Shown: positions 1 through 64,000 of the stretch, in pieces | Layout of the letters: each line of letters begins with the position of its first letter | Position numbering within the stretch: position 1 is the stretch's first letter | Assembly (NCBI GenBank): GCA_951406725.2 | Contig: OX597818.1 | Span: forward strand, 98,518,001 to 98,582,000 | Direction of reading: 5' to 3' | DNA from: Octopus vulgaris | Lineage: Eukaryota | DNA length: 64,000 bases | Notes under the pieces: generated by a model | Told to the model about the DNA's origin: nothing | What the model saw: only the letters and a program-made list of their open reading frames with translations | Databases searched by the model: none | Made by a program: the position numbers and the translations under genes

Positions 1-192
1 CGACCGACGGCTTCAGACACAAACAACAACAACAACAACAATGATAATACTACTACTACTAATAATAATAATCCTTTCTACATTAGGCACAAGGCCTGAA
101 ATTTTGGGGGAGAGGGTAAGTCGATCACATCGACCACAGAACTCTGTTACTTAATTTATCGACCCCGAAAGGACGAAAGGCAGCTCGTCGCC

Positions 193-245
<53 letters not shown>

Positions 246-444
246 CCTTTCTACTGTAGGCACAAGGCCTGAAATTTGCGGGGAGGGGGTCAGTCGATTA
301 GATCGACTCCAGAACACGAATGGTACTTAATCTGTCGATCCCGAAAGGATGAAAGGCAAAGTCGACCTCGGCGGAATTTGAACTCAGAACGTAAAGATAG
401 ACGAAATACTGCTAAGCATACCATACGAAATACCAACTCGCTGC

Positions 445-499
<55 letters not shown>

Positions 500-1153
500 G
501 TAATGATGATGATGATGATACTCTTTATATTTGAATGTATGACGAAAATTGAATGTCTGGCTAAATGCTAATCCTGCTGCATAAATCACAACGATACCTT
601 ATTAGTTAATCTCACTTGTTGACTAGTTAAAGTCGTAAGGAGTTAATTAGTTGTAAAGAGTTAATTAACAAAATTATAGTGGCTTCAATTCATTCAAAAG
701 TTATGCTAGTTACAGCTTTCTTTTTCTATACGAAAAAGAAAAAAAAAGTAAAAAACAAAAAAACAAACAAACGAAAGAAAAAAAAAAAAACCCAGTAAGT
801 GAATAATCAGTTGGTCTAATAGTAGGGAAGATAAACATAACTGCAAGTTCACTCGGTGCGATATATAAATTTTTATCTTTCAATTACACAAACCTTTGCT
901 CTTGAAAGTTTTCTACATTTAACCGTATACAATCTCTGATATTAAAGATATCGATATCAATGTTATAATGAGTGCCCCAAAATAATCACTCTTTCATACC
1001 ATTTCCTTTTAGATTAATCGCAAAGGTTTAACTTTTCCATGTAGTAAAGGTTTGTGAATTTGAGAATTTCCTTATTTAGACTTAGACCTGTATAGAGATG
1101 ATCATTTAATCCTAGTACATTTTTAAGGGCTCACCTTATAGATTTAGAATATA

Positions 1154-1540
1154 CTAACAGTATCGCCCGACGTTGCTCGGGGTTTTTTCGACCCTTTACA
1201 ATTGGAATTTTTGAAAAGTAAAAATTTTGTATTATGTAACTTGTTATTCTCTTTAAGTGAACATTTTTCTGGTTGAAATACACCAAAAAATGACGACACA
1301 ACAGTAAAAAATTCGTAAAAAATTGGGATTTTCATAGAAAAAAAGCACATTTTTGATGTAAATAATTTTTGGTCTTAACATGGTCCGATTTGAATTTTAT
1401 CTTCTACGGAATGAAGAGCAAGCCTTCTATCATACTCTCAATTTTGGCCAACTTGCACCGCAGGGTCTCGGAGGAGATAGTGTTAGTTGAAGGCTACCAA
1501 ACCTGCCACACACAGACAACTTCAGCTTTATATATATAGA
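1154..1540 (-). mobile_element. Non-autonomous Helitron
   Basis: Minus strand starts A|TCTATATATATAAAG and ends with hairpin CCGAGCAACGTCGG + TTAG|T; termini shared with the copy at 60013. Confidence 0.7.
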
Positions 1541-1779
1541 TTTACAATTAGAATAGATTTAGAAAATGTCTTAATAGAACATCTAAAGAATTTAATCTAA
1601 GAGACACATTTGATACTAAATACTGGCATATTCGCGTTGCGGAAGCGTTGCACTCCTGAAAATCTTGCATTTTTTTTTTTGGAGTTTCGTAGCAAAACTT
1701 ATTTTCGTTATGATTTTATTTTGAGTGACTTTTGTGTAAAAACTATAAATATTAGTGGCATTCACTGGCGCATAACCAA

Positions 1780-2575
1780 TTCATGAAGTGTTCTCATAGA
1801 GCAAAACTGGAATAAAGAAAAGAGTAAATTCATCACATAATGCTTTACAAATTTCATCAAGGTTCTGATGCAAATAAAAATGTTCAAAAAGCTTGTGGTT
1901 AGGAGACTGTGAATGAAAGAACTAGTAGAAGGTAGTTTGAAAAAAACTGGATGTAACAATTTTAATTTGTTTGATGACCTTAGATCAGGAAATACTTCGG
2001 AAATGAATGACGAAATATATTAGCTTTCTACGGAGGACATTCATTTGAAGAAACTAGGAAAGGTTTCAAAGTGGGGAAAATAGGTTCCTCATCCTCTTTC
2101 ACAGCAGTCAACGAAGCTTGACTGCTGTGAATTGCTCTACACGCATAAGTTAAAAACACCATCTTAAAAACTGATGAGATGAGAAATTTTAAGTGCCTCA
2201 GACATGCTCTCCACAAATCAAAAACCCGTACTATATCCATGAGCATGGGGTGGAAAATCTGATTGTTTAGTGGGATATGGAAGGAATTAATATTTTACGG
2301 CCAATTCGATAATGACTGAAATCTACTTGACCATTTAAAAACTGCTTTGGATGGAAAAAGTTCTGCCTAAATAAACCGCGGTGGAGAGGGGTTCTCGCTC
2401 ATCAGGATTAATGCTCGGTCTTACACCGTACAAGTTACAAAACTGTTCTGGAATAATTCGAATGGGAAAACTTCCTTCACTTGTTTAGTCCTTGCTCCTT
2501 TAGACTTCCACTTATTTAGGTCTTTGCTAAACCATTTATGTGGGAAAAGTATGGCAATCAGGGAAGACATAGAAA
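1780..2575 (+). pseudogene. Degraded mariner transposase
   Basis: Remnant of the SPDLAPSDFHLFRSL motif (CTTGCTCCTTTAGACTTCCACTTATTTAGGTCTTTG, about 2491-2526); many frameshifts. Confidence 0.6.
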
Positions 2576-3620
2576 ACGAGTGGCTGTGTGGTAAGTTGCT
2601 TGCTTACCAACCACATGGTTCCGGGTTCATTCCCACTGCGTGGCACCTTGGGCAAGTGTCTTCCACTATAGCCTCAGACCGACCAAAGCTTTGTGAGTGG
2701 ATTTCGTAGACGAAAACTGGAAGAAGCCCAGCGTATATATATGTATGTATGTGTGTCTTATGTTTGTGTGTCTGTGTTTGTTCCCCCATCATCGCTTGGC
2801 AACCGATGCTGGTGTGTTTACGTCCTCGTAACTTAGTGGTTCGGCAAAAAACGCCGATGGAATAAGTACTAGGCTTCCAAAGAATAAGTCTTGGGGTCGA
2901 TTTGCTCGACTAAAGGCGGTGCTCTAGCATGGCCACTGTTAAATAACTGAAACAAGTAAAAGAGTATCATTTATCTTTTACTTGTTTCAGTCATTGGACT
3001 GCGACCCTGCTGGGGAACCACCTTCAGAAATTTTAGCCGAATGAAACAATCCCAGTACTATTTTTTTAAAGTCTGATGCTTATTCTATCGATCCATTTGC
3101 CGAACTACTTAGTTTCGGGGACATAAACACACCAACGCCGGTCGTTAAGCGGTAGTGGAGGACGGACACACACGCATATATAAGACTTTGGCTGGCCCGC
3201 GGCTACAGCAGAAGACACTTGCCCAAGGGACTGAACCCGGGACCATGTGGTTAGGAAGCAAACTGCTTACCACCCAGCCACGCCTGCACCTATTGTATCT
3301 TATTTCCTAAAAAGCTTGATAGTTGTCCGGCAATGTGACCACTCAGCTTCGAAGCTTCTCTCGTTCTTGTTTCTTATTTCTTTATTGCCCACAAGGGGTT
3401 AAACATAGAGGGGACAAACAAGGACAGACAAACGGATTAAGTCGATTATATCGACCCCAGTGCTTAACTGGTACTTAATTCATCGACCCCGAAAGGAGAG
3501 ACAAAGGGATTAAGTCGATTACATCGACCCCAGGGCGTAAATGGTACATAATTTATCGACCCCGAAAGGATGAAAGGCAAAGTCGATCTCGGCGGAATTT
3601 GAACTCAGAACGTAATGGCA

Positions 3621-3659
<39 letters not shown>

Positions 3660-3664
<5 letters not shown>

Positions 3665-3965
3665 TTAGATAAAAACTTAGAAATGTTTCGACCAAAGATT
3701 GGTCCAGGCCATGTCTAACTTAACAGCACCACCTGATAGGATTATCTAAATCCTATTTAAGTCATGTTTTGTTTATGGTCCATTCAAGTAGTGAGTTTTT
3801 GTTGGGTGAGTTGTATCCAATTATGGGTGGCTTATCTGGTATCCCTTGAAGGAATCTATCCAGACTCCGTTTAAAGTTGATGGGATCCTTTTCCTCTTTG
3901 ATCTCTTTCGGGACAATGTTAAATAGGGCAGGGCCTGTTGAGGAAAAGAAATTATGTTGTAGTGT
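3660..3965 (-). mobile_element. 5'-truncated CR1/L2-group LINE 3' end
   Basis: GPALFNIVPKEIK...FKRSLDRFLQGIPDKP...NSLLEW C-terminus, then a short 3'UTR with hairpin GACC/GGTC and TCTAAGT repeats. Confidence 0.65.
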
Positions 3966-4654
3966 ACATGTATGCTGTGATCTTGAATTGATACCAACAT
4001 ATAAGGAATTATACAGACGTTTGAGTGGACGCATGAACGTACACTCACACACATCGAATTATCTCATACATAAAAAAAACTCTACGTACACACAAATGCA
4101 CACAGGTTTACGTGATATAATTGTATACAGAAATATATACACATGCTCACATTCGCATACGCATATATAGGCATTCGACGTATTTACATACACGCATGCA
4201 CACACACACACACACACACAGGTATTGTACGAGTGTGTGTTCACATGCTCGTACATACGAACACAAATATACAATAGACATACAGAGAGACAGATCGCAC
4301 TTAACATTGCTTCATTGGCAATGAGTGATCACGCGAACTTGACTATTTGAAATTTAATCAAACAAACACTGCTTTGTCCGATCTTCGTGGCTTTTTCACA
4401 CACTTACTCTCCCATCCTCAAACTTTCAGCTCGTCTTTCTTTTCCTTCTCCTTTTCTTTCTTTCTTTCCTTCTTTCTTTCCTTCTTTCTTTCTTTCTTTC
4501 TTTCCTTCTTTCTTTCTTTCTTGCTTTCTTTCTTTCTTTCTTTCTTTCTTTCACCCTCGTCTCTTTTATATGAAATCTCTCCCAGATTCTCGCTTTATCA
4601 ATAGAAACTTTTCTCTATTCCGCTCTGTATTTATTACACACACACACACACGCA

Positions 4655-4722
<68 letters not shown>

Positions 4723-4865
4723 CACACTTTATAGATCTCTCCTTCCCTCTATCTTTCAGTATCTGCCTTCCTCATTTCTCCCCCCCCCCATTCCCTCGCT
4801 TTCTCATTTCAATAATTTTCTCTAATCAAATATCACCCTTTCTCTCTTCTCTCTGTCTCACCCCG

Positions 4866-4905
<40 letters not shown>

Positions 4906-5169
4906 CTGTCTGTCACTCCCCACCATCACTTATTCGCTCCCCTCCCCTTCTCATTCTCATTCACACGCTATTAAAAAACAAAAATAAAAGAGAATCGACG
5001 TCCGAACACAAATACATGCATTCGCACGCACACGGATAGAGATATGCATGTAAGCACGTGACATCAAATACACGTTTCTGAGAATGTTTGCTGTTGTTTT
5101 TCACATACAATGACTTTTGGTTGCTTTGTGCTAGCAACTCAGTATTATATATGTGTATGTGTGTATATA

Positions 5170-5200
<31 letters not shown>

Positions 5201-5531
5201 TTATTTATTTATTCATTTATTTATATGTATATGAACTTGATTGATAGAAGCACACACACACACACGCATGCAAACGCTCTCTCTCCCCCCCTCTCTCTGT
5301 CTCTCTCTCGCTCTCTTTTTCTCAAACTTATATACACTCACACACACACGATCACACATCTTTTTCAAGGACTTGTTCAAGACCCGGCTGGGTCAATGGA
5401 CAACTGGGTGAAGGTGGGTTTGATGCTGATAGACACGAAACACTCCATCTGAGATCCCTAGAAAAAAATATCACTGATGATGCAGCCCAGGGCAGCCATG
5501 ATATGTATCATGCAACAGCAACAACAACAGC

Positions 5532-5572
<41 letters not shown>

Positions 5573-6026
5573 TTATCTTTTACTTGCTTTAGCCATTTGA
5601 CTGCGGCCATGCTAGGGCACCGCTTTGAAGGGTTTCATTCGAACAAATCGACCCAGGACTTTTTTTAAAAGCCTAGTACATATTCTAACGGTCTCTATTC
5701 CCGAACTGCTAAGTTGCAGGGACGTAAACACACTAACAGCGGTTGTCAAGCGGTAAGAGTGGAAAAACACAGACACAAAGACACAGACACATACACACAT
5801 ACATACAACAGGTTTTTTCAGTTTCCGTCTACCAAATCCACTCACAAAGCTTTGGTCAGCCCGAGGCTACAGCAGAAGACACTTGCCCAAGGTGCTACGC
5901 AGTGGGACTGAACCCGGAACCATGTGGTTGGGAAGTAAAATTCTTATATACGAATACACACACATATGTGTATACATATATATATACATAAATACATTAT
6001 TATGTATGTATGCATGTATATATGTA

Positions 6027-6074
<48 letters not shown>

Positions 6075-7129
6075 CGTGTATGTATGTATGTATGCACATA
6101 TGTGTACATATGTACATCGCGAAAAGTATGTATGTATGTATGTGCACACATGTATGTATAGGTTTCAGGTCCTTCGAGACTACTGAATGGAAGTGAAAAT
6201 ATAATCTTTATCAGAGATCTGGGCCCAAATATTTGCAACAGAAAGTAATACATTGTTAAAGCCAACCCAGGATCAGTTGGTGGTATGAAACTGGATGACA
6301 GATTTATTTTATCACCTAAGAACGGGAACGGTCGGTCTGGTTGGCTTCCGTACAGTTTCTGTCTACCAAATTTTACTCACAAAGATTTGGTTGCTTCTAG
6401 ACTATAACAGAAGATACAGAAGTGCCGCTCAGCGTGATTAAGCCTCGAAACAAAGCACTTGCGACAAAGTCTTCTAAACCACACACTTATGAATGTGCCC
6501 ATACTATATAGATGGCATATATATATGTATGAATGCATGTTTGTATGTGCATATATATATATATATATGAATTATTAAATAGTACAATACAGTAGTATTG
6601 CTTCCCAGTAAAACAAAGCACCAACAGGTTAAACTATAAATAAGATAGTAGTACCACTATCTTACATATATATATATATATATCCTTAAAGACTCGCTCG
6701 TGTCCGGGGACATCCTGAACTCTAGGAGGGAGATTTTCGAACCATGCCTGTATCGGAGAAAATACCTGCTGGCTTTTTAGAATCCGTATGACGGCACCAC
6801 AGCTGCAAACTAATAGCTAAGGCCGAAGGGAGACAATCCTTTACCTTCGTGGTGCATTGGCGACTGCAAGGTAGCAGTGCGGCCCAACGTGGATGGAAAA
6901 GGGCAAAGGGAAATAATTACCTATGGTTTAACCCTAAAAATGAGGCTTTTCCTCCCCTCCATCTTTTAAAGAGGTCCCGGGTCAGCAGCGTTTGGGATCT
7001 GAAGATAGGCCGTAAGGCTAAACCCCTCATGAGTGAGAAAAACAGGGTAACTCCATAAACCGGCCTATCCCAATATAATACACACACATATACATACATA
7101 TATACGTATACATACATATATTATATATA

Positions 7130-7160
<31 letters not shown>

Positions 7161-7537
7161 GTGTGGCACTCCATCGTTTACGACGACGAGGGTTCCAGCT
7201 GAACCGATCAACGGAACAGGCTGCTCGTGAAATTAACATGCAAGTGACTGAGCACTCCACGTGCAAGTGGATGAGCATGTGTACTCTTAACGTAGTTCTC
7301 GGGGAGATTCAGCGTGACACAAAGTGTCACAAGGCTGGCCCTTTGAAATACAGGTACAACAGAAAGAGGAAGAAAGAGTGAGAGAAAGCTGTGATGAAAG
7401 AATACAGCAGGGTTCGCTACTACCCATTGTGGAGCCTCGTGGTGCTTTGTGTTATCGCTCAATAAACACTCGCAAAGCCCGGTCTGGATATATATATGTA
7501 TACACACACACACGCACACACACATACGCACACACAC

Positions 7538-7577
<40 letters not shown>

Positions 7578-7629
7578 ACGTACGTATGTATGTATGTATG
7601 TATGTATGTATGTATGTATGTATGTGCAG

Positions 7630-8150
7630 GCGAAATGTGGCCCGGCGCTGTCACAACCGGATGCCACCATCGATACAGCCATTCGTCAGGCGGTTATTCA
7701 TCGAACATTCCAGCCAACGTCTATTCAACACCCCCGTCTGAAGGAAGCCTTCACGAAGAAGCCGGATGAAAGAACCGAAGCAGCCCTCTCGAAGGCAGAC
7801 TTCACAGACTTGATACGCTTCCGAGGTGGTCATCATCCGGCACTCAGGCGCTGGCAAAAGATGGCAGGATGCAGCGACACCGATCAATGCAGACTCTGTG
7901 ACGAGGAGTTGGAATCTGCAGAACATCTCTCGGTGAGATGTCCGGCCCTGATGGTGAAACGCTATATCCGCCATCTAGGGGCTACAATGGATGAGATGAT
8001 TCGTCTCCCTTCCGCGGCTCTAGCGCTTCTGAGAGTTATCTTCAGGCGCTTGAGGTGACCAACAGCAACAAACAACAGCAGCAGCAGCAGCAACAGCAAC
8101 AACAACAACAACAGCAACATCATTAATAACTAACAACAACAACATCATCA
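7630..8150 (+). mobile_element. 5'-truncated I-group (I/R1/Nimb-like) LINE 3' end with (CAA)n tail
   Basis: LIRFRGGHH...CRLCDEELESAEHLSVRCPAL (CCHC), stop at 8058, then (CAA/CAG)n. Confidence 0.65.
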
Positions 8151-8765
8151 TCAACCTCGGAAACCACCTAACTACAACTTGTTCAAATTTGATCCCATCT
8201 TGTAAAACTTAAACGTCATTTCCAAGAAAATATACTTTGAAAGCGAAACATGTCAACCGTTTCAACGAAACATGAAGCGAGATATACAATCGCATATATA
8301 ACTAAAACTTATAGTAGAAAAGCCATCAACCATTTTCAGCGTACCTAAATGACCTCTGGAAAGTAAAAGTTGTTTTCACTTATTATACATCATACGAGCT
8401 CTTCCTTGTCTTAAGTAAGGCTTTCCAGTACTTTGCTTAGATCTTTTCTAATCTCTCAGAATCTTCCTCTGCACAGCTCAGCCTATATATATATATATAT
8501 GTTATGAGAGGTAATGGTGTCAGTGAGACCCAAAGGTGTCAGGTAATGCTGAATAAGTGCTATGGATAGACCATAATTAAGTTCTAGGTTCAGTGATTAT
8601 GCGAACAATAAGGTATTGGAATCTTATATGTATACCATTCTGCCTAAATAATGGATCTACAAAGACAATATCCCTGCATATCTCACATCTATTTCCATTC
8701 CTCCACCTCACTCTCTATTTCGTATCTTATCTAAATTAACTATTGCTTAACCATCTTCTCACCCC

Positions 8766-8813
8766 GTCTCCGATGAAGGGATATAATAAATATCCTAGAA
8801 ACAGCAGTAAGAC
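8766..8813 (+). ncRNA. Degenerate hammerhead in an island between (TA)n tracts (8501-8878)
   Basis: GUCU CCGAUGA AGGGAUA-loop-UAUCCUA GAAAC AGCA GUA^AGAC; U4>C and a stem II closing mismatch. Confidence 0.55.
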
Positions 8814-8874
8814 CTATCTATAAATGTTCTAAAATCTACAAAGCCTTGGTTTGTTATCTCATTACGGAAAAAAA

Positions 8875-10361
<1,487 letters not shown>

Positions 10362-11779
10362 TATTCTACATTGCGTATGTTCAACAAAAGACTGCCTCTA
10401 CTCTATCTCTCTCATTATTTCCATATCACACAGTTGCTATGTGTGAACACGTCAACGATCACCTCAACCCAACAAGACGACCAATCGTATATGATCGTCC
10501 CCATGTTACCTTCAGAATTTTCAAGGATTAGCTTCTATGTTCACTTGAGCTTACAACTATTCTTTCCATAGAGGAGATCTAGCTCAGTTTATGAAAATAA
10601 TTGAGAGATATTCCAGAATGAGCAACATTTCTGACACTGACACAGCAGCGTAATTGGAAGAGGGGCAAGTCGGGGGGAGAAGTCAGCTCCGGATGACATT
10701 TTAAGGGGTAGGGTGCAGTTTTGGGGGTCTGCCGTGTAAGCCTGTATAAAAATCCTCAAGGGCTGTTCTAGGCGACATACATTGTAGCTACGTCTCTGCT
10801 CTGGCATCTACACACCTCTCACCACTACTATTACCCTAATGAGATTTACGACTGGAAACAATCATAAACAGTCAACTCTTTTATTACTTCGTGTCGCTTT
10901 CCTATTAATTATTTCCCAGTGCGGTTTCTGCGGAATCAAATTTGCACGCAGTCCAAGATGGTGATTTCACTTTCAATATTTTTCTCTGCCGCACGGTCCA
11001 AAATGTTAAACTCTCTTCTCCGCATCACAATGAAATTTACCACTCTTCTAAAACTTTCTTATGGATTATTTCAACGCTTCTCTGACTTTTTTTTTTTAAC
11101 TATCACCGCTCTTTTTTCAACGCTTACCACTATTTTTAATATCCATGCACATAATCCTTTCTAATATAGGCAAAAGGCCTTAAAATTTGGAGGCGGAGAG
11201 TAGTCGATTACAACAACACCAGTGCTGAAATTATATTTATTTCTTCAACCCCGAAAGGATGAAAGGCAAAGCCGATCCCAGTGGTACTCGAACCCAGGAC
11301 GTAAAGACGAACGAAATACCGCTAAGCATTTTATTCGTTGAGGTAGCGAATCTGTTAACTTCCATTTTTAATGCAGATACACATGATATCAAACCAGAGT
11401 AACTTATTTCCGGCTGCTAGTTTGACGCGGGGACCAGTTCCCAAAGTACTGCCCGACAATCAGCGAATATTATAAACATAGTGGCATATACTCAATATCG
11501 TTTATTTTATTTGATGTTGTCTTTGCAATCGTTATTGTTGCTTTTGTTGTGATTGTAGCAGAGAGCAAGCAGTTTATCATAATATTACATTCATAATATT
11601 TTTTACTGAATCGTAATAACCTCGGTGACAAAATACAACAGCGTTTATCATATTCACGTTCGAATCTACCGGAACGTATGAAGAATGAATACGTAGTCAT
11701 CTGTTTGATTATCGCTATTCACTGTGCACATGAAGATGTATTATCAGTTGGCAAAATCAACACGCATCTACGGAATAGC

Positions 11780-11823
11780 TTTGGCTGAAGAGACATAACA
11801 ATGTCGAAACACCGGGTGCTAAA
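11780..11823 (+). ncRNA. Degenerate hammerhead within a ~265-bp partial tandem unit
   Basis: UUUGG CUGAAGA GACAU-AACA-AUGUC GAAAC ACCGG GUG CUAAA. The GUG triplet breaks the NUH rule. GTGACAAAATACAACAG recurs at 11625 and 11890. Confidence 0.55.
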
Positions 11824-13822
11824 AAGTCACCTTACGCTAATGAATCGAATATATTATAATCACATTTGCCTGAAAGAAGTTATCTACCAGTGACAAAATA
11901 CAACAGGGATTAACATATTCACGTTCGAATTTGCCGCGATGTTTTAAAGAATGGCCAGTAAGTTGGGGAGTGGGGTCAAGTCGATTACATCGACCCCACT
12001 ATTCGACCCCGAAAGGATGAAAGGCAAAGTCGATCTTGGCAGAATTTGAACTCAGAACTTAAAAACGGACGAAGTGCCGTTCAGCATTTTGTCCTGAGTG
12101 TTAACGATTCTGCCAGCTCGCCTAAGAATGAATACGTATTTCATCGAAGCGGGCAGAAACGTTAGCACGCCGGGCGAAATGCGTAGCCGTATTTCGTCTG
12201 CCGTTACGTTCTGATTTTAAATTCCGCCGAGGTCGACTTTGCCTTTCATCCTTTCGGGGTCGATAAATTAAGTACCATTTACGCACTGGGGTCGATGTAA
12301 TCGACTTAATCCGTTTGTCTGTCCTTGTTTGTCCCCTCTATGTTTAGCCCCTTGTGGGCAATAAAGAAACAGATATTTAAATTGGTGCCCAAAACTAAGA
12401 AACTGTACAGATGCATCTATCGCAACCTTTTTACGCCCTCTTTGTGCTATCTATGCCAAGAATCCATATAAAAAATGTCATCGCCCCCGTCGAACTTGTA
12501 CCGCCTACTTAGAGAAGCAGAATATCATTTGTTAAGTATTAAAACACAGACAGACTATCTACAGTTGCCTCGGTTCCCATATTTTCCTCTATACTCAAAT
12601 ATAAACCAATAAAAAGAATGATGATTTAGGAATGGCTGTTTGGCGTAAAGCTAAGCGGAAAGTCGGAGGGCAAAAAGTGGACCGTCAAAGCTAAGAAGGC
12701 GAGTAGTTATTTATTTGGTCATATTGTCAGTAGCTCGACGCCGTAAAATAAAAAGGAGAAATGCAAAATTTCGTCATTGTTTGAGGGGAAATTGTCTATT
12801 AAAGTGTATGGGAAGAATGTTAAGTGAGACTTAAGTTTCTGTCTAGTCGTGAGAACTTACTTCAGCATACACTCACATTTACATAAGCACGGACACATTG
12901 ACCTAAGTATACGTGTATGAACGTATGTATCTACCTACGGATGTATTATGTACGTGTGTGTAGGTGTTGGTATGCATTAATGTATGTACATATGTATGTA
13001 GATGTATATGTGTGTGTAGGTATATATATGTATGAATGTATATATACATGTATATATGTATATGAATATCTACCTACCTACGTACCTGCCTACCTATGTA
13101 TCTATCTAACTATATACATACGCATGTGAATTGTTTATATATGTAGAGATACACACACACATACGCTCACACACACACGCGCACACACACATACACATGT
13201 GTGCGTCGGTGTATCTATTAATAAACGTATTGATAACCAACACACACAGGCACCCACCCACACACAAGCACCCCCTCACACATATATACACACACATACA
13301 CACTTACACACATACATTCAAACACACAAACAAACACATGCACATACAAATAAACGCATAAACAAATACACAATCATACACAACCGAGGTAAATCTATTC
13401 GAAATGGCTACACGAAATATTTTCCAGTTCCAGAGCTATCGCAAAAATCTATCACAAAGAAATAAAACGGAATTAAAGAATCATTACTTAATATAATAAT
13501 ATTAAAAGGGCGGAGAGCTGGCAGAATCGTTAGCACGTAGGGCGAAATACTTAGCAGTATTTCGTCCTTTACGTACTGAGTTCAAATTCCACCGAGGTCG
13601 ACTTCGCCTTTTACCCATTCAGAGTTGATAAAATAAGTACCAGTCGAGCACTGGGATCGATGGAATCGACGTACCCTCTCATTGAAATTGAATATAATGA
13701 TACTAAGTATCTATAATAATTATATATAAGCAAAGACGGCGAGTTGGCAGAAACGTTAGCACGCCGGGCGAAATGCTTAGCAGTATTTCGTCTGCCGCTA
13801 CGTTCTGAGTTCAAATTCCGCC

Positions 13823-14295
13823 GTTTTTGGTACTATGCTCGTTCGGAGATGTATTACCAGGATATATTTGTAAAAATTTGATGCACTATGTAGAACTGCA
13901 AGTGTAGCCCGTTGATTGAAATTGTATGTATGCACCCAATTAGAGTTAATATATTACTAGATTATAACTTTTGAATTATTAGATTCAATGATCAGAACAA
14001 TGTAATTTTAGGGTAATGTAATATAAGCACATTTTGTTGATTGTAATAGTATTTTCTGCACCCAAGGCGGCGAGCTGGCAGAAACGTTAGCACGCCGGGC
14101 GAAATGCTTGGCGGTATTTCGTCTGCCCCTACATTCTGAGTTCAAATTTCGCCGAGGTTGACTTTGCCTTTCATCCTTTCGGAGTCGATTAAATAAGTAT
14201 CAGTTACGCACTGGGGTCGATATAATCGACATAATCCGTTTGTCTGTCCTTGTTTGTCCTCTCTGTGTTTAGCCCCTTGTGGGTAGTAAAGAAAT
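13823..14295 (+). repeat. Local duplicate of 15309-15782 (unique flank plus SINE)
   Basis: GTTTTTGGTACTATGCTCGTTCGGAG... is near-identical at an offset of 1486 bp. Confidence 0.85.
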
Positions 14296-14833
14296 AGGTA
14301 TTTCGTCTGCCGTTAGGTTTTGAGTTCAAATTCCGCCGAGTTCAACTTTGCCTTTCATCTTTTCGGGGGTCGATAAATTAAGTACCAGTTGAGTACTAAT
14401 GTCTACCAAATCTACACACAAGGCTTTGGTCGGCCCGAAGCTATAGTAACAGACACTTGCCCAAGGTGCCACGCCGTGGGAATGAACCCGGAACCTTGTG
14501 GTTGGTAAGCAAGCTACTTACCACACAGCCACTCCTGCGCCTATATATATATAATAGCATGTGAATATTGGATTGAAAATCCCTTTTGGATAGAAAACGT
14601 TGAAGGCTGCTCGTATTCATGTTTACAGAAGTGGGTTGGGGGACCCGATTCCTACAGGCAGCCTTCGACATGTATCCATAAGGGATTTTCGACCCAATTT
14701 TTACATGTTATTACAGAGCTTTATATGTTTCGAGATCCACTATTCAAAAAAAAAAAAAAGTCACTTTCGCTCAAAAATTTATGGTTGATAGTCAATAAAA
14801 CACACGCACACATATGTAGATATATACATATAT

Positions 14834-14867
<34 letters not shown>

Positions 14868-14868
14868 C

Positions 14869-14920
<52 letters not shown>

Positions 14921-15550
14921 TGTAAAAAGAGTTAGCGGTTATAATAACCGACTAAGGGATACAATATCCGTATGTACTATCGGTATCCGGTACCCGTGTT
15001 ATCCTCGGACATTGGTGTGCAGGCACACTATGCACGTAGAGTGCAGGTAACAACAGGATAAACAAGAATTTATCAGGAAACAAATACGAATAATGAGAAA
15101 ATGGGGAAAACCCCAGATTAACAAACACATCGATTCGACCACATTTATAACTTATTTTTTAAAACAAAGCATGATATAACAAATAGGTGACGTAACAAAC
15201 GGCCGTTTCCGCATCCGTTGCGAATTTTATTTTATTTATGTTATTTTTTCTTTATTTTATTGTACTCTATGTCCACCTTCTCCCACCATACATTGTATGT
15301 GTTTGCTTGTTTTTGGTACTATGCTCGTTCGGAGATGTATTACCAGGATATATTTGTAAAAATTTGATGCACTATGTAGAACTGCAAGTGTAGCCCGTTG
15401 ATTGAAATTGTATGTATGCACCCAATTAGAGTTAATATATTACTAGATTATAACTTTTGAATTATTAGATTCAATGATCAGAACAATGTAATTTTAGGGT
15501 AATGTAATATAAGCACATTTTGTTGATTGTAATAGTATTTTCTGCACCCA

Positions 15551-15782
15551 AGGCGGCGAGCTGGCAGAAACGTTAGCACGCCGGGCGAAATGCTTGGCGG
15601 TATTTCGTCTGCCCCTACATTCTGAGTTCAAATTTCGCCGAGGTTGACTTTGCCTTTCATCCTTTCGGAGCCGATTAAATAAGTACCAGTTACGCACTGG
15701 GGTCGATATAATCGTCTTAATCCGTTTGTCTGTCCTTGTTTGTCCCCTCTGTGTGTAGCCCCTTGTGGGCAGTAAAGAAATA
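15551..15782 (+). mobile_element. tRNA-SINE family A with 17-bp TSD
   Basis: Head GGCGGCGAGCTGGCAGAAACG, B-box GAGTTCAAATT; TSD AGTATTTTC(T/G)GCACCCA. Confidence 0.85.
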
Positions 15783-16600
15783 AGTATTTTCGGCACCCAC
15801 TTTGAGTTAGTTTATAATTTTTAATAAGATTTAATTAGTATTTCATTCTAATCTTTCTAAGGTAATTGTTATGGCTTTTTAAGTATGTTTAGTAAATTGT
15901 TTGAATTAAGGAAACTTTACTCATAGTACTAATTTTCCAGTGGACCCAGTATAAACTGTACTCATATAGTGCCAATATATTCTCTTAAATTGTTTATATA
16001 ATGATAGCAATCTTCTAACTTTATTGATTATGTATTGATTATTAATCATATTTATCATACTGTGGCATCTTGTGAGTTTTATTGATAATAATTAACGTGA
16101 TTTGGTCTTAAATATTAACCTCCTAATTGTGATTTTTTCTGTGAATATTAGCGTACCCATAAGATGGTTTTTGTTGCGTACCTGTATAAATCTAATTATT
16201 ACCACAATTAGCTATATATGAGATTGTCCAAATTCATTTCCTTGTAGCTTTGATAGGTCGCTGAATTACCTGTACTAGTTGCATCCCCTTAACTATAACC
16301 CGAGGCTACTTACTCTTCGACCGTTCCCTCATGCATGTTATAACGTTAAGCTGCTGAAGGACATAAGCGGCCCCGCACCACTTATATCATTGTCTTCTCC
16401 CCCGGACCCTTTATTTTTTCCTATTTATCTTTATTGACATATCCATTGTAACGATTTTAACTTGTGACCTCGGTTCAAATTATAACTGACCACTTGTAGA
16501 GACCGCTGGACTTAGACTTGCGCCATTGTGGTCCATAGGTGGGATTCTCGGTAATATTTCTGAGCACACTTTCTTAAGCACCCTACAGTAATGTTTTGGA

Positions 16601-16786
<186 letters not shown>

Positions 16787-17481
16787 GCCGTCCATCCATA
16801 CATTCATTTATCTGAAGGAGCCTTGGATCTAGGTTAGAAACCGGCTCTTTCTGTATTGGCAAGAGCAATCTTGAAATAAAACTAAATAATGACATACATA
16901 CATACATACATACATACATACATACATACATACATACATACATACATACATACATACATACATGTTCGTGATATGAAATCACCGTAACTTTCCTCATATA
17001 AACATCATCTAGGCGAAACCTAAACATCTGACCACAGACTCTGTTAAGAGAGATCTTGAATCCATTGTCTGATGGAAGATACAAATACTGAATCTATTAA
17101 AAGCACGTTTCCAAAATCCCTACACACAGCCAAGAAATTATATTGCCTCAACTTCCGCACCGATTGTCATACTGAACGCACAATAAAGCTTCAAATTCGT
17201 TACAAATGCAACACCACAATCATTCATAAACCCTCCTCTAGTAATTTCATGTTCACAACATAGAGCTAGATATTTTATCTAGAAGACTAACCTTCTTCAT
17301 TACTTCAGTAATCAACAGTTGCTGACACATGTAAATCTCAAATAGAACGATCCATGAACATACTGGACCACATACAAAAAAAAATAGCCATCTGGTCTAT
17401 TGGGATTGAGTTACTCAGCAATGCTCATCAGATTCTAATCCACAAACACGCTGACTTATCAGTCACTCTGTCGCTCATACC

Positions 17482-18285
17482 TATTTCTTTACTACCCACA
17501 AGGGGTTACACACAGAGAGGACAAACAAGGACAGACAAACGGATTAAGTCGATTATATCGACCCCAGTGCGTAACTGGTATTTATTTAATCGACCCCGAA
17601 AGGATGAAAGGCCAAGTCGACCTCGGCGGAATTTGAACTCAGAACGTAGCGGCAGGCAAAATACCTATTTCTATTCCTTTACTACCCACAGGGGGCTACA
17701 CACAGAGAGGACAAACAAGGACAGACAAACGGATTAAGTCGATTATATCGACCCCAGTGCGTAACTGGTATTTATTTAATCGATCCCGAAAGGATGAAAG
17801 GCCAAGTCGACCTCGGCGGAATTTGAACTCAGAACGTAGCGGCAGGCAAAATACCTATTTCTATTTCTTTACTACCCACAAGGGGCTAAACACAGAGAGG
17901 ATAAACAAGGACAGACAAACGGATTAAGTCGATTATATCGACCCCAGTGCGTAACTGGTATTTATTTAATCGACCCCGAAAGGATGAAAGGCAAAGTCGA
18001 CCTCGGCGGAATTTGAACTCAGAACGTAGCGGCAGGCAAAATACCTATTTCTCTTTCTTTACTACCCACAAGGGGCTACACACAGAGAGGACAAACAAGG
18101 ACAGACAAACGGATTAAGTCGATTACATCGACCCCAGTGCGTAACTGGTATTTATTTAATCGATCCCGAAAGGATGAAAGGCAAAGTCGACCTCGGCGGA
18201 ATTTTGAACTCAGAACGTAGCGGCAGACGAAATACGGCTAAGCATTTCGCCCGGTGTGTTAAACGATTCTGCCAGCTCGCCGCCT
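17482..18285 (-). mobile_element. Tetrameric SINE family A (one head plus four 190-bp bodies) within one TSD
   Basis: ACTACCCACA at 17491, 17681, 17871, 18061; TSD TCTGTC(G/A)CTCATACC at 17467-17481 and 18287-18301. Confidence 0.88.
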
Positions 18286-18899
18286 TTCTGTCACTCATAC
18301 CACCATTACTATGACGTCTGTTCCTCATAAGTAACCGTTACGTATCAACAATCGATCTCCATGTTGTACACTCCCATCATTTAAATAACGTTACCCAACC
18401 TCTGAGCCTTGTACTGACAAATATGTCAGCCCTTCCCCGTCAGACCGTTTACTCCTTGGAATTCCCCACCTCCACCACGACCACTGTACATAATTTCTTT
18501 TTTATCCTACGGTCGTAGACCTGCATTTGTTCGTAATAAATATCAATAACACCAACCACGCCAGTCTCGGAATGTATGCAAATGTCGTAAAGGAAACAGC
18601 TTCCGCTTAACAACACCAGCTCTGTGTCTGTCTGTCTGTCTGCCAGTCCGTGCGTGTGCGTGTGCGTGTGTCTTTTCGCTTTATTCATTATAACATAGCC
18701 AGTTGTTTTCACAGAAAACATCTGCCTATGTTGTAAGGAAACAATAAACCGAATGTGCCAACTGTTTGTGATGGTTTATTTTCTAATATTATAATTAAAG
18801 TGAATTGGTTCCAATACTCAATTTAAATATTATGTCTTTATATAATTAGATATATGCAGATATAGTGAGAGACACAGACAGATAGACAGACAAACAGAC

Positions 18900-18930
<31 letters not shown>

Positions 18931-19294
18931 TAGACAGACAGATAGACATATATCAATACATATATACGCATAAATTTCGTATAGAAAATTAATTACATGA
19001 CATTGGCAGTCTTGAAGGTGTTGTAGAAATCACTTGTTCAAAGTACCGCACAGTTGGATTGAACTCGGATCCACGAGGCAATAAGTGAACTTCTTAACTT
19101 CACAGCCATACCTACAGGTCCAAACCATACAAACATATAAACATACATACATATGTACGTACATACCTCTATTCATACCTACATAAATATATACATGCAT
19201 GCATAGATATACACATACATGCATGCATACACGCATACATACAGACATACAAACATACATACATGCATGCAAGCATACATACATACCTACATGC

Positions 19295-19325
<31 letters not shown>

Positions 19326-20319
19326 CATGCATGAACGCATACATACACACATTCATGCATGCATGCTTACATACATGCATACATACATGCATACATACAT
19401 ACATAACGAAGACAAACTTTAAGGGCCGTTAGGCCATGATGAACGCCTGGGAGAAATTTTTAAAGGAATTGGAATAAATAGAAGAGAAAAAATGTTGGGA
19501 GGCGAGAAAAAGGACTCCAGCCCGGTGGACGTCTTGACCAGAAAAGACAGAGGCAGAGAAATAGCCTGTAGTCACGTATGAGCAACCGACAGAGTGGAAG
19601 GAGTGTAAGAGAGTGGATGAGGGAAAGAAATAAAGGGAGTGAGAAGGGGAAAAAAACGAAAGATAGTAAGGAGTGGGAGAAAGAGGACAGCAAAGAAGGA
19701 GGGGGAGAAACAGGAACTATGGAGAATTATAGAGGGATAGAGAGAAAAAAGGAAACAGAGTGTGGAGTCGCAGAAATTATATATAATTGTAAGAATTTAT
19801 TGTGGACAAGGCTGCGTGGAGTTCGATTATAAATAAATTTTAAAAATATACATTAAGTACAGGACGTTACCAACGAGTGAAACATACATAAACACACGAG
19901 AGATACAGGACAAAATATCAAAAGAAGATAAATCGCTCATCAGTTGTCGACTGGCTAACGAAAATTGATAGCCATAAGAATGATTTTGTTGTTGTCACTA
20001 AGCCGTCAACAATTTGAGACAAGTCACTGGACGACCACACATACTATTTCTAATTATATGTAACTTAATTTCAAGACTATCTTACGTTGATCACCATTAA
20101 TTAATAAGCTGATGATTATAGTCGTATTTTACCATACTGAGTATAACTTCAATTATCAGTTTTGTTTTTGCTTTCTACATTACATTATGTTAGTGGCCAA
20201 ATAAAGAAATTAGAGTGTCGTATGCGCAGCCATATATTATACAGAGAGTCCTAGAAGCTATTAAGAAGAGAGATCGTTGGATTACGTGTTGGGGATTTGA
20301 ACTCTCTTTACTCTCTCTT

Positions 20320-20720
20320 TTACTCTTTTACTTGTTTCAGTCATTTGACTTCGGCCATGCTGGAGCACCGCCTTTAGTCGAACAAATCGGTCCCAGGACA
20401 TATTTTTTGTAAGCCCAGCACTTAATCTATCAGTTTCTCTTTCGCCGAACCGCCAAGTTACGGGGACGCAAACACACCACCATCGGCTTCAAGAGATGTT
20501 GGGGGGACAAACACAGACACACAAACACACACACACATAGATATATACATATATACGACGGGCTTCTTTCAGTTTCCGTCTACCAAATCCACTCACAAGG
20601 CTTTGGTCGGCCCGAGGCTATAGTAGTAGACACTTGCCAAAGTGACATGCTGTGGGACTGAACCCGGAACCATGTGGTTGGTAAGCAAGCTACTTACCAC
20701 ACAGCTACTCCTGCGCCTAT
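20320..20720 (-). mobile_element. tRNA/CORE-like SINE family B (further copies at about 2577-2966, 2975-3292, 5575-5945, 14400-14542, 24100-24520, 50770-51075, 51830-52235, 63443-63840)
   Basis: Family head AGGCGCAGGAGTGGCTGTGTGG, B-box GGTTCAGTCCC, CORE-like (CC)TTGGGCAAGTG, internal (TG)n, tail GACTGAAACAAGTAAAAGAG. Confidence 0.85.
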
Positions 20721-20968
20721 CTGTTGGTGAATGAATATATGATAAGTCTGCAACAACAGTAAAACATCATAACAGTCCTATTGCAAAGTTTGGCCGGCCA
20801 GAAACTTTAATGCACTACAAACATAAGATCGTGGGTTCGATTCCTTGACCCGGGTGTTCGTTATATACTTGAGCAAAGCTCTTCATTTCAATTCGTTCCA
20901 GCCTACTCAGCTGAACGTGTGCACTAGCCAAATGCTGACTGGTGTTGTTCTGTCTTCGTCCATGAGGT

Positions 20969-22097
20969 GCAGGATGAGTGTACATACTTGGATTGGTGGC
21001 GGGCAAGGAGTAAAAGAATGCTCTACACAAATTGAGAAAGAAAGAGTTATTGCGACACAGGAAATGGGAGAGGGAGTAAGTGGCAGTAGCTTCGCCAGGT
21101 TAAGATTAGAAAGGTTGCGAAAGTGTTTACATAGACACCAGAAGCAATTGAAAGAAGTACAGCACATGTTAATACAATCATACTCACTTATGAGTAATGG
21201 TATACAACTGTCACATGGTTGTGCAATGGCCCAGTGGTTAGGGCAGCAGACTCGCGGTCGTAGGATCGCGGTTTCGATTCCCAGGTCGGATGTTGTGAGT
21301 GTTTATTTAGCGAAAACACCTAAAGCTCCACGAAGCTCCGGCAGAGGGTGGTAGTGAACCCTGCTGTGCTGTTTTACCACAACTTTCTCTCACTCTTCCT
21401 TCCTGTTTCTGTTGTCCCTGTATTTCAAAGGGCCAGCTTTGTCGCACTCTGTGTCACGCTGAATCTCCCCGAGAACTACATTAAGGGTACACGTGTCTGA
21501 GGATTGCTCAGCCACTTGCACGTTAATTTCACGAGCGGACTGTTTAGTTGATCGGATCAACTAGAACCCTCGTTGTCGTAACCGCCGAAGGACCACCACA
21601 ACCGTCACACGCATACGGATATGACTTATATTCATTTTCAGCAGCTCGTAGTTACATAATTAGCTAAAATAATCAGTGAAAGGGTGGGACATGTTACCAT
21701 GCTATTACTCACTGGCGAGTGACAGATGTAGGCGTTAATTATGAACTACAATGGCACTTGTCATATAACGGGAAATTTTGGAAGTATATCTACCACCATG
21801 GATAACGTCATGAAAGATGGCAAGCATTCAATAACTATAATTTAACTTTTATCAAATGTATTGGTTCTTATACAACACTATGAAATGAATATCAATTTTT
21901 AAAGGAAAAATATTTATTACTTTAAAATATTAAATAAAACAAACTTCTTATTTGCATAACATCTTCCATTGCTACTTTCACTTACTCCTCTTCTTTCTCT
22001 TCCTGTGTCGCAATGATTCTTTCTTTCTCACTTTGTGTGTAGAGCATTCTTTTACTCCTTGCCTGCCACCAAGCCTAGTATGTACACTCATCCTGCC
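20969..22097. mobile_element. TIR DNA element of about 1.1 kb with ~60-bp inverted ends; a third TIR-like copy at about 23028
   Basis: GCAGGATGAGTGTACATACT...GGAGTAAAAGAATGCTCTACACA and its reverse complement at 22035-22097. Confidence 0.55.
21218..21600 (+). mobile_element. tRNA-SINE family C (also 7165-7485, minus strand)
   Basis: A-box TGGCCCAGTGG, B-box-like GGTTTCGATTCC; body shared with 7165-7485. Confidence 0.75.
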
Positions 22098-24207
22098 CCC
22101 TTCCTCTTGTTAACTCTCTATATATCTCTACTCTTTATTCCCCTCTCCCTTTACGAAGTAAAGAATGACGGGCGAAATCAACCAACCAACCAATCATTAT
22201 AATATCGGCTGTTATTTCATAGAGATGTCAGACTTATTCGTATTTCTCACAGCCTAGTTCATTGTGCGATAAAGTAGTAGGAATATACAGTGGGCTAAAA
22301 CCAGTTTAGATCTATTGTAGGCGACTAGAATCAAGAAAAGGTGTACGTGCTTGTCAGACAATGTTTTGTATCTAAAAAGTTGGGGCCACGTTGTTTGGAA
22401 GTTTGTTTCTGAGAGAGCGTCACTAGAAGGTCGTGTGTAACGACAATGTCATGTTTATTCATATCTCATTAACGATTGTTCTGAAAAGTGGTCATAAGGT
22501 CGAACGGAATTTGGTTGCTATTTCTAACCGGACCAGCAACCACGTAGTGATTTTCTCGTTGGCTGGAGTTCATAAAATATGTACATCTAATGCATTGGAA
22601 TAGGCCTAATATAGTATAGTTCATAATTGTTTATGATAGTTTATAAGTTTTTATTGCGTGAAAGTATGTGAATTTGGGATAAGGATGTAATTGTAAGGTC
22701 GTCGGTTCGATTCCTGAACTGGACGGTGCGTTGCGTCTTTGGGCAAACCACTCCATTTTTTTGTTGCCTCAGTCTATTAAACTACTCTTAAAAATGAGTA
22801 CCAGACGAATACTGCTGCAGCCTCCTCCCTTTCCACCTCTCACATTGAGAATAGTTTCACCGCTTGACTGGTGTTCATTTTCAGCTGAGTGAGAAGACCG
22901 AGAGGATGTCTTTGTCTCTTCGTAACTACGTATATAGGTACCTAAAGCAATTAGTAAAATAAAGTATATAATAGAGGGGAATAAAGAGTAAAAGAGATAC
23001 ATAGGGGGTTAACATGAGGTACAAGATAAGTGTACATACTAGGCTTGGTGGCAGGCATGGAGTAAAAAAAATGTTCTACACTCATACTCGCTTACAGTTG
23101 ACGGTTGTACTAGTTATTTATGAGTATCAGCTTTATTCGCATGTTTCCTTGTAGAGTGTGCTGGAAAATGCTCGGAAGATCATGAAAGAGACGCAGAAAA
23201 AAAAGAAAAGACCAATCGAAGCCCACCTCTGAATTAAATATCAAATTGTATTTTCTGCCTAAGACGGGAGGAACTAACTATTTTTTGGAGGCATTTTGCA
23301 TTGATTTACATACGCATGTATGATTCGGAGAAGGTTCTCTCATGAAAAATTCAAACTTTTAAACGATTGTTTTTTTGGATAGATCCCGAGGAAGAGGTCG
23401 CAGACCCTCTGAGACCCACGAGATCGGCCCGGTCAATATTCCCTTTGAACAGATACTTGCAATTCGATGACTGCAGGAATTCGATTCCAGAGAGTACTGA
23501 CATAACCTACAGGGGGTTCAAAACAGATGTAACTTCGATGAGATTGTAGTTAATTTATATCTAATTTAGATAATGAACCGGAGCCTATGCTATAGAATGG
23601 GATGCTTATAGATCTAACTTCGGTGAGACCGTAATCAATTTAGATCACTTGAGCGGACAAGGAGCTCATGCCACAGAATGGAGCGGATATAGAAGGCGTA
23701 GGAGTGGCTGTGTGGTAAGTAGCTTTCTTATAGATTATAGATTACTTTTTCGGGGCCCCAACTTGCGGATGCAGGGATGCCTGCAGGCCGCAAGAGAATT
23801 AATCGGGGACATGAGGTAAGAGATTCATCGCCTCAATATGTATCTAATTGTGTTTTTAATTGTAATAGACTTGCTAGTCCAAGAAATTGTAAAACATTGT
23901 AAATTGTAACAGGGTTATTACCTCAATATATGTTTTATTAAAAGAACAATGTTATAGAGAAGCAGAGGGTCGGCGGGCGCTTTCTGTCTTCTCCCATCCT
24001 TATCGTCTTGTATTATTATCATTCGCCTCATTAATGTCTTGTCCAGCCCGCAAAGCTATCTTCTTTGTACTGCCTCTATGGCAAATGAAATGAATAAAAG
24101 TAGCTTGCTTACCAACAACATGGTTCCGGGTTCAGTCCCACTGTAGCCTCGGGGCGACCAAAGCTTTGTGATTGGATTTGGTAGATGGAAACTGAAAGAA
24201 GCCCGTC

Positions 24208-24306
<99 letters not shown>

Positions 24307-24870
24307 TGTGTCTGTTTGTCCCCCCCAACATCGCTTGACATGCGATGCTTGTGTGTTTACGTCCCCGTCACTTAGCGGTTCGGCAAAAAGAACCCGATAG
24401 AATAAGTACTAGGCTTTAAAAAGAATAAGTCCTGGGGTCGATTTGCTCGACTAAAAAGTGGTGCTCCAGCATGGCCGCAGTGAAATGACTGAAACAAGTA
24501 AAAGAGTGAAAGAGTAAAAGAATAAGACTATAATAAATTTAGATCTTTTGTTAGCGGAACAGGAGTAGGAACAGGAGTTCATGCGAATGGACTAATCTTC
24601 TGAGCGCAAGGAGACGGGCTCTTTGCTTATGGGGGAAGGGCGTGTTTCAACCCACGCAAAGCTGGAATGATGTATGCAACAACGAGTGGCTAATCTCAGT
24701 CAGGAAAATCTGATTCCTTTCCATGTTGACTTGTTGACGGAAGAGTGATGAAGAGTGATGGTGAAAGGTTGGGATGATATACCCCATAGCATTAATTATC
24801 AAACGACTGCAATATTGCGCTCCAGAAAACAGAACGTCTAAGACATCTGCTCTTCCGATTTCAGGACACT

Positions 24871-24889
24871 AACAACAACAACAACAACA

Positions 24890-24971
<82 letters not shown>

Positions 24972-25176
24972 TTGCTACTACTGCTGCTGCTGCTGCTGTT
25001 GCTACTGCTGCTGTTGCTGCTGCTGTTGCTGATGCTGATGCTGTTGCTGCTGTTGCTGCTGTTGCTGCTGCTGCTGTTGTTGCTGCTGCTGCTGCTACTA
25101 CTGCTACTGTTACTACTACTGCTGCTGCTGCAACATTACTACTACTGCTGCTACTACTACTACTACTACTACTACT
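24871..25176. repeat. Compound trinucleotide microsatellite (AAC/CTA/CTG)
   Basis: Directly visible. Confidence 0.95.
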
Positions 25177-27763
25177 TTGTGAAAATAAACCAGGATGGAT
25201 ATGAGTGGAATGACTATGAAAATGAGTTTGCTCGAACAAGACTAACCTGGGGTTAAACGACAATAAATAACAACAACAACAACAGCAACAACAGGTGCAA
25301 CAGCAAATACAACAACAACGACAACTATTCTCGAGTATTTCCTCAATTGAAGCCATGTTTGCTTGGCCATGTAATTCTTTCTTTTCATTACAATTCTATT
25401 AACACATTTTTTTTCTCTCCCGTTCCTTCACCCGATTTTGCTTACAAATTTCACAAAGACACAAATACCATACCGTAAGACAAATTTATTTTCAATGTGT
25501 ATCCTTGTTCCCCCCACCCACAGTACCGCCACCTCACCCCAATCCGTCGACTTACGACGCACAGACATCATTATAAATGTCAAGATAAAAAAAAAATTCC
25601 AATTTGTTGTCAGAATTTGAACATAAACATAGGCAACAAACGGAAACCAAATTATGAAGTTAATGATGCTTTTAAGGGAATGAAACGGAGCGTGCATTTG
25701 GTTGATATAATTTCGTCTCTCTCTCTTCCTTTTATTATCATATATCAGTAATGCTTCAGTGCTTGTGAAATGTCGAGCCCATTGCCGTTATATGAAGAAA
25801 GTGACAGAGAGTGAGACAGAAAGAGAGAGAGGGAAAGGGGCAAGGAAAGTGTGGGTGGTGGTGGTGGTGGTAAGAGGGGCGAGAAATTACCAGAAGCGTT
25901 GACGGAAATCTGAAGGAAATTGAGGAAACAAGGTAAATGAATTGTTTGTTACTTGTAGCTTTAGTGGAGAAAATATTAGCTAAAGGAATGAGCTGGCTCT
26001 GCACATTGGAATAATTAACCATTAGTATAAAATTAGTTATAAGAATGTTCAATGTTGTGCATATCCGCAAAAGTATAATGAATAAAATGCATCTTCCGAT
26101 TGTGTCATTGCTCCATACTTAATCCCAACTTCGGCGATGGTTAACATAGTAAAGAGCATTATTTCCCTTTAAAGCCATTGTATATCTTATCGAGGCTATG
26201 AAGGAGGAACGGACGGGTTGTGTTTGTAAGTGGTTTTTGTATATAGAAAGTTTAACTAAAGTTGTTTCAGGTTGAGGGATGCTGGAGGGATGTGAGTACG
26301 ACAGCGCTAGGGTTTATCCATGTCTCATAGACAAATGTTCCAGAACGTGGTCATAAGACTGAAAAGAATTTTGTTGGTATTTCTAATAGGACCAGTGACT
26401 AGGTAGAGATTTCCTCATAGGCTGGAGTTAATAAAATAAGTACGTGTAATGTACTGGAATATCGATATTGTTCGTTATTTGTAATTGTGTGAGAGCTTGG
26501 GTGAGCTAAGGATTTAGAAATAAAATATAAAACAAAACAAAAAAAAAAAGCAAGCAGAAAAAAAGAAATATACTCTCTAGAAAACGACACATACGTTCAA
26601 CTAACATCACAGAAACAGATATTTCAACAAAACCGCCCTCAGCCTCAGTGACGGCCCCGGTGCGACTATGGAAGCGATTGATTGTACGAGAGGACCAGAT
26701 GGCACCCCACCCTTGCTACTCGTCATACCCATGACAATAACCCGCAACAAGTACTTAATACTAACAATGCTATAGACTAGAAGACCACATAATGTTAGGG
26801 ATCAAAAGAGTATACAGTTCTTTTGGGGTTTGCTTGACACAACCTGCTCTCTGTTACATAGGACTTGTATCTAATGCCCTCATGCATCATATGTCTAATA
26901 GCGGGCTCCACTATCTTGAGCTTCTCGGTGATGGCTCTCATCAATTGACTGAAGTTGTTGAGGATGTTCTGGACGTGTGAAGCAAACGCGGCCGCTCTGA
27001 TGACATTTGACCTTTAGTAATGTTTCTTCCTTTCGGCCAGCCAACTCTAAGCTAACTCTGAGCATGAAGAACCCGGTCACACTCAAGAATCTAGCGATCC
27101 CTGAGTCGCTATGGTTGGCAACTAAAGCCACGAGTATGAGCCATTTTATTTGCAGTTGATGCCGTCGACACATCTGAGAGAAAAAAGAGAAACAAATATT
27201 GCGCAAAACCGCCTCAGTTTATTGTCTTCTTAATTTTCTAAAGCTTGTTCTTAAATACTCACTACGCCATCATATTTTTTATCCCTACCCTTATTGGGAT
27301 GCAAGGTAGAGTTGTTTTTCTGACGATGGAGAAATTGTTAATCTAGAAAGGTACTCGGTTTTAAACTTATCTGAAGTCTGTTATAATTATATTTCCTAAG
27401 CAATGGTAACACCGGTTACCAGTATGATATTTAGTGAATATTTTTGTTTAGTTCACTTTACCAACATAAACATATTTATGTTTTTCCTCAGTACATCATT
27501 TCTAATTCCTCCCCTATAAGTAGTAGTAGCAGCAGCAGTAGCTGCAGTAGTGACCTTTGTTGCAATAATGCACTAGGAGTGGGTGAATCAGTTACATCGA
27601 TTACATTGACCCCAGAGTTCAATTGGCACTTATTTTATCAACTCCGAAAGGGTGAAAGGCAAAGTCGACTTCGGTGGAATTTAAACTCAAAACGGAAAGA
27701 CGAAAGAAATGCCGTTAAGCATTTTGTCCGACGTGCTAGCGATTCTGCAAGCTCACCGATTTA

Positions 27764-27799
<36 letters not shown>

Positions 27800-28490
27800 T
27801 TAATAATAATAATACTTTCTACTATAGGCACAAGGCTTGAAATTTGGGGTGAGATGGCTAGTCGATTACATTCATTCAAGTACTCCACTGGTACTTATTT
27901 TATCGATCCCCAAAGAATGAAAGGCAAAATTGACCTCGGTGGAATTTGAACTCAGAACGTAGAACCTGAAGAAATGCCGCTGAACATTTTGTCCGGCGTG
28001 CTAAAGATTCTGCCAGCTGACCGTCCTTAATGTTTCAAATTTTGGCACAAAACGAGCGAATTTCAGTGGGAAGGTGTGAGTCAATTACTTACAATTGGCT
28101 CTAGTACTCAACCGGTACTTCATTTTATCGACCTGGAATATTTGCGGGCTTTGAGCTCAGATCCTAATGAGTCATAAGAAATACTGCTAAGACATTTTTC
28201 TGAGTAATGTTTTTGCCAAATTCTGCCGAAAGTCGATCGTGATATTTCGGTCACAACTTGACTACTATACAGTCACACCACCACAATAAGACTTGTATCT
28301 TTGTTAAAAACCACGTGGTAACAACTATCAGGTGCATCTGTTTCCGTTTGTGAACAAAAGAAAAATAAAATAAAATGTCACAAAGATATTTCAACAGCTT
28401 GTTAAACATACGTGACACTGAACGTGTTCACGATTAAGGAATTTTTTTAAAACGAATGATTGAATTTGTACATAAAGGAGATTTTCTAGT

Positions 28491-28529
<39 letters not shown>

Positions 28530-28918
28530 GTCTTTCTTTTTTTCTTTATGATGATGATGATGATTATATAGGTCCTGAAAACCAAGTGTATGAGATCTAG
28601 CACTTTCGAGACATTCCACAAATCTACTGAAGCATGAGTCTAATAAAAAAAAAATGAATGAATGGAAAAATAAATGATAAAAAAACCTCCATTAAAAATT
28701 TACTTTTTATTATGAAATAATTGCAGTGTTATAAATGTAATAGGAGACGTAAATAAGCGAACAGAAGACTTGTAATTTCATATGTTGACTTTAGAGAAAC
28801 CTGTATATGTACGCATGTATGTATGTATGTATGTATGTATGTATGTATGTATGTATGTATGTATGTATGTATGCATGCATGCATGCATGCATGCATGTAT
28901 GTATGTGTATGAATATTT

Positions 28919-29266
28919 GGGTATCTTTACCTTTTGACCTACAGATCTAAAAAATAATTTTTTGTAACACACTTTCAATCTTCGGACACTGGTATAATGT
29001 GTCATATAAAACATCTTTTACTCTTAGAATTTTTGAGAAAAACTTATATTTACGAAGTTAATTCACGTTAAGTTGTCCTATATCGGTAATTTCAACCAAT
29101 CAATGACGTGTATTCAGTTGAATAAAATTACTGCCGTTGTTTGTCAACAAGAACTTCCGGTGGTGTATATGTGTTTTATATGACACATTCTACCAGTGTC
29201 CGAAGTTTGAAAGTGTTTAGTTACAAAAAATATTTTTTAAATCTGTAGGTCAAAAGGTAAAGATCC
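28919..29266. mobile_element. MITE with ~95-bp TIRs
   Basis: ATCTTTACCTTTTGACCTACAGAT...CGGACACTGGTA...TCATATAAAACA mirrored at 29170-29266; ATATTT on both flanks. Confidence 0.8.
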
Positions 29267-29376
29267 ATATTTGGTGACCGGTAAGTTCCACCACGGAAAA
29301 TTCCACCAGGTAAATTTCATCGTAGGTAAATTCCACCACGGTATATTCCACCAAGGTAAAAATCACTGTAGGTGAA

Positions 29377-29423
<47 letters not shown>

Positions 29424-29689
29424 CATTATTATTATTATATGGTATTATATGGGTTACGATAATATGGAAATAAAAAAGCATGCATAAAAATAATATCAAT
29501 AATGTCAATGAATACAAAAAATAGGAGGGAGAAAAAAAATAATTAAGGAACAACCACACAAAGAAATACACGGTGAATATTTTAAACACCCGAATGAGGA
29601 AGCAGTATAAAAAAGAGACTCATTGAAATTTATAAAACAAAGCAAGTACTTAATGATAGATAAAAATATTATATACTATTTACAAGGCA

Positions 29690-30460
29690 GAAACAACTAT
29701 TATGGAAGAAAAAAGGGCATGCAGATATTGTAAGAAACAACGGAAATATCGAACATATGGCAATACAATGTGGAAAAATAGCACGCAGGAAATATAAAGA
29801 GAGGCAGCTGATGTAACCAAGATAATCTTTGCGAACCTACTACAGCAATATAACATCAAAAACGTAGAAAATCAGAAACGTGCAAATAGAAAAGGTAATA
29901 ACAACTGAAATAATAACACCAAACCATATAGAATACAATAAACTCGATATTACAATATTTGACCACGAAAGAAAAGAAATAGTAATTATCGAAGTTGGAA
30001 TAACATCGACAATAAACTGAACGAAGTCGAAATGACAAAAATACAAAAGTATAATAGACTTGTTGAGACGCAATGGCCCAGTTGAGGCGCAATGGCAGCG
30101 GACCTCGCGGTCGGATGATCGCGGTTTCGATTCCCAGACCGGGCGTTGTGTGTGTTTATTGAGCGAAAACACATAAAGCTCCACGAGGCTCCAGGAGGTG
30201 GTGGTGACCCCTATTGTACTCTTTCGCCCTAACTTTCTCTCACTCTCTCTTCCTGTTTCTTGAGTAACGCTGCGATGGACTGGCGTCCCGTCCAGCTGGG
30301 GGGAACACGTACGCCACAGAAACCGGAAAACCGGGCCCATGAGCCTGGCTAGGCTTGAAAAGGGCGCATAAATAAAATAATAATAGACTTGCTAAAGAAA
30401 TTAAACAGATGAATGGATATAAGGTTAAAATAATACCATTTATAATACCTTGGGATGGAT
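29690..30460 (+). pseudogene. Degraded CCHC + restriction-like endonuclease domain of an R2-group non-LTR element
   Basis: Manual translation: CRYCK...YNKLDITIFDHERKEIVIIEVGIT.../...TKIQKYNRL[SINE]AKEIKQMNGYKVKIIPFIIPWDG. Confidence 0.7.
30063..30379 (+). mobile_element. SINE family C variant with TSD (related copies at 54225-54455, 57230-57475, 57552-57795)
   Basis: TSD ATAATAGACTTG at 30051-30062 and 30380-30391; tail GAGCCTGGCTAGGCTTGAAAAGGGCGCATAAATAAA. Confidence 0.8.
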
Positions 30461-31329
30461 GGTCTTAAAGAGGAAAAAGAAAGACGAAATGTACATTTGG
30501 TGCAGTGTAGTCTACAGGACAGTGCCTAAAATGGGAGGAATATGTAGTCAGTCGAAAATCACACGGAAAGAACTTTGGGCTTAGGAACCAGCAAGAACAT
30601 CGTTTCTGATTAAGTCCACCTTCGACGTTTTTCCGTCACCGGTCAACTTAGTCCGAAGGAACATAAAAACGGCTGATGAATGTAAATGTGGAGAGAAAGC
30701 GATGATGATACATGTCCTGTCAAACTGGCACTGGAGAGACATACATGGTCACAACCAAGCACTCGGTGTTATAAGGAGAAGATCGAAGAGTACAACTGTG
30801 GAGAGTATCCGAATGTGGAAAAGCGCGGAAGGATATACTTCCAGAAGGAGGGAAAAGGACATAAGACCAGGTATTGACCCACGGTCTAGAGAAACTCACC
30901 ACGGTGATTATTAGTGGGAGAAGCTTATATTGGAAGCCTGTCCATAGGTGGAATTTACCATGGTGGAATATACCATGGTGGAATTTACGTGGTGGAATTT
31001 TCCATGGTGGAATTTACCTGGAACGGAATATTTTATGTATATATGTGTGTATGTATGTATTTAAGTATGAGTGCATGTGTATATATATATATATATATAT
31101 ATACACATGTATATGTGTATGTCTGTATATGTTCATATGTACATATGCAAGTATGTATGTCTGTATGAATGTGAATATGTACGCTTGTTCGAATGGGTGC
31201 AAGTGTATGTATACATGCAAGTATGCAGATATATATACATGCTTGTATGCATACTTGTGTGTCCGCTGCCTGAGTAGTCCTGAATGCTGACTGGACAAAA
31301 GGCTCAATCGTGTCTGCCTGGCGATCATT

Positions 31330-33480
31330 GTCCGTGAAAAGTCATCGAAATTGATTGATGTTTCTGAATTACACTGCTCTGAAAAAGTTGCCCAATACCA
31401 AGAAGCAGTTTAAGCGATCGGCCTAAACCACAGCGATGTTCCATGTGTAAGTTTTGGTTAACATCTCTATGAAGCTGGTTCTTCTACGCTGGGATTCATT
31501 GGACGTGGCACTTGACAAGATGCTATCTTGTTCTTTTCCAAGTCATAAGCGGTATAAGCTAGAGGAAGATTTTAAAGAGTGCAGGGATAAGGATAAGTGA
31601 GAGTTGCGGGCAGCAAAGTAGGTTCGAAATCTCTGAACCATCAGTTGTACAAGATGCTGACAAACGAGATTCGAAATCTCTGTACCATCAGCTGCACACA
31701 GTCTATAATTCACAATCCTTCGTCTTTGCACCTCTGCATATAACTACTGGTAAAGTGCTGCAAACAAAAGTTGGACGAATTCAAGGTTACGTGGCGGCAG
31801 ATTTTGACGATGTTTAGAACCGTGAGGCCGTAGTAAGTCTTCTTATCAAAAGGTTTGCATAGGCACTGGTGATCCACTAATTCGATGACATACCTTCTAA
31901 TGATGAAATAACGGTTACCCTAAATTGTTGATTACTGGAAAAGCCCCTGGAAATGATTGTATCGTTGCTGAACTGGTTCAGCAAGGTGAAAATGAGATAC
32001 TGGGGGCTTTTATCTTCCGCATTTCACAGTGTGGACGTGAGGCGAATCCTCACAATAGTGGAGAGATGAAATTCTCATTTCTTTGTATAAGAAAGGACTC
32101 AGAAGCATATGTGATAACTACATGGGATATCCCTGTTGTCAGTTGTTGGCAAAATCTGTGCAAGTATACTTTTCAATTGGTTGCTGGACTATGTTGCATC
32201 AGACATTCTTCCTGAGCCACAATATAGGGCTCATTCAATCTGTTTATTACAACACGAAAGCATAGGTTTATGTCAACGGTGAACTAGAACCCATCTCAGT
32301 TGAATCTGGTGTTAAAGAAGGTGATCTTCTGACCACATTGTTCGCCCTCTTCTTTGCTGTTATCTTGCAAGCCTTTGCGTATAGCGATGCGGGTGTCTAC
32401 ACCATACAAGAAGAACGTGTTCTAACATCCGTCGTTTTACTGCAGTAACAAAAATTTTCATGGCTTTCATTTGTAATCTCCTTTACGCTAATGATTTCGA
32501 ACTTGTAACTCACGCTGAGGAAGATCTGCAGCTCTTGATGGACTGTTTTCCGACCTCGTATAATGAGTTTGGCCTTACAGTCAGTCTATCAGTCTTCAGA
32601 ATACCGTATTCATGCTACAAACAGCACCAGACCAGCCACATATCTCACCTTTGATATGAGTCAAGAGTAAAGTGTTATAAGTGTTAGATAAGTTAGTTTA
32701 TCTTGGTAGCACACTATCTAGATTTAGTACACTTGGTGAGAAGGACAATTATAGATTTTGTAGTGCCTGTGACATGTTTGGAAAGCTTGAATCGAGGCTC
32801 TTGTCGCACTCAGGCAGCAAAAGCAGCAACGGATGTTGAGGTCCATGAAGTATGTGTCTTAACAGCGTTGTTATTTGATCCAAAACCTGGACAATCAGCG
32901 GCAGGCATATCTAACGTCTCGAGCGATTTCACTAGCGATGCTTGTGTAATATCGCGACGATCTCATGGTGATTTCATGTGCCTTATACGAGAGTATTACA
33001 GCTAGTGAAAATGAAATATATCGAGTCCATGATCATGAAACACCAGTTTACATGGTCTGGTCATATTGTTCGTTTAAAAGACACCTGCATGCCAAAACAA
33101 GTGCTATATAGTGAGCTGGGACAAGTAAAACGTTCACGCCGCAAGCCACTCAAGTGTTGATAACACCTAGGAAGATCTTGTATCAGATAGGAACTGTAGA
33201 AGTATTTGATTGGTACTTGAGGGAAAGAATTCGAGAACAACAGGATTACATATACTGAGTTGACCCATACTGATAAATATATGGAAGAAGTGGACCCTCT
33301 CTCTGAGAAGGATGCTAAAGAGTTTCTTTTGTGTGACCGGAGTGGTTATGTTTGATTTTCAAAGGCAGGCCTACTCAGCCACGTACGTAGTCACAGAAAC
33401 TTCCCCGTCTTCCAATATGATACTCAGCACCTTGTGTAACAAAGCGTATAAGTTAGCTAGTGGACTCACGCGGCATTATA
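31330..33480 (+). pseudogene. Fossil RTE (BovB-like) LINE
   Basis: Fragments [59 protein letters not shown]...RRKPLK. Confidence 0.8.
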
Positions 33481-33729
33481 TCCCAACGTTTTGATAGTCT
33501 GGCTACTACTGGAAAGATAACTTTGAAATAAATTGCAAGTCCCTTGCAGGTTTTAAGAGCCATATGAGTTGTTATCAGCGACAAGGAAACCAAAGGTAAA
33601 GTGTTTCTTAGAATGAAATGAATTTAAGAAGTGGTCTTACTCGGTCATGAGTCGGCATCCACAATGTATGTATGTACAGAACCACTAAGTGAGAGGGATG
33701 TGAGAGCAGAGAAATACACAGACACGCGG

Positions 33730-33773
<44 letters not shown>

Positions 33774-34699
33774 ACACACATGCGTATATTTGACGGATTT
33801 CTTTCAGTTTTCGTCTACAAAATCCTCCCACAAGACCCGCAGCCTAGGGCTATAGTAAAAGACACCAGCTGAATCCTAGAAGATCCTTATTTAATTACTA
33901 CAAGTGTTAGTCTGTAATTTCCATTTAATATGTGTGAAAATTTTTGAATTTCAAAGAAGCAATCAATAATATTGACCTCCTTGAATATGGCGCACTTCTG
34001 CTGTGTTTTAAGAACAGATGTTTCTTCTATGTCCAATTGTATTGCAGCATATGTTCTGTCGTTTATTGATTTGTATATGTATTTTTGGTTGTGTGCCTGT
34101 ATTGAAATTGTAAAGCCGTGGACTGATATCCATAATAATTCTATCATTGTTGTCTGGTTGTCTCTGTTTCTCACAGTTGTTGTAGTTGTTCTTGCCATTG
34201 TCGTCCTGATGTTGTAATCATTATCGTTGTTGTTATTATTGTTGTTGTTGTTGTTTCATTATTTTTATTTTGATGTGAAGAATCGTTTAGGCGTGTTCAT
34301 TACATACTGGTTTTCACTCTGAGTAACACAGAAACCTTTCTATCTCCGATGGAATGAGGAAGTCCTTTTAGTTTTTGAAGTAGGATCCATTTTCATGTGT
34401 TATTATTTTACAATTTGAAATGGCGAATTTGAAATCATTAAAAATATCACAGATGGGTGATGAAAAGCTTATGACAAATCAACTAATAATAAAACTAAAG
34501 CTGATATGAAGTATGACCTGTATGCGTTTATAGGCAATAAGACCTCAAACTAGGACCCCCCATCCACCCACACACACATGCACGCACGCACACCCACACA
34601 CACACACAGACTAGGGAGGTAAGAAGGGGCGGTATGCGCAAGTATATAGTTGTGTATGTGGGTGTATGGATGCACTCTTATGGCTTTGCGGATTATGTG

Positions 34700-35540
34700 A
34701 ACATTGTTCAAAAATAATTGTTCGAAAGCAATTATTCGAAAAACATTTATTCGAATGGAAAATTGTATGAATGAAAATTATTCAAAGGGACAATTATACG
34801 AAATGTTAATAATTCTAATTTTTTAAAATTTTATTTAAACAAAAATGATAAACTTAAAAATCAAATACACAAACATCTTTATTTCCACTGATAAAAAAAA
34901 AAACATATGAAGTTAAGTTATATGCTACGCCACGTAAATACTCAACAACTGAAGAATACTCGTTAACGGATGCTTCTAATTTCTTGAGTCTTTCATTTGC
35001 GTCTCGATATGTTTTGGCGCTCTTGATATTTTGGCATCCTGCTCTTATGTTCACTTAACTGCGAGGCAACAGTAGAAATTATATAAAGCAGGGAATCACG
35101 GGTTTCTTTAGCCTCTTGTTTTACTCTGTTCATATAGGTATGCACTTCGATGTTAACGGAATCACCAGAATGACTATGTCCACGAGAAACTTTAACCACT
35201 TCATCGCCATTAGTTATTGCACGGCATTTACAATGCAATGCAAACTTATTATATATTTTGGTTCCAATTTGCTTATCTTTTACAAATATGAAACCATCGG
35301 TTTTGAGTATGGGTTTGCCTTTTTCAGTAACAATATATCCGGCTATCTTTGAAGGGTATATAGATTCCAGGTAAATCAGCACAAGCAAAGTATTTTCTGT
35401 CCCTCATTTTCCGGTAATGTATCTGTCACTGGCGCATATTCAAATCAGCAAACAATTCAAACAATCGTCCATTCGAATAATTTTCTTTCGATAAATTGCC
35501 AATTCGAAAAACTGTTTTTCGAATAATTGTTTTCGAAGTG
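34700..35540 (-). mobile_element. Internally deleted MULE with FLYWCH-type N-terminus
   Basis: KGKPILKTDGFIFVKDK...CKCRAIT...GHSH fused to C-terminal EYLRGVAYNL; TTCGAA-repeat inverted termini. Confidence 0.7.
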
Positions 35541-35776
35541 ATGCTATCGCTCACGTATTAACTGCTTTATTCCATCCAGTCAATTTTGAGCGCAATACCA
35601 ACCTCAGTCTTTGGAAATGCTCCCTCCTCAGTTGCTATTTCATTTCCGTTTCCATTATCTTGTTGGTCTGTAGTACGCCAATGTATTTGTATCCTTCCGT
35701 TTCAATTTGCTTAATAAAGTCTCTCTTAGGTAATTCTATCCCGGCTAGGAATTGTAGTTGCCGCTATTTTAGGTAG

Positions 35777-36600
<824 letters not shown>

Positions 36601-36996
36601 ATTATTGAGTGAGAGAGCAGTGCATGCCATCAAAGTGACACTTGGGTAAAGTATACGAAGCCTATCATGGCTACTTGTCTGATAAGGGTACACTAAGCAC
36701 ATGCATCGCAACCATATGTGCGCGACATGGTGATCTCATATCTAAATAAACAGCACATGACCCTGCAGGTGGGGCCCAGTTACAATTTTCTTCTGGTCTA
36801 GTAGCCCATCCCGCCCAAAAGGTCTCTGAGTAAGGGTTGTTTGAGGTTGTTTGAACGAAACACCCATGTTTCCAGAGGTGAATCCCTCTCAACACATGGC
36901 TATGATGCTCCCCCACTACTGCTGCACGTGATCAAAGATGCACATATCCTCAGCAACTAAAGGACATGCTCAACTGGTTAAGGTCAAACAACTGAC

Positions 36997-37045
<49 letters not shown>

Positions 37046-37049
<4 letters not shown>

Positions 37050-38900
37050 GTTTGACTTTTGTTTTACATTTGCACAAGCTGGCTCCAAGTCTCACCCAGA
37101 GACCCCAAGAGACAACAAGTTGGAAGTTCATGTTGGTGTTATGCCTAGGATGCCATATATTTGGTTTGGTACTTAGCATTGTACTAGTGAATGCCTAAAA
37201 AACCATACGAAAATTATGTTTGTTTTAAAACTTGAGATTACAAAGAAAGTATTTTGCGTAGGATATGAGCAGTTCCCATGAGCACTATCTTTTGAATTTT
37301 TGCCATTTTGGGGTTTCCTGGTATCTGAGTTAGGTAGCAATCAGCCCCTTTCGCTATCATTCCCAGGGTACCTATGACAACAGGTATTGTTTTAGTCTTC
37401 AGATTCCACATTTTGCTGATTTCTATTTCCAGATCTTTATATTTGCTCAGTTTCTGGTAGGTCTTGACAGATACGCTTATATCGATTGGAACAGTCATAT
37501 CAATGAGACATGTTCTTTGTCTGAAGTCTTTTACTATGATGTCTGGCCTATTCGTGTCTATTTTTCTGTCAGTTTGAATGTTGAAGTTCCAGAGGAGTGA
37601 GATGAGGTCATTTTCAAGCACTGGAGGTGGTTTGTGTTCCCACCAGTTTTTATCATGGGGCAAGTCCAGGCTTCTGCAAATTACCCAGTGAATATATTGT
37701 GCAGCTCTATCATGCCTGTTGAGATACTCTGTAGGCGCAAGAAGACTGCATTTGGAGACAACATGATCAATGGTTTCATTTTGTTGTCGGCATACACGAC
37801 ATGTTGGGCTATTGCCGTTCTTTAATATGTTGGCCTGGTTGTTCCTTGTAGGTAGGCATTGCTCTTGAGCTGCTATGATAAACCCTTCTGTTTCAGATTT
37901 TAAGCCAGAGGCCATTAGCCATTGATGGGTCAGGGATTTGTCAACATCTGCATTATTCACTCTCTTTGGGTATTTGCCATTGAAAGGTTTTTACTGCCAT
38001 TTATTATTCAGAATATCTAAAGCAGCAGTTTTAGCACGGGTTTTCATGCGCTTAGCTAGCTTTTTCTGTGCTTGTTTCTTGTGTGTCTAATTCCGGAATT
38101 TGTTCACTTAGATATTCCTTTGCCTGTTTTGTTACTGAGTATGATGCTTTCTTGTTTTCATGTTTTGAGACAAGTTTTAACATCCAGTCCTCAGAGTTTT
38201 TCAGGTAGGTGTCTAGGCCAATTGTAGCAACCTTCATTGTTATTGCCAGTTGCAAAAGCCCACGGCCTCCCTCTGTTCTTGGTAGATAAAGTCGATCTAT
38301 ATCTGCTTTAGGGTGGTGCGTTCTATGCATTGACAACAGTTTTCGTATTTTTCTGTCAAGATTACATATTTCAGTAATTGACCAGTTAACAATATTGAAA
38401 CTGTAAGTCACGACTGGTATGGCTAAAGCATTGATCGCTTCGATCCTGTTTCTTGCATTCAGTTCTGTCTTGAGTATTGCTCTTACTCTGCGATAACGTT
38501 CTCTCCTGATCCTTTCCTTCATCATTGAATGCCCTATTCCATCCCCTTCAATTACCCCTAGGTACTTGTCGTTCTCCGCTGGGTCTAACTCTTTTATGAC
38601 ATTCTGCTGGTCGACGTAAACGTTAGATGTTTCTGTCATTTTTTCTTTGATAAAAGTAGCTTTTGCACATTTATCGAGGCCAAATTGCCTTCTGATGTCA
38701 TCGCTGAATTGTTTAACAATCGTTAGTAAGCCCTTGAGTTGTTGGTCATTTTTTGGAAAGAGCTTTAAATCATCCATGTAAATGAGATGATTTATATTTT
38801 TATCCATTTTATATCCGTACTGTGCGTCATTGAATAATTTTGAGAGAGGTATCAAGGCTAAACAAAAGCGGAGTGGTGATAGTGAGTTTATTATTAATTG
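37046..38900 (-). mobile_element. 5'-truncated R4/Dong-like element (RT C-half, CCHC, RLE) inserted in (TAA)n
   Basis: HLIYMDDLKL, FGLDKCA, EGGRGL, ETEGFIIAAQEQ, CRVC..HVVSKC, RHD, NRPDI, KLSKYKDL; (ATT)n on both sides. Confidence 0.9.
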
Positions 38901-38904
38901 TGAG

Positions 38905-38978
<74 letters not shown>

Positions 38979-38986
38979 CGGTAGTG

Positions 38987-39023
<37 letters not shown>

Positions 39024-39586
39024 GTAAAGTCAGCGAGCTGGCGGAATCGTTAGCACGCCGGATAGAATTCTTAGCAGCGTTTCGTCCGGCTTTATGTTGG
39101 CAGTTGAAATTCTGCCGAGGTCGACTTTGCCTTCCATCCTTTCGGGATCGATGAAATAAGTACCATTTACGCACTGCAGTCGATGTAGTCGTGTTGCCCC
39201 CGCTCCTCAAATTTCAGCCCTTGTGCCAGTAGTAGAAAGGATTATTATTGAAAATGGCAAGAGTGGATGGTACCTCTCTTAGTGTAGACCAGTAAGTCGG
39301 AGAGAAGGAATTGGAGAGAGCACTTGCTCTTGATGTTCAGGGAAATCTTGAACTGTGGGGCTCCTCGATTATCCCCAAGAGGTCGTCCTGCATCAGGAGG
39401 GTCGATGAAATAATTACCAGATGAGTTCGATGTAGTAGATTAGCCTACTCCTCCTCCTAAAAATTGCAGGCCTTGTGATTATAGTAGAAAGGTTTGTTGT
39501 TGTTATTATTACGAAACTGATACCTGTGGAGGCAAGGATATAGCAGTTCACGCTAATGTAGGTGGTCTTTCATTTCTTTCGAGATC

Positions 39587-40527
39587 AGGAATTCTCAACC
39601 GGGGTCCATATGGCCCCTGAGTGTCCATATAAGATTCTTGGGGATCCACGCAATTAAATAGCAAATTGGGGATCAACAATACTGTTTTAAAGGCCTCTGA
39701 AAGAATTTTGCTTTTGATGTAAGTATTGGTATGTATTGCAAGTAACAGCTAGGTTTCTTTCTCTAATATTTTACATAGTTCAACCTACAGTAAATGTCTG
39801 AATAAGAAACTAGGAATTTTCGAAGTTTCTTATTTCTTTATTTCCCACAAGAGGCTAAACATAGAGGAGACAAACAAGGACAGACAAAGCGATTAAGTCG
39901 ATTACATCTACCCCAGTGCGTAACTGGTACTTAATTTATTGACCCCGGAAGGATGAAAGGCAAAGTCGACCCCGCCGGAATTTGAACTCAGAACGTAAAG
40001 ACAGACGAAATATCTATTTCTTTACTACCCACAAGAAGCTAAACACAGAGTGGACAAACAAGGACACACAAACGGATTAAGTCGATTATATCGACCCCAG
40101 TGCGTAACTGGTATTTGTTTAATCGACCCCGAAATGATGAAAGGCAAAGTCGACCTCGCCGGAATTTGAACTCCGAATGTAGCGGCAGACGAAATACCTG
40201 TTTCTTTACTACCCACAAGGGGCTAAACACAGAGGGGACAAACAAGGACAGACAAACGGATTAAGTCGATTATATCGACCCCAGTGCGTAACTGGTACTT
40301 GTTTAATCGACCCCGAAAGGATGAAAGGCAAAGTCGACCTCGGCGGAATTTGAACTCAGAACGTAGCGGCAGCCGAAATACGGCTACGCATTTCGCCCGG
40401 CGTGCTAACGTTCCTGCCAGCTCGCCGCCGTGAATTTTCGAAGTTTGTATAAAACTAGTTTTTAAACTTCCAATGGCTATGGGGGTCCACCAGAATAAAA
40501 TAATAATCAAATGGCTGAGAACCACTG
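39587..40527. mobile_element. hAT-type MITE with nested SINE trimer
   Basis: CAGGAATTCTCAACC ... GGCTGAGAACCACTG termini with GGGGTCCA internal repeats. Confidence 0.55.
39829..40430 (-). mobile_element. Trimeric SINE family A
   Basis: Three bodies and one head; same junction as the 17482 array. Confidence 0.8.
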
Positions 40528-42099
40528 TCCTAGACCTTTATACCTTTATACTTCTCCATAATCCCAAATATTTCTATCATACTCGTAAACATACAAACTA
40601 GAACACGCCACTCTATAAGCACACTGATTTTAACAGGAAGCAGTTACCTACACTCTCACATTATTTAAAGTTATGCAACTGCGCATGAATAAATTATGCA
40701 AATTACAGCAGAAAAGAATAGCTCAACGTAACGCATTTATGTGAAAGAAACAACAAATTACAAACTGTTAAGTTTTCATGACCACTTACAAAAAAATACA
40801 CAACCGTTTTACTCTAAACATAACGCACACATATACACATATAAAAGCATTAATAACTACTTATCTTAAGCACACATATACACATATAAAAGCATCAATA
40901 ACTATTTATCTTAAGCGTATTCGTACGATAAATAGTCATTTATTTGACCTGTTGTTGGCATTAGTGGTGTAAGAAAAATAATATCCAAGACAAATAAGAT
41001 TTGTGAATAACAACCAGAATGCATTGCGTTCTGTTACTTAATAAGTGAAAAATTGTATAGTAAATGCACAAACGAAAAATAGATACTGAACAGCAATTAA
41101 AAATCATTTAGTAAATGCACAGACGAATGGGAAACAGACACAGAAGGTCTCTAATTCCTAATCAGTTATCGATCAGAGGGTATGACGCAATTTCGTGCCG
41201 TTAACGATAAGATTGGTTCCCAGCTGGAGGCATCTGCAAGAAAAACAACCACTACATGGATACAAAAGTGGACATACGAAAATTAATAAATGTAATTCAA
41301 GACGACGGACGAGGGACAAAGGTGAAATAAATAGAAAAACAAACAATATGCAGCCTTAAGGCCAGATGAAGACGGAGCATGGGTAACGCTTAGAGGGAAA
41401 TCCTAACGGATTGGAACCCGAAGGACAACAGTCAACAAAACAGGCTGAAGTGGAGACTAGAGAATTTGCGACCTCAATGACCGGTGTAAAAATGAGAGAA
41501 CGAAAAAAAGGCTGACCACGGGTCACGTGTCAGCTCAGCTGCAGTCAGAGGGAGACACAGAGGGTAAAGGAGAAAGAGAGCGAGAGAGAGAGAGAGAAGG
41601 GAGGGAGAGAGGAAAAACGGAGAGAGAGAGAAAGAGAGGGAGGAAAAAACGGAGCGCGAAAAAGAAGAAAGAAGAAAGGCAAGAAATAAAGGATTGCACG
41701 GATTTATAAATAACTTACTGTGAATTAAAGGAAAGGTGCGTTGCGTTCCGTTAATAAATAAGAAAATGTCTAGCAAATGTAGAAACGAAAAACTGACACA
41801 GAATGGCAAGTTACACACACACACGCACACACACATACACACATATACATACATATATATATATATATATATATGTGTGTGTATACACACGCAAACATAT
41901 ATACATACATATATATATATAAATATATATATAATAGTTATCGCCATACTAATATGGCATTCTTATAAAAATAAGAAAAAAGCTGTCCGCTTATTAGCTC
42001 CATGAGGCCATCGCCTTAAGTTAGCTATTTGATACACAAACTGTATCCATATAACCTTCGAACAAGGGAGGTCAGTCGCTCCACACTACTTGACCGGCA

Positions 42100-42141
42100 G
42101 CTACAGACGCGTTTCGGGGTATTGTCCCTTTTCAATGCAGC
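42100..42141 (-). ncRNA. Minimal type I hammerhead ribozyme, U3-A8 core variant (copy 1)
   Basis: Minus strand: GCUGCA UUGAAAA GGGACAAUACCCC GAAA CGCGUC^UGUAGC. Stem I GCUGCA/UGUAGC, palindromic stem III ACGCGU, GUC cleavage triplet. Confidence 0.75.
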
Positions 42142-42461
42142 GTAGCCAGCCAGTAGGTGTCGCTTCCGACAATCTCTGTTCGATGGTTTTATTTACCTAG
42201 TTTCGGTGGAATACATCCACTTGTTTTCAATAATAGAAATATTAAAATAACTAAGTCTCACTAAAAGAGAACAGCGGCAGCGTTCCCGGAAAATAATAGT
42301 TATCGCCATACTAATATGGCATTCTTATAAAAATAAGAAAAAAGCTGTCCGCTTATTAGCTCCATGAGGCCATCGCCTTAAGTTAGCTATTTGATACACA
42401 AACTGTATCCATATAACCTTCGAACAAGGGAGGTCAGTCGCTACACACTACTTGACCGGCA

Positions 42462-42503
42462 GCTACAGACGCGTTTCGGGGTATTGCCCCTTTTCAATGC
42501 AGC
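42462..42503 (-). ncRNA. Minimal type I hammerhead ribozyme, U3-A8 core variant (copy 2)
   Basis: Minus strand: GCUGCA UUGAAAA GGGG-CAAUA-CCCC GAAA CGCGUC^UGUAGC, with a perfect 4-bp stem II. Confidence 0.8.
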
Positions 42504-42764
42504 GTAGCCAGCCAGTAGGTGTCGCTTCCTAAATCTTTATTATGATTATAAAAATCTTACAGAGATAGTACATTACAATACAAAACATAATTACAAAAAG
42601 TTTACGTTGTTCGTTTGATATTTACATATGTTGATTATTGATTATGATACTAGACTTTACTTTTCTCCTTTTTTTTAAAATTAAAAATGATTTTGGCCAG
42701 CTAGATATATCACAGTCAGGATTCTTACCCGACAGCCTAAGAGCCCAGAGACTATTTTCTCCCT

Positions 42765-45700
42765 TCATGATGACCAAGCAGGGTTACTCACACCCACCTT
42801 TTTTATCACATCCTTCCATCGATTCACATACTTTTTCTGTGTCAGGTTCCTCTTCTCAAAATCCATCTTGCTCTTTAGATGGTATCTGAAGTATTTTAAC
42901 ATACCATATCCAGAGACAAAGGTTCCTGACACCAAACCTTCCAATCTAGTTCTCCACACACACTCTTTCAGTACTGCCACCGTACAGTGAAAACAAGCCT
43001 CACCTTCCTTTGAGAGTCCAGCTGGCGGTATCATCTTTATTATAGAACCAGCCGATAGCTGTACTCGTCCCAGATGCGACAACACGTGTTCTACGTAACT
43101 TATTAAGCCTGACAGCTCCTGACAATGTACAAAAGCGTGCTGGACGGTTTCATCGTCCAACCCACATCTTGGACATGTCGGTGGCACTGACATTCCATGC
43201 CTATATAACTTATCGCGAACAGGTAGAGCATTCCTATAGCACTGCCAAGTCAGGGATTTTTGGTAATTGTCCAAATACCCCGGCTTGAAAGTCTTCTTAA
43301 ACAGGTCGGATAGTTGATCCTCATCGAACCCCAGAGACCCTCTTAGGACGTCGTCATTTTTTGCCTCTACCATCCTTCTATAAAATGTCGAGGTGGTATT
43401 CCCGCAGCCGGCTTTGCCTATCTTGTGGATCAGCCAGAGTGCCTGTCGGCACTCTTTCTGCCATAAAGTCAGGTTCCGTCTTTTAATGAAACCGGGTTTA
43501 AATCTCTCCATAGAGTCCGGTTGCGGGAAGAAATTATCTGCCAGCGGACTCCACACCTTATCACCTTCCAGGTGAAACCAGAGATGTCTCAGTCTCAGCG
43601 CATGCCTGCGCATCATTAACCAAGGCATCCCCAGCCCACCCTTTAGTGGTTCCTGGCAACACACGGAGCGCCTTACAAGTGGCTTTCCTCCCTTCCACAA
43701 AAAGCGGAAAAGGAGTCGATCCAACTTGCTTAGCCACAAATCGGGGCAAGGCACGACAGTCAGGCGATAGGTGATTACAGATGCTATAAACACCTGTACC
43801 ACCTCCGCCCTCCCTTTCAAGGAAAGATGCCTTCCGGACCACTCCCGAACTATGGCTTCTACCTTGGTCACTACCTCGCTCCAATTTTTCTCCGTCTGGG
43901 AGTCTGAACCAAACCAAACTCCAAGCAATTTAACAGGACCATCTGTCCAGTGTCCAACAACACTGGACGATATCGGCTTGTTCCTCCAGGTGCCGAGGCG
44001 CAAACCAGTGGACTTGTCCTTGTTAACTTTTGCCCCAGCCACCGCTTCGTATCTTCGGAGAGCACCTTCTACACGAGTTAGTTGTGCTTCGTTGGACACG
44101 ATGAAGGTGACGTCATCCGCATACGCAGAAACAGACTTACCGCATCCGATTTCATTAGGATTGCATCTCACCGTCTCCAACTTCCGCAGCAATGGCTCAA
44201 GAGCCAAAACGTACAGGAGAGGGGACAAGGGACATCCTTGACGAACTGAACGCTTAATCGAAAACGGTTCCGTTAAGTAACCGTTTATCTGGACTGTGGA
44301 CTTGATACCGCTGTACATAGCTGATATCCACCCGCGAAAGTCAGGACCTAGCCCAGCCGCTTCGAGAACCGTCGCCAGGTACTGATGATCTACCCTATCA
44401 AATGCTTTACTTTGGTCTAAATGGACCAATGCCCCTCCTTTGCCGGCTAATTGCCCAACCCTGTCTATAGTGTAGCGTAGAAGGTGAAGATTATCTTCGA
44501 TCGACCTGCCTGGGATTGCACATGTCTGTGCCTTTCCGACAAGTTTTTCCATGACGACCTTCAACCTTTCTGCTAACACCTTGGCCAAAATCTTTAACTC
44601 TACATTAAGTAGAGTTATGGGCCTATAATTACTAATATTATCCCCCTTGCTCGGGTCTTTCTGGATCAGCGTCACAACTCCCCGGCTCACAGAACTGGGA
44701 ATCCTCCCATTCTGTTGCCAGTTTGCGTAGACGCTTGCCAGTATGTCCCCGAACAAGTCCGGCATACAACAATAAAACTCATAGGGCAGACCATCCAGTC
44801 CCGGCGACTTTTCCCGGGCGCATTCAGCCAAAACCCCTCTTACCTCCGCGGGAGTAATCGGTCCTTCACAGCGTTCCGCTCTGCTTGGCGAGAGCCGAGG
44901 CCCACCAGCTAGGAAGTTCTGTAAGTCCTCCCCTCGCTCGAGTGGATCGCCCTCCCCAAACAACCGAGCGAAATGCTGTTGAAAGACCTTCTGTATCTCC
45001 TCCTGTCCATAGATTTTGCGTCCCTGTTCGTCAGTTAAAGACTTAATAGAGGACTTTTTGCCCTTCTGACTCTCCACACGACGTGCCCATCCGGCAACAT
45101 TAATACCTTCTCGTTTCACTGCACGTAGCTTAGCTCTGACTCTACATCCTTCATGCTTGGCATTGAGGTGACGGTACAAGATCGTTCTCTCTGCTAACAC
45201 TCTAGATGCACAGCCAGATCCCATTGCCTCGTCTAAGTTCTTAACTAAATCGCCCTCTATTCTAGTCCTATCTAAACTTAGCTGGTTGCTAAATCTAATG
45301 GACTCCAAACGGATGGCTCTTTTGAGGGCGATCCACCATCTATTATTAATGATGGTTCCACATAATGCCCTCTGGACTAATTCCATAATCCGGTTACGGA
45401 AAGCTTCACAAGCCAAAATAGACTTGTTCATTTTCCAGTATCCGGGTCCCTGTCTATGGCATTTATCTACATGTACCTCACACGTCACTAATTTGTGATC
45501 CGTGTAAGGCACAATACAAAATTGTGGACAGCTAATGCTATTCCTATCTCGTTCTTTAACAAATACCCTATCTATATACGATCTGCGTGAGCCGTCATTG
45601 TTACTCCACGTCCACTGTGGAATGCTCGGCTCATCCATTCGAAACCGATCTACTAGATTAAAGCTCGTCAGTAGACCCTTAAGGCAAGGATTCCCCCTTC

Positions 45701-46163
45701 TATCAGACGAGCCCACACTATCTATCCGCGCATCGATGATAGTGTTGAAATCCCCTACCAATACTACCGTTTTAGACGTCACTAGAAAGTGCTCCAAGTT
45801 CCGATAAAAACCAGTCTGCCTACCCTCATTAGGAGCATAAACAGCTACCAACCTGAAGGACTGCTTACTTACGTGAGTTACATCGAGGACAACCAGCCTA
45901 CCTTCTGGGTCCATAAAGACAGTACTTACCTGTAAGTCCAAGTTCTTCCTGATAAGGACTGCCACGCCTGCACTTCCTCCTCGGCTAGGAGAAATAAATT
46001 TCTCGTAACCATTGAGAAGATGCGAGAACGCTTGGGTTCCTCTCATCTTGGACTCGGTGGCAATGGCTACATCTATTCTGTGTGTCCTGAGGTCGTCCAG
46101 CAAGCAAGCCTGTTTCCATTTCGACCCCATTCCACGCACATTTATACAGCCCAACTTAATCAT
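42765..46163 (-). CDS. ORF2: APE endonuclease + reverse transcriptase + C-terminal CCHC (Tx1-like), 1132 aa
   Basis: APE motifs INVRGM, VYAPN, GDFN, SYIDRVF, TDHK; GPGYWKMN; RT motifs KSPGLDG, NYRPITLLN, DQSKAFDRV, VRQGCPLSP, YADD; GGLGMP; CPRC...HAFVHC. Confidence 0.96.
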   Translation of the reverse strand: MIKLGCINVRGMGSKWKQACLLDDLRTHRIDVAIATESKMRGTQAFSHLLNGYEKFISPSRGGSAGVAVLIRKNLDLQVSTVFMDPEGRLVVLDVTHVSKQSFRLVAVYAPNEGRQTGFYRNLEHFLVTSKTVVLVGDFNTIIDARIDSVGSSDRRGNPCLKGLLTSFNLVDRFRMDEPSIPQWTWSNNDGSRRSYIDRVFVKERDRNSISCPQFCIVPYTDHKLVTCEVHVDKCHRQGPGYWKMNKSILACEAFRNRIMELVQRALCGTIINNRWWIALKRAIRLESIRFSNQLSLDRTRIEGDLVKNLDEAMGSGCASRVLAERTILYRHLNAKHEGCRVRAKLRAVKREGINVAGWARRVESQKGKKSSIKSLTDEQGRKIYGQEEIQKVFQQHFARLFGEGDPLERGEDLQNFLAGGPRLSPSRAERCEGPITPAEVRGVLAECAREKSPGLDGLPYEFYCCMPDLFGDILASVYANWQQNGRIPSSVSRGVVTLIQKDPSKGDNISNYRPITLLNVELKILAKVLAERLKVVMEKLVGKAQTCAIPGRSIEDNLHLLRYTIDRVGQLAGKGGALVHLDQSKAFDRVDHQYLATVLEAAGLGPDFRGWISAMYSGIKSTVQINGYLTEPFSIKRSVRQGCPLSPLLYVLALEPLLRKLETVRCNPNEIGCGKSVSAYADDVTFIVSNEAQLTRVEGALRRYEAVAGAKVNKDKSTGLRLGTWRNKPISSSVVGHWTDGPVKLLGVWFGSDSQTEKNWSEVVTKVEAIVREWSGRHLSLKGRAEVVQVFIASVITYRLTVVPCPDLWLSKLDRLLFRFLWKGGKPLVRRSVCCQEPLKGGLGMPWLMMRRHALRLRHLWFHLEGDKVWSPLADNFFPQPDSMERFKPGFIKRRNLTLWQKECRQALWLIHKIGKAGCGNTTSTFYRRMVEAKNDDVLRGSLGFDEDQLSDLFKKTFKPGYLDNYQKSLTWQCYRNALPVRDKLYRHGMSVPPTCPRCGLDDETVQHAFVHCQELSGLISYVEHVLSHLGRVQLSAGSIIKMIPPAGLSKEGEACFHCTVAVLKECVWRTRLEGLVSGTFVSGYGMLKYFRYHLKSKMDFEKRNLTQKKYVNRWKDVIKKVGVSNPAWSS

Positions 46164-46187
46164 CGATGAATGAAGAAAGTTTGTTAC

Positions 46188-47669
46188 TTACGGTTGTGAG
46201 AGGGAGCATGGCAGCTTTTGTCTGCCTGCCTCCCCCACACTCTCCGTTGTTGCTGGGCATTTAACCGGCGTTGCCACCGGGCTCTGGGATGGAGTGGCTG
46301 CCGGGCTAATATTCAATTTTCCAGCTATCACCTCTTGTGTGACATCTTTAATCAGGTTGTCCCTCACGTGTAGTTGGAAGAGTCTCTCCTTCCATTCCTC
46401 CTCTCCAACCTTCGCATACCTCCAATCCGGGTTTTTTTCCGATGATTTGAAACATTTTATGTTTGGTTTCGCCTTTATGTACCAAACTACTCTCTCGTTT
46501 TTTGTGTTATAAGCAATGCACCTATCGGTTTTTTTGAATCCTTTTAAAGTTGGGGGCTGGGGTTTAATGAAATGCTGGCCTACAAAAGTAGTGCCAGCGG
46601 GGTGGGATTGGATAATTTTTTTGTGTTGTTCTTCTGCGTTTGTTTTTCTTTTTGTTTGGGGTGGGGAGTCCGGGGTATTGGATTTCTTCCTTTTGTTGGT
46701 TACAGTCGTATATTCCATTACTTCCAGTTCTTTTCCATTTGATAAAATATTTTCCACCTCGTTTTCGTTTTCGCTTTGTTTTCCATTCATTTTCTTTTCC
46801 TCCTTTTGACTTTCATTTTGCTTTTTCCGGGTATTCTCTTTAGTTGTTGCTGTGATGTCTGCTTTGTTCTCCACAGCGGTTTGAATGGGGGCATTAACGG
46901 GTTTTTTCTTTTTGCACTCTGAGCGGACGTGACCCTTCTGCCCACATTTGAAACATCTAGGCCTACGTCCCTCAACCGATACCCGCGCAGTGTGTCCATC
47001 CCCCACGAAGACCCTGTCTGGCAAACTCTCCAGCGTTGCATTGTCAGCTTGAACGATCATTTCAAGCTGCTGACCTTTCCAAAATTTTGCCTCTTTCATC
47101 CTCATGTTTAAAATGTTTAATTTCTCTTCTACGTCGAATACGACCGTTGTTGCTGCCCACATTACATCGTAACCTGTTGGTATATCCTCTATTGTTATCT
47201 TAGCTGTTCTGCGCCCTAAGTACGTGGGCAGCAACAGGATGTCTGCACTCTTCAACGTTTGAGTTGAAATTTCCTTCGCTATGCTAGCCGACTCGAAATG
47301 CGCTTCAATAGTAGCGCTTCTCACTCCTCGGCCAACATAGCGAACCTTGTTCCAAATTGGTGCCATGCACCGTTCTACCAATTCATTTCTTACATCTGCA
47401 ATCTTTTTTTCCTTAATATTATATACCTTATAAATTACCGTCTTCTCACGGATTGCTTGTAAGGTGTCAGGGGGCGGTATTATTCTCGTTTCTTCTCCAT
47501 TCCTTTGTATGAACTTTCTGAACTTGAAGAGATCCTCCATTGTTACTTCCAGTTCTATAACATTGCCTCCAACGGCTTCCGAAAAACTTTGTTTCTCCTT
47601 TGTATCCTTTTGCTTTATAACTTCTCCCATCTCGGGAAAATCAGAATTTGACGTTAAGTCAAGATCCAT
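46188..47669 (-). CDS. ORF1: gag-like nucleic-acid-binding protein with CCHC zinc knuckle
   Basis: CFKCGQKGHVRSEC knuckle followed by a K/E-rich region. Lies upstream of ORF2. First ATG at 47669; the track start at 47720 is a non-ATG codon. Confidence 0.88.
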   Translation of the reverse strand: MDLDLTSNSDFPEMGEVIKQKDTKEKQSFSEAVGGNVIELEVTMEDLFKFRKFIQRNGEETRIIPPPDTLQAIREKTVIYKVYNIKEKKIADVRNELVERCMAPIWNKVRYVGRGVRSATIEAHFESASIAKEISTQTLKSADILLLPTYLGRRTAKITIEDIPTGYDVMWAATTVVFDVEEKLNILNMRMKEAKFWKGQQLEMIVQADNATLESLPDRVFVGDGHTARVSVEGRRPRCFKCGQKGHVRSECKKKKPVNAPIQTAVENKADITATTKENTRKKQNESQKEEKKMNGKQSENENEVENILSNGKELEVMEYTTVTNKRKKSNTPDSPPQTKRKTNAEEQHKKIIQSHPAGTTFVGQHFIKPQPPTLKGFKKTDRCIAYNTKNERVVWYIKAKPNIKCFKSSEKNPDWRYAKVGEEEWKERLFQLHVRDNLIKDVTQEVIAGKLNISPAATPSQSPVATPVKCPATTESVGEAGRQKLPCSLSQP

Positions 47670-48229
47670 AATAAAATGCAAGTGACTTGTCACAAGAGAC
47701 AAGATAAAAATTAAATCCACACTGAATTAAAGTTCATATATAAAAAGAAATTTTCTACCCCGAAGGGCGAAAATTACTTTGTTTCACAAGTTAATACTCC
47801 AAAAATTGTACGTGTAAATCCAGAACAGAACGAACTAACATAACAGCTTACAGCGTAAAATAATCCGACGTAATCCAAGGAAAAATCAGTAGGTGTCGCT
47901 TCCGACAATCTCTGTTCGATGGTTTTATTTACCTAGGTTCGGTGGAATACATCCACTTGTTTTCAATAATAGAAATATTAAAATAACTAAGTCTCACTAA
48001 AAGAGAACAGCGGCAGCGTTCCCGGAAAATAATAGTTATCGCCATACTAATATGGCATTCTTATAAAAATAATAAAAAAGCTGTCCGCTTATTAGCTCCA
48101 TGAGGCCATCGCCTTAAGTTAGCTATTTTTTATTATTTTTATAAGAATGCCATATTAGTATGGCGATAACTATTATTTTCCGGGAACGCTGCCGCTGTTC
48201 TCTTTTAGTGAGACTTAGTTATTTTAATA

Positions 48230-48734
<505 letters not shown>

Positions 48735-49129
48735 GTAACCACACACACGCACATACAAACACGAATATACAAATATTAAAGACTATACGATGAAATACAT
48801 AATGTTTCCGTAAGATTCGAACATGAAAATGCTAATCGCTGTTACATTTCGTCTTCTACCACAATTCCTACATAAATACCAATGCAACGATGACTTTTGT
48901 TACATGTTTGACAGACGAATACTTTTTCAGCTATTGATGATCTATTATTAGCTAGCTTTGGTTTATGTAGCATTAACTGCCTAACAAGACAAACTTTTGG
49001 AAGATGAACACAACCACGGGTTGAACATTTGAAGGGATTTGCAATATCCTTGGAGCTTTCTTTCCTTGTAACTCGTTTTAGTATTGTATGTTTGATGTGA
49101 TTCGTCTCAAAATATTTGAATACTTGAAT

Positions 49130-49860
49130 ATGGATTGCTTTATTATAATATAATAATAATGAAATTATTGTATACACTGCTCAGGTGCACCACAACTTGT
49201 CAAAAGTGCGTATAAAGCATATGCAGTGATGTACGAATCTCTGGGAAGTAAACAGTGTATGAGTCAGATACATGCTTGCGTGCGTATGGAGGGGAGGAAA
49301 TCAGGTGCAGTGTTGTAAACATGCTCACGGGTGTTAGACTGGAAGCAAAGAAGTTTTGAAGGATGCAGTGCTCCGACAACTAACAACTGATGCCGGCAGT
49401 TTGTTCCATACTTCAGCAACTCTTAGCATGAAAAAATGTTTCCGAAAGTCATGGGAGCTGTGCTGTTTTCTGACTTTGTAAACATGCTAACGGGTGTTAG
49501 ACAGGTGGAGTTTGAAAAGGTGCTCAGAGTTATTGTTAGTAAGATGGTTAATAATTTTATGGGTGCCTTCCAAGTCAGTTGCCAGACGTCGGAGTTTCAA
49601 TGTATCCATGCCCAGGGAAGTAAGGCGTTCAGAATATGGCAAATACCTGATGGAAGATATTCTCTTGGTTGCACGTCGCTGAACGGTTTCCAGACGATTA
49701 ATATCCTGGGCAAGATAAGGGTTCCAGACCGGCGATGCAAATTCCAGGTGAGGCCGCACCATAGCTATATAAAGCCTCAGATAGATAGCCGGAGAGCGGC
49801 TCACAAAGGACTTGGTGAGTGATGCCAAGACACCCTCAGCCTTCTTGACAATTGAATTTC
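49130..49860 (-). mobile_element. 5'-truncated CR1-clade LINE 3' end
   Basis: LYIAMVRPHLEFASPVWNPY...LETVQRRATK...YSERL..LGMDTLKLRRL. Confidence 0.85.
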
Positions 49861-50469
49861 CCAGCAATTTTCCGCTTTTATACTACATTGGTTTACCTAA
49901 AGTTAAAGGAGGTTTTTTTTCTTTACTGTGAGTCCAGTAAAAGGGTTTTCATGGACATATTTCGCATAACGAAAGAAAAAGTGCTCTTGGTATTTATAGG
50001 ATTCCGGAAGGCAACAACCTGTCAGTATCGTTAGAGTGTTGAAAAAAAAACTTGCGTTATTTCTTCCTGCTCTTTACGTTCTGTGTTCGAGTCCTACCGG
50101 GAGTTCAATTTACCTTTCATTCTTTCGGGGTAAAAAAAAAATAAAGTACCAGTTCAGTACTGCAAGCGATGATGTTGATTCACTTCTCCCCTCAAAATTG
50201 TTAGCCTTGTGTTGAAATAAGAAAACATTGATAGGTCTCCGGCAAAAATACTCAAACTAGAAGGAAACCCGGTATTAAATAATCGAAATGATCTGATTTA
50301 TAATCTCTGGGAAAACCATACTGTTCCTTAAGATTAGGAAAATGGGTTGTTGAAGGTGTTCTACCATGCAAAATATGGGGAAAGGTTAAGAGGTAATTCT
50401 CGAGGTATTTTCTGTTGGGGAGAAAATACAAGCACAATTCAGTTCTATATTTAAGAGATGAGGAATTAT

Positions 50470-50592
50470 GTACATTATTTACATTATTTACATTCGACGG
50501 ATATTTGTGCTCATCTTTTTTGTGTTAACAACAAAGTAGATGAGGACAAATATCCGTCGAATGTAAATAATGTAAATAATGTAAATAATGTA
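50470..50592. repeat. About 120-bp foldback palindrome
   Basis: TACATTATTTACATTATTTACATTCGACGGATATTTGTGCTCATCT...AGATGAGGACAAATATCCGTCGAATGTAAATAATGTAAATAATGTA. Confidence 0.85.
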
Positions 50593-52219
50593 CGAGCAGA
50601 ATTATTCTTCGAAGTCTTATTGAACACGCTGGAATTTTTTTTCTACCTGAGTCTTAATCAGGATAATAACATAAAGGAAAACTAGAAAGAAGCTCTTGGC
50701 ATTTATAGTATTCAGGTTGTAGGAGGAACCTATGACCACTGGCATGATATTTTCGGCTTCTCACTCTTTTACCGAACCCCTAAGTTACGGGGACGTAAAC
50801 ACACCGACACTGGTTGTCAAGTGATGGTGGGGGGACTAACACAGACACAAACACACATACATACATTACATACATACATACATACATGCATGCATACATA
50901 CATACATACATACATACATACATACATACATACATACATACTTACTTACATTCATACATATGTATTCATGTATATATGACGGGATTCTTTCAGCTTCCGT
51001 CTACCAAATCCACTCACAAGACTTTAGTCGGCCCGAGGCTATAGCAGAAGATACTTGCCCAAAGTGCTACGCAACGGGGAAAGAAGAAAAGAAAAATCAA
51101 TTAGCAGATTCGAGACTTTTATTGTCGCTTTATGATCTGCTAAAACCTCTCATCCACTTAATCGTGATGTCTTAAGAGCTATTCTCCAAGAATATTACAT
51201 GCATCATCAGGTCCTTTGAGGAGATAGGAGGGTGCTTGTTGTAATTGGTAGAGTACTTTGGCACTTTCAAGCTGTGATGATGGTAAAACAAGGCGATCTA
51301 AGATTTCGTATTCTATTTACAATAGGTTTTTAATTTGCTTTCATTGACTACTGAGAAGGTTATTTATATACGCCTATAACACAAGGAGTAAGTTATTCAA
51401 TCTCTGTTATCTTAATTCTAAATTACATACCACTCTGTCTCTGATAAGAGAACTCTTGTACTCTGATGACTCTAACATTATCTCACACAATGAATATTAT
51501 CTTCAAATACTTAGGGATAAAAATTCGTTTCCATGTAACATGTTAGGTGTCACAGTACACATACATAGATACATACATACATGCATACATGCATACATGC
51601 ATACATATATATATATATATAAATACAGATATGTATATACATATGTATATGTGTATATATATATATGTAAATACAGATATGTATATACATATGTATATAC
51701 ATATACGTATGCAGGTATATACGAATAAAAATACATACACACACACACGCACACACACGCACGCACACACGCACGCACACACGCACACGCACATATGTAT
51801 ACACACACACATGTATACACACACACATATAGCGCAAGAGTGGCTTTGTGGTGAGTAGCTTGCTTACCAACCACATGGTTCTGTGTTCAGGCCACTGCGT
51901 GGCACCTTGGGCAAGTGTTTCTACTATATAGCCTCGGGCCAACCAAAGCCTTGTGAGTAGATTTGATAGACGGAAACTGAAAGCCCGTCGTGTATATATA
52001 TATATGAGTGTGTGTATGTGTGTACGAGTGTATGTTTGTATGTCTGTGTTTCTCCCTCATCATCGCTTGACACCCGATTTTGGTATACTTGCGTCTCCGT
52101 AAACTAGCGGTTCGGTAAAAGAGTTCGATATAATAAGCACTAGGCTTACAAAGAATAAGTCCTGGGGTCAATTTGTTCGACTAAAGGCGGTACTCCAGCA
52201 TGGCCGCAGTCAGGATGAC

Positions 52220-53085
52220 TGAAATAAATAAAAGAACATATGTGGTGTGCAAGAGAGATGTTTGCGCTGGTATGGTCATGTGACGAGAATGGCTGAAGAT
52301 AGTTGTGTGGGAAAGCACCACACCCTAGCAGTTGAGGGAACCTGTGGAAGAGGTAGACCCAGGAAAACATGGGACGAGGTGGTGAAGCACGACCTTCGAA
52401 CTTTAGATCTCACCAAGGAAATGACTAGAGACCGAGACCTATGGAGGTATGATGTGCGTGAGAAGACCCGGCAGGACCAGTGAGAACATAGCCTGTGGCC
52501 TACATACCTTTCCTTCTTGGGACACAACGCTCCATTGTGAAGACCCGTTGAGACAAGTAAAAATCAAAATCAAAATCAAATCAAAATCAAACCAAATCAA
52601 ATCAGATATCGGAAAGCAGAGCCAGAATCGAAGTCGATCAACATCAATGGAAATCGCAGCTGTGGTTAAGCGAACCATCCGATGTTGCTAGCGTCTCCCC
52701 GACTGGCCTCCGTGCCGGTGGCATGTAAAAGCACCATCCGTTCGTATCCGTTGCCAGCCTCGCCTGGCCCCCGTGCCGGTGGCACGTAGCACCATCGGTT
52801 CGTGGCTGTTGCCAGCCTCGCCTGGCCCCCGTGCCGGTGGCACGTAAAAGCACCATCCGTTCGTGGCCGTTTGCCAGCTCCGTCTGGCACCTGTGCGGAT
52901 GGCACGTAAAAAGCACCCACTACACTCACGGAGTGGTTGGCGTTAGGAAGGGCATCCAGCCATAGAAACACTGCCAGATTTGACTGGGCCTGATGAAGCC
53001 TTCTGGCTTCCCAGACCCCAGTTGAACCGTCCAACCCATGCTATCATGGAAAGCGGACGCTAAATGATGATGATGAGGATGATGA
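52220..53085 (+). mobile_element. RTE LINE 3' end plus a structured 3' region with (TGA)n tail
   Basis: LRWYGHVTRM...GRGRPRKTWDEVV..DLR...DRDLWR; ~60-bp tandem repeats at 52710-52920; ends ACGCTAAATGATGATGA. Confidence 0.75.
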
Positions 53086-53222
53086 TGATATATATATACA
53101 TATATATTTGGCGGTGCCCCAGCATGGCCACATTCGATAGACTTGAATAAGCTAAACAATAATGCACACACATTTAAGTGCTTTTGCCATTTACTTACAT
53201 ATCCTATACCCCATGCATACAT

Positions 53223-53264
<42 letters not shown>

Positions 53265-53354
53265 CCTATACTCGCCTTTTATCGATATGTACCGCATAAC
53301 TTAGGTGTACTGCACATATAAAACCCCTCACATGCACATAGATAAGCAAACAAA

Positions 53355-53437
<83 letters not shown>

Positions 53438-53609
53438 TGGCACAGCCACACATCCCCACGTCTACAGACTACATAATACTTATGGTAGAGTATACAAGGT
53501 CACAAAATCAGATGATGTAATGTTGTGTGCGACAAACACACTGCGAAAGTAGGTCCGGAACGATAAAGAAGGAAGGTGACCTCATATTTTTTATATGGGG
53601 CTCGTATCT

Positions 53610-53674
<65 letters not shown>

Positions 53675-54519
53675 TGACACGAGCGCTCGTACGCAGGTGC
53701 ACAGAGACGTAGACCCACGCGTACAAACAAGCAAACACATGAACACGCACAGAGGAACAGACAAGTGGATTAAATACTTTATATTTAAGATAACAGTAAG
53801 GACGTTAAGTATAAAAGCATTTATACTTATATATTTACTTATTCCACGTTTTCGTGATGTACACTATCTTTTAATGGATATTTTAAACTATTATTGATCC
53901 GGAAGGAAAATACGACCCTGGTCATCTCTGATTAAACAGACCTTTAATCAAAGTGTTTCATTCTTATAGCTTATATATTTTATATTTTATCTTTAGCTTG
54001 TTTCAGTCAATATACTGCGGTCATGCTGGAGCACCGTCTTCAAGAGTTCTTAGTTGAACAAATCGACTTCAGTACTTGTTTTTTTTTTAAAGCCAGTTAC
54101 TTATTCTATCGGTTTTCTTTAGCTGATAGGTTAAGTTGCGGGGACGTAAACACGCCAACACCAGTCGTCAAGTGGTAGCGAGGGGCAAAGACACACACAA
54201 ATATATATATATGTATGTTCCTTCCCGAGCCATGCTAGGCTCATAAGGGCCGGTTTCCCGTTTTCAGTGGCGTAGAAATTCTCCACATGGATGGGATGCC
54301 TGTCCGTCACAGGATTACTCATTTTTGCCAGCTGAGTGGACTGGAAAATGAAGTGTTTTGCTCAAGAACACAACGCATCGCCCCTGTCCAGGAATCGAAA
54401 TCAAAACCTTACGATCATGAGTTCAACACCCTAATCACTAAGCCACGCGCCTCCACTATATATGTATGTGTGTATGTATGTATATATATAATTGCCAACC
54501 TAATTGCCCTTTGACCGAT

Positions 54520-54900
54520 CTTTCATTAACAATGTTGTTCTTTCCCCTACTATCCATTCCGGAACTGTACCGCTCTGTAGGTAATTGTTTAATTGCGACG
54601 CGATTCTCTTGTGTATTGAACTAAACTACTTGAGCTAGTAGCCTTGATTCCGTCTGGTCTTGCCGCTTTCCAGTTTGGCAGTTTTTATATCTGTGCAATG
54701 ACATCTTTCGTTGTTATGCGCGCATTGTCCTGTCGGGGAGCCTCCGAGTGATGGAGTTCGGATCTCAAAGAATGAATCCACTCAGCACTGTGGTTGTGGG
54801 AAACTTCTTGCCCCCTGATGTTATTCCAAAATTGGTGGGTTTCGTCTGCTTCATGAGGTGAGCAATGTGTTGCTGTGGACACCAAATCATGGTACCATAG
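54520..54900 (-). pseudogene. R4-like RT N-terminal fragment
   Basis: FWNNIRGQEVSHNHSAEWI...AQI*KLPNWKAARPDGI. Confidence 0.6.
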
Positions 54901-55451
54901 CGGCTGGAAGACCAAAGAAGATGTATATACAACAGCTTGCGGAAGATGACAAATTGAAAACCTAAAAACACCAATGTAAGGCCGGGAGGGAAGGAGAAAG
55001 GAAGTCAGGCTGGCCCGGGCAATCAGCCTCACTGGATGATGCCTCGATAAAAAAAAAGTAGTTAACACCTTTCCGTAAGTATCAGCTTAATTGCCAATTG
55101 TAATTTTAATTTAGCACACTGGACAGAATGCTTAGCGGCATTTCGTCCGTCTCTACTATCTGAATACCATGTTACTACCAGTTCAAATATCTTTGTGACA
55201 CGTTTGGACTAATAAACAAGCCAATTCACTGTGTTTTGTGATGGAGAAAATTTCTTGCTGTTGACAAAGGTGTAAATACACCTACATCAGTTAACAGCGC
55301 CCAGTATCTGTAACCGAAGAGGAGATAACTATTATGAAATGCTGCATCCTACAGTCTGGAAACGGGCCGCTGCGGACTCATCTAGGTAAACCTCTGCACC
55401 ATTGTCAACAGCGAGGAATTTTCTTCATGACAAAACACAGTGAATGAAAAA

Positions 55452-55862
55452 GGCGGCGAGCTGGCAGAAACGCTAGCACGCCGGGCGAAATGCTTACCGG
55501 TATTTCGTCTGCCGCTACGTTCTGAGTTCAAATTCCGCCGAGGTCGACTTTGTCTTTCATCCTTTCCGGGTCGATTAAATAAGTACCAGTTACGCACTGG
55601 GGTCGATATAATCGACTTAATCCGTTTGTCTTCCCTTGTTCGTTCCCTCTGTGTTTAGCCCCTTGTGGGTAGTAAAGAAATAGGTATTTTGTCTGCCGCT
55701 ACGTTCTGAGTTCAAATTCCGCCGAGGTCGACTTTGTCTTTCATCCTTTCGGGTTCGATAAATTAAGTACCAATTATGCACTGGGGTCGATGTAATCGAC
55801 TTAATCCGTTTGTCTGTCCTTGTTTGTCCCCTCTATGTTTAGCCCCTTGTGGGCAATAAAAA
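55452..55862 (+). mobile_element. Dimeric SINE family A
   Basis: Head plus two bodies, A-rich tail. Confidence 0.8.
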
Positions 55863-56308
55863 AAAAGGAAATACAGTGACTGGCGTTCAATATATTTGAA
55901 CTGGTAATAACATTGCAGTCATACATGTCACTGCTTAACGTTCCTACTTCGTAATCTATGTTCTGAGTTCAAATTCCGCCGGGGCCGACTTTGCCTTTTA
56001 TCCTTTCGGAATCGATAAAATAAGTACCAGTCAAGCACTGGGATCAATGTAACCGACTTACCCACTCCTTGAACGTGCTGGTCTTGGGCTGGAATTTGAA
56101 ACCAATGTAGAATAACAAAAGAACTTTGCCCTTCAGCGCATTGAATACTTATTTGCTGTCACCTTAACTCTCTGACTCAGGATACTTGTACCTCTACACT
56201 CTCTATCTTTCTCTCTCGCTCGTTGTCTATCTGTTCTCTGTCAGTTAGTCTGTTTGTCTGTCTGCCTGCCTGCCTGCCTCTCTGTCTGTCTGGCTGTCTG
56301 CCTGCCTC

Positions 56309-56347
<39 letters not shown>

Positions 56348-56401
56348 CCTCTTTCTCTCCCACCTCTTTCTCTCTATCTAGATATGTATATGTACGTATG
56401 C

Positions 56402-56458
<57 letters not shown>

Positions 56459-57066
56459 AGTGCATGTGTGTGTATGCAGAAGTATTTGTGTCTGTGTTAG
56501 TCCTGCACCACAGCTTAGCACCCGGTGCTTGTGTGTTTACGTCCCTGCAACTTAGCGGTTCAATAAATGTGACCGATAAAAACAAGTACCAAGCTTTAAA
56601 AGAATAAGTACTGGGGTTGATTCGTTCAACTAAAATTGTTCAAGGCGATGCTCTAACATGGCCGCAGTCTAATGATTGAAACAAGTAAAAGACTTACAGG
56701 CTTATACACACGCATACACAAACACCAACAAAAAAAGGCTCACACAAACACACACACACACACAAATACACACACACAAACACACACACACAAATACACA
56801 CAGGCACACTCACAAAAACACACACATACACACACTGACGCACACGCATACACGCACAAATACACACAAAGGCATACACACACAAACACACACACACAAA
56901 TACACACACAAGGCACACTCACAAAAGCACACACAAGGCACACTCACAAAAGCACACACATACACACAAACACACCCATACAGAAGCACACACACACGCA
57001 CACACAATCATACACACGCACACACAGTCATATACACACACACACACGCACAAACGTACACCTCTA

Positions 57067-57208
57067 CAGTCCTGGCCAAAAGTTTGGACATAGGTCTGAA
57101 AGTTAGAATTTTTATATTAAATGTCCAAAGTTCTATTTGGTCGGCGCGTATATTGGGTATAACAAATTTAATCTTTTAAAAAAGGTTCCAAACATTTGGC
57201 CACGGCAG
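57067..57208. mobile_element. Tc1-type MITE
   Basis: TA|CAGTCCTGGCCAAAAGTTTGGA ... TCCAAACATTTGGCCACGGCAG|TA. Confidence 0.65.
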
Positions 57209-57837
57209 TAGATAAATAAATAAATAAATGCGCCCTTTTAAAGCCTAGCCAGGCTCATGGGCCCGTTTCCCCGTTTCAATAGCATATGTGTTCCCCAGCT
57301 GGACGGGACGCCAGTCCATCGCAGCGTTACTCATTTTTGCCAGCCGAGTAGACTGGAGCAAGGTGAAATGAAGTGTTTTGCTCAAGAACATAACGCATCG
57401 CCTGGTCCCGGAATGGAAACCACATTCTTACGATCATGATGCTGATACCCCAACCACTAAGCCACGCGCCTCCACCCACGACTGTAGATAGCCACAGACA
57501 AATAGACGGATACACAAATTAATATAGGCATGTGTATATTTGTAGTAAGTGGAGGCGCGTGGCTTAGTGGTTAGGGTGCTGGATTCATAGTCGTAAGATT
57601 GTGGTCCCGATTCCTGGACAGGGTGATGAGTTGTGTTCTTGAGTAAAACACTTCAATTCACGTTACTCCAGTCCACTCAGCTGGCAAAAATGAGTAACGC
57701 TGCGACGGATTGGTGTCCCCTCCAGGTGGGGGAATTTATACGCCACTGAAACCGGAAAACCGGCCCTTATGAGCCTGGCATGGCTCGAGAAGGAAACATT
57801 TCATATTTGTAGTGAACAGACCAACTTTTAAACAGTA

Positions 57838-58414
57838 TTGGGTTGTCCGGAAAGTTTGTGCCGATTTTTAAAGGAAAGAAAAAGGTCAATAAGTTCTTGT
57901 CGTTACCCAAGCTTTACTAGGTGCTCATAAACGACGGATTTTGATAGGTTGAGGCTTTCTGCCAATTCTCGGGTTGTGCTATGTGGGTTATTCTCAATTA
58001 ACGACTTCATTTGGTCATCATCTGTAGTGGATGGTCTGCCTGATCGCTCTTTATCAATAAGGCTACAATCTCCAGCTCGGAACCTTGCGAACCACTTCCG
58101 TACAGTTCTTTCCGATAAAGAAACATCACCGTAAACTGCGCATATTTTTTTGGTTGCTTGTGAGGCATTTTTTCCTTTACGGAAAAAGAAAATCATCAAG
58201 TGCCGAAAATGAACTTTCTTATCTTCCATTTTAAAGGGTTACAGAATTAACACAGGAGGTTATAGGAACATAAACTTGCTTCCACGAAAAGATAGCTTAA
58301 ACTGTGCTCTAATTGCAGGTGTAGTCAAATCCTATTTTATGGACTCAAACATATTCTAAAATAAGTCGAAATGTAAGCTACTATAAATCGGCACGAACTT
58401 TCCGGACAACCCAA
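57838..58414 (-). mobile_element. Internally deleted mariner element
   Basis: TIRs TTGGGTTGTCCGGAAAGTT(T/C)GTGCCGATTT; TA TSD; N-terminal transposase ORF. Confidence 0.92.
57903..58229 (-). CDS. Truncated mariner transposase (DNA-binding HTH domains only, 108 aa)
   Basis: FRHLMIFFFRKGKNASQA...TVRKWFARFRAG...RSGRP...TTRELAESLNLS; catalytic DD34D region deleted. Confidence 0.75.
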   Translation of the reverse strand: MEDKKVHFRHLMIFFFRKGKNASQATKKICAVYGDVSLSERTVRKWFARFRAGDCSLIDKERSGRPSTTDDDQMKSLIENNPHSTTRELAESLNLSKSVVYEHLVKLG

Positions 58415-59713
58415 TAGATATGTGCAATTATAACCAAGATGTTCAATATGTGACACGTTGCTTAAACTATTGCAATAAAACATTATTTCGTAATTTCTTT
58501 TATTAGCGATCATCCCTTTCTTCACCTGAGGAATTTAACAGGATAAAAGGAATAATAAAACAAAAATAAAAATAAATTTAAAAGGCAATAAAAAAAATGG
58601 CCAACAAAGTAAAAATACAAACACACACTTAAATGTACATACAAAGAGCCTAAGAGCTGATGCGTACATTGTTTGTTGTCTTAAGAAATAATTCAAATAG
58701 CGGACATTGCTATCTAATATTACACGACTATTGGTTAATCATATCTAGTGTCACGATAAACCGTTTAACCAATCAAAGCCTCAAAAGTGTGTGTGTGTGT
58801 GTGTGTATATACATAAACACACACACGCACACACACATATACATATATGCACACATACATACCTACATGCATACTTATCAATAGTTGTTGACATCGTTAA
58901 GATCTGTCTATAAATAGACAAAATATATTATTAGCTAAGAGCTTTATGTAAATACGTGCAAAAGAAAAAAAAAAGCCCATTACATATGTAGGAGCAAGGT
59001 AGATACTAGAGAATATATTAGCCAGAACGGGTAGGAGGTGGGTGTGGCGCAGGTTTAATTTGTTGTTTTTGTAGTTGTTGTTTGTTTAAAATAAAAGGTT
59101 AAGGCTGTAAGCGAGGGAATCAAACATTTCTAAATCACACGTTGTTGAGTCATGGGAAACGGATCGCATTGTAATTCTTATTATCGTTGCTGCTGTTGGT
59201 TTGTTGTTGTTGTAGTTGATTGTCTTGTTACCATTGTTATTATCTGCAACAGAAATGCATACTACTACTACTACTGCTACGACTGCTGCTGCTGCAGGTG
59301 TTGGGTTTTTCCATTTTGCCAATTACTGAAAATTAAAAAGCACATTACATCATCCTGCACGCATACGTATATCTATATTATGGGCGTATGTTTTCCAAGA
59401 AACCGCGAAGAAAATTAATCACTAGTAAAAAAAATAAATTACCATCATGAAAAAAGAAAGGCACACTCCTAGAAGAAACGGTGCATTCGTTGAGCTAGAA
59501 GCATCACAGAAGCAGGACATTCCACAAAACTACCCTCAACTCCCGTCCCAGTGGAAACTCTGCAACCTTAGTGCGGTCATAGATGCATCTCTATGGGAGG
59601 GTGGAGGTGGCTCCCCTCCCCCAGCTTTTGTGCACCACACTAATGCGTCTTTAGCATTGTGGGTTGCTATCTGGTTCCTTCCTCCCCGATGACGCTACAG
59701 TAATGGTCTAGAG

Positions 59714-59900
59714 CAGTGTTGCGCGACCAGCATACCGCGGCACAATGGTGCGTCACGAGATGATGCTAGGTGTGCCGCTGGGTAACCTGGATATAATTTT
59801 TTCCCCTATACTTTTAGTTATATTTTCAGGTCAGGTGCGCCGCCGAATTTTGAAAAGAATATAAGTGTACCGCAAGTGAACAAAGGTTGCGGGGCCACAG
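59714..59900. mobile_element. hAT-type MITE remnant
   Basis: CAGTGTTGCGCGACC ... AAAGGTTGCGGGGCCACAG with GTGTGCCGC-type repeats. Confidence 0.45.
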
Positions 59901-60012
59901 ACTATTACTGGGGCCGCCCAGGAAAAATAAATTGTTAAATTGAATCTCTATTTTATTCAGTATCGCAGTCTACAGGCTGTTTTTGTATAATATATTAATT
60001 ATTTATGTAATA

Positions 60013-60525
60013 CTAGCAGTATCGCCCGGCGTTGCTCGGGTTTGTAAGGGAAATAACTATATAAGCATTTTTAGAGAGTTACTTCCCTTATAGATGCCAA
60101 TTCGGGCTTTCTTAGCTATTTCTGTTTTGGTGTCTTCAAGCCATGAAGTCGTTGTTCTAAAAGAACGCTGGTCTCCTTGACAACGCTTTACGACGTTGAT
60201 TTCCTTACACTCCCTTCCCCACAGCTTCACGAGGGAGGGAAGAAGGGGGAGAAGCAAACAGGTGCAGGTGTGACCATGGACGCCAACTCCGCCGCCATCG
60301 ACACACGAAAAATTATGCATTAAAATGGAATAAAAAATGATGTTAAATTATTTTTAAAATCGTAGACTCATCGTAGACGCGCGCTAATACTCAGACGGGC
60401 TCGATATGAATCACGACTATAAGATACCCGAATTTGGTTAAACTGCACCGCAAAATGTGGGAGTAGTTAGGAATCTAAATCGAAGGGGACAGACACTCAC
60501 ACAACTACAGTTTTATATATATAGA
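60013..60525 (-). mobile_element. Non-autonomous Helitron
   Basis: A|TC 5' end; subterminal hairpin CCCGAGCAACGCCGGG; CTAG|T 3' end; no TSD. Confidence 0.8.
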
Positions 60526-60834
60526 TATGTTCTACATTCTTTCATTCTTTAACTTGTTTCAATCGTTAGACTGCGGCCATGCTGGGCAACATCTTCAAGA
60601 AGCTTAGTCGAATGAATAGATCCCAGCGCCTATTTTCTTCTTAAGCCTAGTACTTATTCTATCTGTTTCTTTTGCCGTACCGCTAGTTTATGCGGACATA
60701 AACATACCATCACTGGTTATCAAGCGGCGGTGGGGGACAAACTCAAAGACAAAGACACAAACACACACACACACACACACATACACACACACACACATAT
60801 ATATATATATAAAATAATAATAATAATAATAATA

Positions 60835-61066
60835 TATTTCTTTACTACCCACAAGGGGCTAAACATAGAGGGGACAAACAAGGACAGACAAACGGATTAA
60901 GTCGATTACATCGACCCCAGTGCGTAACTGGTACTTAATTTATCGACCCCGAAAGGATGAAAGGCAAAGTCGACCTCGGCGGAATTTGAACCCAGAACGC
61001 AACGGCAGACTAAATACGGCTACGCATTTCGCCCGGCGTGCTAACGTTTCTGCCAGCTCGCCGCCA
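60835..61066 (-). mobile_element. SINE family A monomer (further copies at about 72-448, 3372-3624, 11155-11365, 11954-12370, 13508-13822, 14064-14395, 27570-28210, 39030-39245)
   Basis: Shared core GGTCGACTTTGCCTTTCATCCTTTCGGGGTCGATAAATTAAGTACCAG and tRNA-like head. Confidence 0.85.
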
Positions 61067-61094
61067 ATAATAATATTAATAATAATGATGATGG

Positions 61095-61155
<61 letters not shown>

Positions 61156-61176
61156 GGTGGTGATGATGATGAAAAA

Positions 61177-61223
<47 letters not shown>

Positions 61224-61224
61224 A

Positions 61225-61310
<86 letters not shown>
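61066..61310. repeat. Compound trinucleotide microsatellite (AAT/GAT/GGT/TAG)
   Basis: Directly visible. Confidence 0.95.
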
Positions 61311-61312
<2 letters not shown>

Positions 61313-61371
61313 GAAAACATATTTCTACGTCCAGTTTTATTCTGCTGTCAATCACGTCTTTCCATTTCCGC

Positions 61372-61462
61372 ACTTACATATGTTTCTGCTGAAATTTCAT
61401 GCACACTGCAAAATTTTGCTTCTTGGTATACATTCCAGTGTTAATTGCTGCTTCATCAGGGT
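61372..61462 (-). ncRNA. Degenerate hammerhead with long stem II
   Basis: Minus strand: CUGAUGA AGCAGCAAUUAACACUG...CAGUGU...AAUUUCAGCA GAAAC AUAU GUA; stem I is cut off by (TA)n. Confidence 0.5.
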
Positions 61463-61479
61463 ATATATATATATATATA

Positions 61480-61656
61480 TCATCTTGATCACCTGTACTG
61501 ACCAGTCCGTCGGGCGTCCATTTGACACACTATCCACTCCTCTCTGGATCGCGCCTTTCTCATCTAATCGCCCTCCTGAAATCGTAACTCCACCGTCCTG
61601 GAGACATTCCGAGTAGTGGTTTCCGGTTGCGCGGGTACCACTCGAGTGGTGGAGTG

Positions 61657-61660
<4 letters not shown>
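61480..61660 (-). mobile_element. Very short RTE 3' fragment in (TA)n
   Basis: LEWYPRNRKPLLGMSPGRWSYDFRR, resembling the RTE WxPxxxKRxxGRPxxRW motif. Confidence 0.55.
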
Positions 61661-61700
<40 letters not shown>

Positions 61701-62599
61701 AGGTGCCAAGGTGCTACACAATGGAAGTGAACCCGGAACATTAACAAGAGGCATTCGACATCTTTGGCTGACTTTGTGTTGCGCCTTAAATCACGCATAA
61801 CGGAGATGCAGACTCTGCTCCAAGGAATCCCTGTCTATTCTCTGGACTAATGAGAAGATCATTAATAACATTTCTGAAAGACTATCAAATTGCTTACATG
61901 CTTATAAATGCACTTTTGCACAATTCAGTGAGAATAAATTTGTGTTATTGTTACCCAAATTAATAGACATAAATTTATCTTACGGCATGGATGAATTAAT
62001 TGTAACCTCCTCATTCTTTATAAACACAAAGTATCAATTTGATTCGCTGTGTGAGCGTATGTGCGCCAAACCATGCGTGTGAGCATGCCTATACCTTTGT
62101 GTAAGTTTGTTCAAGCGAGTGTACGTGCGGCATACAATCTAAGCGAGGGCGCTTATACATCCATTTGTGCTAAAGATTATATTTAATACTTTTTTTGCTG
62201 TATTGTGTATTTATTTCTTTTTGAATCTGATTTTTATTGATCTTGTATAATAATGAAGCTGTATGCCTTAATATGCTCCTATTGTATGCACATAGCGAGA
62301 AGAAAACTTGCGGAAAAGACGTTATTTTAACGAAATACATCTTGTAATCACTCTCGAAGAGACACATCTACACCGACGAATACTTCTAAACCAGTTGTCC
62401 AGCTACCTACCAGGGAGGGATCGATGCTAGATCGGTCGAAACAATTGTAGTGATAAATAAACATTCTCGTATCTCCCGTCTCTCTCATATATATATATGT
62501 GTGTATGTGTGTGAGAGTGTGCGCGCGCGCGCGTAATTATAATAGTTTCTTAATTAACCAGAAGATGGATTTAATATTAATCTTTATTTTGTACAACGG

Positions 62600-63400
62600 T
62601 CATTTTGACCCATCCTGCTACTGACCCATCTTCTGTGGCATGGTGCAGAGTCCTATTGCCGGACATAAGGTATTACAGTAGCCACCTTCTTGACCCAGGG
62701 CAGCACCATCTCCTGCAGGCACTTGATGTAGGCCTCCGTGTTGAGTCTGAGGCCGTGTGGGAAGATGAATGGAGGCATAACATTGCCATCACTAGTGATC
62801 ACCCCAAACACTATGATGTTGACTGGATCTTAGATGTTTATCACCCTCGGTTCATGTTTTGAGGACGCGGCTAGCCAACAGTTGTTTTGTGTGTTCACCA
62901 TCTGATCCTTGCAGAAATTTTTCTCGTCTAAGAAAAACTAAAGCATGTTCAGTTGGAGGGGAATTGCTTGAGTTTGTTCAAAAGATTCGTAGCACGGTCT
63001 TTCCTCTTGTCATTGATGGCTTGGGATAAAAATTGGCCCTTTCACATCTTGTATGAGGAATACCGAATGTCTTCATTCACTACTTGCCCGATAAGAAACT
63101 CAGAAACTCCCATGTCCCTGGCGATGAACCTGATTGACTTGGAGGGACAGTTTTCAATCATGGCCTGGATCTCACCAACAAATTCAGGTGTTCTTTTCTC
63201 ATCAGTACGATCAGAATGAGTTTTCCAGCTGTTGTACCTTCGTAATCACCATTAGACTCATCCAACTCTTTCCGAATCCTCTGCACGATTGACACCCAAA
63301 ACACTGAAATGTTCGTATTGAAGCTTCCAGCGCGAAAGCCAAGCAGTACAGCATGTCGTTTCCAAATCTCTGGCAGAATCAATTGCGTTATGGTGCTGTT
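62600..63400 (-). pseudogene. Degraded DD37D/maT-type (Tc1/mariner superfamily) transposase
   Basis: Manual translation: FLDEKNF..DQ..NTQN; PVNIIVFGVITSDGNVMPPFIFPHGLRLNTEAYIKCL...QQDSAPCH. Confidence 0.75.
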
Positions 63401-64000
63401 TTTCTCACAGACGGTTCCCAACTGACTCTAATATATTGTGTACTCTTTTACTTGTTTCAGTTATTTGTCTGCGGCCATACTGGAGCACCGCCTTTAGCCG
63501 AGCAAATCGACCCCAGGACTTATTCTTTGTAAGCCTAGTACTTATTTTATCGGTCTCTTTTGCCGAACTGCTACGTTACGGGGACGTAAACACACCAGCA
63601 TCGGTTGTAAAGCGATGTTGGGGGACAAACACAGACACAAACATATACACACACATACATATGTATACATATACATATATGCGACGGACTTCTTTCAGTT
63701 TCCGTCTACCAAATCCACTTACAAGGATTTGGTCGGCCGGAGGCTATAGTAGAAGACACTCGACCAAGGTGTTACGCAGTGGGACTGAACCCGGAACCAT
63801 GTTGTTGGTAAGCAAGCTACTTACCACACAGCCACTCCTACGACTATAGTCAACAAAATCAAAATCAAGCAATGCGCTTGCGCAAAATAAAAAAAAGTAA
63901 AATGGTGACAATTTACCCATTACACGCTGTGTGTCTGTGTGTTTATATATAATTAATGTGAGTAATGTCTGTGTGTTTGCATATGTCCCTAGGTACCTAT

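Follow-up and report, generated by a model that had tools for sequence, protein, structure and literature searches.

Several LINEs of the Tx1 clade are target-specific, and PMC4494074 gives Tx1L in Tx1D, Keno in U2 and Tx1-Mar in Mariner-N4 as examples. For R2 and R1, the accessible portions of three studies propose co-transcription with the target, annealing of a target-derived leader or short trailer, and uniform junctions (PMC6530143, PMC3774820, PMC7265360); a 4-nt 28S trailer raises the efficiency of R2Ol, which works best with little extra sequence past that trailer (PMC6530143), and 28S leaders yield uniform R2 5′ junctions (PMC3774820). Metazoan retrozymes and Penelope hammerheads are characterized, in the accessible parts of the papers concerned, as tandem units of 150-450 bp with a type I hammerhead, a short palindromic helix III and a U3-A8 core (PMC7229834, PMC4209133, bioRxiv 10.64898/2026.07.22.740005); those parts describe the kind of repeat that serves as a target here, not a LINE that parasitizes it, and the accessible text of bioRxiv 10.64898/2026.07.22.740005 makes no mention of "Tx1". 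The LINE analyzed here resembles Tx1L, Keno and Tx1-Mar in its two ORFs, its APE endonuclease and its fixed site in a multicopy repeat, with a mobile element or snRNA gene as target, but differs from them in that its target is a hammerhead retrozyme-like unit, its site is the predicted +1 of that unit, and few changes in the endonuclease accompany the switches that its close subfamilies make among such units, U1 and U2. The model considered below likens it to R2 and R1; R2, however, according to the same portions of the literature, encodes its own HDV-like 5′ ribozyme, whereas the ribozyme at this locus belongs to the target, lies 3′ of the element and appears to be dispensable.

Within the 64,000-nucleotide stretch of Octopus vulgaris DNA that was analyzed (the window, G000:C5:98518001-98582000), the minus strand carries a full-length L1/Tx1-type non-LTR retrotransposon of 5,357 bp (42530..47886), which lacks poly(A), is flanked on both sides by an exact 17-bp target-site duplication (TSD) and is 98-99.9% identical to copies elsewhere in the genome. 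Its ORF1 (46188..47669, minus strand, ATG at 47669) encodes a CCHC zinc knuckle (PF00098), and Pfam domains identify an APE endonuclease, a reverse transcriptase (RT) and a zf-RVT motif in ORF2 (42765..46163, minus strand, ATG at 46163). The predicted N-terminal APE, RT, C-terminal zinc motif and separate ORF1 are those of L1 group non-LTR retrotransposons, and human L1 ORF2p is the solved structure closest to ORF2 (E = 5e-66, with R2 at 4e-23). No named Tx1 element is among the 120 homologues listed, and the best named homologue among the matches listed is from Argonauta; the Tx1 label originally came from the preliminary description, and the CCHC ORF1 presumably fits the Tx1 clade. Target-specific insertion with a TSD, a trait of that clade, is found here at one base in 21/21 copies, with a 17-bp TSD in 16/16 full-length ones. 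ORF2 lies in the frame of ORF1, 24 nt from the ORF1 stop, and since only one TAA and these 24 nt (window 46190-46163) separate the two same-frame ORFs, reinitiation or read-through is possible.

The 3′ UTR contains a U-rich stretch with five TGTA motifs (42542..42600, minus strand), possibly upstream cleavage/polyadenylation elements, followed by an AATAAA (42536..42541, minus strand) 6 nt short of the element end and by the last bases of the element, GATTTA (42535-42530, minus-strand reading), with no tail after them. The 3′ TSD copy (42513..42529, minus strand) corresponds to +1..+17 of the hammerhead unit, and its exact match, the 5′ copy (47887..47903, minus strand, read 47903-47887), is predicted from transduced leaders in sister copies to form a 17-nt leader of the LINE transcript.

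It had been proposed in the preliminary description that this tail-less end runs into a co-oriented hammerhead with a cleavage site about 60 nt beyond the element, and that insertion duplicated part of the distal helix I extension without damage to the ribozyme. All of this is borne out by the arrangement of the minus strand, in which AATAAA-GATTTA is followed by the 17-bp TSD, a 9-nt spacer (42504..42512) made up of a bulge and a portion of the 5′ side of the extended helix I, and an intact type I hammerhead core of the U3-A8 variant with a palindromic helix III (42462..42503), recognized by motif and fold. Helix I pairs 42503-42498 with 42467-42462 (minus strand), the core UUGAAAA occupies 42497-42491 (minus strand), helix II has 4 bp, and helix III is a C-G pair with a 2-nt closing loop. 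The cut is predicted between 42468, the C of GUC, and 42467, which is 62 nt beyond the LINE end, and the TSD takes in the 5′ side of the distal extension of helix I, leaving the downstream ribozyme whole. The 91-nt fold has z = -3.9, and none of 200 shuffles was equally good. Because Rfam at its gathering score returned no hammerhead match in the window or in 18 related loci, the hammerhead call rests on motif, fold and helix I pairing across sequence-divergent units; the core, GAAA, NUH and three helices are nonetheless those of a type I hammerhead, and self-cleavage is predicted. The U3-A8 core variant of type I hammerheads is described in the accessible part of PMC4209133, where a short palindromic helix III is said to impede cleavage of the monomer and to necessitate a dimer.

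This ribozyme is part of a first, 362-bp retrozyme-like repeat unit (42168..42529, minus strand), which is followed by a second, partial unit (positions 1-237; 41931..42167, minus strand) that contains a second hammerhead (C17 at 42106) and ends at a (TA)n tract. On the other side of the LINE lie a partial unit without a hammerhead (138-362; 47904..48128, minus strand) and an inverted partial unit (187-300; 48126..48239, plus strand), which adjoins (TA)n and which we take to be a Penelope-type 5′ inversion; the target locus thus comprises partial, whole and inverted pieces of the unit between (TA)n tracts. The unit has at least 171 matches in the genome (40 of 1,020 candidates scored), and the hammerhead core is intact in 60/62 sampled copies. 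As a non-coding, tandem and dispersed 362-bp sequence with a type I hammerhead, the unit has the properties of a non-LTR retrozyme and probably is one. A stretch past the terminal hairpin of the unit (window 42420-42390) is common to the unit families, loosely resembles the U1 3′ flank and is possibly a 3′ box. In another target family, unit B, all four hammerheads examined (3′ flanks of L160, L163, L169 and L176) have CCGA(U/C)GA (U4C), and their helix II is mismatched (U-U) at its base. A repeat search of the window was dominated by microsatellites; tandem repeats of 184-190 bp, in both orientations (17481-18235, 39831-40381 and 55499-55868), presumably represent a common SINE-like element.

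The 2.8-Gb genome was searched with the 3′ end of the element, 40 of 80 candidates being scored, and with an exact pattern that matched 28 times; these searches gave 21 copies of the subfamily in 16 loci, numbers that are lower bounds. Poly(A) tails or random orientation in other copies, named in the preliminary description as evidence against it, were not encountered: 21/21 copies are tail-less and inserted at the identical base in the same orientation, and this fixed site, orientation and end are not due to chance. No bases are added at any of the 21 3′ junctions, and the last base of the element (A in 12, T in 9) tracks the age of the LINE rather than the target. Sixteen copies are full-length, each with a 17-bp TSD, and 5/21 are 5′-truncated with junctions of their own (a TSD of 10 or 17 bp, or a target deletion). 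An intact co-oriented hammerhead lies 3′ of the LINE in 18/21 copies, the remaining three ending in the TSD and then the next LINE. Every one of the 18 hammerhead flanks extends to unit position 230 or further, which is 168 nt or more beyond the GUC, and no copy among them stops at the GUC. A second cis hammerhead is present in only 4 of these 18, and an upstream hammerhead in only 8/16 full-length copies, the window locus being without one.

The alleles of the TSD agree on both sides of the subfamily copies, and since one young copy (L066) lies inside an older target allele with matching TSDs, the +1 there must be target-derived. Each of the two target alleles is found next to both young and old LINE ends. 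The units that flank the LINE have alleles specific to their locus on either side of it. Trailer alleles derived from a donor (+18..+62) were found only in L068, local alleles being present in L065, L066, L073, L075, L077 and the C2 array. Behind the LINE in L068 (6444-6680), a donor-type unit 1-236 is missing two alleles that the remaining units there have in common, and at +36 it passes into a local unit; this sequence possibly reflects 3′ transduction through an uncut hammerhead, with a composite RNA being copied, although a two-step history also fits, and L067 can be read in the same two ways. The C2 array (G000:C2:73044000-73069000; L061-L063, L097) holds five LINE copies head to tail, with only the 17-bp TSD at three LINE-LINE junctions, and its near-identical copies may be duplications.

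The missing tail extends well beyond the subfamily. An A-run longer than four within 30 nt of the end was seen in 0/52 lineage 3′ ends (55 rows minus L087, a chance motif, L188, a U2 promoter without a LINE, and L193, another element; the 3′ end of L165 was not located in this survey). These ends include copies at the +1 of U1 (L085, an Rfam-confirmed U1, and L090, which is degenerate), five at the +1 of U2, and others at three further hammerhead families, at unrelated sites and at LINE-TSD-LINE junctions; a loose 3′-end pattern gave fewer matches than its control and was left out. In a 770-nt ORF2 tree, for which midpoint rooting was used and bootstrap support is not fully settled, the copies of the subfamily form a clade of their own (99/96) that is nested within a set of U1-type and off-target copies, with the other hammerhead-targeting families outside; in a separate tree, the mis-cut row L073_2 (a 69-bp copy) was ignored. 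U1-type copies are 1-3% from the subfamily in ORF2. Because relatives at U1 and off-target sites are also tail-less, and given the nesting in the tree, the tail-less end predates the association of the subfamily with this ribozyme; because close relatives end alike before U1 and U2 genes that have no ribozyme, the hammerhead is likely to be a bystander. The missing tail can be explained without the hammerhead. The LINE does not belong with R2-like, ribozyme-processed retrotransposons, which encode a ribozyme that sets an RNA end: here the hammerhead is found in the target unit, beyond the TSD, and the junctions at U1, at U2 and in tandem arrays have none. A U1 cluster (G000:C18:48996000-49063000; L085, L090, L158, L170) contains nested LINE copies of 64-94% identity, and their several ages suggest long-term targeting of U1.

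The insertion base has the position expected of a transcription start. A PSE-like motif (47948..47957, minus strand), part of a putative promoter, lies 54 nt upstream of the TSD start, an offset that matches the one before U2 and U1. AGTG(G/A) occurs at -54/-55 in U2, in two of the three U1 flanks shown and in the window unit (chance expectation 0.8% per site), as well as at -54 to -57 in 5/6 flanks of units B and C, the sixth having a variant; the motif is absent from one U1 flank type (L137). The 10-mer of the window unit is identical in some U2 genes, and U6 flanks share no motif at -54, most U6 matches looking like pseudogenes. With a PSE at a fixed distance from +1, the target unit appears to have an snRNA-type promoter, as judged by motif match. 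Pol III would be unable to read through the five T's that follow the leader, and whether snRNA promoters yield polyadenylated mRNA is disputed. Ty3 and Dictyostelium TRE5-A insert at or near Pol III starts, where tethering is established; the window LINE is like them in its positioning at a small-RNA promoter, but the element classes and the polymerase differ. Newt satellite 2 has been reported to have an snRNA promoter (cited in the accessible part of PMC2220036).

Leaders carried by displaced copies bear on the 5′ end of the LINE RNA. At 4/4 junctions of full-length copies inserted in U2 (L196:1066-1100, L197:1160-1195 and 6685-6720, L198:1091-1125), where the TSD is 14 bp, U2 +1..+14 is followed by a 17-nt hammerhead-unit leader that begins at +1 and then by the LINE. 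This leader matches +1..+17 of a unit like that of L174, and U2 and this donor unit have their first 6 bases in common. The leader appears to be a fixed fossil of a former hammerhead-unit target that records the direction of the switch. Similarly, L081 carries U1 +1..+17 at a non-U1 site. These 17-nt leaders show that the RNA of the ancestor of the U2 copies began within about 2 nt of the unit +1; cleavage at an upstream GUC would instead leave about 300 nt. The leaders favor a 5′ end set by the promoter over one set by an upstream ribozyme. The suggestion of the preliminary description that an upstream hammerhead defines the 5′ end is accordingly disfavored, such a hammerhead being absent here and found in only half of the full-length copies; a pattern joining the LINE start directly to the GUC had 0 matches, which is a weak test.

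Several observations bear on the 3′ end of the RNA. An AATAAA about 6 nt from the end is found in 10/12 ends shown across subfamilies, with 1-5 TGTA motifs upstream of it in each 3′ UTR shown, while the 3′ UTRs are only about 60-65% alike. Cleavage usually occurs 10-30 nt after AATAAA, a distance that lands within the TSD and would therefore give a short free trailer with a tail that is never copied. An RNA end 10-25 nt after the element's own AATAAA, inside target sequence, is a serious possibility to which we give just under even weight; an end at the target's own 3′ end, or no defined end, is a plausible but less probable outcome, and an end at the GUC is unlikely. The AATAAA may instead be a recognition signal for RT. 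Assembled contigs from 7 of 21 listed sequencing runs, guessed to be RNA, do not discriminate among these ends. One such contig (42427-43155) spans the GUC from the LINE, and among the contig ends listed none with poly(A) lies near 42500-42530, which does not count as evidence. The offset of the cut from +1 is about 56-67 nt in each of four hammerhead target families, whose helix I pairing is kept although their sequences differ. A predicted post-cleavage duplex of -35.7 kcal/mol would pair trailer +8..+33 and leave about 7 loosely paired bases.

Evidence on site choice comes from copies that have missed their target and from the endonuclease itself. ATAC, the first four bases of U1, follows 7/9 off-target U1-lineage copies (background 0.66%), in two of which (L078 and L081) it is also present in the 5′ TSD copy; this bias could reflect endonuclease preference, and L086 may mark another small-RNA target. 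None of these nine copies lies in a hammerhead unit. Of about 150 endonuclease residues that can be compared, 3 (ORF2 positions 23, 26 and 84) distinguish the subfamily from both U1-type copies, a comparison that draws on only two decayed U1-type copies, one of them partial. Families B and C and the U2 copies have most diagnostic endonuclease residues in common, and the predicted hairpin loop, aligned by eye to that of L1, is unchanged across subfamilies with unrelated targets. Since U1 and the hammerhead-unit targets have at most their first base in common, and the three endonuclease changes coincide with the switch from U1 to the unit, protein read-out may explain that switch. The same hairpin loop is reported, in the accessible part of PMC1950540, to matter for the specificity of L1 and Tx1L. 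On these sequences, RNA from the target likely pairs at priming. The off-target U1-type copy in L081 lies inside a pair of inverted U2 genes (L081:201-394 and 6785-6978), which hints that snRNA clusters may attract such copies. A different coding-looking element (L193, minus strand, about 1050-1520; L161:350-780), unmatched by ORF2 tblastn, ends in similar AATAAAGA and lies at the +1 both of U2 and of unit B; the presence of this second, unaligned element at these sites hints at targeting at the protein level.

We favor, on balance, a reading in which the LINE sits at the likely start of an snRNA-type promoter and target bases are likely present at both ends of its RNA, where those at the 3′ end likely base-pair to the nicked DNA. 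Pol II would start at +1, and the resulting 17-nt leader would anneal at the 5′ junction; transcription would run on into the target copy, and the RNA would be ended inside target sequence; ORF2p would then nick at -1/+1 and start copying at the last base of the element, so that sequence beyond it, tail included, would not be copied. Read-through and pairing were part of the 3′-end model in the preliminary description, and this part is supported indirectly by the 21 exact junctions, the ATAC bias, a switch between targets with the same first 6 bases and the precedent of R2Ol and R1Bm. The other part, in which the target's hammerhead trims the read-through RNA at +62 and the defined tail-less end serves as working template, has not fared well, and we consider it improbable. 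It would account for the intact co-oriented ribozyme directly after 18/21 ends, its constant orientation, the 60/62 intact cores and the conserved cut offset and helix I pairing in four families; R2Ol likewise prefers little sequence past its target trailer (PMC6530143, accessible part), and abundant retrozyme RNA could provide a dimer partner in trans. The identical end nevertheless occurs where no hammerhead is present, namely at U1, at U2, at off-target sites and at three LINE-TSD-LINE junctions, and 18/18 flanks run on past the GUC. In addition, the form of helix III is one reported to hinder monomer cleavage (PMC4209133, accessible part), with a cis partner in only 4/18 copies; the predicted duplex would hold +8..+33 paired after the cut; L068 resembles a copied uncut composite, two-step history aside; and the one contig, if RNA, crosses the GUC from the LINE. 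The hammerhead is therefore likely to be incidental to the copying of the LINE.

Two further explanations concern the fixed site. If protein alone were responsible, the endonuclease, possibly tethered to an snRNA promoter complex, would fix the site, RT would start at a 3′ UTR signal and flanking RNA would be idle. Such a mechanism agrees with the precise +1 nick of L066, a young copy within an older target allele, with a TSD of 17 bp in most families whatever the sequence, with the landing of L081 between two U2 genes, with the second element type at the same +1 sites and with the sequence specificity of the Tx1L endonuclease on its own (PMC1950540, accessible part). We nevertheless regard it as unlikely, for near-identical endonucleases serve unrelated targets, each subfamily keeps its own target, with 0/9 off-target U1-lineage copies in hammerhead units, and the transduced leaders place target sequence in the RNA, at least at its 5′ end. 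Common descent could also produce a fixed site and end, had a single insertion been spread inside the retrozyme by Penelope-like machinery; L067 and L068 do resemble composite copies with retrozyme-type ends, and the C2 array copies may be duplications. The individual junctions of the five truncated copies, the occurrence of young and old LINE ends in both target alleles and the locus-specific alleles on both sides of the flanking units nonetheless leave this very improbable, and L066 and L073 largely refute it.

Going beyond the favored reading, the LINE might be retargeted by its flanking RNA, a small-RNA gene at the landing site supplying promoter, 5′ leader and 3′ guide; we offer this tentatively, and the additional idea that within hammerhead units the host ribozyme also trims the guide is more doubtful still. 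If retargeting is true, one lucky insertion would move a lineage to a new target almost without protein change, as from a hammerhead unit to U2 or from U1 to a hammerhead unit. In the openly accessible main texts searched, we found no paper on a Tx1 element that targets hammerhead repeats or U1/U2 starts, and the accessible part of the Octopus vulgaris repeat paper mentions no hammerhead, ribozyme or target; a family of this kind may already appear in Repbase or in the target tables that supplement PMC4494074. A host ribozyme that supplies the 3′ end of a LINE would be new, but that is the less likely reading. A change of target by a site-specific LINE is usually put down to evolution of the endonuclease. 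Here, a young and intact family and sisters only a few percent apart occupy unrelated targets whose one common feature is the position of a promoter, and a fossil leader remains from one of the switches. How much the endonuclease, tethering and RNA pairing each contribute thereby becomes directly testable, which would matter for programmable insertion tools.
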